From NCBI GenBank assembly GCA_963809485.1, contig CAWEJX010000020.1, positions 1,024,001 through 1,088,000 on the forward strand: DNA of 64,000 nucleotides, given 5' to 3'. Shown here in pieces: positions 1-64,000 of the stretch (position 1 is its first letter; each line of letters opens with the position of its first letter). Source of the stretch: an uncultured Acidobacteriota bacterium (lineage in GTDB: Bacteria > Acidobacteriota > UBA6911). The notes beneath the pieces are model-generated. The model did not search any database and was not told the DNA's origin. It was given only the letters and a program-made list of their open reading frames with translations. The position numbers and the translations under genes were made by a program.

Positions 1-562
1 CTTCGCAGGTCGACGCATGCAAAGGCACCAGACGGCTTTTACCAAACTTGGCGCCGCGGATGGTCAACACCGCTGCCTGGAGATCGACATCTCGTATCTC
101 GAGGTTCCGCGCTTCGCCGAGGCGCAGGCCCGAAACACTGAGGAGCCCGAACAGACAGTAGTAGACCCAAGGGCGCAACTTGCTGCGTTCATAGCAGCAT
201 TGCATGTTGAGCGCCGCGCGCAGCAGGCCACGAATCTCGGCATCGGAGTACAGATAGGGTCGCGCCCGCTTCGGCTGGAAGGGCAATAGGCCCTGCGCCG
301 GGATCTGCGTTCGTGGATCGATCGCGCTGTAATAATGCGCAAATCCTCTTACGAAGCTCAGTCGACGAGCCCAGTGTGACGGTTGAACGTTCAACGGCTG
401 TTGAGCCCAGGAAAGCGCCAGCGCCTGGGTGATGTAAGAAGCGCGGTGCTGCTCCATGAACATGACGAAATCAAGCAATCCCTTGTCGGCCTCATGCAGC
501 TTGAAACCAAGATCTCGCCGCATGCGCACATATTCCTGCACGGCTTGCCGCAGCGTGGTCAT
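1..562 (-). CDS. ritB: RIT element tyrosine recombinase B (runs off the left edge of the window)
   Basis: Read by hand from an ATGA overlap with the ritA stop (559-562): MTTLRQAVQEYVRMRRDLGFKL...SGLRLGEARNL...GAKFGKSRLVPLH, a typical RitB sequence. Absent from the ORF track because it has no stop inside the window. Confidence 0.88.
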   Translation of the reverse strand, partial: MTTLRQAVQEYVRMRRDLGFKLHEADKGLLDFVMFMEQHRASYITQALALSWAQQPLNVQPSHWARRLSFVRGFAHYYSAIDPRTQIPAQGLLPFQPKRARPYLYSDAEIRGLLRAALNMQCCYERSKLRPWVYYCLFGLLSVSGLRLGEARNLEIRDVDLQAAVLTIRGAKFGKSRLVPLHASTCE

Positions 563-1797
563 CGCGCACCTCCCGGCCACGGCAATGCGAGTGTCCGTAA
601 CGCCTTGAGGTCCACTTTGGTATAGATCATCGTGGTCTGGGGACTGCGATGCCTAAGCACTTCGCCGATTTCCGTCAGCGATGCACCGTGGCGCAACATC
701 TGGGTTGCCAGGGCGTGGCGAAACTGATGAGCGCCCGTCGTCGGGGCCTGAATGCCGGCGCGCCGGAGCGCATGACGAACGATCGAACTAATAGCACACT
801 GGCTCAGAAATCCGCGCATGGGAGCTTTGCCGCGCAAGAACATGCGGCGACTGTTGCTATGCGGGCGTCCGTGGCGCAGGTACCCCGCAATTGCCTCGCC
901 GACATCCACTGGAAGAGGAAGTGCGGTCCGTTGGCCACCTTTCCCTCGAATGCTTACTTGGCCGGCGTCCCAATCAATATCGTCCAGGTCGAGAAAGGCT
1001 ACTTCACCTGAACGCAATCCCAGTCGTGCGAGCAGGAGCAATATGGCGTAATCGCGACGTCCGATCGCGGTGCGTCGATTGATGCTGGACAGTAGCTGAC
1101 GCACCTGGTCCATCCCAATCGCCCGGGGAATCGATGGCATCGACCAGTTGGCTACGATGGGAACGGCAGCAGCCAAATCCAGCGTCACTTCCCCGCAATA
1201 GCGCGTGTAACGCAGGAAGGAACGCAACGCGCTGGTGAGAAGCTTCGCGCGCTTCAAATGCAGATGAGACGCTTGGTGCTGGACGAATCTCACGACATCG
1301 CCGGCGCTCAGTCGTGAGAGCATCACAGGCCCGTTACCGAAACGATTCGTGAGAAACCCACGAATAAACGGCACGTAGTTGATGATGGTTGGTTTGGCCA
1401 GGGCGCGCACTCCGTGCAAGTACTGCTCGTACGCTTGCGCGCACTGCTCCGCCGGGGTCAATGGGCGGGGCGATATCTCCTCGGCGGGAATCACGCCTTC
1501 ACGGCGCAGAAAATCAATGAGGTGCCTGAGTGCGCCGCTATCGCCTGCGATAGGCCGTAACCGCCGAGCACGATAGCGCAGATACCGCGAGGGATGATCG
1601 GAACTAATGTGGCGCAGCGGAACTCCTGTTTTGTTTAGCCAGTGGCTGAAGCACGCAGCGAGCAGAACTTGCCGGTAAATCGAATATGGAGCATATCCCT
1701 GTGCGCTTTGCGATTTTGCAAACGCGCCGATGTATGGCGCAAGCGGACCATCCGGTGCCCGCGACAGAACCAGTTGGTCATTTATGACAAATCTCAT
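559..1797 (-). CDS. ritA: RIT element tyrosine recombinase A
   Basis: Catalytic motifs RDYAILLLLARLGLRSGE, GKG, HQFRH, LRHRSPQTTMIY; ends ALPWPGGAR and is coupled to a second recombinase. Likely start is ATG 1797 (ORF track gives 1821). Confidence 0.9.
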   Translation of the reverse strand: MRFVINDQLVLSRAPDGPLAPYIGAFAKSQSAQGYAPYSIYRQVLLAACFSHWLNKTGVPLRHISSDHPSRYLRYRARRLRPIAGDSGALRHLIDFLRREGVIPAEEISPRPLTPAEQCAQAYEQYLHGVRALAKPTIINYVPFIRGFLTNRFGNGPVMLSRLSAGDVVRFVQHQASHLHLKRAKLLTSALRSFLRYTRYCGEVTLDLAAAVPIVANWSMPSIPRAIGMDQVRQLLSSINRRTAIGRRDYAILLLLARLGLRSGEVAFLDLDDIDWDAGQVSIRGKGGQRTALPLPVDVGEAIAGYLRHGRPHSNSRRMFLRGKAPMRGFLSQCAISSIVRHALRRAGIQAPTTGAHQFRHALATQMLRHGASLTEIGEVLRHRSPQTTMIYTKVDLKALRTLALPWPGGAR

Positions 1798-1858
1798 GGT
1801 GGACTCCTTTCCCCCCTGCATGGGGATGACAAGGAGTCAATACTATGTCGCTATAGCA

Positions 1859-2611
1859 TCAGGCGGATTCCAGCAAAAACGAGGTCGGCGCGGCAGAACG
1901 AGACATAGTCAGGAAGGGTAGATAGTGCCGTAAAACATGCGGGTGGACCTTCTTTACAAGCCCGCATCGTTTCGCGGCTCGCAGACACGCCTGCCATGGG
2001 ACTTTAGTCGTGATCGGGGTTGAGGATGTATGATGTCTTCCTCCCGGAAACAGCCACTCTTTTGGTCGGTGTTGTTTCCAATGTTCGCGCAGCGCTTCGT
2101 ACAACACCTGGCTGAGCATCACCTCGCGATCTTTCAGTCCTTTGCCGCGGACTCTAATGACCATTCTTTTGCTGTCAATGTCGCTAATTCGCATATTTGC
2201 CAGCTCAGCACGCCGCACTCCGGTGGCATACAACGTCATCAGTATTACACGGTGAAACGGGAGATCAGCGGATTCGATCAGAAGACCGACTTCTTCAGGG
2301 CTCAATATGTGCGGCAAACTGATCACTCTTTTTGGATAAGGAGTTTCTGCCGTGTTCCATGGCCGATGCAGGGTCTTTACGAAGAAGAAACGCAGGGCAG
2401 CAAGGCGCTGGTTGACCGTGTTAGGAGATAGTTTCTTGTCAGTGAACAGGTGTGCTTGGTAGTGCCGGATGTGTTCCAGGCCTAATTTGTCTGGAGGGCA
2501 GTTGAAATATAATGCAAAATCTTCGATGCCTCGGATGTAGCATTCACGCGTGGCGTCCGAATAGTTCCGTCGCACGAGTTCCTCGATCGTAATTGTTCTT
2601 AAATGAGTCAT
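1859..2611 (-). pseudogene. Tyrosine recombinase with N-terminal SAM-like domain (type often paired with IS91-like transposases), truncated by the RIT insertion
   Basis: YATGVRRAEL, RGKGLKDR and KVHPHVLRH are present, then homology stops abruptly. The box II His/Tyr region is missing. Confidence 0.85.
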
Positions 2612-2867
2612 GGTTTTCTCCTTGTATGACTCACGATATCGTCATTCTTCACCTCCATGTTCGTGTAAAGACGCGAAGCGTCCGCCGCGCAGCGGCTACG
2701 TTCAAGTCCCGATCTGGGAAACTATGCCCGCGATGATTCCTGGCAGCCGGCGGACCTGCGTCATAGTGCGAGCGGGAATTCGGCACCGGCGCAAGGCTGT
2801 AGATCAAATCCTGGCCGGTGCCTTTGAGGCAGAACCGTAATACATCCGGAGACCTTCCAAGCCGCCG

Positions 2868-3254
2868 CTACTTCTTCGTAATCTTAAAATCGCCGTTTCG
2901 ATTATCGTGTTTCCAAGTGCCCGTCATCGTGCCGCCCTCAACCTTCCCGTCGATCACGTAGTGGATCTGATTTCCTCTGCGGTTTGTTGCATCAGCCTCA
3001 AAGTGAATGGCATCTGTTTTGGGATCAAAGGTGGCTTTTTTGAGCTCGACTGCATTCGCACCGGGATTAACGGTTCCGGTTAGGTTCTTTCCATCCCATT
3101 TCAGCTCAACAGTGACCTGATTGCGGTCAGTCACACTCGGTCCCCAATCGCCCGCCCAGGTGCCGTTTAAGGGGTCATCTGCAGCATTCAAAGAGACAAC
3201 AGAAACGCCGGCTACCAGAAATACTGCCAGAAGTGCCAATTGTAGAGTTTTCAT
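2868..3254 (-). CDS. Secreted beta-rich hypothetical protein
   Basis: Sec signal peptide (MKTLQLALLAVFLVAG...), GGAGG RBS, GTW...G pattern. Confidence 0.8.
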   Translation of the reverse strand: MKTLQLALLAVFLVAGVSVVSLNAADDPLNGTWAGDWGPSVTDRNQVTVELKWDGKNLTGTVNPGANAVELKKATFDPKTDAIHFEADATNRRGNQIHYVIDGKVEGGTMTGTWKHDNRNGDFKITKK

Positions 3255-3819
3255 CGTCTAAGTCCTCCATGAGTGAGTTGGTGTAAAGAATAGGCGACCG
3301 CCGGAGGGGTCGGCGGCCAGCCTCTCGGTACCTCCCCTACCGCCGCAAGCCGTGAGCAACTGGATATTCCAAAAGCACGGCACGTTATCGGGACCGATCC
3401 TGTTCGCAAATACATTCGGTTTCCTTTGGCGAAGAGACATGCCTAAATCTGTACCGCGGCGTCCCCGGTCAATTCTACCACGAAGCTATTTCCTCGGGAG
3501 TGTCCGGATTGGTGATCCGCCAACCAAGCGTCCAAGGAAACGTGGCCGTAGGATTGATGTTTTGGCGGCCTGCGGACGGTTCGCGAGAAATGCTCTCGCG
3601 CCATATAAAGAGCGGCGGAAAGTGGTACCTCGTGGATCCTGCAACCTGCACCACACTCAAGCTGCTTTAACAGGACGATACGCCCAGAAATGGATGCCGG
3701 ACAGACAGATCCCGCCGATCGGCCCTTAACATTGCTGCAGTCCCAACCACTGGCCGGTATGTCAGCGCTGACCGTCCCAAGGTTGTCATTGCCCCGAAGT
3801 CCCGTCCTATGAAAGCGGA

Positions 3820-4200
3820 TGTCAAGGACAAATTTCTCCGTTCCAGGCGCGAGGGAAAATTTTTATTCCGCGATATCCAGCCGCTGCTCGTAATCGTACC
3901 CCGCTGATCCTGCAGTTCAGCCCTATTGAACGACGGACATTTGCTGCACGTGAATGGTTGCAACACAACCAGGGGCATTTCAGATCCTCCGAGACTTTAA
4001 AAGCGCTTGCGGCAGTTTGCCGACCATGGTCCTATCTGAGGCTCGAGCCTATTGCTTTATTCGGTCATGCGAGGGGGCCTAGGATTCGAGTGGAACCTGG
4101 CTTTTGCCGGCTACGGGACTTCTTGAGGCTCACCCCCGACCTCGCGTCTCGTGTGGAAATCATCTTGATTTGCCACAGCTGCTTACAACCTATTCCCGAG
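3820..4200 (-). ncRNA. Putative bridge/seek-type guide RNA in the IS110 3' non-coding end
   Basis: Guide-like matches to both insertion-site flanks (4112-4122 and 3864-3876), enclosed by long-range stems. RNA ends are approximate. Confidence 0.7.
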
Positions 4201-4205
4201 ACGCT

Positions 4206-5267
4206 TTATGCCGCGTGCGACGAAATAGTCAATTTTTTGGGATCGTAGCGTTCTCCTCTTTTCCAAAGTGCTAATGTGATAGCGGCGATCTTCCTGGCCA
4301 GAGTCAGACGTGCTAATGATTCTGGAGTGCCGTTTTCGATCATGGCACTGAAACGAGATTTCCATTGACCCACCGCGGCGGTTTTAGCGGCACCTTTGAA
4401 TACTGATTTCAGCACCCGGTTGTAGTTGCGATTCAGGCCGCGAACGAGAGGTCGTTTTTTGGATTTGGAAATGTTTCCATTAATCAGCTCGTACTCCGAA
4501 CTTGCTTTGGTGATCACCGACAACCCGCAGTAGGTCCAGAATTGTTTTCTGGTGCGAAAGCGGTGGGGAGTGCCGGCAATTCCGAGAATCACCGCTGCAC
4601 GCAAAGGACCGATCCCCGGAGCGCTTCGAAGAACTTTAGTGTCTGCATGTTTGCGTGCTTCGGCCAGTAGTTCCTTTTCTGCCTCATCTCGTAAAGTGTC
4701 CAAAGACGCAAGTTGTTCCAATAGCCTTTTGGCTCGCGCACGTACCGCCTGATTCTCCAGCTTGTCAAGCCAACTTTCTCGTTCCTCTGATTTGTAAACG
4801 CCTTCGCCGCTGCAGTCGATTCCCCTGCCTCGAAATATCGCTTTTAGCCGATTTTTTATCCTGGTTACGTCTTGAACAATTCCGTTATAGCTTCGGACAA
4901 GTTCCTTCACAGCCGTTGTGCTATGTTCTCCATGATAAACTGGCGTCAGACTATTTGTGCGTAGAAGTTCTGCCAGTAGTTTTGCATCAATTTTGTCGTT
5001 CTTAATTCCACGGTTAACAATCTTCCTTGGATCGCACACCACAACATTGGCTACGTGGGGTCGGATTAGATCGTACAGCCAGGCTGCATAGGTCCCTTCT
5101 TCAAAAGCCACATGCAATGTGCCCCGCTGACCATGCATAAAGTCAAGTATGGCCTCTGATGTTGTTTTGACCAAAGCTTCAGTCAATTTTTCACCCTGGC
5201 TGTTCAAAACAACAATAACTGTGATTGCCTTATGCACATCCATCCCGATATACTTGAGTGCATTCAT
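4206..5267 (-). CDS. IS110 family transposase/recombinase
   Basis: YIGMDVHK, FEEG, KNDKIDA (DEDD RuvC-like), PGIGP, YCGL and ASS (catalytic Ser) motifs. GGAG RBS before ATG 5267. Confidence 0.93.
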   Translation of the reverse strand: MNALKYIGMDVHKAITVIVVLNSQGEKLTEALVKTTSEAILDFMHGQRGTLHVAFEEGTYAAWLYDLIRPHVANVVVCDPRKIVNRGIKNDKIDAKLLAELLRTNSLTPVYHGEHSTTAVKELVRSYNGIVQDVTRIKNRLKAIFRGRGIDCSGEGVYKSEERESWLDKLENQAVRARAKRLLEQLASLDTLRDEAEKELLAEARKHADTKVLRSAPGIGPLRAAVILGIAGTPHRFRTRKQFWTYCGLSVITKASSEYELINGNISKSKKRPLVRGLNRNYNRVLKSVFKGAAKTAAVGQWKSRFSAMIENGTPESLARLTLARKIAAITLALWKRGERYDPKKLTISSHAA

Positions 5268-5352
5268 AGGACGCTCCTTTGGTGATTTGGAATTTGAAGC
5301 CACATTGACCTTATCACTATTGGAGCGTCTTTTTTTCATATTTCTTATTCCG

Positions 5353-5361
5353 TGATATAAT
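5353..5361 (+). promoter_or_regulatory. Extended -10 promoter (TGnTATAAT)
   Basis: TGATATAAT directly upstream of a structured, terminator-ended segment. Confidence 0.6.
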
Positions 5362-5366
5362 TGTTC

Positions 5367-5490
5367 CCGCCTGGTGAAACGGAGTCAGGCTCTGCGGGGA
5401 CGCAACCTTACAAGGGATAGCCAGGCCGACGGTGCGTCGACCAAGCACCTGAGGCCTCTGACAATCGAAACGTCAGAGGCTTTTTCTTTT
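5367..5490 (+). ncRNA. Candidate structured small RNA, family not recognised
   Basis: Consecutive or nested stems (GCCTG/CAGGC, TGCG/CGCA, AGGCC/GGCCT enclosing GGTGC/GCACC) between a promoter and an intrinsic terminator. Confidence 0.55.
5454..5490 (+). terminator. Rho-independent terminator
   Basis: GCCTCTGAC-N9-GTCAGAGGC followed by TTTTTCTTTT. Confidence 0.8.
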
Positions 5491-5857
5491 ATGGCTCGAA
5501 CACCGGAGCTATGCCTTATAAAATCCCGGGGATTGTGGCAGAGCTCCGACGGCTGTCGTTTTGTGACAGCCGCTTTCCCTCGCATTCCACCCCTGATCAT
5601 TACTCGGGGGCGTGCTTTCATAATGCGTTCGAGGAAGTTATTGCTCAACAATCGAATCCGTCGTTTGGCAGGGCTGTCTGGTCACTTTATTCGAACCCTA
5701 ACGCAGGAGTTTGCGGTCTCCACCAAGAGTCTTTTTTGAACATCTTCCTTTTCGGCGCTGCTGAATTTGATCTGGATCTGATACTCGATACCATTTTGTA
5801 CCCACCATAAATTCAGAACTCCTGACATGGTCCAGCAATAAATTGTCCGCCTTTTGA

Positions 5858-8125
5858 TCAGGTCGCAGGTTCGCCAACAGCGAATTGGATCCGGAGCTTT
5901 GTGCCTGGAAATCTTGTCGATGTCTTGTTCAACTCCTGGCACACTGCGGCGATTGCCCGCGAGCGGTGAGGCGAACTCAGGGGGGCTAATGTCACCCGAA
6001 GCTCCTTGTCAGTCGGTTCGATCGTGGCAGCGCTCCTGAGCGCAGTCTGGATTAGAGTGCGTCCCTCGTCCTCGGTGCGCGGATAGACAGGCCGCAAGAT
6101 CTCCACAAGGCTTCCCTCGATTTGATAGGCTACCATCTTCAGGATATCGCTCAGATGTTTCCTTTCAACCGACAGCTTCATTGCCTGTTCAGCCTGTGGG
6201 GATTCGGACAGGAGAATTCGAGCCGGCATGGATTTCTGCCGTTTGACCAGTCGGGCGATTTCGGCGGCCGCTTCGAAGAGCTCCCGCTGAATTTCCCTTT
6301 CGGCCGCGGTAAAAGCACGCATGGTTGGGGTGCGTCCTTCGAGGTAGTCCAATGCTGCAGAACCATACCGCTCTTGCAGTTTCGCGAGATGGCTGCGAGC
6401 CTTTCGGAGTTCTTTATCAACCACTTTTCGTGCCGGATTGGGAATGGAACGGTTCGGGTCGTCTGGTTCAGCTTCGTAATCTACGAGGGCATCAATCAGG
6501 AACTCCTGCCGCATGTACTTAAAGAAATTCTCCCGCCGCCATCGATCAAACATGCGATACGCCACGACGATATCACGTAATTTCCAGCGACTCGTCAGAA
6601 CCGCGGTTTGATGGCCGGTTTCCGTTAGTCTGGTGACTTGACGGAGCCGGAGCTTGCCTTTCAGGAACCGGACCGCTTGATCATGAAGCAAGTATTGCAG
6701 GCGGCGGCCGTTGAATTTTGCCTTTCGAAGCATAAATCTCTTCTCGGAGATTTTGTGGAAACCAGCCTTGCGGTAAGTAAGGATGTCAAATCCCATATCG
6801 AGAATGGTCAGGAATAGCCGTGGGGAAAAGCCGCCTCGGTCGAACACGACCGTCAATCGCCGTTGCGGACCGACAAGATTGCGGACCTGCTCGAGGATCG
6901 GCACAAGTATGCGCGTCATGGCCGCATTGGCTTCTGCGGTGACCAAGAACAGTGGATCTCCCTTCTGGTCGTTGATCCAGTAATCGGTGGTGCCGGGGGC
7001 AGCGATTCGTCTACGGGTCACGTAGGCTTTCGGAATCATGCGCTTACCGTGATAGGCGCGAACGTGCCCGTCAACATAGAGAAATCCTAGCGTTCGTCCC
7101 CGCTCGGCAACGCGGCGACGAGCCAGTTCAATTCCAAATTCCCGGCTTTTTTTCATAGAGGCAAGACGGGCGAACTTGCGTCTCAGGGTTTTTACCTCGA
7201 GCATTCGATCCAGTCCGATAATGCGGCCGAGGTCTCCGGGAGAATGTTCCTTGAGTGTTTCCGGGCGTGGGATACGCAGCAATGCAAGCAGTACCAGGGT
7301 GACGATTGTTGTACGCAATCCGTAGAATGCCGGCCCGATGGAGGAGTAGATCTTGTGTGCCGCGGTTAGCACGCCGCTATTGACCAGGGACGGTATTGCG
7401 AGCAGAACGCCGGCTCCGGGAAGGTTCTCCGTCCGCGCAAATAAGGGAGCGGCATCCTCAAGCTTTCCCATCGCGGCCAGTAGCCGATCCAAGGAACGGT
7501 CGAGCGGGTTACGGTCGAAGCTGACTGGGAGATGCTCATTTGCACTATTATCATTGGCGGTTGTCACGACCACGGAAGGCTCATTTAGGCCTGACGGTGA
7601 TTTTATCGGTCCTATAACATCGTCCTTCATTGTCTCAAACGGCGGGCAGATTACCGTTTGAGACTTCCATCCAAGGCGGCGCAACCGTTTCCGGATCGCC
7701 TTCTCGGAAAATCCCAGCTTTACAGCAATCGAACGATTGCTGAGGCCTCGTTCTTTGAGCTGGAGGATCGTCCGATCCCGCCCCTGCATTTGCGGAGGGC
7801 CATTCTGAAAGGGACGTCCGCGAGGTCGTCCAAGAGCTGCGATCCCGCCGGACTCGATCCGTTCCTGGTATCGTCGGAGGGTTCGCGGCGTGCAGCCGAA
7901 TACCCGGGCGATGTCGTTTTGATCCGCATATCCCGCCTCGAACAACGTAACCATCGCACATTCCTGCGCTGCATGGTCCGCCACGTCATAGTGCATCAGA
8001 ACGAGTCCTTGCAGGAATACTGCTCGCCGGGATCCTTCGGTCCGGATGCTGACCCTATCATTGAGAACAACCGTCCCGCTTGGCGGGCTCGAAAACTCAA
8101 GAAGTTTGCGCTGTTGGGCTGTCAT
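5858..8125 (-). CDS. 755-aa putative transposase (two HTH domains + DDE-like core)
   Basis: HTH segments, FLYVDGH, VFDRGG and RWRRENFFK motifs; the only long ORF between the TIRs. Confidence 0.85.
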   Translation of the reverse strand: MTAQQRKLLEFSSPPSGTVVLNDRVSIRTEGSRRAVFLQGLVLMHYDVADHAAQECAMVTLFEAGYADQNDIARVFGCTPRTLRRYQERIESGGIAALGRPRGRPFQNGPPQMQGRDRTILQLKERGLSNRSIAVKLGFSEKAIRKRLRRLGWKSQTVICPPFETMKDDVIGPIKSPSGLNEPSVVVTTANDNSANEHLPVSFDRNPLDRSLDRLLAAMGKLEDAAPLFARTENLPGAGVLLAIPSLVNSGVLTAAHKIYSSIGPAFYGLRTTIVTLVLLALLRIPRPETLKEHSPGDLGRIIGLDRMLEVKTLRRKFARLASMKKSREFGIELARRRVAERGRTLGFLYVDGHVRAYHGKRMIPKAYVTRRRIAAPGTTDYWINDQKGDPLFLVTAEANAAMTRILVPILEQVRNLVGPQRRLTVVFDRGGFSPRLFLTILDMGFDILTYRKAGFHKISEKRFMLRKAKFNGRRLQYLLHDQAVRFLKGKLRLRQVTRLTETGHQTAVLTSRWKLRDIVVAYRMFDRWRRENFFKYMRQEFLIDALVDYEAEPDDPNRSIPNPARKVVDKELRKARSHLAKLQERYGSAALDYLEGRTPTMRAFTAAEREIQRELFEAAAEIARLVKRQKSMPARILLSESPQAEQAMKLSVERKHLSDILKMVAYQIEGSLVEILRPVYPRTEDEGRTLIQTALRSAATIEPTDKELRVTLAPLSSPHRSRAIAAVCQELNKTSTRFPGTKLRIQFAVGEPAT

Positions 8126-8168
8126 GGTCGATCAGCATGACCGACCATGGGATCCAGGCCAAATATTG

Positions 8169-8458
8169 AAAAAGCGGACAGTTTTCGGTCCGCACCAAAA
8201 TCTAAACAGTCATGCCAAATTATGTTCTTTTTGGAATACCTCTGATTGACCTATAAGCCACATCTGGCGTGGGTTTGCGGCGATCCGAGCATACCTGCTT
8301 ACGCAAAAAGCGGACAGTTTTTGGTCCGCACTTGAGCCACGATAAGATGCTGGCGTATTGACGATTTTATACAGAGGGCGTCAGAGTGGATTGTAGTGAT
8401 ACGCCTACCTTTTCACATCTTCGCCAGATGAAAAAAGCGGACAGTTTTTGGTCCGCAC
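8169..8458 (+). repeat. Three 27-bp palindromic direct repeats
   Basis: AAAAAGCGGACAGTTTTYGGTCCGCAC at 8169, 8305 and 8432, separated by 109 and 100 nt of unique sequence. Confidence 0.9.
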
Positions 8459-8907
8459 CCATGTCAGAAATACTGCTCAAATTCCTAGGATTTTCAAGGG
8501 CATGTCAGGAGTTCTGAAATTAGCAGGGGCACAAGAACCGCCGCATGAGACAGGGCTGAAATGTGCGACCATACCGTTTGCCAATCGAACCCCTTTTTCA
8601 TCAAGATCCCGGTAGATTTTCGTAGATGCCCCAAACCCTGCAGCATAGGTCGCATTGTTTGTCTCTTTGTCATAATAGAGAGAGATGAAGTAGCCGTGAT
8701 CCCTGATCTCGCCCCAAGCAAATTCAATTGCTTTCGGATCGTCCAACCAAGGCAATTTCGAAGGAAGAAGGATCGGGATTTGTATCTTGCCGACGATTTG
8801 AGCAAGCGCAGGCCTAAAAACCTGGGCTGGTTCATTCGTCTCTGCAATTGCCCAATTCAGCACTGAAGCGTTCCAAAAGATCAATGTCAAACCGATTTTG
8901 AGTGCTA

Positions 8908-10064
8908 TATAGGTGCGCATAAATAATTCGACATTATCGCCGCAATAGGCAATAATGTCGATATGCGCCCAATATTCGCCCAAGGAAACAAAAGCACCAT
9001 CTCTAAGTTGCTTAAACTTCGGCTCCAAGCACAGAAGGATAAAGTGCCGCGAGTAGTTCTCCGCATCCAGGGCATTCTGATGAGCCTGGCAGGACACACG
9101 ACAGGGATAATAGCCGATACACTAAAGGTGCATCGCAGTATCGTTCCGCTGTGGATCGATCACTGGAATCGTCATCGCTCCGAGGGATTGTGGGAAGGGC
9201 AGCGAAGCGGTCGGCCCAGCGGCCTGAGCCCGAAAGAGCGAGAGAAACTGTGCGACATTCTTGATAGCGGACCCGTAGCATATGGTTTGGAAACCGGGAT
9301 CTGGACCAGCCCGCTGGTCTGCCAAGTCATCGAAGAGGAATTCGGCCGGCAATATCACCCAGGGCATGTACGCAAACTACTCCGGGACTTGGGGTACTCA
9401 GTGCAACGTCCCACGACGCGGCTGGTACAGGCTGATTTGAAGCAAAAGCATAAATGGGTGCGCTACACGTACCCGAATCTAAAAAAAACGCCCAAAGTGA
9501 AGGGGCGGTGATCGTTTTCGAAGACGAGGCTTCATTTCGGCAGATGCCAACGCTGCATGCCACGTGGGCCAAACGGGGCAGCCAGCCGCAGATTCCTACG
9601 CGGGGAGAGCGCAATACGCAAAAGATCTTCGGCGCCGTCCGCCTGGACAACGCCAGCTTTATTTATCTGCACCAGCAAGATTATTTTCAGTGGGAAACTT
9701 ATTTAGCTTTCCTGGAGCAAGTCCTGGTACCCGCCTTTTACCGCCGGCGCCACCGGATCTACTTGGTGCAAGACAATGCGTCGTATCACAAAAAGGAGGA
9801 AACCTATAACTGGTTTGCTGCGAACCGCCGATACGTCGAGGTCTTCCAACTTCCCCCCTATTGGCCGGAACTGAATGCGACGGAACGGGTCTGGAACTAT
9901 ACGCGCAAGCACGTCACGCACAATCGGTTCTTTGAGAGACCGGAGGATCTTTGCAGCTGCCTCTTCGACAGATTCGATCATATTCAACATTATCCGCAAG
10001 AGATCGCAGGTCTACTTTGTCCCTTTTTTTGAATTTGATGTCGAATTATTTATGCGCACCTATA
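8908..10064 (+). mobile_element. IS630-family element
   Basis: TIR TATAGGTGCGCATAAATAATTCGACA at both ends; TA duplication; the empty site is CTAG. Confidence 0.92.
8963..10032 (+). CDS. IS630 transposase (HTH ORF 8963-9511 + DDE ORF to 10032, joined by -1 frameshift)
   Basis: A8 run at 9481-9488; FEDEAS, QDNASYH and LPPYWPELNATE motifs. Confidence 0.9.
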
Positions 10065-10558
10065 TAGATGTATAAATACATCTAGACAGATTCAAAAGTC
10101 AATCTGAAAAATGAGTGCGAAAATAGAAAAATCAGACAAAGCGAGCGGGAAGAACGGGAATTCGAGGATCAGGCCGGGGTCAAGGCGGCAATCTCCATAG
10201 ATGTTCCGAGATGGCTGTTCAGAGGAGTCAACGGAATAGGCATTCAGTTCCGCAGGCCTGGAGCTCAAGCCAACCGCGCCGTTGCCAAATTGGCGTCTGC
10301 ATCGTAGAAACAAAAGAACGCGAGACGGCCAAGACGCCCCGGGCATAACGGTCGAGAGCTAGTCAAGCGGTTTTTAAATCACTGTTTTGGGGAGGGATTT
10401 TGCCCGTGAAGATTAATGGATTTTGAGAAAAGCTCTATCCATGAGTTGTGTTCGGGTGTAGAAATGTTTTGTGAGATTAGGGTCTCTGGGTCTGCGGCAT
10501 GACTGGTACTGGACGTAATCTGGTCCCAAATTGATTCGACAGGGAAAGAGGGAGTTTC

Positions 10559-11461
10559 ATGATTAGCCTCAGGTTTCTGTATCTGTTTGTTCTTATATAT
10601 TTTGTGACTCCGTTTGTCTCCTCGGCAAGGGAAATCGCTCCCTTTGTTTCAACTGACTGGCTTGAGCAAAATTTGAACTCCCCTGGCTTGTTGATCTTCG
10701 ATGTCAGGAACGCTGCGGATTACAACAGGAGGCATATCCCCGGCTCCGTAAATTCCAACACGAGTTCATGGGCTGTCAACAAAAACGGGCTTCTGCGTGA
10801 ACTTCCGAGCGATCGTGACCTGCTGGAACTGCTGAGTTCGTTAGGAATTAGGGAAGACTCAAAAGTTGTGGCCGTTGGCAGTGGAACAGGCGATTTCGAT
10901 CGAGCCGATACCGTCAGGGTCGCGTGGACCATTCTCATCTCCGGAGTTAAGAACGTAGCTGTACTCGATGGCGGGTTTTCGAAATGGCTCAAGGAAAAAA
11001 AAGCTGTGACTGAAGAACAATCTATGCCACAACCAGCAGAGTACAAAGGCAAAGTGAATGGCTCAGCGGAAGTGACAAGAAAGTACGTTCTAAGCAAAAT
11101 TGGGAAGTCCATTATTGTGGATACTAGGCCCCCCGAGGTTTACTTCGGTATCGAGACAGAATCGTGGGCTCAAAAGCCAGGTCATATCAAAAGTGCGGTC
11201 AATCTGCCAACTCCATGGATATTTACCAAAGAAGGAATTCTGAGAAACCAGAGCGAACTGGAAAGCATGGCAACTGCAGTTATGGGCTCGAACAAGTCAG
11301 AGGAATACATCCTCTACTGCGGGGTCGGGGCTTACGCTACGGTTTGGTCTTATATAATGACTGAATTGCTGGGTTACAAAGACGTAAAGGTCTATGACGG
11401 CGCGATGCAAGAGTGGATTACAGATCCGTCAGGACCGATTAGTCTATACGGCTGGCATTAG
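10559..11461 (+). CDS. Tandem-domain rhodanese/sulfurtransferase with signal peptide
   Basis: VSTDWL, HIPGS, VLDGG, GHIKSA, active-site YCGVG and YDGAMQEW motifs. Confidence 0.92.
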   Translation: MISLRFLYLFVLIYFVTPFVSSAREIAPFVSTDWLEQNLNSPGLLIFDVRNAADYNRRHIPGSVNSNTSSWAVNKNGLLRELPSDRDLLELLSSLGIREDSKVVAVGSGTGDFDRADTVRVAWTILISGVKNVAVLDGGFSKWLKEKKAVTEEQSMPQPAEYKGKVNGSAEVTRKYVLSKIGKSIIVDTRPPEVYFGIETESWAQKPGHIKSAVNLPTPWIFTKEGILRNQSELESMATAVMGSNKSEEYILYCGVGAYATVWSYIMTELLGYKDVKVYDGAMQEWITDPSGPISLYGWH

Positions 11462-11837
11462 TGAATCACTCTGCAAGAACACTCTGGACAGAATAACCAT
11501 CACTTCGGCAACGCCCATGTCTTTGACCCTTACCCCCTTTTGCAGAACTTCAGAAACATAACCGAGAGGAGATAACGAGACAAACGCAACTCACCGGCAG
11601 AGACGAAGCAGGGAGGGGTGGTTCCTCGACCATGATCAGAGGTGTGGAGATGTTGGCGGATAACCCAAGATAGAAGCTGGTCAGTCGAGAAAAAACCTCG
11701 CTCATTTAGGGATCAGTATTTATTGAGATTGCAGCGCCCCCATGAGCATTCTCGCTTCAACGTGTATATTGGGACTGGCAAATAGCCTACAAAATCGCCG
11801 GGCTTTGAATAATCTTGAACGTACTAAAATCCAGCCG

Positions 11838-12959
11838 CTACGTACACAGCTGGTTCTCTAACGGCAACCTCAGCATGCTTACGGCGTTCCGAGTGAATAT
11901 CTTCATTTTCTCAGTCTCGGGAATACTCATTTGCGCAACCGAGGATATCATTTGTTCATTCATCGGACTCAAGGGATCGCCCGTTCCAAAAAGCATTCGA
12001 TCCGCGCCGAAGAAGTCATATCTACGCATCAGTTCATCCGAATTCCCATGACAGGCAGTGTCGTTATAGAACCTGCGGAAATGCTCCTCCAGCGTGCAAA
12101 GGAGGGGCTTTGTTCCGCTTTCATGCCCGCCAGTCGTCCCCTTCAACTGTTTCTCGAAGTAGGGCAGTATCGCAGCACAGTGGCGGGTTATGAACTTGAT
12201 GTTAGGATAATCGTTGAAAATACCCGCCTTCACCAGGCGGTACGTGGCAACGGAAGTTTCAATTGCCCAGGTGAGAATTCCTTCCTCCTGGTCGAGGCCG
12301 TCATAGACACTAGGATGAAGCCAGATCGGAAGGTCATATCCTGTCATTTTCTTCCATAACGGTTTGAATTGCAGCTGGTCCAATGACCCTCCCGCTACGC
12401 GAGTGCATATTTGCACCCCCTTAAATCCTAGCTGGGTAATTGTGCGGTCTGCCTCCTGTAAGGCGGCGTCCATGTTGTTCGTGGGCAGGCATGCCACGGC
12501 GGCAGCGAATTTATGCGGATATTTTGCCAGCAATTCGGCTAGCTCGTCATTGGCTAGTGCGGCTAATTCAGCCGCCTGGTTCGGCGTGACATAAATGTCC
12601 TGAGGTGGGCTGGCAATCGTCAGGACCTGTAACACGTCAGGGAATCTGTCCATGAGCCTCATTCGGTAATCGATGTCGGAAATCGCCCTGCTTCTAGCCT
12701 CGACATGGGCGATGGCATTATTTTTCTTTGCATAAGCCGCCAGATACTTGCGGGGCAAAACCTGCGCAAAAACATCGATTTTTAACGCGTCCTTGGCCGC
12801 GGCATAGACGACCTCCGCTTTTGCCTTCAGAGTCGGAGCAGCGACAGCTGTGCTACTGCCCAATGCGCCTGCGACAGTTACTCCAGCCGCACCTGCGGCT
12901 ACATTCCTCACGAAATCCCTGCGCGTCGTGCATCTTTGGTTTTTTTTGGCGGAGCTCAT
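11838..12959 (-). CDS. Amidohydrolase_2 (ACMSD/LigW-like) protein with twin-arginine leader
   Basis: NDELAE, LPIWLHP and RMLFGTG motifs; N-terminal TRRDFV. Confidence 0.85.
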   Translation of the reverse strand: MSSAKKNQRCTTRRDFVRNVAAGAAGVTVAGALGSSTAVAAPTLKAKAEVVYAAAKDALKIDVFAQVLPRKYLAAYAKKNNAIAHVEARSRAISDIDYRMRLMDRFPDVLQVLTIASPPQDIYVTPNQAAELAALANDELAELLAKYPHKFAAAVACLPTNNMDAALQEADRTITQLGFKGVQICTRVAGGSLDQLQFKPLWKKMTGYDLPIWLHPSVYDGLDQEEGILTWAIETSVATYRLVKAGIFNDYPNIKFITRHCAAILPYFEKQLKGTTGGHESGTKPLLCTLEEHFRRFYNDTACHGNSDELMRRYDFFGADRMLFGTGDPLSPMNEQMISSVAQMSIPETEKMKIFTRNAVSMLRLPLENQLCT

Positions 12960-13149
12960 TGCTACCTCCGTTCTCTGATGAAGTAAAGCCTTATTCTACG
13001 ACTATTCGGGAAAACTTGGAACCACAATGGCACCCCAATTTCCTATCCCGGATCAGGCAATCAGTCTTTGCGCTCAAAAAAACATCGCGGGCAACGGGCT
13101 CATTCTGCTAGCTGCAGATTACCGGCCCGTTGCGTGCGCGTCGCATATG

Positions 13150-13179
13150 TTGACATACATCAGAACCACGGACTATAGT
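13150..13179 (+). promoter_or_regulatory. Sigma70-type promoter
   Basis: TTGACA-N18-TATAGT upstream of 13217. Confidence 0.6.
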
Positions 13180-13216
13180 ATTGGGAACTGCTTGACCTTT
13201 TTGGGGGGATTAAATC

Positions 13217-13471
13217 TTGGCTATTGAGATCCAAATCAGCAAGCAAGCGCAGATCGCGATGTCGCAGCGTCGCATCCTGGAGGAAGACATCAGGCCGGTC
13301 ATCGAAGAGGCAGAGACGAGCGGGACAAAGCTCTATCAACCGGGTACGGACCTATATCTGGCCAAAAAAACCACCGACTATGCGACATTCTACGCAAAAT
13401 ATTCCTATACTCCCCCAGTTTACACGATTCATACTGTGTACATGCACCGGTCGAAAATTATTGAGGGTTAG
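13217..13471 (+). CDS. Small protein resembling the C-terminal domain of DVU_1558-type oxidoreductases (DUF4258/BrnT-like)
   Basis: RRILEEDI..VIEEAE.SG.KL...HTVYMHR pattern; coupled to the next gene. Confidence 0.65.
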   Translation: MAIEIQISKQAQIAMSQRRILEEDIRPVIEEAETSGTKLYQPGTDLYLAKKTTDYATFYAKYSYTPPVYTIHTVYMHRSKIIEG

Positions 13472-13474
13472 GCG

Positions 13475-13657
13475 GTGGAAAAGTGGAGCTGCTACAAGGA
13501 CAAAGTAGAAATGGAGGAAGTCAAGGTAGCAGCAAGTTACCTTGACGCTACACAATACGTACAGGGATTTAGGTGTCCTAAATGCGGTGTCGCTTATCTC
13601 ATGGAACAAGTTTCCCAGCAGCTGTGCGACGGCGAAGAGCTGGTGGAGCCCAAGTGA
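13475..13657 (+). CDS. DVU_1557-family small Cys protein (YgiT-like zinc finger)
   Basis: W-x-C...RCPKCG..YL.E...EELVEPK. Confidence 0.75.
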   Translation: MEKWSCYKDKVEMEEVKVAASYLDATQYVQGFRCPKCGVAYLMEQVSQQLCDGEELVEPK

Positions 13658-13852
13658 GATTTCGATGCTGGGGGAAGGGCATAAGCACAGGACTTTGCCC
13701 CTTAAGGTTGGATCCTATTCTGAAAGTTGGCTAAGCAAAAGTCTGTTTGGATCGAAGGGGCTTCTTTGCTCAGGTAGCCTGACAGCCCGGCGGCGAGTGT
13801 TGCTTTACAGCTGGGAAGAGATGGAGAGTTCGCGCTTGCTGCAGGAGCAGAA

Positions 13853-15223
13853 ATGGAATGCGCTCAACTTGAAGTCTACCTAGCCGGTAAGATCGAAGAA
13901 GCCCAAGATTCGGATTCAGCGCAGGCGCATCTGCTCACCAGCAGGGTCAGGCGGCTGAACAGGGAGGATATCGAACGTTACCAGCTCCTGCGGCTTAAAA
14001 GTGCTCTCACCTATGCCTACACCCGCAGTTCATTTTATCGTACTGCCTTTGATTCGCAGCGCATTAGGCCCGAGGATCTGAAATCGCCAACGGACCTGAC
14101 CTTGTTTCCGTTCACTGAGCCAAGCGAAATGGCGCGAGATCCTTACGCTTTTGCCTGCGTATCCCAAGCGCTTATCGCGCGGGCCATCACCTTTTTTTCC
14201 TCAGGCACCACCGGCCCAAAGAAACGAGTCTTCTTCACGGAAGGAGATTTGGAGCGAATAACGGACTTTATGGCGGCTGGCATGCGCACGGTGGCCTCGG
14301 CTGGAGACGCCGTTCAGATCATGCTGCCGGCTGGGCCGGCCAACAGCCAGGCCGATCTTCTATCCAAGGGAGTCAGAAAAATGGGCGGCGTGTCCATCGT
14401 CACCGGAACGGCAGCAACAGACGTGCAGATAGACTCCATAAAGCGGCACCATCCCAAGGTGTTGTTCGGTTACACATCAAACGTCTATCGGTTAACCCTT
14501 GAAGCGCAGAGACAGTTTGACCTTTCCGGGCTCGGAGTGCATACCGTGTTCCTCAGTTCAGAGTATCTGTCTTCAACTATGAGGAGGAATATGAGGCGGA
14601 TCTGGCAGGCCGAGATAGTTACCCACTACGGGCTGACAGAGATGGGGCTCGGGGTAGCCGTGGAATGCAGCGGCGGCGATGGCTATCACTTCAATGAAGC
14701 GGATCTTTTTCTGGAGGTCATCGATCCGGAAACCGGCAGGGTTCTGCCCTTGGGCCAAGAAGGGGAGCTGGTCTTTACTACGCTGACACGCGAGGCGATG
14801 CCGCTTCTTAGGTACAGGACTCACGACATTGCTGGGATAGTCGGGCGGCCCTGCATGTGCGGCGCCGGAAGTTTGCTCAAGTTCGGCACTGTCGCCCGCC
14901 GACGCGAGGATCTTGCCAAAATCGGCAACCAAATCATAAGCTCAGCGCTTCTGGACGAGGCACTTTTTGGCTTGACGGCAGTTTTGGACTGGCGCGCCAA
15001 GCTTCTCCGGGATGCTTCCGGGGAAAGGCTTTGCATTCGTGCTGAAAAAGCGCCGGACGGACGCCTGGAGGAAGAAGACGTCCGAAGGGTACTGCTGTCA
15101 GTCGACGCCATTCGCCAATGCTTTCAAGAAGGCAGCCTCGATGCAATTGATGTGGAAGTGCTGCCGGCGGGAAGCCTAGTGTGTAAGACCAGCGCGAAAA
15201 AGCTGATCGTCGACAACCGCTAG
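13853..15223 (+). CDS. Phenylacetate-CoA ligase-like AMP-forming enzyme (DVU_1553 family)
   Basis: SSGTTG, HYGLTEMG, GELVFTTL and MPLLRYRTHD motifs. Confidence 0.88.
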   Translation: MECAQLEVYLAGKIEEAQDSDSAQAHLLTSRVRRLNREDIERYQLLRLKSALTYAYTRSSFYRTAFDSQRIRPEDLKSPTDLTLFPFTEPSEMARDPYAFACVSQALIARAITFFSSGTTGPKKRVFFTEGDLERITDFMAAGMRTVASAGDAVQIMLPAGPANSQADLLSKGVRKMGGVSIVTGTAATDVQIDSIKRHHPKVLFGYTSNVYRLTLEAQRQFDLSGLGVHTVFLSSEYLSSTMRRNMRRIWQAEIVTHYGLTEMGLGVAVECSGGDGYHFNEADLFLEVIDPETGRVLPLGQEGELVFTTLTREAMPLLRYRTHDIAGIVGRPCMCGAGSLLKFGTVARRREDLAKIGNQIISSALLDEALFGLTAVLDWRAKLLRDASGERLCIRAEKAPDGRLEEEDVRRVLLSVDAIRQCFQEGSLDAIDVEVLPAGSLVCKTSAKKLIVDNR

Positions 15224-15774
15224 CAAAACACTTTCTTGGTTGTCTTCCGCAAAAAATTCTGGAGGCACCAATTACCGTTGCACTTGATTTTCATGCAGCG
15301 ATTTCCATGAAGGCATAGGAAGGATTAGCTGCCTCCTTGGTTCCAGGTTCCTCAGGGGCCTCTCCCTGTTTGATCCCGTAGGAATGCTGATAAGGTGTGA
15401 TAGGTAACCTTCAGAGATCCGATCTCACCAATTGATCGAAATCGGCATTATCTTACATGCGGACTGTGTATGTTCCGAGGCTAAACGCTGAGAGCTGAAA
15501 GCTGATAGCGCGCGGCCTCCAAGAATCTCGACTACTTGGTTGCGGCCTTGGGCCGCGCCAGGGAGTGATAGGGCCTGTTTTTCGACAAACACGAAGGAAT
15601 AATTGACGCATTCGATCCTGAGTGTATATGCCTCTGCACTTGATGGTCATGTTTTTCCCGTCTTTGAGAATCGTTCGTGTACCCCTTCCAGTGGAGAGGG
15701 AAAATCCGTCTGGCATCGTACCTGGTTTAAGACCTGTTTGCACCGCCGCAATCTGTGGCCCAAGAGCAGAACTG

Positions 15775-15850
15775 TCTCCTGCCAAAGGACTCCAGCTCGT
15801 CCGGTATTATGGGGACTATAGCAACAAGTCCCGAGGACCACGGCGGCGCC
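15775..15850 (+). pseudogene. IS91-like (Y2) transposase C-terminal remnant
   Basis: KGLQLVRYYGDYSNKSRG resembles the VRYYG motif. Confidence 0.5.
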
Positions 15851-15965
15851 TAAACCTGCCGCCGAGACTGGGCGCGCCTTATTCGCAAAGTGTATCGTGC
15901 CGATCACCGGATTCAATACATTTTCACCGCATATTGAGCATGAGCATGGTAGTTGATGGTTTTTG

Positions 15966-16546
15966 GGTCCTTCCGTCATCTACGGTTGTTACGCTGCCAT
16001 TTTCTGTTCTCTGACTCTACTTAAAACTGCCTTTACGTAAATAAAAATGATCACAAAAAGAATTCGCCGCTGATCAGCCATGAATACCTCCCTGAAGCTG
16101 AGTCGTTTGGAGACCAATCCGGCCTGTGACAAGAGGCGGCTGCTTTTTCGAGCCAGCGATCGACGGTATTCCAAGCAATTCGCTTTAACCGAGCAATCGC
16201 GGACTTGTTCAGTCCCTCAACGCTGAGATTGAAAACATCATCGAAAGTTGTGCGTCGGTGTTGGATTCGATGGTAGGGTGTTCCGGAATTGGAGCAGAAG
16301 GTTTTGCCGCAAGTGCCGCAACGATATCGACGACGATGCCCCCACTTGGTTTTGTAGAATCCGTGGCCGATGATGTTTCCGAAAACGGCTTTTCCCGCCA
16401 GTGGACATTCCCTGTTTGGGCAGCTGAGACTCTTCATTGTTTTTGAACCGTGTCAATGATGGAACTGATTGCATGGAATTGAGTTTCAAACTATATCATG
16501 TGTGGGAGTTACGGTCGCCCTGCCAACAGTCGACGGCGGAAGCACC
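15966..16546 (-). mobile_element. Internally deleted IS1-like element (non-autonomous copy of 19399-22940)
   Basis: Near-identical to both ends of the full copy, with both IRs kept; the DDE region is deleted at about 16130. Confidence 0.9.
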
Positions 16547-16651
16547 ACTTGGGGCGGATACCTGCTCAGTTGACAGAAAAGCCCTTGTGGGAAGTAGCGA
16601 ATCAACTGACCATGTAACGTGCAAACCAAAAACAGCGAGCATCATTCCACT

Positions 16652-16876
16652 TCAATTTTGCTGATTATTGATTTCCTGGCAGCCAATCAAATTATCGGGA
16701 TCCACATTCACTGTTTTCTCTTGTGCACCCAATAGAACGCTGATCTTTATTCGGCGAGGGCAGACTCGGACCACGATTGCCGGGATTTGAGCTACTCTCC
16801 AGCCAGTAACAAAAGACCGTCCTGGTGAACGGAGCCAGATTACGTGATCTCCCGGTCGCATGTCGTACCCCATCAT
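16652..16876 (-). CDS. Small hypothetical protein (KOW/SH3-like) coupled to the helicase loader
   Basis: ATG 1 nt after the loader stop; RPGDHVIW...VNVDPDNL. Confidence 0.6.
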   Translation of the reverse strand: MMGYDMRPGDHVIWLRSPGRSFVTGWRVAQIPAIVVRVCPRRIKISVLLGAQEKTVNVDPDNLIGCQEINNQQN

Positions 16877-16877
16877 C

Positions 16878-17600
16878 TCAAACCTCAATGACTCTGCACA
16901 TGTCGTCAAGGCGGCGGACGATGGCAGGATGCATGCGCTCGTGTTCGACAAGGTTACGCATCGAGTAATTTCCGGTTACGGTCAGGCCGTGTTTCTGACG
17001 GTAGAGGCTGTCGACCAGATCGAAGAGGACCTCGGTTTTGAAGTCTGTCAGCTTCAACTTGTCAATGTCGTCCCAGAACAAGTGATACGCTTCGCGTCGG
17101 GATGCGGCGGCGAGCACAGGTGACACGAAAGCTTCGTCGAATTCAGCGCGTCGCAGTTCCTCAACGAGTTCCCGGGTCGTGCGCACGTGACAACGCACGT
17201 TTCCGAAAACCACGATTTTCCGATACTGGGCGTAGAGCAGATGAGTTTTGCCGTTCCCATAGGCACCGGTGAGATACCAGCTGCCGCTGGGATCTTTCCG
17301 CATCAGAGAAAGGGCACGTTGCTGCTTCGGATCACGCGGCTTGAAAGATTCGAAAGAGCAGTCCTTGAACCGTTCCGGAATGCGTTCCAGATAGCGAGCC
17401 CGTGCCTTCTCTGCCACACACTCACATTGCTTCATTCCGGCACTTTCCGGCAGATCAATCCATCGCCAGCCGCTGTCCCTGCAATGCGGACATTCATATT
17501 CACGTTCATTGACGGGGCCGATATATGAGATCTCCGCGGCTCGTTCTTCGGCTCGAAGTGCCGCCGGGCTCGCAGTCAAAATTCGTGCCACTGATTGCAT
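16878..17600 (-). CDS. DnaC/IstB-like helicase loader ATPase
   Basis: Zn motif CPHC...CEC, IPERF, Walker A GAYGNGKT, Walker B LFWDDI. Confidence 0.88.
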   Translation of the reverse strand: MQSVARILTASPAALRAEERAAEISYIGPVNEREYECPHCRDSGWRWIDLPESAGMKQCECVAEKARARYLERIPERFKDCSFESFKPRDPKQQRALSLMRKDPSGSWYLTGAYGNGKTHLLYAQYRKIVVFGNVRCHVRTTRELVEELRRAEFDEAFVSPVLAAASRREAYHLFWDDIDKLKLTDFKTEVLFDLVDSLYRQKHGLTVTGNYSMRNLVEHERMHPAIVRRLDDMCRVIEV

Positions 17601-17613
17601 TGTGCCCTCCGTT

Positions 17614-18390
17614 TCAGTTGGTTGGCGCCGCCGCTGGACCGTCGTATTTCCCCTCCAGCACCGCGTAGACGTTCACGTGATTCGCAACAAACCAGTCGAA
17701 GCTCGCCCGCCATCCGCGCGCACCCTCCCCGCGAAGGAAGGGGGTCTGCTGAGCCTTCTTGACTGCCTCCGAAAAATCTGCGAGGTATTGTTCAAGGCAT
17801 CCGTCGCGGACGGCCTGGTCAATCCTTGACCGGCACTTTTTCAGCCTTTCGGCTGTAAGCGCCTTCACCTCGGGCAGCGATTGGTTTTGTTGCTTGTAGA
17901 TTTCAAAAAGGATTTTGGAAGATACGCGGTCGCCGTCGCCAGACGGCATGTGTGTGTCTTTCTTTTCTACTTCTTTAAAACCTTCTTTTACTACTTCTTT
18001 TATTTTGTATCGCTCGGCGTACCGCTTCCCGTATCGCTCGCCGTACCGCGTCTGGTTGTAAGTCTCGTAATTGCAGACAATAAAGTGTCCCGCTTCCTGT
18101 ACCGGTTGCCGTACCGCTTCGCGTACCACCCGCGAAATCATTGAGTGTTCGAGCAACTGGTCGATGAAACGCTGGGTTTTGCCGTGGCTCCAGTTGAAGC
18201 ACTCGGATAGGTAACGGATGCTGGCCACGAACTCTCCTCTCTTGAGTCCGGTCTTCTCGTCATCCTTGCCGGCGGCCAGAACATTAATAATGTAGAGCCA
18301 AGCTTCAAGCCGGGAGAACTTCTTCCCGGGCTCGCAGAGAAGGGGATTTGCCCAGATCTTCCTCCAGAGGAGCGTGTAGCCTCGGTTCAT
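17614..18390 (-). CDS. Phage-type replication initiator protein
   Basis: GY..LWRKI, RG...SIRYL...W, ICNY..YN and WRASFDWF...VLEGKY motifs; located upstream of a DnaC-like loader. Confidence 0.8.
   Translation of the reverse strand: MNRGYTLLWRKIWANPLLCEPGKKFSRLEAWLYIINVLAAGKDDEKTGLKRGEFVASIRYLSECFNWSHGKTQRFIDQLLEHSMISRVVREAVRQPVQEAGHFIVCNYETYNQTRYGERYGKRYAERYKIKEVVKEGFKEVEKKDTHMPSGDGDRVSSKILFEIYKQQNQSLPEVKALTAERLKKCRSRIDQAVRDGCLEQYLADFSEAVKKAQQTPFLRGEGARGWRASFDWFVANHVNVYAVLEGKYDGPAAAPTN
17960..18132. repeat. Iteron-like 12-bp repeats plus AT-rich tract (putative replication origin)
   Basis: Four tandem 12-mers from about 18007 (GTATCGCTCGGC, GTACCGCTTCCC, GTATCGCTCGCC, GTACCGCGTCTG) and three more from about 18099, next to a T-rich tract at 17960-18006. 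Confidence 0.7.
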
Positions 18391-18540
18391 GATGATCCCC
18401 GATCAAGCGTGATCGCGGTCAAAATCGTCCGCGGTCACGCTTGCGTTTTGTTTGCATCTGGAGGTTGCACAGGTTGGAATAAGTATGAATATTTGGCAGG
18501 AAAACGCGTAAATCTTTTGTTTTCAATGGGCCAAACGCAG

Positions 18541-18585
18541 TTCGTAATCAGTAGGTCCCCGGTTCAAGTCCGGGCGCTGGCTTCA
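18541..18585 (+). other. 3' half of tRNA-Thr(CGT): att-site fragment
   Basis: TTCGTAATCAGTAGGTCCCCGGTTCAAGTCCGGGCGCTGGCTTCA gives the anticodon loop, T-arm and 3' acceptor strand; the 5' half is absent. Confidence 0.85.
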
Positions 18586-19055
18586 TGAAAACAAAAGAAT
18601 TATAACAATTCCAAGCATCCCAACAAAAGTCAAAATAGCAAATTTGGTTCCAATTTGGTTCCAAAATGCGCGAGCTCAGTTTGAGCCAACTGAACGTCCT
18701 GGCTAAAGCTCATAATAGAGGCTTTCCCTTCTTCCTGGATAAATCCGGCACCCTCTTGGAAGTAATCTTGTGGCGGAAACGCCCGCTGGCTGGCTTGGGC
18801 CGCAATCTCCTTACCGGTTCGAGGATCCAGTCCCTGGCGGAGAGATTCAAAGTGCTCCCGCATTTTTTCCCATGAAAGCCCAAGAAGCGCTGCTCCTCGC
18901 CATCTCCACATCCTTCTTGTTCAAGCCAGCTTACCGTTACTTGATAGCCGCAAAACAGGAAACTGAAGAACCACGGGTTTCCTGTTTCGTGACGATGGGA
19001 CGACAGGGACGCTCCCCCTGGAATACCGGAGGCCGACACACAGATTACTTCTGCC

Positions 19056-19398
19056 TTACGGGACCCAAAGGGACGTTTGCGGCACAGGCGGCGGGAGGGG
19101 AATGCAAAAGGCGCTCCGACGGCTTGAAACATGGAAGGGCCATGAAGATGGCGCAATGCACTCAATGCCGGCAAAACAGGTGAACTGGGCCAGGTCTTCC
19201 GTCCAGTCGCCGTAAACGATGACGAGGTGGTGCTCCAAGCCTTGATCCAGCATGCATTCCAGGAAGCGCAATGCAGAAGGTTCCACCCGCACCGTTGCGA
19301 CGGTCCCGCGGGCAGGGGAATCCGTCGGGATGGTTTCGCCGCGGCCCATAAATAATCGAACGCGGTCCCCATCGGGTCGAAGGAGCTTTTCGATTGTG
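19056..19398 (-). pseudogene. C-terminal fragment of an L-fucose/L-arabinose isomerase-like protein, truncated by the IS1-like element
   Basis: ...GLEHHLVIVYGD...; the upstream part is replaced by the IS end at 19399. Confidence 0.65.
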
Positions 19399-19418
19399 GG
19401 TGCTTCCGCCGTCGACTC

Positions 19419-21762
19419 CAGGGCTCCGTCATAGTTACTCTAACTGATCTAAGATCAATAATTTGTTGAACCCTCTGGGAATTTTGTTTCGATTCTGATA
19501 CTGTGATGCCATGGTCCGGCTCGCACATGGTAAGAATCCTGTCCCAAGCACAGTCATTTTTCACTGTGCCTCTCGCAAGATCACGAAAGAGGATGTGCTG
19601 CAGATTCGACAGCTGATCGCCAGTCATCGCGATTGGAACCGGCAAAAACTTTCGGTGCAACTATGCAAATTGTGGAACTGGCGAAGGTCCGACGGAGCTC
19701 TGAACCATCGAACCTGCCGCGACCTGCTTGCGCGCCTGGAACGACAAGGACAGATCGAGCTGCCCGGCCGGAGGCGGAAGTACACGCGTAAGAAACTGCC
19801 GGACGTCATCCCGGAGCCTGCGCTGGAAATTCCTGCCGATGTCCATTTGGATCGGCTGCAGGTGCGTCCGATCACGCTCCAGGAACGACAGCGATGGTGC
19901 CAGTTGATGCGCCAGCACTACCTGGGATTTAAGAGCGTCGTTGGCGAATCGATCTGCTATGTAGCCACGATCGACGACCAATGGGTGGCGCTGCTGGCTT
20001 GGGGCATGGCGGCAATGAAGAACCGTCATCGTGAAGCTTGGATTGGCTGGGACGAGGCTTTGAAGTGGCGTCGGCTTCACTTGGTTGCCAACAACGTTCG
20101 TTTTTGGGTTCTTCCTGGAGCCCACATCAAAAACTTGGCTTCCAAGGTTCTGTCGCTCAACCTACGCCGCCTCAGTTCTGACTGGCAAGAGCGTTACGGG
20201 CATCCGATTTTGCTTGCTGAGACCTTTGTGGATCTCTCGCGGTTCAAGGCGACCTGCTACCGCGCGGCTGGCTGGATTCCATTGGGAGAGACTCGAGGAT
20301 TTGCCAGATCCGGCAACGGGTATTCTTCCCATGGGCAGCCAAAGATGTTGTTCGTGCGTCCGCTGCATCCCGATACGCAGAGAATGCTGGCAGCAGCATT
20401 CTCCCCTCCGGTGGTAGCAAATCGAAAGGAGAAGATTCCAGTGTTCGACGTCCATCGGCTTCCTATTGAAGGGGAGGATGGCCTCCTGGATGTGTTGAGA
20501 ACGGTTGTGGATCCCCGCAAGCGCCGGGGCATACGGCATCCGCTGATTAGTATCCTGGCCATTGCAGTATGTGCTTGCCTTTCTGGGGCGCGGAGTTTCG
20601 AGGCCATCGCCGAGTGGGCGAGCGAACTATCTCGGGACGCGCTCAAACGTCTGGGAGGCAAGCGCAGCAAGGCTCCCTCGGAAAAATGCTTTCGCATAAC
20701 CTTGCAGCGCCTGGATGCTGCTGGATTCGACGCCGCGATCTGCAGTTGGCTGGCGCGGCAGAAGGTTTTCGCAGGCGAAGGCATCGCATTGGACGGCAAG
20801 ACGCTCCGTGGCGCCCATGATGGAGACAAGCCGGCTCCCCACCTGCTCAGTGCCGTGCTTCATCGGGAGGGAGTCATCGTGGCCCAGGTAGCCGTCGGGG
20901 AGAAGACCAACGAAATTCCCCGCGTTAAGCCGTTGCTGGCAGAGTTGAACATCGAAGGTGCCGTGGTTACGGCGGATGCAATGCATACTCAGAAAGAAAC
21001 CGCCCGCTTCTTGGTGGAAGACAAAAAGGCCGATTATGTATTTACGGTCAAAGACAACCAACCCACTCTCCTGCAGGACATCGTAGACCTCGGACTCGAG
21101 GCTCTCCCCCCCTCAGCACATTGATGTGACCAAAGGGCATGGCCGTATTGAGACCCGCAGTATTCGGACCAGCACGGAACTGAACGGCTACATCGATTTC
21201 CCTTATGCCGGACAAGTTTTTTTCCTGCATCGGTTCACGACCGACCTCAAAGGGAACGAACTCCGGTCGGAATTATCCTATGGAATCAGTAGCCTCTCCC
21301 CTGAAGAGGCTGGGCCTGCACGGCTGCTTGAACTCAACCGTATGCACTGGTCGATCGAAAATGGCATTCACTGGGTCCGTGATGTGACTTTCGATGAAGA
21401 CCGCTCGCGAGTTCGCAAGAATGGAGGCCCTCAAGTGATGGCAACCTTACGCAACCTGGTAATCAGCGTGCTGCGCATGGCAGGAACGAGGTACATCGCG
21501 AAAGGACTCCGGCGCTGCTCGTGGGATAGAAACCGAACCTTTCGGCTTATCGGCCTTACCAGCGCCTAACCACGTTTCTTCCCAGTCCACCCCGAATAAC
21601 TCGATTATCCGGTATGCGGAAGTGTGTGCACGAAGTGCCTATGAAATGGCGTTTTGGCGATTTTGTCGGCCCGATGTGAGCTGATCAGGAGAAATCAATG
21701 CTCGAAATCGACCAAGGTTGCCCAGGGGGGGCCAGCCTCCCCGCGACTTTGCCGTAGCCTTG
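19419..21762 (+). mobile_element. ISAs1-family element with DUF4338 domain
   Basis: Ends CAGGGCT...AGCCTTG; flanking duplication CCGTCGACT(C/G) at 19409-19418 and 21763-21772. Confidence 0.88.
19511..21569 (+). CDS. DUF4338(DruA-like)-ISAs1 transposase fusion, split by a frameshift at a C-run near 21106-21112
   Basis: NNVRF..LP...KNLAS, ETFVD; DPR, ALDGKTLRG, NEIP, TADAMHTQ, VKDNQP; second frame carries GHGRIETR and HWSIEN.HWVRDVTFDED. Confidence 0.88.
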
Positions 21763-21861
21763 CCGTCGACTGTTGGCAGCGCGACCGTAACTCCCACACA
21801 TGATATAGTTTGAGACTCAATTCCATGCAATCAGTTCCATCATTGACACGGTTCAAAAACA

Positions 21862-22917
21862 ATGAAGAGTCTCAGCTGCCCAAACAGGGAATGTCCACTG
21901 GCGGGAAAAGCCGCTTTCGGAAACATCATCGGCCACGGATTCTACAAAACCAAGTGGGGGCGTCGTCGTCGATATCGTTGCGGCACTTGCGGCAAAACTT
22001 TCTGCTCCAATTCCGGAACACCCTACCATCGAATCCAACACCGACGTACAACTTTCGATGATGTTGTCAATCTCAGCGTTGAGGGACTGAACAAGTCCGC
22101 GATTGCTCGGGTAAAGCGCATTGCTTGGAATACCGTCAATCGCTGGCTCGAAAAAGCAGCCGCTTCTTGTCACCGTTTCAACGATCAAAAGATAGATAGG
22201 GTCGCCATCTCAGAGCTTCAGGCAGATGAGATTCGTACTTTCATCCGCGGCAAGGAACAGCCGATTTGGATCTTTGCCGCGATTGAGGTCTGGTCCCGGC
22301 TTTGGCCTTCAACAGTCGTTGGAAGACGAAGCTATCGAAACACACTTACCCTCTTTCGAGATATCTCCAGTCGATCCAATCTGGTGCGTGTCCCTCTAAT
22401 TGCCACGGACGGATTTGCTTTTTATGCGAAAGTTGTCCGCCGTGTCTTTGGGCAAGCGTGTTTGTATGGCCAGGTCATTAAAACCCGCAGGAACGATTGT
22501 GTTATCAAAGTTGAGCGAAGAGCCGTGATCGGCGCTGCCTGGCGATTCGAACAGGCATTGCGCGACTCCGAGGATTCCTCGAAGCTGAACACCTCCTTTA
22601 TCGAACGGCTGAATCTGACGATCCGACAGGGCTCGGCGTATCTTTGTCGGCGGACGATATGTCAGGCACGATGGAAGGAACGTCTCGAAGATCATCTCGA
22701 GTTGCTTCGCTGCTATTACAATTTCGTCAGGCCTCACAGGGCGCTGAAATTCGGACGCGAGGTCCGGACACCGGCCATGCAGGCCGGATTGGTCTCCAAA
22801 CGACTCAGCTTCAGGGAGGTATTCATGGCTGATCAGCGGCGAATTCTTTTTGTGATCATTTTTATTTACGTAAAGGCAGCTTTAAGTAGAGTCAGAGAAC
22901 AGAAAATGGCAGCGTAA
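21862..22917 (+). CDS. IS1-family-like transposase (Zn ribbon-HTH-DDE)
   Basis: CPNxxC...CxxC, QADE, TDG, NTSFIERLNLTIR and RTPAMQAGL motifs. Confidence 0.88.
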   Translation: MKSLSCPNRECPLAGKAAFGNIIGHGFYKTKWGRRRRYRCGTCGKTFCSNSGTPYHRIQHRRTTFDDVVNLSVEGLNKSAIARVKRIAWNTVNRWLEKAAASCHRFNDQKIDRVAISELQADEIRTFIRGKEQPIWIFAAIEVWSRLWPSTVVGRRSYRNTLTLFRDISSRSNLVRVPLIATDGFAFYAKVVRRVFGQACLYGQVIKTRRNDCVIKVERRAVIGAAWRFEQALRDSEDSSKLNTSFIERLNLTIRQGSAYLCRRTICQARWKERLEDHLELLRCYYNFVRPHRALKFGREVRTPAMQAGLVSKRLSFREVFMADQRRILFVIIFIYVKAALSRVREQKMAA

Positions 22918-23084
22918 CAACAGTAGATGACGGAAGGACCAGATGTTTTGGAATCTTCCAACAAGTTCGAGTTTTCTTTCACAACAGTAATTCCAGGATT
23001 TTATCCAATGGTTGACCGGGTTCAAGCACACATTTCCCTAAGGATGCTGACTTTTGCGCATCCAGCAAAGCTGTGTATCTATCA

Positions 23085-23228
23085 GAAACCGTCGGCATCA
23101 CGATGGCTGACATCTCCATCTTGAAAAACGGCAAAGCGATCCGGCTGTCAATCCTCGAATCGATATGCAAAGCATTGTAGTGCCAGCCTGAAGATATTTT
23201 GGAATATAATTCTATCGACCGAGGATAA
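23085..23228 (+). pseudogene. XRE/HTH_26 (YozG-like) regulator remnant
   Basis: VGITMADISILKNGKA.IRLSILESICKAL*CQPEDILEY, with an in-frame stop and no start codon. Confidence 0.7.
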
Positions 23229-23556
23229 GTGTTGCTTGAGCGCCTATAGCCAGAAAACAAATATCCAACAGGGTAAATCATTGGATGTCAAAGCGGATAA
23301 TTTGAATTGGTGTTACAATAGCTGAGATCATGGAAGGAATTTTCTGCCTTGCACAAACTGGTCATTGATATGGATCCATGCGATTCGCCTGATGCACATA
23401 GTGTCTTTGTTCCCTGCGGTTGTGGCAGACCGAATGGGAGGACCAGCTCATTACGGCATCATGGGTGACCTGAAGGTTAACCTTTACTGGATAATGTAAA
23501 TCAAAAAACGATTGGACAGCCGATGTTTCGATCATGTTCTCAAAGGAGAGACAGTA

Positions 23557-24623
23557 TGAGGCCAAAAGAAAACAACACGACGCGAAGAGAGTTTGTGAGG
23601 AATGCAACGATCGGCGCAACGGGAATAAGCATCATGGGTACGCTTGCAGCAGCTGGCCAGGAACCTAAAGCTCGTAAGCCTGCACCTACCCAAGGACCTA
23701 GAGGTGTTTTGCCCCATGTTCCGGATGGCACAAAATACGGACACTTGATCAAGAGAATGAATCTCCCGGATAAGCCGAATTACGACCATCCCAAAATGCC
23801 GGGAAATAATGATGCCATGGCATGGCCGAGAGGTGATGAACTGGAGGGAATCAATATCAATCTCTCGTGGGGGCACTATAGCCAGGTCGGGCTCTGGCAG
23901 CCCTGGGAACCGGGAGGGCATTACCATCCATCGGGCGATGAATGCCTCATTTTTGTGGGGCTGGACGCCAGCCGTCCGGAATACTTGGGAGCAGAATGCG
24001 AGTTTGATGCGGGGACGGAATATGAAAGATATATATTTCGTGTCCCCACCATATGCTGTTGGCCCAAAAACGTTGTTCACCTCCCCCAGTGGACCTTGAA
24101 GAACGAAAAACCTTTTGCATTCATCGTATGCAGCCTGGAAGGCGGACATGATACCGTAGAATTGCCCAAAAGAAGCGTACTGGAAACGACGGAGGGGACC
24201 AAATACAGGCACCTATATAAGACAATGGTTTTCCGGAAGGACATAAAGGCTAAGACCGGGCCCGGCAATGCAGATGCGCTCGCCTGGCTCATGGGCAAAG
24301 ATCTGGAGAATTTCAATGCTAATTTTGCCTTCGGATACTATAGTGCAACAGGCGATTGGGGAGCCAAGACCCACAAACACGCCAGCGATCAAGTTCTGGC
24401 TTTTGTGGGTCTTGACGATAAAAGGCCAAACTATTTGGGGGCGGAAATCGAGATATCGCTCGGCGAAGAACAGGAAAAGCATATAATCAGTGTCCCGTCA
24501 TTCGTCATATGTAAAGCGGGATTCTCCCATGGCCCGATAGTCACAAAGAAAGTCGACAGACCCTTCGGACTTTATTCGGTTCGTCAGGATAAGGGGGATG
24601 CCTCGGAAACAAATCCGGCGTAG
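23557..24623 (+). CDS. Twin-arginine-leader protein with two tandem cupin-like repeats
   Basis: TRREFV leader; two repeats of H.H..D..L.FVGLD..RP.YLGAE.E...H.P; paralogue at 62734-63744. Confidence 0.8.
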
Positions 24624-25306
24624 GGCATTGTCGTTTTAATTATCGACGGAATGCGGATGGGGCATTTGGGGAGGGAGCGCCGGACCTGGGAACAGAAGTC
24701 CGGCTACCTCCCCGGAATAGGCGGGAGATCACTCAACGATATTAATAGAATGCGCGATCTCCCGCGGACCGCCGGAGCCGAAACTCCGTGATATCTCACC
24801 AACTCCCACTAAAAACCAAAATGGCAGACCGGGCAGCAGGTTGGTTCCAATACGCGTGAACCCATCACAGGTGCGGATCCCATATTGCCACTCCTTAACC
24901 TCGCCCTCGCATCTTCCATTCGGCGCCAATCCGGGTCCAACTCCTGAACCTCTGCTCCTAAAGCTCAGGTGCTTTTCAACCGATCTCCTCGAGTCTGAAC
25001 ACAGCCTCAGAACCAGATTGTCAATTTTTGTTCCATGTTTCAGAATATTGTCGGTTTGTTTATCGGGATTTTTTCCCTGAATACCGGGCCGGCCCGGAAC
25101 AAGGAACCGTGTGAGACGTTCGCCTATTTCCATTTTACATCGTGCGCTCTATTCCGTGAAAGCGCGCGCGTCAGGAATCGGTAGTGCCGACAGGGCTTCC
25201 CCTGGAGTGTCCGCGAGTGCGCATTTGCGCACCCGGAACCAGTGTCGATGGCTGACGCGGATGAAGTGTTCTTGATTCCGTCAAGGTAATGTATCAATAA
25301 TCGGTT

Positions 25307-25615
25307 ATGCATACAGGATTAAGGTGGGGATTTGTCTTCCTGTCGGGGAAGTCAGACCTGTCCGATGACGAAAGGCTCAAACTCGTCGGCGTTGCCGCGG
25401 ATATGTATTTTGGCGGGGCTAAGGAGCGGCAGGTCTCCATGGATGGATACCGAGGACTGGTCTCCACCAAAAGCGAATGGTCGGTTCTCGGATGCTTTTC
25501 CGGCCAGGTGTTCTATGCCGAGATTTGGCCTGAAGACGGCAAAGAAAAAACGAAGCTGAGCTTTCTCATCAGCGAACAAACCTATGGGCTAGGAAGGTCC
25601 TATTCCATGAACTAA
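25307..25615 (+). CDS. Hypothetical protein
   Basis: 102-aa ORF with protein-like composition; no family recognised. Confidence 0.55.
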   Translation: MHTGLRWGFVFLSGKSDLSDDERLKLVGVAADMYFGGAKERQVSMDGYRGLVSTKSEWSVLGCFSGQVFYAEIWPEDGKEKTKLSFLISEQTYGLGRSYSMN

Positions 25616-25996
25616 GCTCTCCGGATAGAGCCAGATTTCAAAATAGCCGACCTGGTTTGCATCCAATGCTGCGCTTGTCCATAAGGATCCGGGCAATTGC
25701 TCGATACGTCCAACCGTGGCTGCACCGTTCTCTGATAAGCCCGCCGTATGGATCCGGCAGGGAGCGTGCCGGCTTTTCATGGACTTCCGGCATGCGCGCT
25801 GACAATACCCACATTCCTTCGCGAAGCCGTGCATCCGACGGTTCGCGGCGAAGCCGATGAAGGAACCGCAGCCCGCTCTCAGGGTTCAACCTCACAAGTC
25901 TGTCCCTGAAGCCTTCGCCTCGGATTGGGGGCCTCCGCTCTGTGGGGGACGCGGCCGAATTTCGAGTTTTAAGCGAAGAAGCGCGGTGCCAGTTTC

Positions 25997-26170
25997 CTAT
26001 TCGTTCTTGCTCTCCGCAATTTCGATCGCTTCAAGGATTAGCTCTCCGCCGTTCCCAGGAAGCGGTTTCGCTCGCTTGCGGGCTTCCCGCGCATCGCGTT
26101 TCTCGAGAGCATGCGCGTTTCGTTTCTGTTCCTTCAATCTCTTGAGATAAGACGGCCTCTTGGCAGCCAT
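25997..26170 (-). CDS. Small basic protein of the cold-shock cluster
   Basis: MAAKRPSYLKRLKEQKR..., with GAGGAG RBS. Confidence 0.7.
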   Translation of the reverse strand: MAAKRPSYLKRLKEQKRNAHALEKRDAREARKRAKPLPGNGGELILEAIEIAESKNE

Positions 26171-26187
26171 GGTGTTCTCCTCTCTGT

Positions 26188-27420
26188 TTAGTGCCGTACT
26201 CGCGAGCGCCGCCTGAACGGACCCGCACTGATCCTGAAATTCCTGCAGCGGCTCGCGGGCGGGGAATTGGATGGGTGATATGTTTCGAAGCCGTCCGCTG
26301 ACGCGGGAGCAAAACCGGGCAAACATCTCCGTTGAATGGATCTTCCCAGAGTTCTCTCGATTTGCCGCACAATCGGTTCGTCCGCCTGAATCGTGAATGT
26401 GAACGCTTCTCCAGTGCTTTCCGCTCTTCCGGTGCGCCCGATTCTATGAGTGTAGGCATCCACAGTGTCGGGCATATCAAAGTTGATGACATGGGAAATC
26501 TCCGATATGTCGATTCCTCGAGCCGCAATGTCGGTGGCGACCAATATGTCGTATTTCCCTGCCCTGAATCCGTCAATTGCCGATTGCCTGCGGTTCTGCG
26601 CCATATCCCCCTGAAGTTCGGACACCCGATAACCGTTCTTTGACAGGTTGCAGGCGAGCCTGGATGCTCGCCGCTTAGTTCTGGTGAATACTAAAACCCT
26701 TCCGGTAGGGGTTTCCTTCAAGACTGATAAGAGCAGCTGCGGCTTCAGCGCTTCCGAAACCGGATACAGCGCATGCGAAACCGTATTCACCGGCGCGATG
26801 GTTCCGACCTGTACATGAACGGGATCCTTGAGAATACTGTTTGCCAGCCGGCGGATATCGGGCGGCATCGTTGCCGAAAACAGGAGTGTCTGACGCTTGA
26901 CCGGGAGATAAAGGAGTATCCGGCGAATATCCGGAAGAAATCCCATATCACATAGGCGATCGGCCTCATCCATGACGAAAATCTCAATGGAGGAAAGGTC
27001 CACGTCTCCTTGCTCGGCCAAATCGAGAAGACGGCCGGGGCATGCAACAACAATTTCGACGCCACGCTGCAGGTTGCGGATCTGCGCATTCCTGCTCATT
27101 CCGCCATAAATTGTGGCACTGGAAATTCTGCTCTCTCCACAAAGGTCCGCTATGGACTGATGCACCTGCTCGGCCAGCTCCCGGGTGGGTTCTATAATCA
27201 AAACTCGCGGCTTTCGTGACCGTTTGTCATTTAGATGCTGCAGAATGGGGAGGACGAAAGCGGCAGTTTTCCCGGTTCCGGTCTGTGCAAGTCCTAAAAC
27301 GTCCCGGCCCTGCAGCACCAGCGGTATGGCCTCCTTTTGTATTGGGGTGGGGCGGCAGAATCCCGCAGCCCGAATGGCGTCCCTTATATTTGAGGCAAAA
27401 GCAAATTGATCAAAATTCAA
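26188..27420 (-). CDS. rhlE: DEAD-box RNA helicase (RhlE-like)
   Basis: Q motif PTPIQ, AQTGTGKT, PTRELA, DEAD, SAT and HRIGRTGR. Likely TTG start at 27420. Confidence 0.9.
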   Translation of the reverse strand: MNFDQFAFASNIRDAIRAAGFCRPTPIQKEAIPLVLQGRDVLGLAQTGTGKTAAFVLPILQHLNDKRSRKPRVLIIEPTRELAEQVHQSIADLCGESRISSATIYGGMSRNAQIRNLQRGVEIVVACPGRLLDLAEQGDVDLSSIEIFVMDEADRLCDMGFLPDIRRILLYLPVKRQTLLFSATMPPDIRRLANSILKDPVHVQVGTIAPVNTVSHALYPVSEALKPQLLLSVLKETPTGRVLVFTRTKRRASRLACNLSKNGYRVSELQGDMAQNRRQSAIDGFRAGKYDILVATDIAARGIDISEISHVINFDMPDTVDAYTHRIGRTGRAESTGEAFTFTIQADEPIVRQIERTLGRSIQRRCLPGFAPASADGFETYHPSNSPPASRCRNFRISAGPFRRRSRVRH

Positions 27421-27583
27421 CAAACAGATACTCCCTGATGAATGAGCCAAGCCGCACTCTCGACCCAAATTGGATTGCATATTCACTTCACCGGATGCGG
27501 CACGGAATGCGAAGCATGAAAACTACGGCAGGCAGAGAAGAGAAAATAAAAATTCCATTTCTTAACCAAGCAGGTGCAAGCAA

Positions 27584-27904
27584 CTAGAGCGGCCGATTTG
27601 TTTTTCCATGCATCTTCACATTCGGGTGAAAAGCACGATAGTTTGCGATGTCCGACTCGCCGATGGGGATGTCATCCTCAGACTGCCCGGCAGTTGCGTC
27701 CCGGAGATATGCCAATACCTTTTGATAGCATAGATCCGGCGCTTCCTGGACCATCAGCTTCCTGGTTAGAAAAACGGAGTTCTCGATAGTCACGACGAGC
27801 AGCCGCACGGTCTTGTCTGGATTTTCTATCCGGAAGCCATACTCCGAATGCTCCGGTTTGGGAATCGTCCCAAGATATCTCAACTGCGGATAAAGAATCG
27901 CCAT
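27584..27904 (-). CDS. Hypothetical protein (QEAPDLCYQK motif)
   Basis: 106-aa ORF co-oriented within the csp cluster. Confidence 0.65.
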   Translation of the reverse strand: MAILYPQLRYLGTIPKPEHSEYGFRIENPDKTVRLLVVTIENSVFLTRKLMVQEAPDLCYQKVLAYLRDATAGQSEDDIPIGESDIANYRAFHPNVKMHGKTNRPL

Positions 27905-28010
27905 TGGGCTTATGTCCTTTCAAGGCTGTGGACACCCCGAGCCTTTGAACCCTCGAGGCTACTGCTGAAACCGCTATCTAACGGCCGGCTCCCCCGGCAA
28001 TCGGCGTCTG

Positions 28011-28220
28011 TTAGCGGCGTTTTCGCTTCTGAAACTGACTTTTCGATCTGCTGCGATAGGGCGGCTGATTTTGATTGTCTCCCGGCACACTGACATTCGC
28101 CAGCGGGATCCGGTTGCCGCACCGGGAGCAGTGATAGTTGTTGCGTTGCAGAGCCATGACGGGAACGCGTGATTGGGAACCGCACTTGGGGCAGGTTACA
28201 AATGCTTCACCTCGTGCCAT
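28011..28220 (-). CDS. Small zinc-ribbon protein
   Basis: CPKC...CSRC and a basic tail. Confidence 0.7.
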   Translation of the reverse strand: MARGEAFVTCPKCGSQSRVPVMALQRNNYHCSRCGNRIPLANVSVPGDNQNQPPYRSRSKSQFQKRKRR

Positions 28221-28425
28221 ACTTTTATACCTTCTCTCTCACGAGCTTACAGCCGGTCCGAGGAAGCTTCCGTTGCGCTCGGGATAACGGTTGGACTTCA
28301 AAACAACCTTGGTATGACCTTTGGGTGGAGCCTGCACCGCCTGGCACACTTCCCGGGAGGGATCTCCTGATTTGAGAAGTCAGAGGCTCCGGTCATCCGG
28401 AGCCCCATGATAGGATTCAGCCAAT

Positions 28426-28629
28426 CTACAGCTTCATTACATTTTGAGCTTGCAGTCCCTTGGGGCCTTTTGCCGTCTCAAATTCAACGCTGTCGCCTTC
28501 AGCAAGGGACTTGAAGCCGCTACCCTGGATGGCGGAGTGATGGACAAAGACGTCATCACCGGAATTACGGCTGATAAAACCATAGCCTTTTTCGTTGTTA
28601 AACCACTTAACTGTTCCTTGTTCTTTCAT
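28426..28629 (-). CDS. cspA: Cold-shock protein
   Basis: [23 protein letters not shown] motifs. Confidence 0.97.
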
Positions 28630-28925
28630 CTGTTTTCCTAAATCTAATGTCCCTCAATTGGGACTTTTTTGTAATTTTGATTTCCGTAATCCTTCGCAGG
28701 TTTATCGAGCATAAAAAAAGCTGCTTTCCCCTTCAGGAGTCTGCAGCGTCCTCAATCAACGAAGTCTTACAAAAACCCTACCGAGCTTTCAAGTATACCC
28801 CATTCCAGTCAGAAACTCTAGGAATTGTTTTGGCAGCCGGTTTCCCAGTGCAGCGGCATCCGCGCCCCAAGCTCAACCGAGGCATCGGCCGGAGGGAGGC
28901 CCGCGGATTCCGAAAGGCTCTCGAT

Positions 28926-30612
28926 TTATCGTTCCTTCATGAAATCCCTCAATATGCGGTTGTGCGATGTATGCCTCAGCTTACTCAGGGCCTTGGCCTC
29001 TATTTGGCGGATTCGTTCGCGAGTGACGGAAAAACGCTGACCGACTTCTTCCAGCGTATGCTCGCTGTCGTCCTCCAAACCGAAGCGCATTTTGAGCACT
29101 TGTTCCTCGCGAGGCGTCAGGGATTTGAGAACCGATTCCGTCTTTTCCTTCAAATTGAATCTTGAGCACGGCTTCCACCGGGGAAACCACGCCACAGTCC
29201 TCAATGAAGTCACCCAGACGGCTATCCCCTTCTTCTCCTATAGGAGTATCCAGACTGATGGGTGCCCGGGCAATCTCCAGAATCTTGCGAATTTTGCTGA
29301 CGGGGACATCCATGTTCCTGGCAATTTCCTCGCTGGTAGGCTCGCGGCCATACTCCTGAACCAGGCTTCGTGAGGTGCGGATCAGCTTATTGATAGCCTC
29401 ATTCATGTGAACAGGGATACGGATGGTTCGCGACTGGTCGGCGATTGCACGGGTGATGGCCTGGCGGATCCACCAGGTGGCATACGTCCCGAATTTGTAG
29501 CCCCGGCGGTACTCAAACTTGTCCACCGCCTTCATGAGCCCGATATTCCCCTCCTGGATTAAATCCAGAAATTGCACCCCTCGATTGTTGTACTTTTTGG
29601 CTATGGAAACTACCAGCCGCAGGTTTGCTTCGACCATCTCTCTTCTTGGCAATATCCGATTCCAACTCTCCCGACTTGATGGTTGCCAGGGTGTGCTTCA
29701 ACTCGGGAAGCGAAGCAAAAGCCTCGTTTTCCAACTGCTTCATCTCACTTTTGAGTTGCCTGATTGCTCCTTTTGATCACCTTGGCATCTTCCAGCCGGC
29801 GCACGGTCTTCAGTCTGCTTTTGAGGTTGCGGATCTCACGTTCATACGCCACAACTTTGCATACAATATCTTTGATAATTCCGACGAATCTCTCATGGTG
29901 AGCATTTCTGAGTTCCAGGTCGCGGACTTTCCATGCAACCGGAATCCGATAGCGGGCCAGCATGGAGAGATGCTTTTTATAAAGCCGGGAACGCTTGCGG
30001 CAGCGGCTGATTTTCAGGCCGATCTTATGGGCTGCCCGTTCATGTTTGCGAATGCTATCAATGATACGAAGCACCGCGGTTCGTCTTTTCTTCCAGGAGA
30101 TCGTCGGTCAACTCGTCGTCGTCAAAGGAGACGACATCGCGAATGGAAATCTGCTTGTTCCTGAGCTGGTCCCCGATGTTGAGAATTTCCCGAAGGACCA
30201 GGGGAGAGCGCGAGAGCGCTTTCAGGATCACATTCTGTCCATGCTCTATTCGCTTGGCGATCACAACTTCGCTTTCTCGGTTGAGTAAGGGGACGGTTGC
30301 CATTTCGCGGAAGTAAAGGCGTGCCGGATCAACTACTTTGTCCAGGGTAAGAGGACTAAACTCAATATTCCCGCCTTTTCCTTTCCTCATCCCTGTCATC
30401 TTTGGTTCCTCATCTGGAACTCCTGCTCGCTATCGATCACCTCGATGCCGGAAGAGCCAAAAAGAGAAAAGATGCTGTCCAGCTCATCGGCGGAGTAAAT
30501 CCCTTCGGGCAACGAGTCGTTAATTTCGTCATAGAGAGAGATAGCCTCTCTCTTTCCCCAAAATCATCAACTCTCTGACTTCGTCGTACCTGTCTTCAAT
30601 CGACAAGACCAA
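28926..30612 (-). pseudogene. rpoD: RpoD (sigma70) paralogue with multiple frameshifts
   Basis: Regions 1.1 (GKERGY), 1.2 (DPARLYFREM), 2 ([31 protein letters not shown]) and 4 ([17 protein letters not shown]) lie in different frames. Confidence 0.9.
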
Positions 30613-31070
30613 GAACTCCTTCCATGCAATTTCCTGGAGGCAAGCCATTTCCTCTGTTTGATCATTTAAGAGCTGTTACGTTGTGGCCTTATCCACTGTA
30701 ACAGCAACATCCTGATTCTTTAAGCCCAATCTACAGTATGCACCACCGATGGAATCCATGGGGGCCAGCCTCGTATGCGATAGTTTCGTTGACCTGCCGC
30801 CGAGCTCTTTTCTCATCCAAGCTAGCGCTCGCTGCTGCTTTGGACCGCGCGGCTTGTAATCAGTTACGATCCGCATATTGTTGGGAAAAATATCGTCAAA
30901 AATCCATGGCTCCGATTGCCTGAATGAAGAGCACGCCCGCAGACTCCCTCCCTTTGATTGCGCCTTCTCAGATCATCCATCCTTGATGTCTTTTCCCCGG
31001 GGATCCGGCTATTTGTGGAGAAACGGCACCGTTTCGCCCTATAATCGCCGGAACTTCGGGAGGAAACACG

Positions 31071-31607
31071 ATGCTGACTCGAATGATGATCGCCCTGTTT
31101 TTGATATTTGCTTCCACCGCATCCGCACAGAAGACCGCGCCTGCGGAGCTTACGGCACTCGATTATTTTCAGATCCAGCAGCTGGTTGCAAAGTATGCGC
31201 GCGCCATCGATACATGCTCCAACAACGGATACGACTACGCCGATCTCTTCACGGCCGACGGATACTTCGCTCCTTCAATGGACGGCAAGGTCGCAATGAA
31301 ATTTCAGGGACGCGAAAAGCTGGCGGAGGTCTCCGGCGGCGGCGTGCAGGGATGCAAGAACGTGCCCTGGATCAAGGAGGGCGTCCATCACATCTACGTC
31401 AATCACATCATCAGCCCCACTGCGGAAGGAGCCAAGGGAACTGTCGACATGCTGATGATTGGACTGGGCGGCGATCCCAACCGGATTGAGTACGACGGCT
31501 ACTATGAAGACGTTTACGCCAGGACGCCGCAGGGATGGCGCTTCAAATCGCGCACTCACCATGCCCTGCTCAATCAGGGGAAACGAGTGGCGCCTGCGAC
31601 ACGCTGA
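31071..31607 (+). CDS. SnoaL-like/NTF2 protein with signal peptide
   Basis: IQQLVAKY..AID, DLFTADG, G.YED...RT..GWRF motifs. Confidence 0.88.
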   Translation: MLTRMMIALFLIFASTASAQKTAPAELTALDYFQIQQLVAKYARAIDTCSNNGYDYADLFTADGYFAPSMDGKVAMKFQGREKLAEVSGGGVQGCKNVPWIKEGVHHIYVNHIISPTAEGAKGTVDMLMIGLGGDPNRIEYDGYYEDVYARTPQGWRFKSRTHHALLNQGKRVAPATR

Positions 31608-31908
31608 GAAAGTCGAAACACATGCTCCGTGGCCTTGCATTCCCGGACCGTTCGCGAAACGGGACCCTGTCTCCACTGCTGAAAATTTGAGCCAAATCGA
31701 TCATTCACGATCCAGGGATTCCTGCCGGAAGAGACCGAACTGGAAAAGCACTTCGGAATGAGAGTCGGGCCAGGTTTTGGTCTCCGCGGAAATTGAATAT
31801 CGGCGATGCCGCCGAGCGATAAACCGCAGCAGCACAGGCAGCTTTGTATTTAAGGGTCCCGGCATATGAAGTAATGTTTTCCCCTCTGAATTGCCTTTCG
31901 ACTGGGTC

Positions 31909-33063
31909 CTATAGACCCAAAAAGTCGCCCGGAGAATCAAGCATACTTGCCAAAGGGACAACCTGGATATTTTTCGCCAGAGCGTAGGAATGGAGCCCTG
32001 GATACAAGACGATCAGCCTCGCCAGCTTCAAATCTCTCATTGCAATGTTCATGGAAGGGGTCAGGCGCGGCGCATCCATCCGCTTGCATTCCACTCCTAT
32101 ATGCTTGCCATCCTTGATCAGCAATAAATCCAATTCGGCGCCCGCATGGGTAGCCCAGAAATATGATTGCTCCGGTTCGACTGCTTTCAAAGTTTCCTCG
32201 ATGACGTAACCTTCCCAGGAAGCTCCGTTGCGCGGATGAACGGCGAGCTCCTGTTCCGTACGTATGCCGAGCAGGTAGTGGAGAAGCCCTGTATCGCGGA
32301 AATATATCTTTGGCGATTTCACCTGGCGCTTGCCCAAATTTGCATGCCATGGCTGCAGCTGGCGCACCATGAATACATCCTGAAGCAAATCCACGTAACG
32401 ACGGGCAGTGCCTTCGCTGATATCCAGGGTTCGGGCAGCTTCGGAGTTGTTCCAGACCTGGCCGTGATAATGCGCCAGCATGCTCCAAAATCGAAACAGG
32501 CTGGTAGCGGGTATGCTGAATCCGAACTGCGGGACATCCCTCTCCAGGAAGGTAGTAACGAAATCCTTCCGCCAGGCGAGACTCTCCTCCTCAGAAGTGG
32601 CCAGGTAAGAAAGTGGGAATCCGCCGCGCTGCCAATGCCGGGATTGAGATGCGAAGCCCACTTCTTCGAGGCTGAATCCGCCCATGGAGATGATCGTGAG
32701 ACGCCCGGCCAGCGATTCGGATGATTGACGCAGCAGTTCGGGCGAGGCGCTGCCGAGTATGAGGAATCGGGCCGGCAGGGGCTTCCGATCGCACAGAACC
32801 CGCAACACAGGAAAAAGATCAGGCCGGCGCTGGATTTCGTCGATGACGACCAGCCCGTGCAATTCCTGAAGCGCTATCATGGGCTGATCCAGGCGCGCAA
32901 GGCTGAAAGGATTCTCCAAATCGAAATAGTTTATGGATTCGGGGGACAGAAATCGGCGGGCTAGAGTTGTTTTACCGCACTGGCGCGGTCCGATCAGCGC
33001 TACCGCACGACTGCGTTTCAGGGACCTTTCTATTCTATGGAACAAGGCTGTCCGGGGAATCAT
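31909..33063 (-). CDS. AAA_14 ATPase with DUF4143 domain
   Basis: GPRQCGKTT, IDEIQ, GGFP, KIYFRDTG and ELDLL...VECK motifs; start MIPR at 33063. Confidence 0.9.
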   Translation of the reverse strand: MIPRTALFHRIERSLKRSRAVALIGPRQCGKTTLARRFLSPESINYFDLENPFSLARLDQPMIALQELHGLVVIDEIQRRPDLFPVLRVLCDRKPLPARFLILGSASPELLRQSSESLAGRLTIISMGGFSLEEVGFASQSRHWQRGGFPLSYLATSEEESLAWRKDFVTTFLERDVPQFGFSIPATSLFRFWSMLAHYHGQVWNNSEAARTLDISEGTARRYVDLLQDVFMVRQLQPWHANLGKRQVKSPKIYFRDTGLLHYLLGIRTEQELAVHPRNGASWEGYVIEETLKAVEPEQSYFWATHAGAELDLLLIKDGKHIGVECKRMDAPRLTPSMNIAMRDLKLARLIVLYPGLHSYALAKNIQVVPLASMLDSPGDFLGL

Positions 33064-33294
33064 AGGCGTATTATACCTTGAAAATCCGTCATCGCATGAA
33101 AGATTTTCAAGTTTGATGCGTTTCGAGATTCCAGGGTCTAGCTGCTTTGGTAGAATTGGGACGAGATCCACTGCCCTGAACCGCTGGAATATGCTGACCT
33201 TTGCGTTAGGTATCAGCTTTCGTCGGCGTTTAATGATCCTGGAACTGTATAACTCTGTCAGTTCCCCGATAGAGCAGAGGGATTGCCGATACAT

Positions 33295-34230
33295 TTATTG
33301 ACTGCCGCCCAATTCCAGCATTCTCTCCAGGGCGCGCAGCGCCTTTGAGGCGATCCCCTTCTCAACTGCTATAACTTCGCCGCCGTCCCCCAGGAGCGCG
33401 CGCTTGATGGAAAGCAACGACCCGCGCTTCATGTTCGGGCAGACGATCTCATCGGAAACCGGGAAGAAACGCTTGGAGGGATTATGCTTTTCCAGCGTAT
33501 GCAGGAGCCCGATTTCAGTCGCAATAATGAATTCCTGCTTATCGCTCGCGGCCACATGGCGACACATGCCTCCCGTCGACAGCACCGCGTCGGCAAGCGC
33601 CCGACACTCTCGCGGAGCCTCGGGGTGGATGAGTAGTTCGGCGCCGGGATGCGCTTCGCGCGCCGCAAGGATCATATCGGGACGTATACGGAGATGTGTG
33701 GGACACAGTCCGTTCCAAAGCACCATGGTCCGGCCGGTTCGCTCCTCCACCCACGACCCGAGGTGCCGATCGGGAACAAAGATGATGCCTCGGCCGGCCG
33801 GGAGCTTGCGGGCGATCTGCTCGGCGTTGGAACTGGTGCAGCACACATCCGACAGCGCTTTGATTTCCGCCGTGGAATTGACATAGCACATAACAAGATG
33901 ATCGGGGTGGCGCTCCTTGAGTTCGCGCAGTTCATGGGCCTCGATCATGTCGGCCATGGGGCAGCCGGCCAGCGGTTCGGGAAGGATGACTCTGCGCGAC
34001 GGATTGAGGATTGCGGCGGTCTCGGCCATAAAGCGCACCCCGCAGAAAATGATCAGAGAGGCAGCCGATCGCCTTGCCTCTACGCTCAATCCATACGAAT
34101 CGCCCACATAATCCGCACAGTCCTGCACGCTCCCCGGCTGATACGTGTGGGCAAGAATCACCGCGTCGCGTTCTCTCTTGAGTGAGGCGATTTCTTCGCG
34201 GATGTCCTCCATTGGATTCCTTTCCGGCAA
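33295..34230 (-). CDS. nadA: Quinolinate synthase A
   Basis: ILAHTYQ, GDS, FCGVRFMAE, GCPMA, YVNS, HPE and CPNMK motifs. Confidence 0.96.
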   Translation of the reverse strand: MPERNPMEDIREEIASLKRERDAVILAHTYQPGSVQDCADYVGDSYGLSVEARRSAASLIIFCGVRFMAETAAILNPSRRVILPEPLAGCPMADMIEAHELRELKERHPDHLVMCYVNSTAEIKALSDVCCTSSNAEQIARKLPAGRGIIFVPDRHLGSWVEERTGRTMVLWNGLCPTHLRIRPDMILAAREAHPGAELLIHPEAPRECRALADAVLSTGGMCRHVAASDKQEFIIATEIGLLHTLEKHNPSKRFFPVSDEIVCPNMKRGSLLSIKRALLGDGGEVIAVEKGIASKALRALERMLELGGSQ

Positions 34231-34478
34231 ACATCAGGATCCACCGATGCCGATTTTTCCCGACCTCCCGTCAGCGGCCGCGCCAACCCCTTGCCGTAAA
34301 TCGGGATCGTTCCCGATCTCCAAAAACGATACATCCGGAACCCGATTGACGATCCATACCACAATGTGGTACTAGCAGACAGAATCATGATAATATGCGG
34401 CTGAGGCGTTTTCAAGACGGCGTCCCACCCCGTCCTGGGAGGCGCCGGGGAATGGATAATGTTCAAGGACTGTGACAT

Positions 34479-34869
34479 CAGGATATTCATGAATAAACAT
34501 GAGTTTTCGCATGCGCGGGCCAGGCTGGGCAAAACGCAATCGCAGATGGCGGACCTGCTGAGAACTTCTCCCAAGGCCATTCAAAGCTATGAACAGGGCT
34601 GGCGGTCCATCCCGGCTCACGCTGAACGGCAGATGTTGTTTCTGCTGGCGCTGAAGGACCGGAAAAGAGCCCGGAAGCCATGCTGGACTGTCAGAAAATG
34701 CTCTGCGGAACAGAGGAGGAATTGTCCTGCATGGGAATTCAACACGGGGAGTTTCTGCTGGTTCATCAACGGAACCCTGTGCGGGGGAAAAGTTCAGCAT
34801 GACTGGCACAAAAAGATGAAGATCTGCAGGTCCTGCGGCGTGATGGCCGCAGTATTGAGATCGGAGTAA
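34479..34869 (+). CDS. XRE HTH regulator fused to a Cys-rich two-CW domain
   Basis: TQSQMA.LL.TS...I.SYEQG; PCW...C...CPAW...CW...GTLC...C..C. Confidence 0.8.
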
Positions 34870-34879
34870 CCACATTACC

Positions 34880-35182
34880 ATGGGCGGCTTCAGCAAGGAT
34901 TTGAGGGAATTTGTATTGTGGCCCGGCAAGACCATCACAAGAGTCCGGGATACCGATCGTCCTTCGTTCGAGAATGCTCCGCCTGGTTATGCAAAAATGC
35001 GCAGATATTGCTCCAATCACCTGGAAGTGAAGATAAGGGATGCCGATTCCTTCATTCAAAGGATCGCCGGTTGTCACCATGTCATGGTTGCGGGAAATTA
35101 CCGCAAGGCCGTGTGTGACGCCATGATGAGAATGAATGCGAGGATTGTCGGGCCCTCCGACCTGTCAGCAGTGGAATCCTAA
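34880..35182 (+). pseudogene. Sugar (fucose/arabinose) isomerase-like C-terminal fragment
   Basis: GCHHVMVAGNY ending; no N-terminal domains. Confidence 0.5.
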
Positions 35183-35422
35183 TTGCGGCTGTAAGCTTCC
35201 CAGAAGAAAATAACGCCGACATACGCCGAAAAAACCGCTGACGAACGCCGACAAAGCAAGTAATGATCAGTTCGTCGGCGTTAACAGGATTGCAGCGGCT
35301 TGACGGCGCCTGGTCCTGCCTAAACTTCATTGCTATGGACTGCCGGACTTCGGTAGAATAGGCCCAAATTCCGGAATTGCTTCTCACTGCATTTCACCGG
35401 CTGTCGACGTGGAGGATGCCTC

Positions 35423-38095
35423 ATGATAGGCAAGACGCTCGGCCATTATCAAATTACCAGTCAGCTCGGCAAAGGCGGCATGGGGGAAGTCTTTCAGGCC
35501 AAAGATCAGGTCCTTGGCCGCGAGGTGGCGATCAAGGTACTGCCTGAGGAGTTTGCCCGGGACACGGACCGGGTTGCCCGTTTCCGGCGGGAAGCCAAGG
35601 TTCTGGCTTCCCTGAATCATACGAATATCGCCGCCATTCACGGCCTGGAGGAATCCGGCGGAACAAACTTCCTGGTGCTCGAACTGATCGAAGGGGAAAC
35701 GCTGGCGGACCGGTTGAAGAGCGGCCCTATCCCTGTTGAGGAGTCCCTGAAGCTGGCTCTTCAAACTGCCGAAGCCCTTGAGGCGGCACATGAGAAGGGC
35801 GTGATCCACCGCGACCTGAAGCCCTCCAATATCAAGCTGACGCCGGAAGGCAAAGTGAAGGTATTGGATTTCGGATTGGCAAAGGCCTATGCCGGAGACC
35901 GGGATGAAGTAAACCTGTCGAACTCTCCCACATTGAGCGATGCGGCCACACAGCAGGGAGTCATTCTGGGAACGGCTGCGTATATGTCGCCGGAACAGGC
36001 GCGCGGAAAACCCGTGGACAAGCGGGCGGACATCTGGGCATTCGGCTGCGTCCTGTTCGAGATGCTGGCAGGCCGGTCTGCATTCTCCGGAAAGGACGTA
36101 ACCGACCTTCTGGCCGCCGTTATCCGCTCAGAACCGAAGTGGGGCAGCCTGCCGGCGAACCTGCATTGGCGTTTGCGGGAGGTGCTGGAACGCTGCCTGA
36201 AGAAGGACGCCAGGGACCGATACCATGACATTTCCGACGTGAAGGCGGATATTCAGAGAGTTTTGACTGACCCGAGCGGTGTGCTTGCGCAACCGCACAT
36301 TGAAGCGGAGCCTCGGACGAAACTGCGAACCATGCTGCCGTGGCTTGCAGCCGCTCTCGTGCTGGGGGCGATCGGCTCCGGGATCGCTGTCTGGAGATTG
36401 AAGCAGCCGCCTTCACCCGAACCGCGCCGTGTCATCCGCCTCGAGCATAATCTGCCCGAAGGCCAGCAATTCAATTTTAGTCCGACAATGTCGGGTCATT
36501 TGCTGGCCGTTTCTCCTGACGGCAGCAAATTCGTCTATAGCACTGCCAAAGGGCTTTACCTACGTTCCGTGGACGAACTGAATGCCGGCCTCATAGCCGG
36601 AACCAGTGACAATCCGCAATCGCCGTTCTTCTCATTCGACGGCCAATGGGTCGGCTACTGGTCCAAGGCTGACGGCAAGTTGAAAAAAATCGCCGTCCGC
36701 GGCGGCGCACCAGTGACTCTAAGCGATGTCACCTGGCTTTATGGCGCGACCTGGTATCCGGACAATACTATTGTGTATGCCGATTCGCTGAAAGGCGTCA
36801 TGCGCGTTTCTGCCAACGGAGGAACTCCGGAAGTACTTGTTAAGGGACCCTCTATTAGTCCGCAACTCCTGCCGGATGGAAAATCAATAATATTCACGGA
36901 TGTATCCGCGACGCCATATCGGATTATCGTCCAGACGCTCGAATCGGGAAAGCGGAAGGAACTGTTCGCAGGAGGGGGCGCCCAGTATCTTCCGACCGGG
37001 CACCTGATATATTGGCTGCAAAACAACCATAACCTTTTTGCCATTCCATTCGACCTCCGGAAACTTGAAGTCACAGGTGGGCCGGTTCCCATCGTCGAAG
37101 GTGTGGGATATTGTGCTATTTCCGACTCGGGAACTCTGGTCTATATGCCATACACAGGAGCCTCCGCAGCTGCAGCGCCCGGACGCACGCTGGTCCTGGT
37201 GGACCGGAAGGGAAAAGAAGAGTCTCTTGAAGTAGCCTCCAATTCGTATCGCTATCCCAGGTTTTCTCCCGATGGAACGAAAGTGGCTATAGCCATTTTT
37301 GGCGATAACACAGACATCTGGATCAGGGATATAGCCCGCAAGACCCTGACGCGCCTGACCTTCGAGGAGAGCAGCGAAATAGTTCCTGTATGGAGTCCGG
37401 ACGGCAAACGTATCGCCTTTTATTCCGATCGAAACAATAAGAGTGGCGTCTACCGGAAGGCAGCCGATGGAACCGGAGAGGTGGAGCAACTCTACTCGAC
37501 ATCGGCCATCATAATGCCATATTGCTGGTCGAGCGATGGAAACGCCTTGCTCATAGGACAGTTTGTCGGGGATGGAATGAGCAACCAGGATGTAAGCTTG
37601 CTGTCCACGCAAGGCGACCCGGCCGTTACACCGCTTTTGCGGGATAAATATATGGAAATGCAGGCGAGGATTTCGCCTGATGGCCGATGGATGGCTTATA
37701 CCTCCAACGAGTCAGGCAAGAATGAAATCTATGTGCGTCCGTTCCCTGATGTGAACAAGGGACGGTGGCAAGTATCCACAGAAGGCGGGGACAGCCCCCT
37801 CTGGTCGCCGGATGGCAGGGAGATATTCTATCTAAACGGCGATGCAATCATGGCGGTCCCGGTGGAAACCAAAGCAGCCTTCAGCCCCGGAACTCCCAAG
37901 CCTCTTTTTCATGGAAAATATGTTGCGGCTTACCCTGCTGATGGCACTCCATGGGACATCAGCCCCGACGGAAAACGCTTCCTGATGATAAAGCCGCCCG
38001 CATCCCCCGGCGACCAATCAACGGAGCAGCCGCGAAAACTCAACATAGTCCTGAACTGGACGGAAGAACTGAAACAGCGAGTTCCGGTAAAGTAG
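35423..38095 (+). CDS. Hanks-type Ser/Thr kinase with TM segment and PD40/TolB-like beta-propeller
   Basis: GKGGMGEV, VAIK, HRDLKPSN, DFG and YMSPE motifs; repeated SPDG motifs. Confidence 0.95.
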   Translation: MIGKTLGHYQITSQLGKGGMGEVFQAKDQVLGREVAIKVLPEEFARDTDRVARFRREAKVLASLNHTNIAAIHGLEESGGTNFLVLELIEGETLADRLKSGPIPVEESLKLALQTAEALEAAHEKGVIHRDLKPSNIKLTPEGKVKVLDFGLAKAYAGDRDEVNLSNSPTLSDAATQQGVILGTAAYMSPEQARGKPVDKRADIWAFGCVLFEMLAGRSAFSGKDVTDLLAAVIRSEPKWGSLPANLHWRLREVLERCLKKDARDRYHDISDVKADIQRVLTDPSGVLAQPHIEAEPRTKLRTMLPWLAAALVLGAIGSGIAVWRLKQPPSPEPRRVIRLEHNLPEGQQFNFSPTMSGHLLAVSPDGSKFVYSTAKGLYLRSVDELNAGLIAGTSDNPQSPFFSFDGQWVGYWSKADGKLKKIAVRGGAPVTLSDVTWLYGATWYPDNTIVYADSLKGVMRVSANGGTPEVLVKGPSISPQLLPDGKSIIFTDVSATPYRIIVQTLESGKRKELFAGGGAQYLPTGHLIYWLQNNHNLFAIPFDLRKLEVTGGPVPIVEGVGYCAISDSGTLVYMPYTGASAAAAPGRTLVLVDRKGKEESLEVASNSYRYPRFSPDGTKVAIAIFGDNTDIWIRDIARKTLTRLTFEESSEIVPVWSPDGKRIAFYSDRNNKSGVYRKAADGTGEVEQLYSTSAIIMPYCWSSDGNALLIGQFVGDGMSNQDVSLLSTQGDPAVTPLLRDKYMEMQARISPDGRWMAYTSNESGKNEIYVRPFPDVNKGRWQVSTEGGDSPLWSPDGREIFYLNGDAIMAVPVETKAAFSPGTPKPLFHGKYVAAYPADGTPWDISPDGKRFLMIKPPASPGDQSTEQPRKLNIVLNWTEELKQRVPVK

Positions 38096-38282
38096 CGATA
38101 CCTGGTGGTTCCGCCCTTTCGGCCTGGAAGAAGACCCTGTGAACATGCTGACGCTTTTCGTTATAGCATTTTCCCTGATTGCGTTTGGCATTCCCTTGTT
38201 TGGAGTCGAGTCGGGATTCAATTTCGCGCTGCAGCAAAAGGCTCCCCCGCCACAGTTGGCGGGGGAGTACCAATGAACCGGC

Positions 38283-38759
38283 CTATTGCTTGTCATAAAC
38301 CACGAGATATTCAAACGATTTTCCATCTGGAAGGGGGACCTTCGCGCTGCCGCTGAAGATCTTGCCGTCCGGGCTGATGTTCATCTGCATCAGGAAAACC
38401 TGTTTGCCATCCTGCAAATAAACGTTGACGATATGATACGGATCTATTTTCGCGGCAACAATCGAAATACCCTTCTCGGGGCCGCCCTGCTGGTATTTTT
38501 GAATGCCCCCGCTTATCGGCACGGTCCATTTCGATACAACGACCTTGCCGTCCTTCTGGGTTGTGGTTGAGATTGATTCGTAGGTGTTGGGATCCAATGC
38601 CCGCATCTCGATGACGGTTTCCTTGACGTTTGCCATTTCACTGGGCGGAGCTTTCGATTTGGCAAGGTTGAGTTTCCACTTCCCTAAACTCGGATCTTGC
38701 GCCCAAACCATGCCTGCCAACACAAAAACGGCCAGAAAAAGCATCATTATCCTGCGCAT
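38283..38759 (-). CDS. Secreted hypothetical protein (G.WKLN.AKS type)
   Basis: Signal peptide; ends VYDKQ. Confidence 0.8.
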   Translation of the reverse strand: MRRIMMLFLAVFVLAGMVWAQDPSLGKWKLNLAKSKAPPSEMANVKETVIEMRALDPNTYESISTTTQKDGKVVVSKWTVPISGGIQKYQQGGPEKGISIVAAKIDPYHIVNVYLQDGKQVFLMQMNISPDGKIFSGSAKVPLPDGKSFEYLVVYDKQ

Positions 38760-39104
38760 GCGAAATACCCTCCGGTTAGTCTGCTGCTTTAATGCACGAA
38801 AGCTTTAGGCCAGCACTTCAGACAACATGAAAATCCGACGCGCTTGATTTGCCTGAAAGCGCGGAATGCCGAGCGAGCAAAAGAATCTTGAGCAATATTG
38901 AGCATAGACGTTTGCCTGAGATGCTGTATTTAACAATATTCCTACACAAAGCTGGGGGCATAGTCAATACGTTGCTGTTCAGGTCAACGGCTTCCCGCAA
39001 AATCGGGGATTTGATTGTGAACCGCTCAAAGTGGCTCGTCCGGGAAACGAGGCATTGGACACAATCCGCCGGAGGCTAAATATCCGTTTGGATCGGCTGG
39101 AGAT

Positions 39105-42100
39105 ATGCCTCCCCGGCGTGCTAGAATGCCAGTTCTTTTCCATATCAAGGAGCATGAGGGCGTGTCGCAACAAAATTTTGTGGAGATGGAGCACGAGGTT
39201 CTCGAATTCTGGGAGCGCGAAAATTGTTTCCAGCAGCTGGTGAAGAAAAACACCGGCAAACCTAAATGGTCTTTCCTGGATGGCCCCATCACGGCCAACA
39301 ACCCGATGGGCGTGCATCATGCCTGGGGCCGCACCTACAAGGACATTTTCCAGCGCTATCAGGCAATGACCGGGCACGAACTGCGCTACCAGAACGGCTT
39401 CGACTGCCAGGGATTGTGGGTGGAAGTGGAAGTTGAAAAGGAGCTCGGATTCAAATCCAAGCGCGACATCGAGGCCTACGGCATCGATGCTTTCGTCAAA
39501 AAATGTCGGGAGCGCGTGAACCGTTTTGCCGCCATCCAGAGCGAGCAGTCCGTCCGCCTGGGCTATTGGATGGACTGGAACAACTCGTACTACACGATGT
39601 CCGACGAGAACAACTACACCATCTGGACCTTCCTCAAAAAATGCCACCAGCGCGGCTTCATTTATCACGGTTGGGACGCGATGCCGTGGTGCCCGCGCTG
39701 CGGCACGGGAATTTCGCAGCACGAGATTTCCAACGAAGAACGGCCCGAGATCACCCATACATCCCCGACGGTACGCTTTCCCCTGATCGATCATCCGGGC
39801 GAATACCTGCTGGTCTGGACCACGACGCCCTGGACTCTTACCTCAAACGTCGCCTGCGCGGTACATCCCGAGCTGACCTATGCAAAAGTGCGCCAGGGGA
39901 ACGAGATCTACTACCTCATTCGGGACCGTGTGGAGGCCTGCATGGCTCCACACGGCCCGTACCAGATCCTCGAGGAATTCCCGGGCCAGCGTCTGGTGGG
40001 GTTGGCCTATAACGGCCCCTTCGACGAACTGGCAGCTCAAAAAAATGTCCGGCACACCGTTATCCCATGGAAAGAGGTCAGCACGACGGAAGGCACCGGC
40101 ATCGTTCACATCGCCCCGGGATGCGGCAAGGAGGACTACGAACTGGGCAAGGAATTCGGTCTTGCCGCAATCGCGCCCATCGACGAGTTCGGCATCATCC
40201 TCGAAGGCTTCGAGCCATTCACCGGCCAGACGGCCTCCGGCGTGGCCAAAAACATTCTCCGGTCGCTGAAGGAGAAAGGCCAGCTGTATCGGACCGAGGA
40301 ATACAAGCACGCCTACCCGATCTGCTGGCGCTGCAAGACGCAGCTTCTGTTCCGGCTGGTGGATGAGTGGTACATCAGCATGGACGAACTCCGGCACGAG
40401 ATCATCGAGGTCACCAAACAGACCCGCTGGATCCCGGAAGTCGGCCAGCAGCTGGAAATCGAGTGGCTGACCAACATGCACGACTGGATGATCTCCAAAA
40501 AGCGCTACTGGGGCCTGGCGCTGCCCATATATAAATGCCAGTCCTGCAATGTCTTCGATGTCATCGGCGGCCGCGAGGAATTGAAACAGCGGGCCGTGGA
40601 GGGCTGGGACCAGTTTGAAGGGCACACGCCCCACCGACCCTGGGTCGATGCGGTCAAAATCGGCTGTCCCAAATGCGGCGCCCCGACCAGCCGTATTCTT
40701 GACGTAGGAAATCCCTGGCTCGACGCAGGGATCGTGCCCTATTCGACCATGCGCTACAACACCGACCGCGCCTACTGGAACCAGTGGTTTCCCGCCAACT
40801 GGATTTCCGAGAGCTTCCCCGGTCAGTTCCGCAACTGGTTTTACGCCATCCTGGCCATGAGCACGGTTATGGAAAAACGCGCTCCCTTCCAGCTGATGTT
40901 CGGTTACCGGCTCATGAAAGACGAGAAGGGCCAGGAGATGCACAAGAGCAAAGGGAACGCGATCGAGTTCAACGAAGCGGCGGAGAAAGAGGGCGCCGAT
41001 GCAATGCGCTGGCTTTATGCCAGCCACAATCCCGAAAACGACCTCTGGTTCGGGTATCACAAGATCCATGAGGCGAGGCGCCAGTTCCTGACGCTGTGGA
41101 ATGTCTACGAGTTCTTCCTCACCTACGCGCGCATCGACCGGTTCGATCCGGCCGTGCCGCAGGTGCCTTATGAATCGCGCGGGGACCTGGACCGATGGAT
41201 CCTCTGCCGCCTGAACCGCCTGGTTGAAGCGGCTCACAAAAACTATTCGGGCTACAGCGTTCACCTGCTGATGCGCGAGGTGAACGCCTTCATCGATGCC
41301 CTCTCCCGGTGGTACCTGCGGCGCAGCCGCAGGCGCTTCTGGAAAAGCACCGACGACGACGACAAACTGGCCGCCTATCAGACGCTGTGGGAATGCCTGG
41401 TGACGACGGTCAAGGTCCTGGCTCCCGTCATCCCGTTCGCCGCGGAAAAAATATACCAGGAACTCGTGCGTTACTATGACGCCGGCGCGGAGCTTAGCGT
41501 GCACCTGTGCGATTTTCCGCAGCTGAATAGCGCTGCCGCAGTAAACGACCCGCGGCTGGTTCACATCATGGACTCTGTCCTGGAGCTGGTGGAGCAGGGG
41601 CACTCGGCGCGAAACAAGGCGGGTCATAAAGTCCGTCAGCCGCTCGCCGCCATGCGCATCGAGGCCGCAGAAAAATCCCTTCCCGAACAGATGACGCCCT
41701 TTCTGCCGCTGATCCTGGATGAACTCAATATCAAGAGGGCCGATTTTGTGGCTTCGGCAGCGGATCTCTACACTCTGTCGGCGCATCTGGATGCCAAAAC
41801 CGGCAAGCCGAAATTCGGCAGGCTTTATTCGGCGCTTCAGGAGGCTCTCGAGACCATGCAGGCAAGCGAAGTGGCAGCCCGGATCGGGGAGAAATCCGTC
41901 ATTAACCTTCAGGTCGGGCATGAAACCATTCCGTTGCTGCCGGAAGATATCGTCATTGAGAAAGTGCCCCGGAAACCATGGGTGATCTCAGAGGGAAATG
42001 GCTTCCTTGTGGCCATCAACACCGAGCTGGATGCCGATCTGGTCCGTGAAGGCCTCGTTCGCGACCTGGTGCGCCACATACAGAACATCCGCAAGGAAAT

Positions 42101-42299
42101 TGGGTTGGACGTGGCGGACCGCATACACATCGCCTATGCAGCCGCGGATAAACTTGCCGAAGCCGTTGCGGCGCACAGCGAGTACCTCGCAGGCGAAACG
42201 CTGGCGCTTGAAATCAAACGCAGAACGGAGCTTCCGGATTCAGCGCACGTGGTCAAGCTGGGATCGGAGAGCATCCACCTCGTGATAAACAAGGCGTGA
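39105..42299 (+). CDS. ileS: Isoleucyl-tRNA synthetase, type 2, with GVHH signature
   Basis: DGPITAN..GVHH, GFDCQGL, WTTTPWTL, GTGIVHIAP, DWMISKKRYWG and MHKS motifs; type-2 C-terminus EGLVRDLVRHIQ. True start may be GTG near 39162. Confidence 0.96.
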   Translation: MPPRRARMPVLFHIKEHEGVSQQNFVEMEHEVLEFWERENCFQQLVKKNTGKPKWSFLDGPITANNPMGVHHAWGRTYKDIFQRYQAMTGHELRYQNGFDCQGLWVEVEVEKELGFKSKRDIEAYGIDAFVKKCRERVNRFAAIQSEQSVRLGYWMDWNNSYYTMSDENNYTIWTFLKKCHQRGFIYHGWDAMPWCPRCGTGISQHEISNEERPEITHTSPTVRFPLIDHPGEYLLVWTTTPWTLTSNVACAVHPELTYAKVRQGNEIYYLIRDRVEACMAPHGPYQILEEFPGQRLVGLAYNGPFDELAAQKNVRHTVIPWKEVSTTEGTGIVHIAPGCGKEDYELGKEFGLAAIAPIDEFGIILEGFEPFTGQTASGVAKNILRSLKEKGQLYRTEEYKHAYPICWRCKTQLLFRLVDEWYISMDELRHEIIEVTKQTRWIPEVGQQLEIEWLTNMHDWMISKKRYWGLALPIYKCQSCNVFDVIGGREELKQRAVEGWDQFEGHTPHRPWVDAVKIGCPKCGAPTSRILDVGNPWLDAGIVPYSTMRYNTDRAYWNQWFPANWISESFPGQFRNWFYAILAMSTVMEKRAPFQLMFGYRLMKDEKGQEMHKSKGNAIEFNEAAEKEGADAMRWLYASHNPENDLWFGYHKIHEARRQFLTLWNVYEFFLTYARIDRFDPAVPQVPYESRGDLDRWILCRLNRLVEAAHKNYSGYSVHLLMREVNAFIDALSRWYLRRSRRRFWKSTDDDDKLAAYQTLWECLVTTVKVLAPVIPFAAEKIYQELVRYYDAGAELSVHLCDFPQLNSAAAVNDPRLVHIMDSVLELVEQGHSARNKAGHKVRQPLAAMRIEAAEKSLPEQMTPFLPLILDELNIKRADFVASAADLYTLSAHLDAKTGKPKFGRLYSALQEALETMQASEVAARIGEKSVINLQVGHETIPLLPEDIVIEKVPRKPWVISEGNGFLVAINTELDADLVREGLVRDLVRHIQNIRKEIGLDVADRIHIAYAAADKLAEAVAAHSEYLAGETLALEIKRRTELPDSAHVVKLGSESIHLVINKA

Positions 42300-42424
42300 G
42301 GATCTCGCGACAGTCGTTTTGAGACCGACTCTGGAGGCCCGTACGTAAAAATTTTAACGCTGACGCACGCCGAGGTACGCGAAAAATATAGTTAAAGAAT
42401 TTACGGGAATGAGAGTGTCCTTTA

Positions 42425-44065
42425 TTACTTACTTCCTTGCCTTAGCCTCTTCTGCGCGGGCTCGAATTCGTCGCCGGGGAGCCACGCCGGGATAGCGTCG
42501 GCCGCGGCTGCTTTCCGGCCTAGGACATAACCGAAGCGGGCCATTATTACATTGCCGCGAAAATCCATCTCGGGTCGGTACTCGTCAGAGGGCTGGTGGT
42601 AGTGCCGCTCGATAAACTCCCTTACTTTAGCTTCGCCCCAGGCGCTATCGTGCCCCCGGAATTTCATGCCCTGGTTGATCGTAAATGCAGGGACACCGTG
42701 GCGGCTGAAACTGAAATGGTCGGAGCGGTAGGAGTGCCCCGCTTCGGGGCGTGAATCGGGACGGATTGTCAGCTTGAACTCCCTGGCGGTTTCTTCCACG
42801 GCGGGATAGATGCTGGTGCGCTCGGCGCCGCTGACTTCCACTTCCTCCGGCACTCCCAGCGGCTGGACATTGTCGTAATTCAGGCCGAGGACCGGCTGTG
42901 AGGGAAGCTGCGCCAGGTGCCTTCCGAGGAATTCCGAACCGAGCAATCCCTGTTCTTCCGCCGTGACCGCCGCAAAAAGTATGGTCCGCTGAGGCGCAGG
43001 CCTTGTGGCAGCCCAGACGCGCGCAAGGTCCAGTAGAATCGCACAGCCTGTCGCATTGTCGGCTGCGCCGTGGTAAATATTCGCGCCGGCGGGTTTGCTG
43101 TTGTCGATGCCGAAGTGATCATAGTGCGCGCTGTAAAGGATAGCCTCGGTTTTTTTTGCCGGATGGGCGCCTTCCACCATGGCCAGAACATTGCGCGAAT
43201 AATACGGCTTAACCGAACTGGCTACGTGCGCCTTCAACCGGACCGGCAACTCGATCGGTTTGAAGTCGCGGGACTGGGAAGCCTGAAAGAGTTTATCGAG
43301 ATCAAGCCCGCTTTTTGCGGCCAGCATGCGCGCTACGTCCTGCTGAATCCACGAGGCGGCTGCAAGTTTTGGCGAGCCGTCCAGCCTCAGATATGATTTT
43401 TCGCCGCCCCAGGAATTGCGCACTACAGTCCAGGCATAGCTTGCCAGATCGGTACGGTGAATAATGAGAGTGGCGACAGCGCCGCGCCGGGCGGTCTCCT
43501 CGAACTTATATGTCCAGCGGCCGTAGTAGGTGAGTGCTTTGCCGTTAAAAAGGCCCGGATCATCCGAGACCGGTTCGTTGACAAAAAGGATCGCGGTCTT
43601 CCCTTTCAGGTCGTATCCCTTATAGTCGTCCCACCGGTATTCCGGGGCGGAAATGCCGTAGCCGACAAAGACGATCGGCGCATCGATGTCAACGGATTCG
43701 GTCTGGTTCTCGTTGGTGGTGACGTATTCGTCGAGCAACTTCAGGTCCATTGTTTCCCCGGGGCCGGTTACAAAAGCGAAAGCGGTCTCCGGCAAGGTTC
43801 TCACGGCAACCATAGGGACCTGCTGGAAATACGTGCCGTTTTCGCCCGCCCCTTTCAGGCCGTAGCTTTTGAACTGCGCGGCGATATATTCGGCAGCGAG
43901 ATCGCCGCCTTTCTGGTTCATGCCCCGCCCCTCGAGTTCATCACTGGCAAGGTATTTCACGTGTGCACGGATTGCTTCCGGATCAAATTCCGGCGCTCTG
44001 TATTTTTCGGCGAACGCCGCCGCCACAAAACCGACGATCGTTAGGACAGATAAAAGTATGCGCAT
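42425..44065 (-). CDS. M28 family peptidase with PA domain, secreted
   Basis: LASDELEGR, AHYDH, GAADNATG, AEEQGL, RSDH and YHQPSD motifs. Confidence 0.93.
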   Translation of the reverse strand: MRILLSVLTIVGFVAAAFAEKYRAPEFDPEAIRAHVKYLASDELEGRGMNQKGGDLAAEYIAAQFKSYGLKGAGENGTYFQQVPMVAVRTLPETAFAFVTGPGETMDLKLLDEYVTTNENQTESVDIDAPIVFVGYGISAPEYRWDDYKGYDLKGKTAILFVNEPVSDDPGLFNGKALTYYGRWTYKFEETARRGAVATLIIHRTDLASYAWTVVRNSWGGEKSYLRLDGSPKLAAASWIQQDVARMLAAKSGLDLDKLFQASQSRDFKPIELPVRLKAHVASSVKPYYSRNVLAMVEGAHPAKKTEAILYSAHYDHFGIDNSKPAGANIYHGAADNATGCAILLDLARVWAATRPAPQRTILFAAVTAEEQGLLGSEFLGRHLAQLPSQPVLGLNYDNVQPLGVPEEVEVSGAERTSIYPAVEETAREFKLTIRPDSRPEAGHSYRSDHFSFSRHGVPAFTINQGMKFRGHDSAWGEAKVREFIERHYHQPSDEYRPEMDFRGNVIMARFGYVLGRKAAAADAIPAWLPGDEFEPAQKRLRQGSK

Positions 44066-44257
44066 GCCATCTCCCTGAGACGAAATAGACACAAAACTTT
44101 AGCATAAGTCCCGCTGTCCATGGACCGGATCCTTCACGAATCCTGCCAGGAGAGGTCAGCGTTCGTCGGCGCTTTTTCAGCGTGAGTCAGCGTTCCAGGT
44201 TCAATAAAAGGGTGGCACCATTCATACATCGGCAATAATGGTAGTACAATCCCGTGC

Positions 44258-46195
44258 ATGAAAACCTGCTCCATCCTTTGTCTCTGTGTCCTGTGTTGTT
44301 CCTCCATCGCGATCCCCGATGACAGCGTCGGACTGATTATGCTTCAAAAGCGCATAAACCGCTTCGAAGTGGACCTGCAGGCGGCGGAGGCCATCCGCGC
44401 CGTAAAGCGCCTGCAGTACGCCTATGGGCATTATGCCGAATTCGGCTTGTGGCACGACCTGGCGGACCTGTTCGCCGAAAAGGGCATCGGGCACTATCCG
44501 GCCGGCAAACTCGGTAAAGAGGAAATACGCAAACTCTTCCTGCAGGAGGTTGGCAAGGGGAAACTCGGGCTGTCTGAGGGCGTGCTTTATCCGCATATCA
44601 TGCTTCAGCCGGTTGTGACCCTGGCGCCGGACAGAAAAACAGCCAAAGGGCGCTTTCGCGTTCTGGCGATGCTGGGCAGCTATGGAGGCGCTGCCATCTG
44701 GGCCGGCGGAGTCTACGAGAACAAATACATCCTGGAAGACGGAGTCTGGAAGATCAACGAACTGCATTATTACTCGATGTACACCGGCCGCTACGAGCAG
44801 TCCGGCTGGACAGCCGACAAAGGGACAATTCCCATCCACTACGATCCCGCGCGCGCAGGCACTCCGGTGCTGAATAAATCCATTCCGCCGCCGTCCGCTG
44901 AGCCACTACCCAGTCTGGCAGATCTAAGCAGGCGGATGACGGATCTTGCCCGGCGGGCACAAATCCTGAACGATGAAGCGGAAGTGGGGAATCTGCAGAA
45001 CATCTACGGGTATTACGTGGACCGGAAGATGTGGGACGACGCCGCGGACCTGTTCGCCGCCGACGCGACCATGGAAATGGGTTTGCAGGGTGTTTATGCC
45101 GGCAAAGCCCGCATACGGCGCGCGCTGGACCAGTTCGGGCCGCAGGGTTTGAAAGAGGGGGAGCTCAACGATCGTCTCCAGCTTCAAACCGTTGTCCACG
45201 TATCGCCGGATGGCCGCACCGCGAATGCCCGAAGTGTCGAATTAGGCATGTCGGGCGTCAATGGAGCCGGAGCGCAGTGGGGCGAGGGTGTATACGAAAA
45301 TGAATTTATAAAAGAAGACGGAATATGGAAAATCAAATCCCTGCACTTCTACCCCAGGCTGGTGACGGACTATGAAAAAGGATGGGCAAAGGATGCTCGC
45401 CCCGCGCCGGGTCCGAGCAAGGATTTTCCACCCGACCGCCCTTCGACCGAGGTGTATGAGATTTTCCCGAAGTTTTACATTCCGCCGTTTCATTTTGCCA
45501 ATCCCGTAACCGGCATGGAGACCAGGTATCCTGAGGGCATGCTCCACGCCCCTAAGCCGCGCAGCCCCATCCCGGCGGTCAATGCCGCTCCTGCGGTCCT
45601 GTCAATTGCGCGACTCCGGAAAATGGCAGTAGAAACGGAGCGACGGCTCGGCAAGGCCTTGGCTTATGATGCCGCTGAAAACCTTGCCAGCGCTTACGGC
45701 TATTACCTGGATGAATCCATGTGGGATGAGACAGCGGACCTGTTCTCCCGCGACGGCAAAAGGCGGCTGGCCTATATCAGCAAGGACAAGGGACGCGAGA
45801 ACATCCGGCAATCCATCAAGCGCCGCTACCCGGTCAGAAAACCAACAGACTATTTCACGGTCCATCAGCTCATCCAGCCGGTCATTCATGCTGCAAAGGA
45901 CGGGAAGGCGGCCAGGATGCGTGTGCGGCTGTTCCAGCTTGGGGGAGCGTCCGGCGGAAACGGCATGTGGATCGCGGGCGTCTATGAATGCAGGACAGGC
46001 CTCGAGGATGGCGTGTGGAAATTCAAGGCGATGGATCTGGACTACACATGGACAGCCGATTACAGGAGCGGTTGGGCTCGTATATCAGGCGATTCAAAAA
46101 AGATTGTTGCTGCGCCTTTCCCCAAGATTGTCGATCTGCCTTTTCATTACAGGAATCCGGTTACGGGGCGAAGGCCGCCCGTGTTTCTGAAGTAG
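44258..46195 (+). CDS. Secreted protein with three SnoaL-like domains
   Basis: Three repeats of L...YGYY.D..W...ADLF...G.YEN...EDG.WK. Confidence 0.85.
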   Translation: MKTCSILCLCVLCCSSIAIPDDSVGLIMLQKRINRFEVDLQAAEAIRAVKRLQYAYGHYAEFGLWHDLADLFAEKGIGHYPAGKLGKEEIRKLFLQEVGKGKLGLSEGVLYPHIMLQPVVTLAPDRKTAKGRFRVLAMLGSYGGAAIWAGGVYENKYILEDGVWKINELHYYSMYTGRYEQSGWTADKGTIPIHYDPARAGTPVLNKSIPPPSAEPLPSLADLSRRMTDLARRAQILNDEAEVGNLQNIYGYYVDRKMWDDAADLFAADATMEMGLQGVYAGKARIRRALDQFGPQGLKEGELNDRLQLQTVVHVSPDGRTANARSVELGMSGVNGAGAQWGEGVYENEFIKEDGIWKIKSLHFYPRLVTDYEKGWAKDARPAPGPSKDFPPDRPSTEVYEIFPKFYIPPFHFANPVTGMETRYPEGMLHAPKPRSPIPAVNAAPAVLSIARLRKMAVETERRLGKALAYDAAENLASAYGYYLDESMWDETADLFSRDGKRRLAYISKDKGRENIRQSIKRRYPVRKPTDYFTVHQLIQPVIHAAKDGKAARMRVRLFQLGGASGGNGMWIAGVYECRTGLEDGVWKFKAMDLDYTWTADYRSGWARISGDSKKIVAAPFPKIVDLPFHYRNPVTGRRPPVFLK

Positions 46196-46358
46196 AATTT
46201 CCGTGATGACTGCGCCATGGATTATCTTACATCTTAGCAATAATTTACGATGACCAGCCCGGCGCTGATTTGTTCGAATCAGCTGCCTGCCTCTATGGCA
46301 ACTGCTTGAAATAAAGCTATTTCAAATTCACGGCGGCCACCCCGACTGTGGCAGCGGT

Positions 46359-46608
46359 TGTAAAAGGATTTTACATATCGATTTGCCTGATTTTTGCATC
46401 AAATCATTGATTTATCAATAGATATAAGGATTGCTGGGCTCCGGCATCCATAAAAGTGTCGGCGCGGCTTACACTATTCCTTTGTTTACAATCGATTAGG
46501 CCGATCTAATAATAAAAATCTAATTGGGCTAGTATAGTTTTTTCAATAACTTACCAACATCAGAGAAGTCTGAAGAGGCTTCGGTGAGCCATTGGTATGA
46601 CTTTTGCT
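46359..46608 (+). promoter_or_regulatory. Sigma54 promoter with upstream enhancer palindrome
   Basis: TGGTATGACTTTTGCT (GG-N10-GC, 46593-46608) and TGTAAA-N5-TTTACA (46359-46375), the layout described upstream of PEP-CTERM genes. Confidence 0.75.
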
Positions 46609-46682
46609 TAATACTTAACAGTAGGATGACATTAAGTAAGCACTATGTCTGCAATTGATCATTTCTGTTAAAGGAGGAACTT

Positions 46683-47675
46683 ATGCAACGAACGCTTCTG
46701 ATAGCATTTGCGGCTGTGGCAGCTCTTTTTCCGGTGGCCAATACAGCCAGCGCGCAGGCTATCATCACAAACGGATCAGGAATTTACCTTGGCGTTAACC
46801 CGCTCGGTAACCTCAACGTCCTTGACGGTACCGGCGGCATTTCGCTAACCCCCACCAACGCAAGCTATATAGGTCTCTATTATTCCGGCATAGACGGTGA
46901 TGCCACTTCGCCGGGATGCCTGTGCGAGGGTTTTGGCGTGGCCGGCAATGGCGTGTCGGGTTATGCGGGCATTGAAATCGGAGGTTATGTCAACCTGAGT
47001 CAAACCTCCTTTGCCTCAACGGCATCAACCGCAACATCCATCGTGACTCTGACTTCGCTGCCCGATTTGCAGGTGACGCAGCAGTTCCAGCCATCGGATT
47101 CAACGGCCCTGATGGAGAACATTGTCACCATCACCAACCTGGGCGCCAGCACCATAACCGATGTCCGGTACAACCGCACTATGGATTGGGATATCCCGCC
47201 TACGACTTTTAATGAATATACGACAGTTCAAGGATGGCCGGCCGCCAACTTGCTATATACATCCGACGATGGTTTCGACACTCCAGATCCAATGGCTCTG
47301 CCCACTGGAATATTCGCCGCAGAGAACGTAAATTTCTACCATTCTGGACCTGGGGACCACGGGGCGTTTTTCACTTTTGCTTTTGGCGATCTCGATCCGG
47401 GCGAAAGCATTGATTTCTCGATCTTTTATGGCGCGGCGACCTCTGAATCTGCAGCCTTCGCGGCACTGGGCGCGGTCGGGGCCGAAGTATATTCCTATGG
47501 CCAGTCCAGCCTTGCCGGCGTACCCATCGGCGAACCTGTGACCTTCATTTTTGGTTTCAGTGGCGTAGGCGGAACACCGGTGCCGCCGCCAACCATTCCT
47601 GAGCCTTCGTCGATTCTGCTAATGGGTGCGGGACTGCTTGGTCTGGCATTTGCCATCCGCAGAAAAAGATCCTAA
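46683..47675 (+). CDS. PEP-CTERM exosortase substrate protein
   Basis: Signal peptide; C-terminal IPEPSSILLMGAGLLGLAFAIRRKRS. Confidence 0.93.
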   Translation: MQRTLLIAFAAVAALFPVANTASAQAIITNGSGIYLGVNPLGNLNVLDGTGGISLTPTNASYIGLYYSGIDGDATSPGCLCEGFGVAGNGVSGYAGIEIGGYVNLSQTSFASTASTATSIVTLTSLPDLQVTQQFQPSDSTALMENIVTITNLGASTITDVRYNRTMDWDIPPTTFNEYTTVQGWPAANLLYTSDDGFDTPDPMALPTGIFAAENVNFYHSGPGDHGAFFTFAFGDLDPGESIDFSIFYGAATSESAAFAALGAVGAEVYSYGQSSLAGVPIGEPVTFIFGFSGVGGTPVPPPTIPEPSSILLMGAGLLGLAFAIRRKRS

Positions 47676-47709
47676 CCCATCGTTGACAAAAGTATGCTTT
47701 GGATAAAAG

Positions 47710-47747
47710 ATCTCCTCTCCCGTTCCCATGGGAGAGGAGATTTTTTT
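47710..47747 (+). terminator. Intrinsic terminator
   Basis: ATCTCCTCTCCC-N8-GGGAGAGGAGAT followed by a T-run. Confidence 0.75.
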
Positions 47748-49103
47748 ATGCCGCAAATGAAAGCGATCTTCAGAGCTGCATTTTCTTTGGCTTTCGTTTT
47801 GTGCTTCTCGCCGGTATCCCCATCCGACGACATTCCACTGATTCGGAACAACTCCCAATCCCAAAAACCTTCGGAAGATATCCCGCCCTCAAAGTCGAAT
47901 CCCGTGAACGCTGCCGAAGTGTCCTATAACGACGGCATTCGCAGCCTGGCAGCCGGCGACCTCGTCAGAGCCGAGCAATTGCTCAGGAAAAGCCTGGAAC
48001 TGGATCCCGGAATGGTCAACGCGATGCTGGCGCTTTCCGAGCTGGCAAAACAGCGGGGAGACTTAAACGGCGCCGGCACCTATCTTCAAAACGCCGTATC
48101 CAAAGGCGGCAAAACAGCCGAAGTTCAGCGCGCCTATGGCCGCTACCTTTACATCAAGCGCGACTTCCAGGGAGCCGAGGCTGCCCTCAGAAAAGCCACC
48201 GAGCTTGATCCGAAGTCCTACAGGGCCTTCGTGGACCTGGGAGACCTGTACCGGCAGGCTTTATACCGGCCCAGCGATGCCGTCACCGCGTACCGCAAGG
48301 CATTATCCATCGAGCCGAAGCACGCTGGAGCGCATTACGCCCTCGCGCTCGTTCTGGATCGCCTGGGTAAAGACGCCGAGGCGGAAAAGGAATTCAGGCA
48401 GGCGCTTTCGGTCCAACCGGAAAACGCCCAGGTGTGGCAGGCGCTTGCCGAGCATTATTTGCAGCGGCGGCAGTACGACAACGCAATCGAGGCCTGCAAC
48501 TCAGCCCTGAAAGCAAACCCGAAAATGCCCGCGTTTCACATGCAGCTCGGCGACATTTACGCCGCCAGGGGAGACGATGCGAAATCGTTTGCCGAATACC
48601 AGGCGGCGCTGAAACAGGATCCCAAGCTTGCGGCGGCTCAGGTTAAGATCGGGATGCTCCATCAAGGCCGGAACCGCATGGCCGAGGCCGAAAAGGCTTA
48701 CCTTGCAGCAGTAGCCGTCGATCCGAAACAGGCGGTCGCCTACAACAACCTGGCCTGGATGGCGGCCGAGCGCAAATCCCAACTGGACAAAGCGGTTCAA
48801 TGGGCGAAAAAAGCCGTCGGCATAAATCCGGCCGTCCCTCAATTTCACGTGACGCTGGGCTGGGTTTACCGGGCGCGCGGCGAGCTCGACAATGCGATCA
48901 CCGAAATCGAGAATGCTTCGCTGATCACGCCTGCCGCAGCCGAAACCTATTATTACCTCGGCCTTGTGTATTCCGAAAAAAGGATGAATGCGAAGGCGGT
49001 TTCTGCTTTCCAGAAAGCCCTTTCAATAAACAAAGGTTTCCCCTTGGCAGCCGATGCTCAGCAGCGGATCGACAAGCTGACAAAATCCAGCCGCAAGCCC
49101 TAA
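47748..49103 (+). CDS. TPR protein (PrsT-like)
   Basis: Signal peptide, many TPRs, NNLAW motif. Confidence 0.85.
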   Translation: MPQMKAIFRAAFSLAFVLCFSPVSPSDDIPLIRNNSQSQKPSEDIPPSKSNPVNAAEVSYNDGIRSLAAGDLVRAEQLLRKSLELDPGMVNAMLALSELAKQRGDLNGAGTYLQNAVSKGGKTAEVQRAYGRYLYIKRDFQGAEAALRKATELDPKSYRAFVDLGDLYRQALYRPSDAVTAYRKALSIEPKHAGAHYALALVLDRLGKDAEAEKEFRQALSVQPENAQVWQALAEHYLQRRQYDNAIEACNSALKANPKMPAFHMQLGDIYAARGDDAKSFAEYQAALKQDPKLAAAQVKIGMLHQGRNRMAEAEKAYLAAVAVDPKQAVAYNNLAWMAAERKSQLDKAVQWAKKAVGINPAVPQFHVTLGWVYRARGELDNAITEIENASLITPAAAETYYYLGLVYSEKRMNAKAVSAFQKALSINKGFPLAADAQQRIDKLTKSSRKP

Positions 49104-49216
49104 TTTGGCTTTCCTGCAAAATTTCGCGTTGATGCGCGTATCTATTTATATTCATTCAAGTTGCAGGTTGCAGGCACCTGTAACTGCAACCCGGAACCTG
49201 CAACCGCCGGGGAAAT

Positions 49217-51103
49217 CTATAATTTCCCGCCGGACGCTTCTGCTCCCGGAATCTGCCGGGGATGGGTCATGTTTTCCGGACGAAGCAGCTCATCCAGCAT
49301 GCCCTGCGTAATCCATCCTTTTTTCAGCACAAGGTCATAGACGCTTTTTCCCGTGTCCAGCGCCTCCTTTGCTATGGATACGGAACGTTCATATCCGATC
49401 ACCGGATTCAGGGCCGTCACCAGCCCGATGCTGTTTTCCACGTAGTCCCTGCATTTTTTCCGGTCTGCCTGGATGCCGCGAATGCAGCGGCTGGTCAGGA
49501 CCACGCAGGCATTCCGCAGTATCATGAAGCTCTCGAAGAGGTTCAGGGCAATGATGGGCTCCATCACATTCAGCTCCAGCTGGCCGGCTTCAGCGGCCAT
49601 GGTGATGGTCATATCGTTCCCGATGATTTCGTAACACACCTGGTTCACAACTTCGGGGATGACGGGATTCACCTTCCCGGGCATGATGGTTGATCCCGGC
49701 TGCATAGGCGGCAAGCGTATCTCCTGCAGCCCGCAGCGCGGACCCGAGGACAATAGACGCAGATCGTTGCAGATTTTGGACAGCTTTACGGCGATCCTCT
49801 TAAGCACCCCGGACATCTGGACATATGCGCCCGAATCCTGGGTTGCCTCGACCAGGTTGTAGGACTTCACCACCGGCACACCGCTGACCTCGCGGAGTTT
49901 CCGCGTAACGAGATCCGCATACCCCGGGGGGCTGTTGATCCCGGTGCCGATAGCCGTGGCGCCCAGATTGATCTCCTTCAAAAGGTCGCTCGCTTCGCGC
50001 AGCCGTTCCATGTCTTCACCCATCATCACAGCATACGCCCCGAATTCCTGCCCCAGTGTCATCGGCACCGCATCCTGCAGCTGAGTGCGGCCCATTTTAA
50101 GGACGTCGGCAAACTCCTTCTCCTTTTCCTCGAGGGCCGCCTTGAGCTCGCCCATGGCCGCCAGGATGTCCTTCAACATAAGGTTTACCGCCAGGCGTAT
50201 GGCCGTGGGGTAGGCGTCGTTGGTGGACTGGGAAAGGTTCACGTGATCGTTGGGATGAAGGTGGACGTAATCGCCCCGTTCAAAGCCAAGCAGTTCCAGG
50301 GCCCGGTTTGCTATCACTTCATTGGCATTCATGTTGGTCGAAGTGCCTGCGCCCCCCTGGATCATGTCGACCACAAATTGGTCCAGCAGCTTCCCGTCCA
50401 GCACTTCGTCACAGGCTGCCGATATTGCATCCGCCTTCGCCTTGTCCAGCACGCCCAGTTCGCAGTTGGCCAGAGCGCAAGCTTTCTTTATATATGCCAG
50501 CGCATCCACGAAGTGCTGGAAAGAGGACAGCCTGATCCCGGAAATGGGGAAGTTTTCGGTCGCTCTCAGCGTCTGGATACCGTAATAGGCGTGGGCCGGA
50601 ACTTCACGCTCCCCGAGCAAATCGTGTTCCCGGCGGGTCTTACCTTTGAGATAGGCGTTATCCTCGGTCGCGAGGCTTTCGGCCGCGTAGCGCAGCCTGT
50701 CGCTCACCGTTCGGGCGATCCGCGCCACGATGCGGTAGAACATGTCCGGGTAATCCCTCCGGGCCTGCTCGACGGCCTCGCGGGAGAGCTGTATCAATAC
50801 CACTCCCTCCCTCGTGAAGCCGCCGGCCGAGTGGGGCAGGTCGTCGAGCAGAAGGCCCTCGGACAGGATGCCCCCCTGCCGAAGCACGGCAAGGCATGTT
50901 TGCCGGCCGTGCAAACCGCGCACTATTCTGACCTCCCCCTCCTCCACCATCCCAAACCATTGCCGGGGTGTGGATTCGTGGAACAGCCACTCGGTTGGCC
51001 CGTATTCTTTCCGCTCCGCCAGGCCGGCCAGGTATTGCAGACTCCGATCATCAAACTCTGAAAACAGCGGCATCTTTTGCAGCAGCCGAACTATCTGTTC
51101 CAT
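49217..51103 (-). CDS. aspA: Aspartate ammonia-lyase with N-terminal cyclic-nucleotide-binding domain
   Basis: cNMP domain of about 150 aa; REHDLLG, GGAGTSTNMN, QSTND, GRTQLQDA and GSTIMPGKVNPV motifs. Confidence 0.92.
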   Translation of the reverse strand: MEQIVRLLQKMPLFSEFDDRSLQYLAGLAERKEYGPTEWLFHESTPRQWFGMVEEGEVRIVRGLHGRQTCLAVLRQGGILSEGLLLDDLPHSAGGFTREGVVLIQLSREAVEQARRDYPDMFYRIVARIARTVSDRLRYAAESLATEDNAYLKGKTRREHDLLGEREVPAHAYYGIQTLRATENFPISGIRLSSFQHFVDALAYIKKACALANCELGVLDKAKADAISAACDEVLDGKLLDQFVVDMIQGGAGTSTNMNANEVIANRALELLGFERGDYVHLHPNDHVNLSQSTNDAYPTAIRLAVNLMLKDILAAMGELKAALEEKEKEFADVLKMGRTQLQDAVPMTLGQEFGAYAVMMGEDMERLREASDLLKEINLGATAIGTGINSPPGYADLVTRKLREVSGVPVVKSYNLVEATQDSGAYVQMSGVLKRIAVKLSKICNDLRLLSSGPRCGLQEIRLPPMQPGSTIMPGKVNPVIPEVVNQVCYEIIGNDMTITMAAEAGQLELNVMEPIIALNLFESFMILRNACVVLTSRCIRGIQADRKKCRDYVENSIGLVTALNPVIGYERSVSIAKEALDTGKSVYDLVLKKGWITQGMLDELLRPENMTHPRQIPGAEASGGKL

Positions 51104-51193
51104 GAGAGCCTCCTTTGCAGCGATCACACCGGATGCGCGGACGGCGCAGAACCGCCCCCGCACAAGCACGCAAGGCCTGTGAATCCGCAGGAT

Positions 51194-51613
51194 CTATAAA
51201 TGATAATCCCCTGCAGCCTCAGGCTGATAAACCACCTCATCGATCCGCAAATGCCTGATGCCGGCGGGAACTTTCCACTCGACCGTATCTCCGGCACGAT
51301 AGCCGATCAGGGCAGTGCCTATCGGCGCAAGGATGGATATCTTTCCGCGCTCAAAATCCGCTTCGCTGGGGAACACCAGCTGAATCAGCATTTCTTTGCC
51401 GGTATCCAGATCCTTAACACGGATCTGGCTGTTCATCGTCACGACGTCTACGGGGATCTTTTTGGACGGCACAACAACTGCACGCGACAGTTCTTCCTCC
51501 AGATGTTCCAGGTAGGCCCTGTCCTTGGGATTCCAGTTATGCGTCCCCTCGAGCAGCTTCTGGAGCCGCTCCATGTCGAAATCGGTAATATGAAGTTTCC
51601 GGTTGGTCATCAC
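51194..51613 (-). CDS. rnk: Nucleoside diphosphate kinase regulator (GreA/B C-terminal domain)
   Basis: DVVTMNS, LVFP, ISILAPIGTALIGY and YQPEAAG motifs. Confidence 0.93.
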   Translation of the reverse strand: MMTNRKLHITDFDMERLQKLLEGTHNWNPKDRAYLEHLEEELSRAVVVPSKKIPVDVVTMNSQIRVKDLDTGKEMLIQLVFPSEADFERGKISILAPIGTALIGYRAGDTVEWKVPAGIRHLRIDEVVYQPEAAGDYHL

Positions 51614-52159
51614 ACCCTCCTTTCAGGCCTAAACGAATGCAATCGGTTTATGGGGACGTACGCACCCAAGCCGCTATTGAGTATCAGGATGAGAACATCA
51701 GGTGGATGCCGGATGGTCCCAGCGTCCATACATCGGTCCGGCTGCCGCGATGCATCAGGGCGAATCCATTTTGGTTGCAGTATCAGGTTACAGGGCGCAA
51801 ATTCAATACCTGCAACCTGCAAAAAATCCGGCCTGGGGAAGCTGCCCGGTAGACTGCTCCCCGTTGATTATGATCCCGCAGGTCCCGGCGGAGGGCAATC
51901 GGGAGGACACTGGAAATTGACATCCGAGACGCTGAAAGAAGCCTCATCCGCTGGATAAAACCACCTGCTCCAAAGGATGACCTGAAGGAAGCAACCTTTG
52001 GAATTCATTGCCAATCCACCGATATCTCAGGCGAAAGACATGATCGGCGCCGAAAGGCGGGCAAGAAAGCGGTTGCAGCCGAACCGGCCTGCATGCTAAT
52101 GCTACAGGCATGAAGCCGCCGTCACCGGCTATGCTCTCAAGCGGCTTGGGAATTATCGA

Positions 52160-53310
52160 ATGGGTGCGCACAAGAATCCGGGACCCCGCGGGAAATCCCC
52201 GGAGCAAAGCGAAAATCAGCCTTCCCTGCAGGCTCATATCCTTGCCGAACGGGTAAAGGAACTGAACTGCCTTTACACGATATCAAAAATTTTCGACCGC
52301 AGGGGCCTCGACCTCGACAGCATTATCCGCAGGACCATTGAGGTGATCCCTGCAGCCTGGCAGCATGCGGATGTCGCCGGAGTGCGGGTCAGGCTCGATA
52401 AAAAATCCTTTCGGACAGACAGATTCAGGCAGAGCCGCTGGATGCAGGAATGCCCGATTATCGTGCAGGGAGTCCCGGTCGGGAGCATCGCCGTGAGCTA
52501 TTGCCAAAAACGGCCGGAGCAGGACGAAGGGCCCTTTTTGAAGGAGGAACGGAATCTGCTCAATGTCATCGCTCAAAGACTGGGCGATATCATTGAGCGC
52601 AAATGGTCGGAACAAAAACTGCTGCGCTATCAGGAGGAGCTCCGATCCCTGGCCACGGAACTGGCTCTGAGTGAAGAGCGGGAACGTCGACGAATCGCCC
52701 AGGCGCTGCACGACAGAATCGGGCAGGTCCTTGCGCTGATCAACATCAAAATCGGCGCCTGGCCGAGGCGCATTCCTCCCGGTCCCTGGCTCGGGAGTTG
52801 GACCACGTACGCAGCCTTGTTTCGGAGTCCATCACTGAAACCCGGTCCCTAACCTTCGACCTAAGCCCGCCCATTCTGTATGAACTCGGATTTGAAGCGG
52901 CGCTGGAGTGGCTTGCGGAACGTATCCAACAGCAGTACGGTGTGAATGTCGAAATGCGCTGCGGCGGAAAGGAATTAGCCCTCGACAACGAGTGGCGGGC
53001 GACCCTGTTCGCGGCGATCCGGGAGCTCCTGGTCAACGTCGGGAAACACGCCAAAGCACGGGCCGCTCGGGTAACGCTGAGGAAAAGCAATGGGAATATT
53101 GTCGTAACCGTCGAAGACAAGGGAATCGGGATGGATCCGATTCACCGGACGGGAGAAAAAGCCGCTGAAGGATTCGGCCTTTTCAGCATTCGGGAGCGGT
53201 TTCGTTTCATGGGCGGCCGCGTCGAATTATCTTCAAGGCGCGGAAAGGGAACTTCTGTGACGCTTATTGTGCCGGTCAAGGAACGCGAAAAGCCCGAAGA
53301 ACGGGGGTGA
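52160..53310 (+). CDS. HisKA_3 sensor histidine kinase, frameshifted near 52757
   Basis: ERVKELNCLY, EERERRRIAQALHD; second frame carries RELLVNV.KHA, DKGIG and GFGL. Confidence 0.85.
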
Positions 53311-53314
53311 AGTC

Positions 53315-53977
53315 TTGACGATTCGAATTCTGATCGCCGACGACCACAAAATCGTGTGCGACGGCCTGAAGGCCTTGCTGGAAAAGCAGCCCGAAATGGA
53401 AATTGTCGCCCAGGCGGCTAACGGAAGAGAAGCCGTGAAGCTCGCGGATGCGCACCAGCCGGATATGGTTATCATGGACGTGGCGATGCCCGACCTCAAC
53501 GGCCTCGAGGCCATGCGCCAGATTCTCTCCGCCCGTCCGCAAATCAAGGTCATCGCTCTCTCCATGCATGCCGACAGGCGCTATGTGACCGGCATGCTTT
53601 CAGCCGGGGCCTCCGGATACATCCTCAAGCATTGCGCCTTCGAGGAACTGGTGCAGGCCATTCACATCGTTCTCTCCAATCAGGTCTATTTGAGCCCGGC
53701 AATTGCGGGAATCGTCGTTCAGGAGCTTGCCCAGCCAAAGCGCGCACGGACAAGACGCTCCTCTCCGAATATCCAGGCTCTCACGTCCAGAGAGCGCGAG
53801 GTGCTGCAGCTGATCTCCGAGGGACACAGCGCCCGCGAAATCGCGCGACGGCTTCATCTGAGCGTGAAGACGATCGAAACTCATCGCAGGCAGATGATGG
53901 AAAAGCTCGAAATTCACAGCGTGGCCGATCTCACCAAGTTCGCAATTCGCGAAGGCTTGACTTCACTGGAAAAATAG
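53315..53977 (+). CDS. NarL/LuxR-family response regulator
   Basis: IADDH, MDVAMP and LTSREREVL...HLSVKTIETHR motifs. Confidence 0.95.
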   Translation: MTIRILIADDHKIVCDGLKALLEKQPEMEIVAQAANGREAVKLADAHQPDMVIMDVAMPDLNGLEAMRQILSARPQIKVIALSMHADRRYVTGMLSAGASGYILKHCAFEELVQAIHIVLSNQVYLSPAIAGIVVQELAQPKRARTRRSSPNIQALTSREREVLQLISEGHSAREIARRLHLSVKTIETHRRQMMEKLEIHSVADLTKFAIREGLTSLEK

Positions 53978-54180
53978 CCCGACTCCGCTCCTGCGACCTG
54001 CAACAGCCCAAACCCCATAGTCGATTCTTATCTGCCATCCGCTGATGTCTTAGTCCATGAGTCATCCAATGGATGACCGTATCTCATCCGAATGATGAAA
54101 AAATTTCGGTCATTCCCTTCCCGAAATTTAGTCTATTCCCGATTGCGCCTTGCGGCCTGCCGGAAGATTATTAGGAGCTC

Positions 54181-54630
54181 ATGAACCGCGGGAGGGAGCG
54201 AAGAGTGCCGCCCGATATTTTCGGCAACCTCAGCCGGGGCAACAATGTCATCGCGAAGCTGGAGGAACTCGGCTCGCTGAAAAGCCTGGACGAGCACCAG
54301 ATTGGGATGGCGCGGATTTTGAGGTTCAGGCAGAACCCGTCGCTTATTGATGCAACGCTGAAGCACACGCTGAGAATCGAGAAGGCTTCAGACATCCTGA
54401 TCGCTGAGGTGCTCAACGTGCTTGCCGCCCGGGACCTTCCGGTTTCCACGAGAGCCTTGGCTGCCGGGGCGCTCGGGCACCTAATCCACTGCCGCCCGGC
54501 GGATGCAATTTCCGATTTCGACATGGACACGGTCATCGAGTCGATGTCCTGCATATTGTCCAGGGCGGATTCCCCGGTCCTCAAGAAGGCTCTGTTCAAA
54601 GCCCTCGACCTGGCGCGAAGCCGGAAATAA
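54181..54630 (+). CDS. Hypothetical alpha-helical protein
   Basis: AGGAG RBS; 149-aa ORF. Confidence 0.6.
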   Translation: MNRGRERRVPPDIFGNLSRGNNVIAKLEELGSLKSLDEHQIGMARILRFRQNPSLIDATLKHTLRIEKASDILIAEVLNVLAARDLPVSTRALAAGALGHLIHCRPADAISDFDMDTVIESMSCILSRADSPVLKKALFKALDLARSRK

Positions 54631-54903
54631 TGCAAGCTATTTTTCGGCGTTTGTCGGCGTTATATTACACAAGCCTTCCCATGCCCCTAAGATTTGAAGA
54701 GTATGCTTACAGTGAGAGCTGAAGCCACAATCACGGAGATTTAACGCCGACCTACGCTGAAAGGACGCCGACTCACGCTGTAAAAAAATAGATTTTTTCG
54801 GCGTTTGTCAGCGTTTTGTCAGCGTATATCAGCGTTACAGAATAATGCCGTTGCCAAATGCTGCAAGTCCCCGCAAATTCCGGGATTTTGCCGCTGAACT
54901 GAT

Positions 54904-56409
54904 TTACTGGCTGCCGGATCTGATTACCGACGTAATCGCGCCGTACATGCGGCGATATGCTTCATATCCCGCATTCATCCGGGCCGCGGACGCAGGCTGC
55001 GGCGCAATGCGCCGGGACACACGCACCACGTCGCTGCAGGCGTCATCCACGGATTTCCACCTTCCTTCCCCGACCCCCGCAAGGATGGCCGCCCCATAGG
55101 CAGCGCCTTCCTCAGCCTCCACGATTTCCACCTCATGGTTGTAAACATCCGCCTGTATCTGGCGCCACAGGGCCGATCTTGCGCCCCCGCCGCCCAGGCG
55201 TATGCTGTGGACCGGGACGCCCATTTCCGAAAAGAGCGTGAACGAATCTTTGAGGCTGTAGGCCACTCCCTCGAGAATGGCGCGGATCACGTGTCCTCTT
55301 GTATGCGATGCGGTCAAACCGATCAGCGCTCCGCGGGCAAGCGGGTCCAGGTGCGGAGTGCGTTCTCCCATGAGATACGGCGCCCACAATAGCCCGTCGG
55401 AACCGGCAGGAACCGCGGAAGCTTCTTCAACCAGTCGATCGTACGGGTCCCGGCCGTCATCCGTACCGGCGCCGAAATGATCACGGAACCAGCGAAGCGA
55501 AAGCCCGGCGGCCTGGGTAACGCCCATGACGTGCCATCGTCCCGGCACAGCGTGGCAGAATGTGTGTAGACGGCCCACGGGATCAAGCGACGGCTTGCCG
55601 GTGGCCGCAAAAACTACGCCCGACGTCCCGATCGTGACGCTTACGGCGCCGGGCGCCACGATTCCCATCCCTGTCGCGCCGGCAGCCTGATCTCCGGCGC
55701 CGGCGACAACCGGCGTCCCGGTCTTAAGCCCCGATGCCGAGGCGCCGGCCGGTGACACCTGGCCGCATATTTCGGGCGATTCAAACAGTCCGGGCAGCAG
55801 GGACTCCTCGATTTCCGCCGCCTGAAGGATCTCACGGGACCACCTGCGCCCGGCAACATCCAGCAGCAGCGTCCCCGATGCATCCGCCACATCCGTGGCG
55901 CGCTCCCCGGTCAGCCGGAAGCGGACGTAATCCTTGGGGAGCATCACGGAACGGACCCGCTTCCATTGCCCGGGTTCGTGCCTGCGCACCCAGAGGAACC
56001 TGGTCAGGGTGAAATTCGGGAGCGCCGGATTGCACGTAAGCCGTATCAGGCGTTCCGCGCCCACCTTCAGCGTAAGTTCCGCACATTCCTCCGCGGTCCT
56101 CACGTCGCACCAGATAAGCGCCGGGCGCACCACCTGGTCGCCTTTATCCAGCATCACGGCGCCGTGCATCTGGCCGGAAAAACCCACGCAGGCGATGCTG
56201 CCTCCGCTCAAACCTGCGCCGGCCAGCGCCTTGCGAATCGCCAGGGAACAGGCGCGCCACCAGTCCTCCGGATTCTGCTCCGCCCATCCTATTTGCGCAG
56301 AGGCAAAAGCTTCGTGCTCCTCGGTTGCCGAAGCCGCCACACGCCCCCTCTCGTCAAGGATGAGCGCCCGCGTCCCTCCTGTCCCCACATCTATTCCCAG
56401 AAGATACAT
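54904..56409 (-). CDS. xylB: Xylulokinase
   Basis: LGIDVGT, SGQMHG, PKDY, DASGT, GDQAAG and PYLMGERTP motifs. Confidence 0.95.
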   Translation of the reverse strand: MYLLGIDVGTGGTRALILDERGRVAASATEEHEAFASAQIGWAEQNPEDWWRACSLAIRKALAGAGLSGGSIACVGFSGQMHGAVMLDKGDQVVRPALIWCDVRTAEECAELTLKVGAERLIRLTCNPALPNFTLTRFLWVRRHEPGQWKRVRSVMLPKDYVRFRLTGERATDVADASGTLLLDVAGRRWSREILQAAEIEESLLPGLFESPEICGQVSPAGASASGLKTGTPVVAGAGDQAAGATGMGIVAPGAVSVTIGTSGVVFAATGKPSLDPVGRLHTFCHAVPGRWHVMGVTQAAGLSLRWFRDHFGAGTDDGRDPYDRLVEEASAVPAGSDGLLWAPYLMGERTPHLDPLARGALIGLTASHTRGHVIRAILEGVAYSLKDSFTLFSEMGVPVHSIRLGGGGARSALWRQIQADVYNHEVEIVEAEEGAAYGAAILAGVGEGRWKSVDDACSDVVRVSRRIAPQPASAARMNAGYEAYRRMYGAITSVIRSGSQ

Positions 56410-56592
56410 GCTCCCTCCCCGCCCCAGGCATGCCTAATACAAAATATGATATAGTATTTTGCTTACATAATTTATTACGTTCAAACGTTCCACCCGCAAA
56501 AGCCAAATTGAGCTTATCGTGTACGTTAACGGGATGCTATAGTATCACCCACTTGCTGGATTGCGGCAAACGCCATCCGTACCGGAGGAGCC

Positions 56593-58935
56593 ATGAGGCC
56601 ATTGAAGGTTTTTTCGTTTATCACCATGTTCTGTTTTCTGGCGGTGTCCGTCTCATCGCAGGAAGCTCTTCCTTATCGCAATCCCAGGCTGCCTATGGAG
56701 CAACGCATCGCGGACCTGCTGTCCCGCATGACGCTCGAGGAGAAAATCGCCCAGGTAACCAGCGCGATGGAAAACCTCGCCAATGTGTCGGATCCCAAGT
56801 CTGCCCTGGTCGATGAAAAAGGCAAATTCCTTCCGGAACGCGCCGCCGTCCTGATGAAAGACGGCCTGGGGCAGTTGTCGCGCCCGAGCGGGATGCGTGG
56901 CCCGCGTGAGATGGCTGAATTTACCAATAGCATTCAGAAATGGGTCAAAGAGAACACCCGGCTCGGCATTCCGGTCCTGTTTCACGAAGAGTGCCTGCAC
57001 GGGCATGCCGCTCCCAAAGGCACCTCCTATCCCCAGGCTATCGCCCTGGCGTCAACCTGGGACCCGGAACTCGTCCAAAAGGTCTTCGACGCCACAGCCT
57101 TCGAAGTCCGCGCGCGCGGCGCGCAACAGTGCCTGACGCCGGTGCTGGACCTTGCGCGCGAGCCGCGCTGGGGCCGAACGGAAGAGACCTATGGGGAGGA
57201 TCCCTATCTTGGATCGCGGATCGGGGTTGCTGCCGTGAAGGGATTTCAGGGCAACGGTCCCTTCATCGACAAAACCCACGTGATCGCGACAGCAAAGCAT
57301 TTTGCCGTACATGGCCAGCCGGAAGGCGGCTCCAACGTGGCGCCCGGAAATTATTCGGAGCGCGTCATACGCGAATATTTCCTGAAGCCGTTTGAAGCGG
57401 TGGTCAAGGAAGGCAAAGTCCAGAGCGTCATGGCATCGTACAATGAGATCGACGGCATCCCTTCCCACAGCAACAGGTTTTTGCTGGATACCATTCTCCG
57501 GCAGGAATGGGGATTCGACGGCGTAGTCGTTTCCGACTATTTCGGGATCCGGCAGTTGCGGACAACCCATCATGTGGTGGACTCCAATGAGGAAGCCGCA
57601 AAGCTGGCCCTGGAATCGGGAGTGGATATCGAGCTTCCCTACATCGAGGCCAATCACCTGCTGGCCGATCTCGTGAAGCAGGGTAAGGTTTCGGAATCCT
57701 ACCTGGACCGTGCGGTCGCCCGCGTGCTTCAGTCCAAATTTATCACGGGCCTTTTCGACGATCCCTTCGTCAATCCCGCATACGCCGAGAAGATCACCAA
57801 CAGCACCGAACACCAGAAGCTGGCGCTCGAAGCGGCGCGCAAATCCATCATCCTTCTCAAGAACCAGGGCAACCTGCTTCCGCTCAAACGCAATAGCTAC
57901 CGCCGGATAGCCGTGATCGGCCCCAACGCGGCCGAAGTGCACCTCGGAGGATACAGCGGCATGCCGGGCCGCGGCGTGAGCATCCTGCAGGGGATCAGGG
58001 ATAAGGCGGGCAGGGACACCGAGATCCTTTACGCCGAAGGCTGCAAGATCACCGAATCTCTTCCCGACTGGAATGCCGACAAAGTCGTGCTCGGAGATCC
58101 AGAGCTGAATGCAAAACGCATTCAGGAGGCCGTAACCGTCGCCGAAAAAGCCGACCTCATCATTCTCGCGCTAGGCGGGAACGAGCAGACTTCGAGGGAA
58201 GCCTGGGCGGGCAACCACCTCGGCGACCGCGACAACCTGGATCTTCCCGGCAACCAGGACGACCTTGCGAAAGCCATGGTGGCGCTGGGCAAACCGGTAG
58301 TGGTATTCCTGCAGCACGGCAGACCGAATTCCATTAATTATGTCGCAGAGAACGTTCCGGCAATCCTGGAAGGCTGGTATTTGGGACAGGAAGGCGGGGC
58401 AGCTGTCGCCGACGTTCTTTTCGGAGATGTCAATCCCGGCGGCAAGCTGCCGGTATCGGTGCCCCGTTCCACGGGCCAGCTGCCGATTTACTATTATCAA
58501 AAGCCCTCCGCAAGGCTCCAGTACCTGGGCTCCACCTCGCAGCCGCTTTACCCCTTCGGCTGGGGTTTGAGCTACACGACCTTTAAATACGCTAACCTTA
58601 CTCTGTCGCCAGAATCGATCGGGACCGAGGGAAGGACCAAGGTGTCGGTCGACGTGACCAACACGGGATCCGTGCGCGGCGACGAGGTGGTCCAGATCTA
58701 TATTCGCGACGAAGTAAGCTCCGTAACGCGTCCGGTCAAGGAATTGAGAGGATTCCGCCGGATCACGCTCGATCCCGGCAAAGCGCAAACCGTGTCATTC
58801 ACCCTGGGGCCCGACGAGCTCTCTTTCCTCAACCGCGACATGCGGCGGGTGGTGGAGCCTGGAACGTTCAATATTATGGCCGGCGGCAATTCGGCGGAAC
58901 TGATCGAAACCACCCTGACCGTTTTGGCTAAATAA
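56593..58935 (+). CDS. GH3 beta-glucosidase/beta-xylosidase, secreted
   Basis: HEECLHG, WGRTEETYGEDP, KHF, VSDY motifs; Fn3-like C-terminus. Confidence 0.95.
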   Translation: MRPLKVFSFITMFCFLAVSVSSQEALPYRNPRLPMEQRIADLLSRMTLEEKIAQVTSAMENLANVSDPKSALVDEKGKFLPERAAVLMKDGLGQLSRPSGMRGPREMAEFTNSIQKWVKENTRLGIPVLFHEECLHGHAAPKGTSYPQAIALASTWDPELVQKVFDATAFEVRARGAQQCLTPVLDLAREPRWGRTEETYGEDPYLGSRIGVAAVKGFQGNGPFIDKTHVIATAKHFAVHGQPEGGSNVAPGNYSERVIREYFLKPFEAVVKEGKVQSVMASYNEIDGIPSHSNRFLLDTILRQEWGFDGVVVSDYFGIRQLRTTHHVVDSNEEAAKLALESGVDIELPYIEANHLLADLVKQGKVSESYLDRAVARVLQSKFITGLFDDPFVNPAYAEKITNSTEHQKLALEAARKSIILLKNQGNLLPLKRNSYRRIAVIGPNAAEVHLGGYSGMPGRGVSILQGIRDKAGRDTEILYAEGCKITESLPDWNADKVVLGDPELNAKRIQEAVTVAEKADLIILALGGNEQTSREAWAGNHLGDRDNLDLPGNQDDLAKAMVALGKPVVVFLQHGRPNSINYVAENVPAILEGWYLGQEGGAAVADVLFGDVNPGGKLPVSVPRSTGQLPIYYYQKPSARLQYLGSTSQPLYPFGWGLSYTTFKYANLTLSPESIGTEGRTKVSVDVTNTGSVRGDEVVQIYIRDEVSSVTRPVKELRGFRRITLDPGKAQTVSFTLGPDELSFLNRDMRRVVEPGTFNIMAGGNSAELIETTLTVLAK

Positions 58936-59211
58936 ACGGGTAATCACCCAGCTCTGCCGGGACTCACAGAGTTTGACAGCTCCAGGATCATTGAAGGCTG
59001 ACGGGCAATGACAAAACACTGACGAACGCCGATCCCTAAGGCGGCGGTCGGCGTTCGTCGGCGATTTTCAGCGTAGGTCAGCCTTATGGATCCTTGAGCT
59101 GTCATAATCTTTAGGTGCCCCAGCAAAATTTGATGCTGCCGATGCATTCAGTGTATTTCGTTCAAAAAAATCCATCACGTTATTGCCGGAATTCCAGCCG
59201 GAGCCGCTGCC

Positions 59212-60627
59212 ATGAAAAATGAATTGAGATTGAACGAAGACCGCCTTTTCCCATCGGATCCGGATCAGCGCTCCATTGCCCGGAGGCTCTATGCTGAGGT
59301 CGAATCTCTGCCCATAATCAGCCCGCATGGCCACACGGATCCGCAATGGTTCGCGGAGAATGAACCTTTCCGCGATCCGGCCAGCCTGCTGGTTATTCCG
59401 GACCATTACGTATACCGTATGCTTTACAGCCAGGGAGTGCCGCTCGAGTCTTTGGGCGTTCCCGCAACGGATGGCCGGGCCGTGGAGCAGGACTCGCGCA
59501 GGATCTGGCGATTGTTCGCACAGAACTGGTTTCTGTTTCGCGGCACACCCACGCAGATTTGGTTCCACCACGTGCTGCACGAAGTATTCCACATCCGGGA
59601 ACGCCTGACGCCGGAATCGGCCGACCGCATCCATGACCGGATCGCCGATTGTCTCGCCCGCCCCGAGTTTCTTCCGCGGGCTCTTTTCGAGCGATTCAAC
59701 ATAGAGGTGCTGGCGACAACCGAGTCGCCGCTGGATCCGTTACGGCACCACAATAAACTGCGAAGCTCCGGGTGGAGCGGCCGGGTAATTCCAACCTATC
59801 GTCCCGATCCCGTAACCGATCCGGAGTTTGAGGGTTTCCCCGGCAACGTTAAAAAACTCGGGGAAATCACGGGTGAAGACACCGCCACGTGGCGGGGCTA
59901 TTTGCGCGCGCTATTCGACCGCCGCCGCTTTTTTGCCTCGCTCGGAGCCACCGCGACGGATCACGGCCATCTTACGGCGGCCACGCGCGACCTGTCCCCT
60001 GATGCATGTGAGACTCTTCTGAAAAAGGCGATGCGGGGCGACATTACACCGGAGGAGGCCGAAGAGTTCCGCGGCCAGATGCTCACGGAAATGGCGCGGA
60101 TGAGCATCGAAGACGGGCTGGTGATGCAGCTTCACCCCGGAGCTTTCCGGAACCACAACATCTCCCTGTTCCGTGATTTCGGAAAAGACAAAGGCGCGGA
60201 TATTCCCATGCGCACCGATTATGTGCGCGCGCTCAAACCGCTTCTGGACCGCTTCGGAACCGACAGCCGGCTGTCGCTGATTCTCTTCACTCTCGATGAG
60301 TCGGCCTATTCCAGAGAACTTGCCCCGCTGGCCGGCCATTATCCCGCGCTCAAGCTCGGTCCCGCCTGGTGGTTTTACGACAGTCCCGAAGGTATGCGCT
60401 TCTTCCGCGAACGGACCACCGAAACCGCCGGTTTTTACAATACCGCGGGTTTCAATGACGACACCCGGGCGTTCCCCTCGATCCCGGCGCGGCATGACGC
60501 TGCAAGGCGGATGGACTGCGCCTTTCTAGCGCGCCTGGCGGCCGAGCACCGGCTCGATGAAGACGAAGCGCGGGATGTGGCAATCGATCTTGCATACCGG
60601 CTGGCAAAAAAGGCCTATAAGCTGTAA
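59212..60627 (+). CDS. uxaC: Glucuronate (uronate) isomerase
   Basis: ISPHGH, PDHY, MQLH, GPAWWF and GFNDDTRAF..IPARHD motifs. Confidence 0.96.
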   Translation: MKNELRLNEDRLFPSDPDQRSIARRLYAEVESLPIISPHGHTDPQWFAENEPFRDPASLLVIPDHYVYRMLYSQGVPLESLGVPATDGRAVEQDSRRIWRLFAQNWFLFRGTPTQIWFHHVLHEVFHIRERLTPESADRIHDRIADCLARPEFLPRALFERFNIEVLATTESPLDPLRHHNKLRSSGWSGRVIPTYRPDPVTDPEFEGFPGNVKKLGEITGEDTATWRGYLRALFDRRRFFASLGATATDHGHLTAATRDLSPDACETLLKKAMRGDITPEEAEEFRGQMLTEMARMSIEDGLVMQLHPGAFRNHNISLFRDFGKDKGADIPMRTDYVRALKPLLDRFGTDSRLSLILFTLDESAYSRELAPLAGHYPALKLGPAWWFYDSPEGMRFFRERTTETAGFYNTAGFNDDTRAFPSIPARHDAARRMDCAFLARLAAEHRLDEDEARDVAIDLAYRLAKKAYKL

Positions 60628-60713
60628 AGGCAGCCGCCAAGGCTTTTTGGCAAATAAAGCCTGTTCCGCTGCCTCAAGTGTCAGCCTTCGTCGGCTTTTG
60701 CTCACCGACCCTC

Positions 60714-61160
60714 GCCGAACAAATCGGCGTTTGTCAGCGCTTTTGTCAGCGTATCTCAGCGTTTCAAAACACGGAGCTGTCAAACCCTATGAGTCCCCCG
60801 GCAGAGCTGTGGGTTTACCAATAGAATCACCGGGAAAAACCTGGAAATTGCCAATGCGGCTAATGATCAAAAGCCTCCGCTCCGGGATTGATCTTTTTTG
60901 CACTTTCCTATTGTGTTGGCCAATCTCTGACTCGATAATCGCTGGGCGCAGTCAGGTACCTCCGGCAAAGCCGGAGGCTTGAAAGATTGGAACCGCTCAA
61001 AGCGGTTGGAGGAGTTACGCCGGTCTTGAACGCTGACTTACGCGGGCAAAAGCCGAACAAATCGGCGTTTGTCAGCGCTTTTATCAGCGTTTCTCAGCGT
61101 TTCAAAATACGGAGCCGTCAAACTCTTTGAGTCCCCCAGCAGCGCCGCGGGTTTACCAAT
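60714..61160 (+). repeat. Two 109-bp direct repeats (CAGCG-rich unit + IS200/605-like end hairpin) flanking a second IS200-like hairpin
   Basis: Copies at 60714-60822 and 61052-61160; GTACCTCCGGCAAAGCCGGAGGCTT at about 60956; related sequence at 58938-58985 (reverse) and at the window end. Confidence 0.75.
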
Positions 61161-61222
61161 GTAATTATGTTTGATGATGAGCAGTTCGGAAGAAGGGAAT
61201 CATAAGCCGAAGGAGAAACACA

Positions 61223-62556
61223 ATGGCAGCAAAACCGGAGAATTGGAAATCGCTGACGGCGGAAGAAAAAGAAAAATCAGGCTGGACGCCTGGATTCGCG
61301 GAGACGGGATCAAGTTCGAGAGTCCCGAAGCACGCGCAAGATTCATCGAACGCGCAACACGCTTCAGAGACGCCCTGGAAATGAAGAAGCTCCCGGACCG
61401 GGTGCCTATTGCGGGCCTGGGAGGCGCTTTTGTTTACCGGAGAGCCGGCATCCCTCAGAAGGCGACTATGTACGACCGGTGGGAAGAGGCGTCCAAGGCC
61501 GTGATCAGGTTCCACGAAGATTTCCAGCCCGACAGCACGGCGGCCACATTCATGATGTCCGGGGCCTCCATGGAGGTGCTCGGTCAGACCAACATGAAGT
61601 GGGCCGGATACGGCCTGCCCGACGACGTTCAGTACCAATACGTGGAACAGGAATACATGAAGGCCGAGGAATATGATCACTTCCTGCTGGATCCTTCGGA
61701 CTTTGTTTTGCGCCGTTTTCTGCCCCGGATGTACCGGTCTCTAAAAGGGCTCGAAAAGATGGCGAATTTCGGAAGCCAGGGAATCCAGATCGGCGCCCGG
61801 GTGATTTACCCCTTCCTCGACCCCGAGGTGCAGGAAGCGCTGAGCCTGATGAAGAAGGCCGCCGAATTGACGTTGCCGCCGGCGAAGATTTCGATGGAAA
61901 TGTCGAATAAAATCCTCGGGATGGGTTTCCCGCGCCTGTTCATGGGATTCGGGGCGGCTCCCTTCGACGTGGTCGGAGACACTTTGCGGGGCACACGCGG
62001 CGTCATGGTGGATCTCTACCGCTGCCCGGACAAGGTGCTCCGTGCGTGCGAAAAGGTCCTCGACCTCACGCCCGTGCCCGACATCCCGCTGGGCGAGCCG
62101 CCGCTCATCATGATGCCGCTGCACAAGGGCGACGACACGCACATCTCGCGCAAGCAGTTTGAAAAATTTTACTGGCCGACCTTCAAGCAGCTCATGCTGA
62201 ACATGATCGACGAGGGCCTGATACCTTCTCCGTTTGCAGAGGGCACCTACAACCAGCGGCTGGACTATTTGACCGAGCTTCCCAAAGCGTCGGTGTTGTG
62301 GTTCTTCGACCGCACGGACATGCACAAGGCGAAAGACGTCCTCGGCGGTCACAGTCCCATCATGGGCAACGTCCCGATCACGCTGATCGCCACCGGGGCG
62401 CCCGAACAGGTCAAGGCCTGCTGCAAGGACCTCATCGATTATTGCGGCAAGGGAGGGGGATATATTCTGTGCTCGGGAACCCAGCTCGACGACGCCAAGG
62501 AAGAGACCGTCCGGGCAATGATCGATTTCACCAGGGAATACGGAGTCTATAGGTAA
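61223..62556 (+). CDS. Uroporphyrinogen decarboxylase/MtaA-CmuA-like protein, with an apparent 1-nt deletion near 61268
   Basis: PDRVP, APFD...DTLRG, F.KFYWP, GNVP and GGGYI motifs. The RBS-linked ATG at 61223 (MAAKPENWKSLTAEE) is out of frame with the main ORF. Confidence 0.85.
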
Positions 62557-62733
62557 AATCAAACCGATTCCGGCGAATCGAGGGCTTAAGCGATCGAGCC
62601 TATCCAAGCCGCCGGAAGCGTTCGACGGGTCTTAACCGGTCCCATACGCCGGCAAAGGTCCCATGCCTGCGTCTTTTGCCGGCGTATTTCATCCTGCGCC
62701 CGATTCCGGGCGCATCCTGACATCCCCATTCCT

Positions 62734-63744
62734 CTATTGTATCGGGTATCCTTCCGACGTCTTCTTTCGCGCTGAATCCCCTTTATCCGTTCGGATGAGG
62801 AAGAATGCATAGGTCTTGTCGACCTTCTTCGTAATGATCGGGGCGTGCACAAACATCGCCGGGCAGACAGACACCATGGGTTTGTTGAAGTTGTAGATCT
62901 CCTTTTCCGGGCCCATGTACAGATCGATTTCGCTGCCCAGAGACTGCGGCCGGCCCGCGTCGAGGCCCACAAAAACCAGAAACTCGTCCCCGACATGCAC
63001 GTGCGGATCAAATCCCTCCGAGTGCCAGTTGCCCAGCCCTTTGTAGAATCCCCAGGTGAAATTAACGTTGAATCCCTCCAGGCTTTTGGCACGCGGCCAG
63101 GCGATCCAGAATGCGTTTCCCGGCCCCGTCATCTTGGTCACATCCCCCATGGCGGAGGATGAGACTTTTTTGACCAGTTTTGCATATTCCTGAGTTTCCG
63201 CCTGTTTGGCAGGGACCGGAACCTTTGCGGCTTTGTATTCGCCTTCGAGACCAATCTCATAGTGCGCGTAAGGCTTTTCGACCTTCAGGGCCTTGATCGG
63301 GCCGAACGGCATGTCTTTGGGAACGCACACGATGGTGGGAACATCGAAGACATATTTTTCAAAATTCCTGCCCAGGGATATTTCTATCTCCGCGCCCAGG
63401 TAGTTGGGCTTTTCCGGATCGAGGCCGACGAACGCCAGGCAGGTGTCGTAGGGATGCACCAGTCCCTCGTTCTGATAGGCGCCGGGTTTGCTGTAATACC
63501 CGAATGAGAAATTGGTGTTTCTGCGGTTCAGGTCCTTGCCGGACGTGCGGAAAATGGAATCGGCACAGCCCGGCCCTCCCCGCCCCTTCTTGTAGGAAAT
63601 TGCATGAAAATAGCTCTGGTATTTTTTTGCGGCAGCCGCCGCCCGGGCATCCGCGGAGCCTGCAAACGCCAATGCTGCGGCGCCAAAGCCCACATCCTTG
63701 ACGAATTCCCTTCGACTTGTGATCTTTCTTCCTCCAGCAGCCAT
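62734..63744 (-). CDS. Twin-arginine-leader tandem cupin-like protein (paralogue of 23557-24623)
   Basis: SRREFV leader; two FVGLD..P..LG.EI repeats; shared TGPGNA..AW motif. Confidence 0.8.
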   Translation of the reverse strand: MAAGGRKITSRREFVKDVGFGAAALAFAGSADARAAAAAKKYQSYFHAISYKKGRGGPGCADSIFRTSGKDLNRRNTNFSFGYYSKPGAYQNEGLVHPYDTCLAFVGLDPEKPNYLGAEIEISLGRNFEKYVFDVPTIVCVPKDMPFGPIKALKVEKPYAHYEIGLEGEYKAAKVPVPAKQAETQEYAKLVKKVSSSAMGDVTKMTGPGNAFWIAWPRAKSLEGFNVNFTWGFYKGLGNWHSEGFDPHVHVGDEFLVFVGLDAGRPQSLGSEIDLYMGPEKEIYNFNKPMVSVCPAMFVHAPIITKKVDKTYAFFLIRTDKGDSARKKTSEGYPIQ

Positions 63745-64000
63745 GGCCGTTCTCCTCCTGAATAAAGATATTGAACTGTCGATATGGTTCGAGCTGCCTA
63801 TTCTAAAACTGCCGGCTCAGTCCCGCAACGCCATTTCGCACTGGATGCAAAACCAGTCCATCGATGGGGGGCCTCCAGAAACTGTCCAGAAACTGTTCCC
63901 AGATCCGAAACCTTTGGATGCATGCCGGAGGCTAGGAACATTTTCCGGCGTGCCGCTTGAGGCGTGAGGATAAGCCGGAAAAGTCAGGTACCTCCGGCAA

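What the first reader, a model, noticed from the sequence alone, without database searches (positions are those of the whole stretch)
3796..5358. IS110 3' non-coding end encodes both halves of its own target site, about 235 nt apart, joined by long-range stems (atypical bridge/seek RNA)
Seen in sequence: removing 3806-5346 gives the empty site GAAGTCCCG-TA-TTCCGTGATAT. The transposase-sense RNA downstream of the ORF contains GAAGUCCCGUA (+4112-4122), an 11/11 match to one half including the TA. It also contains AUAUCGCGGAAUA (+3864-3876), a 12/13 match to the other half on the opposite strand; the single difference would be a G-T wobble. The two segments overlap exactly on the TA. They are enclosed by an outer stem AGACGCGAGG/CCUCGCGCCU (4140-4149 with 3845-3854, 9 of 10 bp) and an inner stem (A)GCCG/CGGC(U) (4108-4112 with 3879-3883), forming one internal loop with a large domain inserted between the guides. 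Established: IS110 and IS1111 recombinases use bridge/seek RNAs with paired target guides, normally close together in a compact loop. Inference: this is a larger, differently organised guide RNA with longer guides (about 22-nt total specificity). A donor-side match is only partial (AUAGGA), and the right junction has GA rather than TA.
Basis: partly seen in the sequence, partly recalled or inferred. Interest (0 to 1): 0.85.

Follow-up and report, generated by a model that had tools for sequence, protein, structure and literature searches.

The report
Compact bridge RNA, misjudged IS end
This is a single-copy IS110-family insertion sequence whose guide RNA has the usual compact two-loop layout; the far-apart second guide was an artefact of placing the element's left end about 280 bases too far in.

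Summary
The mobile unit is window 3806-5626 (1,821 bp), not 3806-5346. Three results support this. An unoccupied copy of the joined flanks lies on contig C14 of the same genome. A 9-bp subterminal inverted repeat sits at the outer ends. Four further subfamily copies in other genomes carry the same left end with unrelated flanks. The true partner guide lies 22 nt further 3' in the RNA (4084-4090), across a small hairpin, inside a stem-closed internal loop. A second conserved loop follows; its 3' strand equals the element's own right end plus core in 28 of 30 relatives. This is the known IS1111-type seekRNA / bridge RNA layout. A match that good arises in 26 of 300 shuffles and is absent from relatives. 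The segment overlaps the 5' arm of a stem, supported across the family, that pairs with the right end. The long-range stems pair in 52.8% of cells across 30 relatives, no better than a mis-registered control. Verdict: an ordinary new member of a known kind.

The parts
3806..5626 (-). Whole insertion sequence (1,821 bp), flanked on the + strand by GT at 3804-3805 and 5627-5628 (AC core in transposase orientation). The boundary is ambiguous by 1-3 nt because CGT is shared at both junctions.
   Evidence: Unoccupied site on C14 and homology starting at 5626. LE and RE motifs shared with relatives whose outer flanks differ.
3806..3826 (-). Right end (RE): CTTGACATCC + subterminal inverted repeat GCTTTCATA + GG. 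Contains a TTGACA -35-like hexamer.
   Evidence: A CTTGACATCC-like motif with a CATAGG-type end was found in most of the 80 loci scanned (about 67 of 79, my count). A 9-bp inverted repeat with the LE is read.
5614..5626 (-). Left end (LE): GCATTATGAAAGC, with the subterminal inverted repeat TATGAAAGC.
   Evidence: Same motif, preceded by unrelated flanks, in L003, G007:C705 and G005:C168; G001:C219 has the variant ACATTATGAAAGC.
4206..5339 (-). Transposase ORF, 377 aa. Residues 1-24 may not be translated; relatives align from residue 3 to 28.
   Evidence: Pfam PF01548 74.2 bits and PF02371 46.6 bits. NCBIfam NF033542 'IS110 family RNA-guided transposase' 156.9 bits, cut-off 140. Weak PDB matches to the ISCro4 and IS621 transposases.
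4144..4204 (-). 5' hairpin P1 of the non-coding RNA (GCGUCUCG 4197-4204 pairs with CGAGACGC 4144-4151).
   Evidence: RNAalifold on 4 subfamily copies: 8 pairs, one compensatory C-G to U-A change, one G-U.
4070..4138 (-). Target-binding loop. Basal stem 4126-4138 pairs with 4070-4080. Inside it: T guide, inner hairpin, B guide.
   Evidence: 11-bp stem, 98.2% of cells paired in 30 sequences, 3 pairs with changes on both sides. Coordinates.
4113..4122 (-). T guide (RTG-like) GAAGUCCCGU, complementary to the top strand of core + right target ACGGGACTTC.
   Evidence: 10/10 to the right flank and to the C14 site. Covaries in L003 (8 nt) and G004:C393 (8 nt). Anchored run of 6 or more in 17 of 29 relatives versus 27 of 774 non-cognate pairs.
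4091..4112 (-). Inner hairpin between the two guides.
   Evidence: Homologous local hairpin in all 30 aligned relatives, many with a GUGC-UUCG-GCAC type stem-loop. Its base pairs 142-144/179-181 are 93.3% paired.
4084..4090 (-). B guide (LTG-like) CUCGAAU, same sense as left target + core CTCGAAC (6 nt plus a G-U wobble at the last core position).
   Evidence: Same alignment columns as the B guides of relatives. Anchored run of 5 or more in 21 of 29 versus 60 of 736 non-cognate pairs. The T-to-B start distance is 38-51 nt in the 26 of 64 loci where both best matches abut the core, and 32 nt here.
4021..4067 (-). Donor-binding loop. Stem 4063-4067 pairs with 4021-4025; inner hairpin 4039-4050. 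The 3' strand carries AUAGGAC (4029-4035), which equals the RE end plus core.
   Evidence: Stems 94.7% and 100% paired with compensatory changes. The heptamer is identical to the element's own last 5 RE bases + 2-nt core in 28 of 30 sequences, in four sequence types.
3864..3876 (-). Not a guide. It overlaps by 3 to 5 bases the 5' arm (GGAUAUC, 3872-3878) of a stem with the RE end (GACAUCC, 3817-3823).
   Evidence: GGCUGGAU is near-invariant across 30 sequences. The stem's first 5 pairs are 88% paired, with compensatory variants GGACG/CGUCC (L071) and GGAGAG/CUCUCC (L064, L080). There is no flank match at these columns in 29 relatives: the best exact match is 4-7 nt.
5346..5358 (-). Internal look-alike of the second segment (ATATCACGGAATA in transposase orientation). 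It lies between the transposase start and the sRNA-like module and overlaps that module's extended -10 promoter.
   Evidence: In L003 and G007:C705 the homologous NCR segment matches their own 5' region only 8/13 and 9/13.
5362..5492 (+). sRNA-like module inside the 5' extension, antisense to the transposase leader. It is structured and ends in a GC-rich hairpin plus a U run. Its promoter TTTTCA-17-TATAAT with an upstream TG lies just upstream at 5333-5361.
   Evidence: Promoter scan 10/12. 33 consensus pairs, 5 of them compensatory, in 6 sequences. Model R1 hits 7 of 61 genomes. No Rfam family.

Best explanation
Window 3806-5626 is one 1.82-kb IS110-family element of the IS1111-like kind. It has subterminal inverted repeats, a long 3' non-coding region, and the top-strand guide placed 5' of the bottom-strand guide.

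Downstream of the transposase it encodes a canonical two-loop bridge/seek RNA of about 120 nt (4021-4138), preceded by a hairpin.
- Loop 1 holds a 10-nt guide for the right half of the target (4113-4122). Twenty-two nt further on, across a small hairpin, it holds a 6-7-nt guide for the left half (4084-4090). The two overlap on an AC core.
- Loop 2 holds a donor guide identical to the element's right end plus core (4029-4035).

By analogy with IS621, ISEc11 and ISPa11, the recombinase would use loop 1 to find the site CTTCCTCGA-AC-GGGACTTC and loop 2 to hold the circularised element. This step is inferred.

The remaining 215 nt of the 3' region (3806-4020) ends in a stem, supported across the family, that pairs GGAUAUC with the right-end GACAUCC. 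Its resemblance to 5346-5358 is a chance match to an internal sequence. The element has a 282-bp 5' extension carrying an antisense sRNA-like module.
For: Boundaries:
- The C14 site GAAGTCC-CGT-TCGAGGAAG is contiguous, and homology to the window starts exactly at 5626 (97.9% over 188 bp).
- L003, G007:C705 and G005:C168 share GCATTATGAAAGC, and G001:C219 the variant ACATTATGAAAGC; all four have different outer flanks.

Guides:
- In 26 of 64 loci both unanchored best flank matches abut the core. In all 26 they start 38-51 nt apart, and none is about 235 nt apart (my count).
- Anchored at the aligned columns, the T run is 6 or more in 17/29 cognate versus 27/774 non-cognate pairs. The B run is 5 or more in 21/29 versus 60/736.
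- Within the subfamily, the T guide changes with the right flank in W, L003 and G004:C393.

Structure:
- The local model has 95.5% of 840 cells paired and 9 pairs changed on both sides. 0 of 500 shuffles reach it, and slid controls reach at most 52.5%.

Donor loop:
- The heptamer equals the RE end + core in 28/30 rows, against 14/622 non-cognate pairs.

Protein:
- PF01548 and PF02371; NF033542 above its cut-off.

Published layout:
- In IS1111 seekRNAs of 82-96 nt the top-strand match lies 5' of the bottom-strand match (PMC11187229, section 9).
- Bridge RNAs have two internal loops (PMC11208160, passages).
Against: - The B guide of this copy matches its left flank over only 6 nt plus one wobble.
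- G007:C705's T guide matches its right flank over only 3 nt.
- 12 of 29 T guides and 8 of 29 B guides fall below my thresholds. Some of these are due to alignment offsets or a mis-called LE.
- No right-donor guide could be identified.
- The C14 site is paralogous, not allelic: beyond about 20 nt its other flank differs from the window's. It shows an intact target rather than the ancestral locus.
- The assembly is a 21-contig genome with 7.3% estimated contamination.
- There is no expression or circle-junction evidence.
- The 12/13 look-alike sits within 2 nt of the position homologous to the LE of short-LE relatives. This coincidence is not explained by my reading.
Confidence: 0.85

Rival explanations
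1. The guide RNA is atypical: its two target guides lie about 235 nt apart (4112-4122 and 3864-3876), held together by long-range stems, with the element ending at 5346.
For: In this one copy the 12/13 match and the 9/10 and 5/5 stems exist. The inner stem's columns can pair in 4 of 4 subfamily copies (94.7% of cells), but both sides are nearly invariant.
Against: - The matched 'flank' is inside the element.
- The match arises in 26/300 shuffles.
- In the four closest copies most of the segment is a constant scaffold; the best flank match at these columns is 4-7 nt in 29 relatives.
- The outer stem is 65% paired in 4 copies and 42.5% in 30.
- Six of the ten bases of the outer stem's 5' arm (4140-4149) belong to hairpin P1 (4144-4151), which has one compensatory change, and the inner stem's 5' arm lies in the inner hairpin, whose base is 93.3% paired.
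- A canonical partner guide exists 22 nt from the first.
Confidence: 0.03
2. Composite, modular element in the manner of ISPpu9/MITEPpu9. An ancestral unit (3806 to about 5344), with a vestigial inner left end at the transposase start, can still move alone. The 282-bp extension (outer LE + sRNA module) is a hitch-hiking module. The 12/13 match would be a relic or guide of the inner unit's insertion.
For: - The inner LE-like stretch is 14/24 identical to the outer LE in W and 16/24 in G005:C168.
- It lies 95 nt from the IGMD codon, where short-LE relatives have their real LE (96 and 91 nt).
- G005:C168 lacks the module.
- The module occurs without the IS in G018:C20 and G002:C158.
- Modular circles are documented for ISPpu9 (PMC12288879, passages).
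Against: - At this locus the whole 1,821 bp is what interrupts the C14-type site.
- Four diverged subfamily copies keep the extension in the same place.
- The inner motif has lost GC at LE positions 1-2 and shares only a 7-bp repeat with the RE.
- L003 and G007:C705 show no NCR match to the sequence before their inner motif.
Confidence: 0.07
3. The similarity between 3864-3876 and 5346-5358 is functional in regulation rather than targeting. For example, the RE-proximal RNA might mimic the transposase leader, or titrate a factor or antisense transcript that acts at the sRNA promoter or leader.
For: The similarity extends to 16 matches in a 21-nt window and lies at a promoter. Antisense and sense sRNAs regulate ISPpu9 transposase (PMC12288879, passages).
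Against: 16/21 is reached in 42/300 shuffles. It is not conserved in L003 or G007:C705. The predicted antisense transcript starts downstream of the look-alike, so it would not contain it.
Confidence: 0.03

Closest known systems
IS1111-group seekRNAs (ISEc11, ISPa11, ISKpn4, ISPst6; Siddiquee et al. 2024, PMC11187229; abstract and sections 6, 9 and 13 read)
   Same: - The non-coding region lies downstream of the transposase.
- There are subterminal inverted repeats.
- Two short target matches overlap in the target, with the top-strand match 5' of the bottom-strand match.
- The core RNA is compact.
   Different: - The transposase is 377 aa (353 from Met25), against the 330-350 aa reported for IS1111 transposases.
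- The C-terminal motif reads GLSV....SS, where the paper gives GL-P----S(t)G (read).
- The 3' region is long (400 nt), and this subfamily also has a 287-nt 5' region.
- The host is Acidobacteriota.
- Protein identity to plasmid-borne IS110-family genes is at most 28%.
IS621 bridge RNA (Durrant et al. 2024, PMC11208160, passages read; structures 8wt6 etc.)
   Same: - A 5' hairpin is followed by two stem-closed internal loops.
- The first loop is variable and covaries with the target.
- The second loop is conserved and matches the element's own ends.
- Each loop reads one strand on each side of a 2-nt core.
   Different: - The RNA is encoded at the 3' end, not the 5' end.
- The order of the guides within the loop is reversed.
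- The right-donor guide was not identified here.
- No Rfam family matches it.
- The recombinase is only weakly similar (E 4.9e-7).
ISPpu9 with Asr9/Ssr9 and MITEPpu9 (Pares-Guillen et al. 2025, PMC12288879, passages read)
   Same: - An IS110-family element carries an extra small-RNA gene.
- An antisense RNA gene sits just upstream of the transposase.
- Copies of the RNA module also occur away from the transposase.
- End-like motifs are duplicated.
   Different: - No sequence relation was tested.
- Here the module lies between an outer and an inner left end.
- Its expression and any effect on the transposase are untested.

Membership tests
IS110 family (DEDD recombinase elements) | N-terminal DEDD/RuvC-like domain plus C-terminal Transposase_20 domain | tested here: met
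   PF01548 1.3e-20 and PF02371 4.5e-12. NF033542 156.9 bits, cut-off 140. Alignment to ISCro4 keeps the GxD, E and D..D positions.
IS110 family (DEDD recombinase elements) | Site-specific insertion with a short core repeated at both junctions and no long target duplication | tested here: met
   AC (GT on the + strand) is at both junctions, and the C14 site has one copy. Relatives show AT or AC cores.
IS1111 group | Subterminal inverted repeats of 7-17 bp | tested here: met
   TATGAAAGC / GCTTTCATA, 9 bp. Relatives have 10-12 bp, e.g. TATGAGAGAGG.
IS1111 group | Longer non-coding region downstream of the transposase, holding the guide RNA | tested here: met
   The 3' region is 400 nt and carries both loops. 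This subfamily also has a 287-nt 5' region.
IS1111 group | Top-strand target match 5' of the bottom-strand match | tested here: met
   The T guide precedes the B guide in W and in the 26 loci with clean matches.
IS1111 group | Transposase of 330-350 aa with a GL-P----S(t)G motif, clustering with IS1111 in a tree | tested here: not met
   The length is 377 aa and the motif reads GLSVITKASS. No tree with named IS1111 members was built, so clade membership is untested. I therefore call it IS1111-like, not a member.
Bridge/seek RNA | Stem-closed internal loop whose two strands pair with opposite strands of the two target halves and overlap at the core | tested here: met
   In W: 10 nt, and 6 nt plus a wobble.
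Bridge/seek RNA | Second loop complementary to the element's own ends (donor) | tested here: inconclusive
   The left-donor guide is clear (28/30). No convincing right-donor guide was found by inspection of A5.
Bridge/seek RNA | The RNA is expressed, binds the recombinase and is needed for transposition | not testable with these tools
   No RNA data could be laid on it. Only metagenome contigs were available.

The most novel reading that the evidence does not exclude
This Acidobacteriota clade of IS1111-like elements carries RNA layers beyond the bridge RNA.
- A family-wide 3' tail has a near-invariant GGCUGGAU motif that pairs with the right-end -35 region. It may set the RNA's 3' end or gate the junction promoter.
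- In the window's subfamily, a promoter-to-terminator antisense sRNA module sits between an outer and a vestigial inner left end. It may control the transposase in the manner of Asr9, or hitch-hike as a separately mobilisable module.
Probability: 0.3. Interest if true: 0.4.

Novelty: new member of a known kind. Interest (0 to 1): 0.2.

Why it matters
The claim that would have mattered does not survive. That claim was a bridge RNA with a large domain inserted between long guides and about 22 nt of specificity.

What remains is useful but modest:
- A well-resolved bridge RNA model for a deep, abundant Acidobacteriota clade: 477 confirmed relatives in one scan, with at most 28% protein identity to plasmid-borne IS110 genes.
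- Clear target and left-donor guide covariation.
- No Rfam family for this RNA.

The case also shows that IS110-family ends cannot be set from a short inverted repeat alone, which the seekRNA paper itself warns about (PMC11187229, section 13).

Tried and rejected
- Rfam scans of 3300-5900, 5330-5650 and 3790-4220 at E up to 10 gave only chance-level hits.
- MFE folding of the 420-nt 3' region was no better than shuffles (z -0.20), so single-sequence folding says nothing either way.
- A search of 41 relatives' genomes with the window's other flank (3400-3805) found only the own genome. No allelic empty site was found in the genomes searched.
- The flank 5347-5625 did hit relatives. That is what showed it to be part of the element.
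- The own genome has a single copy of the IS and a single PF01548 gene, so no within-genome copies could set the ends.
- Sequencing runs: no RNA holder was listed. The four runs laid (X1, X2, X3, X10) are metagenome contigs with at most 0.29 of the words. No contig bridged the empty site or a circle junction. The four joints listed have short sides (20-28 nt) at 90% likeness, and I give them no weight.
The hairpin and U run are read.
- My first anchored guide comparison used a loosened LE pattern that mis-called several left ends, including W's, and a fixed column that was off by one. I discarded it and replaced it.
- I looked by eye for a right-donor guide in the 5' strand of loop 2 and found no consistent complementarity to the LE.
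- I considered whether C7, whose copy of the left-hand repeat ends at the same point, holds a related IS110 element. It does not.
- Supplementary files of the papers were not opened. The ISfinder-wide trees and bridge RNA tables in them could bear on whether this clade was already catalogued.
- I ran no literature search for this specific Acidobacteriota clade, so I do not claim it is unpublished.
Full report
WHAT IS THERE. The minus strand of 4206-5339 encodes a 377-aa protein. It matches PF01548 (DEDD_Tnp_IS110) and PF02371 (Transposase_20). It also passes NCBIfam NF033542, 'IS110 family RNA-guided transposase', at 156.9 bits against a cut-off of 140. It matches the solved ISCro4 and IS621 transposases weakly, with the acidic motifs aligned. 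It is the only PF01548 gene in this 6.0-Mb, 21-contig genome.

THE ENDS. Three lines of evidence put the left end at 5626.

(i) A BLAST of the first 12 kb of the window against the own genome shows that 5626-5813 is 97.9% identical to contig C14 696-509. On C14 that block is preceded directly by GAAGTCC-CGT. The window's two outer flanks are therefore contiguous on C14 as GAAGTCC-CGT-TCGAGGAAG. Beyond about 20 nt the C14 flank differs from the window's. The C14 site is thus a paralogous intact target, not the ancestral allele.

(ii) In transposase orientation the outer left end reads AC|GCATTATGAAAGC and the right end reads ...CTTGACATCCGCTTTCATAGG|AC. This gives a 9-bp subterminal inverted repeat and the same AC on both sides.

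(iii) Four further copies of the subfamily carry the same left-end motif preceded by unrelated sequence: L003, with 65% protein identity, G007:C705 and G005:C168, plus G001:C219 with a one-base variant. Three of them also share the 5347-5625 stretch next to the transposase.

Eighty more distant loci (47-52% protein identity) were kept from 477 confirmed relatives, nearly all Acidobacteriota. Multi-copy families among them show the same anatomy: LE GCA(A/T)TAT(G/A)A..., RE CTTGACATCC-repeat-(C/T)ATAG(G/A), and a 2-nt AT or AC core.

The stretch at 5346 downwards is 14/24 identical to the outer LE. It also lies 95 nt from the IGMD codon, where short-LE relatives have their real LE (96 and 91 nt).

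THE GUIDES. For each locus I took 14 nt outside each end and looked for the longest exact match in the 3' region. In 26 of 64 loci both best matches abut the core. In all 26 the match to the right flank (reverse complement) starts 38-51 nt upstream of the match to the left flank (same sense). In no locus do two core-abutting matches lie about 235 nt apart (my count from the table).

In a 30-sequence alignment of the 3' regions (A5) the two guides occupy fixed, variable blocks between invariant scaffolds. Anchored at those columns, the right-flank guide has a contiguous match of 6 nt or more in 17 of 29 elements, against 27 of 774 non-cognate pairings. The left-flank guide has 5 nt or more in 21 of 29, against 60 of 736.

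It changes with the flank in L003 (AACGCCGU, flank ACGGCGTT) and in G004:C393 (UAGGGUGU, flank ACACCCTA). G007:C705 matches only 3 nt. The second block reads CUCGAAU (4084-4090) against the true left target CTCGAAC. That is six matches plus a G-U wobble, which is short but in register. L003 has GAAAC and G007:C705 has UCAC (7 of 9) at the same place.

THE STRUCTURE. RNAalifold on A5 gives the following helices:
- An 11-bp stem closing the loop that holds both guides.
- A small hairpin between the guides.
- A second stem-closed loop with its own hairpin.

Counted on A5 together with a 5-bp right-end stem, this local model has 95.5% of 840 cells paired. Nine pairs change on both sides. No shuffle out of 500 reaches any of four of the five measures, and slid controls reach at most 52.5%.

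The 3' strand of the second loop carries a heptamer identical to the element's own last five RE bases plus the 2-nt core in 28 of 30 sequences. It comes in four sequence types: AUAGAAC, AUAGGAU, AUAGGAC and AUGGAAC. Among non-cognate pairs with different ends, 14 of 622 are identical. The two exceptions differ only at the first core base. I could not find a right-donor guide.

The layout is a 5' hairpin, a variable target loop, then a conserved donor loop. This is what Durrant et al. describe (PMC11208160, passages). The guide order is the one Siddiquee et al. report for IS1111-type seekRNAs of 82-96 nt (PMC11187229, section 9).

The 13-mer at 3864-3876 matches 5346-5358, inside the element. 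A 12/13 match between the 3' region and the 289-nt 5' region, on either strand, arises in 26 of 300 dinucleotide-preserving shuffles. The 16-of-21 extension arises in 42 of 300.

In L003 and G007:C705 the homologous segment matches their own 5' regions only 8/13 and 9/13. In 29 relatives the homologous columns match the flanks by at most 4-7 nt, with no preferred position.

The segment begins inside a near-invariant GGCUGGAU. In the subfamily it continues as GGAUGUCGCGG whatever the target.

RNAalifold on four subfamily copies pairs it with the right-end CCUUGACAUCC. Across families the first five pairs are 88% paired, with compensatory forms GGACG/CGUCC in L071 and GGAGAG/CUCUCC in L064 and L080. 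The window's own copy has an A-C mismatch there.

In 30 sequences it is 42.5% paired. Both stems together give 52.8%, while sliding the partner by +1 gives 58.8%.

Six of the ten bases of its 5' arm (4140-4149) belong to hairpin P1, GCGUCUCG/CGAGACGC (3' arm 4144-4151). P1 has a compensatory C-G to U-A change in G004:C393. The inner stem's 5' arm is part of the hairpin between the guides. The inner stem's columns can pair in the four subfamily copies (94.7%). Both sides are almost invariant there, so this says nothing. Across 30 sequences they pair in 67.5%.

WHAT THE 'LEFT FLANK' REALLY IS. On the + strand, 5333-5361 is a promoter-like site, TTTTCA-17-TATAAT with TG before the -10 hexamer (10 of 12). 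Downstream is a module of about 130 nt with a consensus structure of 33 pairs, 5 of them compensatory, in six sequences. It ends in a GC-rich hairpin and a U run.

The module is antisense to the transposase leader. It occurs in the four subfamily copies, and without the IS in G018:C20 and G002:C158. A covariance model finds it in 7 of 61 genomes searched. Its most conserved 80 nt have very high summed contig depth in two metagenome runs, 604 and 238, in many contexts. No Rfam family matches. ISPpu9 offers a precedent for an antisense sRNA just upstream of an IS110-family transposase gene and for separately mobile sRNA modules (PMC12288879, passages).

HOW IT MOST LIKELY WORKS.
- Shown here: the anatomy, the guide-flank and donor-guide covariation, and the conserved stems.
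- Inferred from the IS621 and ISEc11 work: the element circularises by joining RE and LE through one AC. The junction would place the RE TTGACA 17 nt from CATTAT in the LE, which I read as a possible junction promoter. The RNA binds the recombinase. Loop 1 pairs with CTTCCTCGA-AC-GGGACTTC and loop 2 pairs with the junction. Recombination at AC then inserts the element.
- Untested: the roles of the 215-nt tail and of the antisense module.

VERDICT. This is a new member of a known kind, with low interest as posed. Confidence in the compact canonical reading is 0.85.

Noticed in passing
window 5333-5492 (+): Promoter-to-terminator sRNA-like module inside the IS, antisense to the transposase leader. 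It has a conserved structure (33 pairs, 5 compensatory, in 6 sequences). It is sporadic (7 of 61 genomes with model R1), also occurs without the IS, and has no Rfam match.
   Followed up: partly
window 5363-5443: The module's most conserved part has very high summed contig depth in two metagenome runs (X2 about 604, X3 about 238). It has many different upstream contexts, each with a -10-like hexamer. This suggests a widespread short element in wetland and soil communities.
   Followed up: no
G000:C8:662873-662902 (L002 1501-1530): Solo remnant of the IS right end: the last 21 bp, CTTGACATCC...CATAGG. It is followed by ACGGGATTT, a near copy of the right target half, with no transposase nearby.
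   Followed up: partly
window 5814-8516: A 2.7-kb insertion relative to C14. It carries a 755-aa ORF (5858-8125, minus strand) with PF21804 Transposase_29 (4.1e-86) and N-terminal HTH domains. This is a second, unrelated IS about 190 bp from the first.
   Followed up: partly
window 1926-3802; G000:C7:196419-200009: The sequence on the window's low-coordinate side of the IS, flanking its right end (RE), is a repeat 99% identical to C7. It ends at 3802, three bases from the IS junction. On C7 a different 1.7-kb segment, which holds no IS110-family gene, separates the two repeat blocks and adjoins that repeat end. The repeat end may be a hot spot or itself a mobile-element terminus.
   Followed up: partly
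L057 4434-5075; also L060, L077, L082: Tandem or nearby extra copies of the RE-terminal segment in relatives. In L057 there are five units at a 155-bp period, each ending in CTTGACATCC...TATAGA plus the same flank. This is reminiscent of solo-end or MITE-like amplification.
   Followed up: no
L003 3001-4132: In the closest relative (65% identity) the transposase reading frame is broken by a frameshift near codon 45. It is either a decayed copy or an assembly error.
   Followed up: no
window 4206-5339 (-), residues about 268-280: The conserved C-terminal serine motif reads GLSVITKASS (SS where IS621 and IS1111 relatives have SG, V where IS1111 has P). L003 has the same SS.
   Followed up: no
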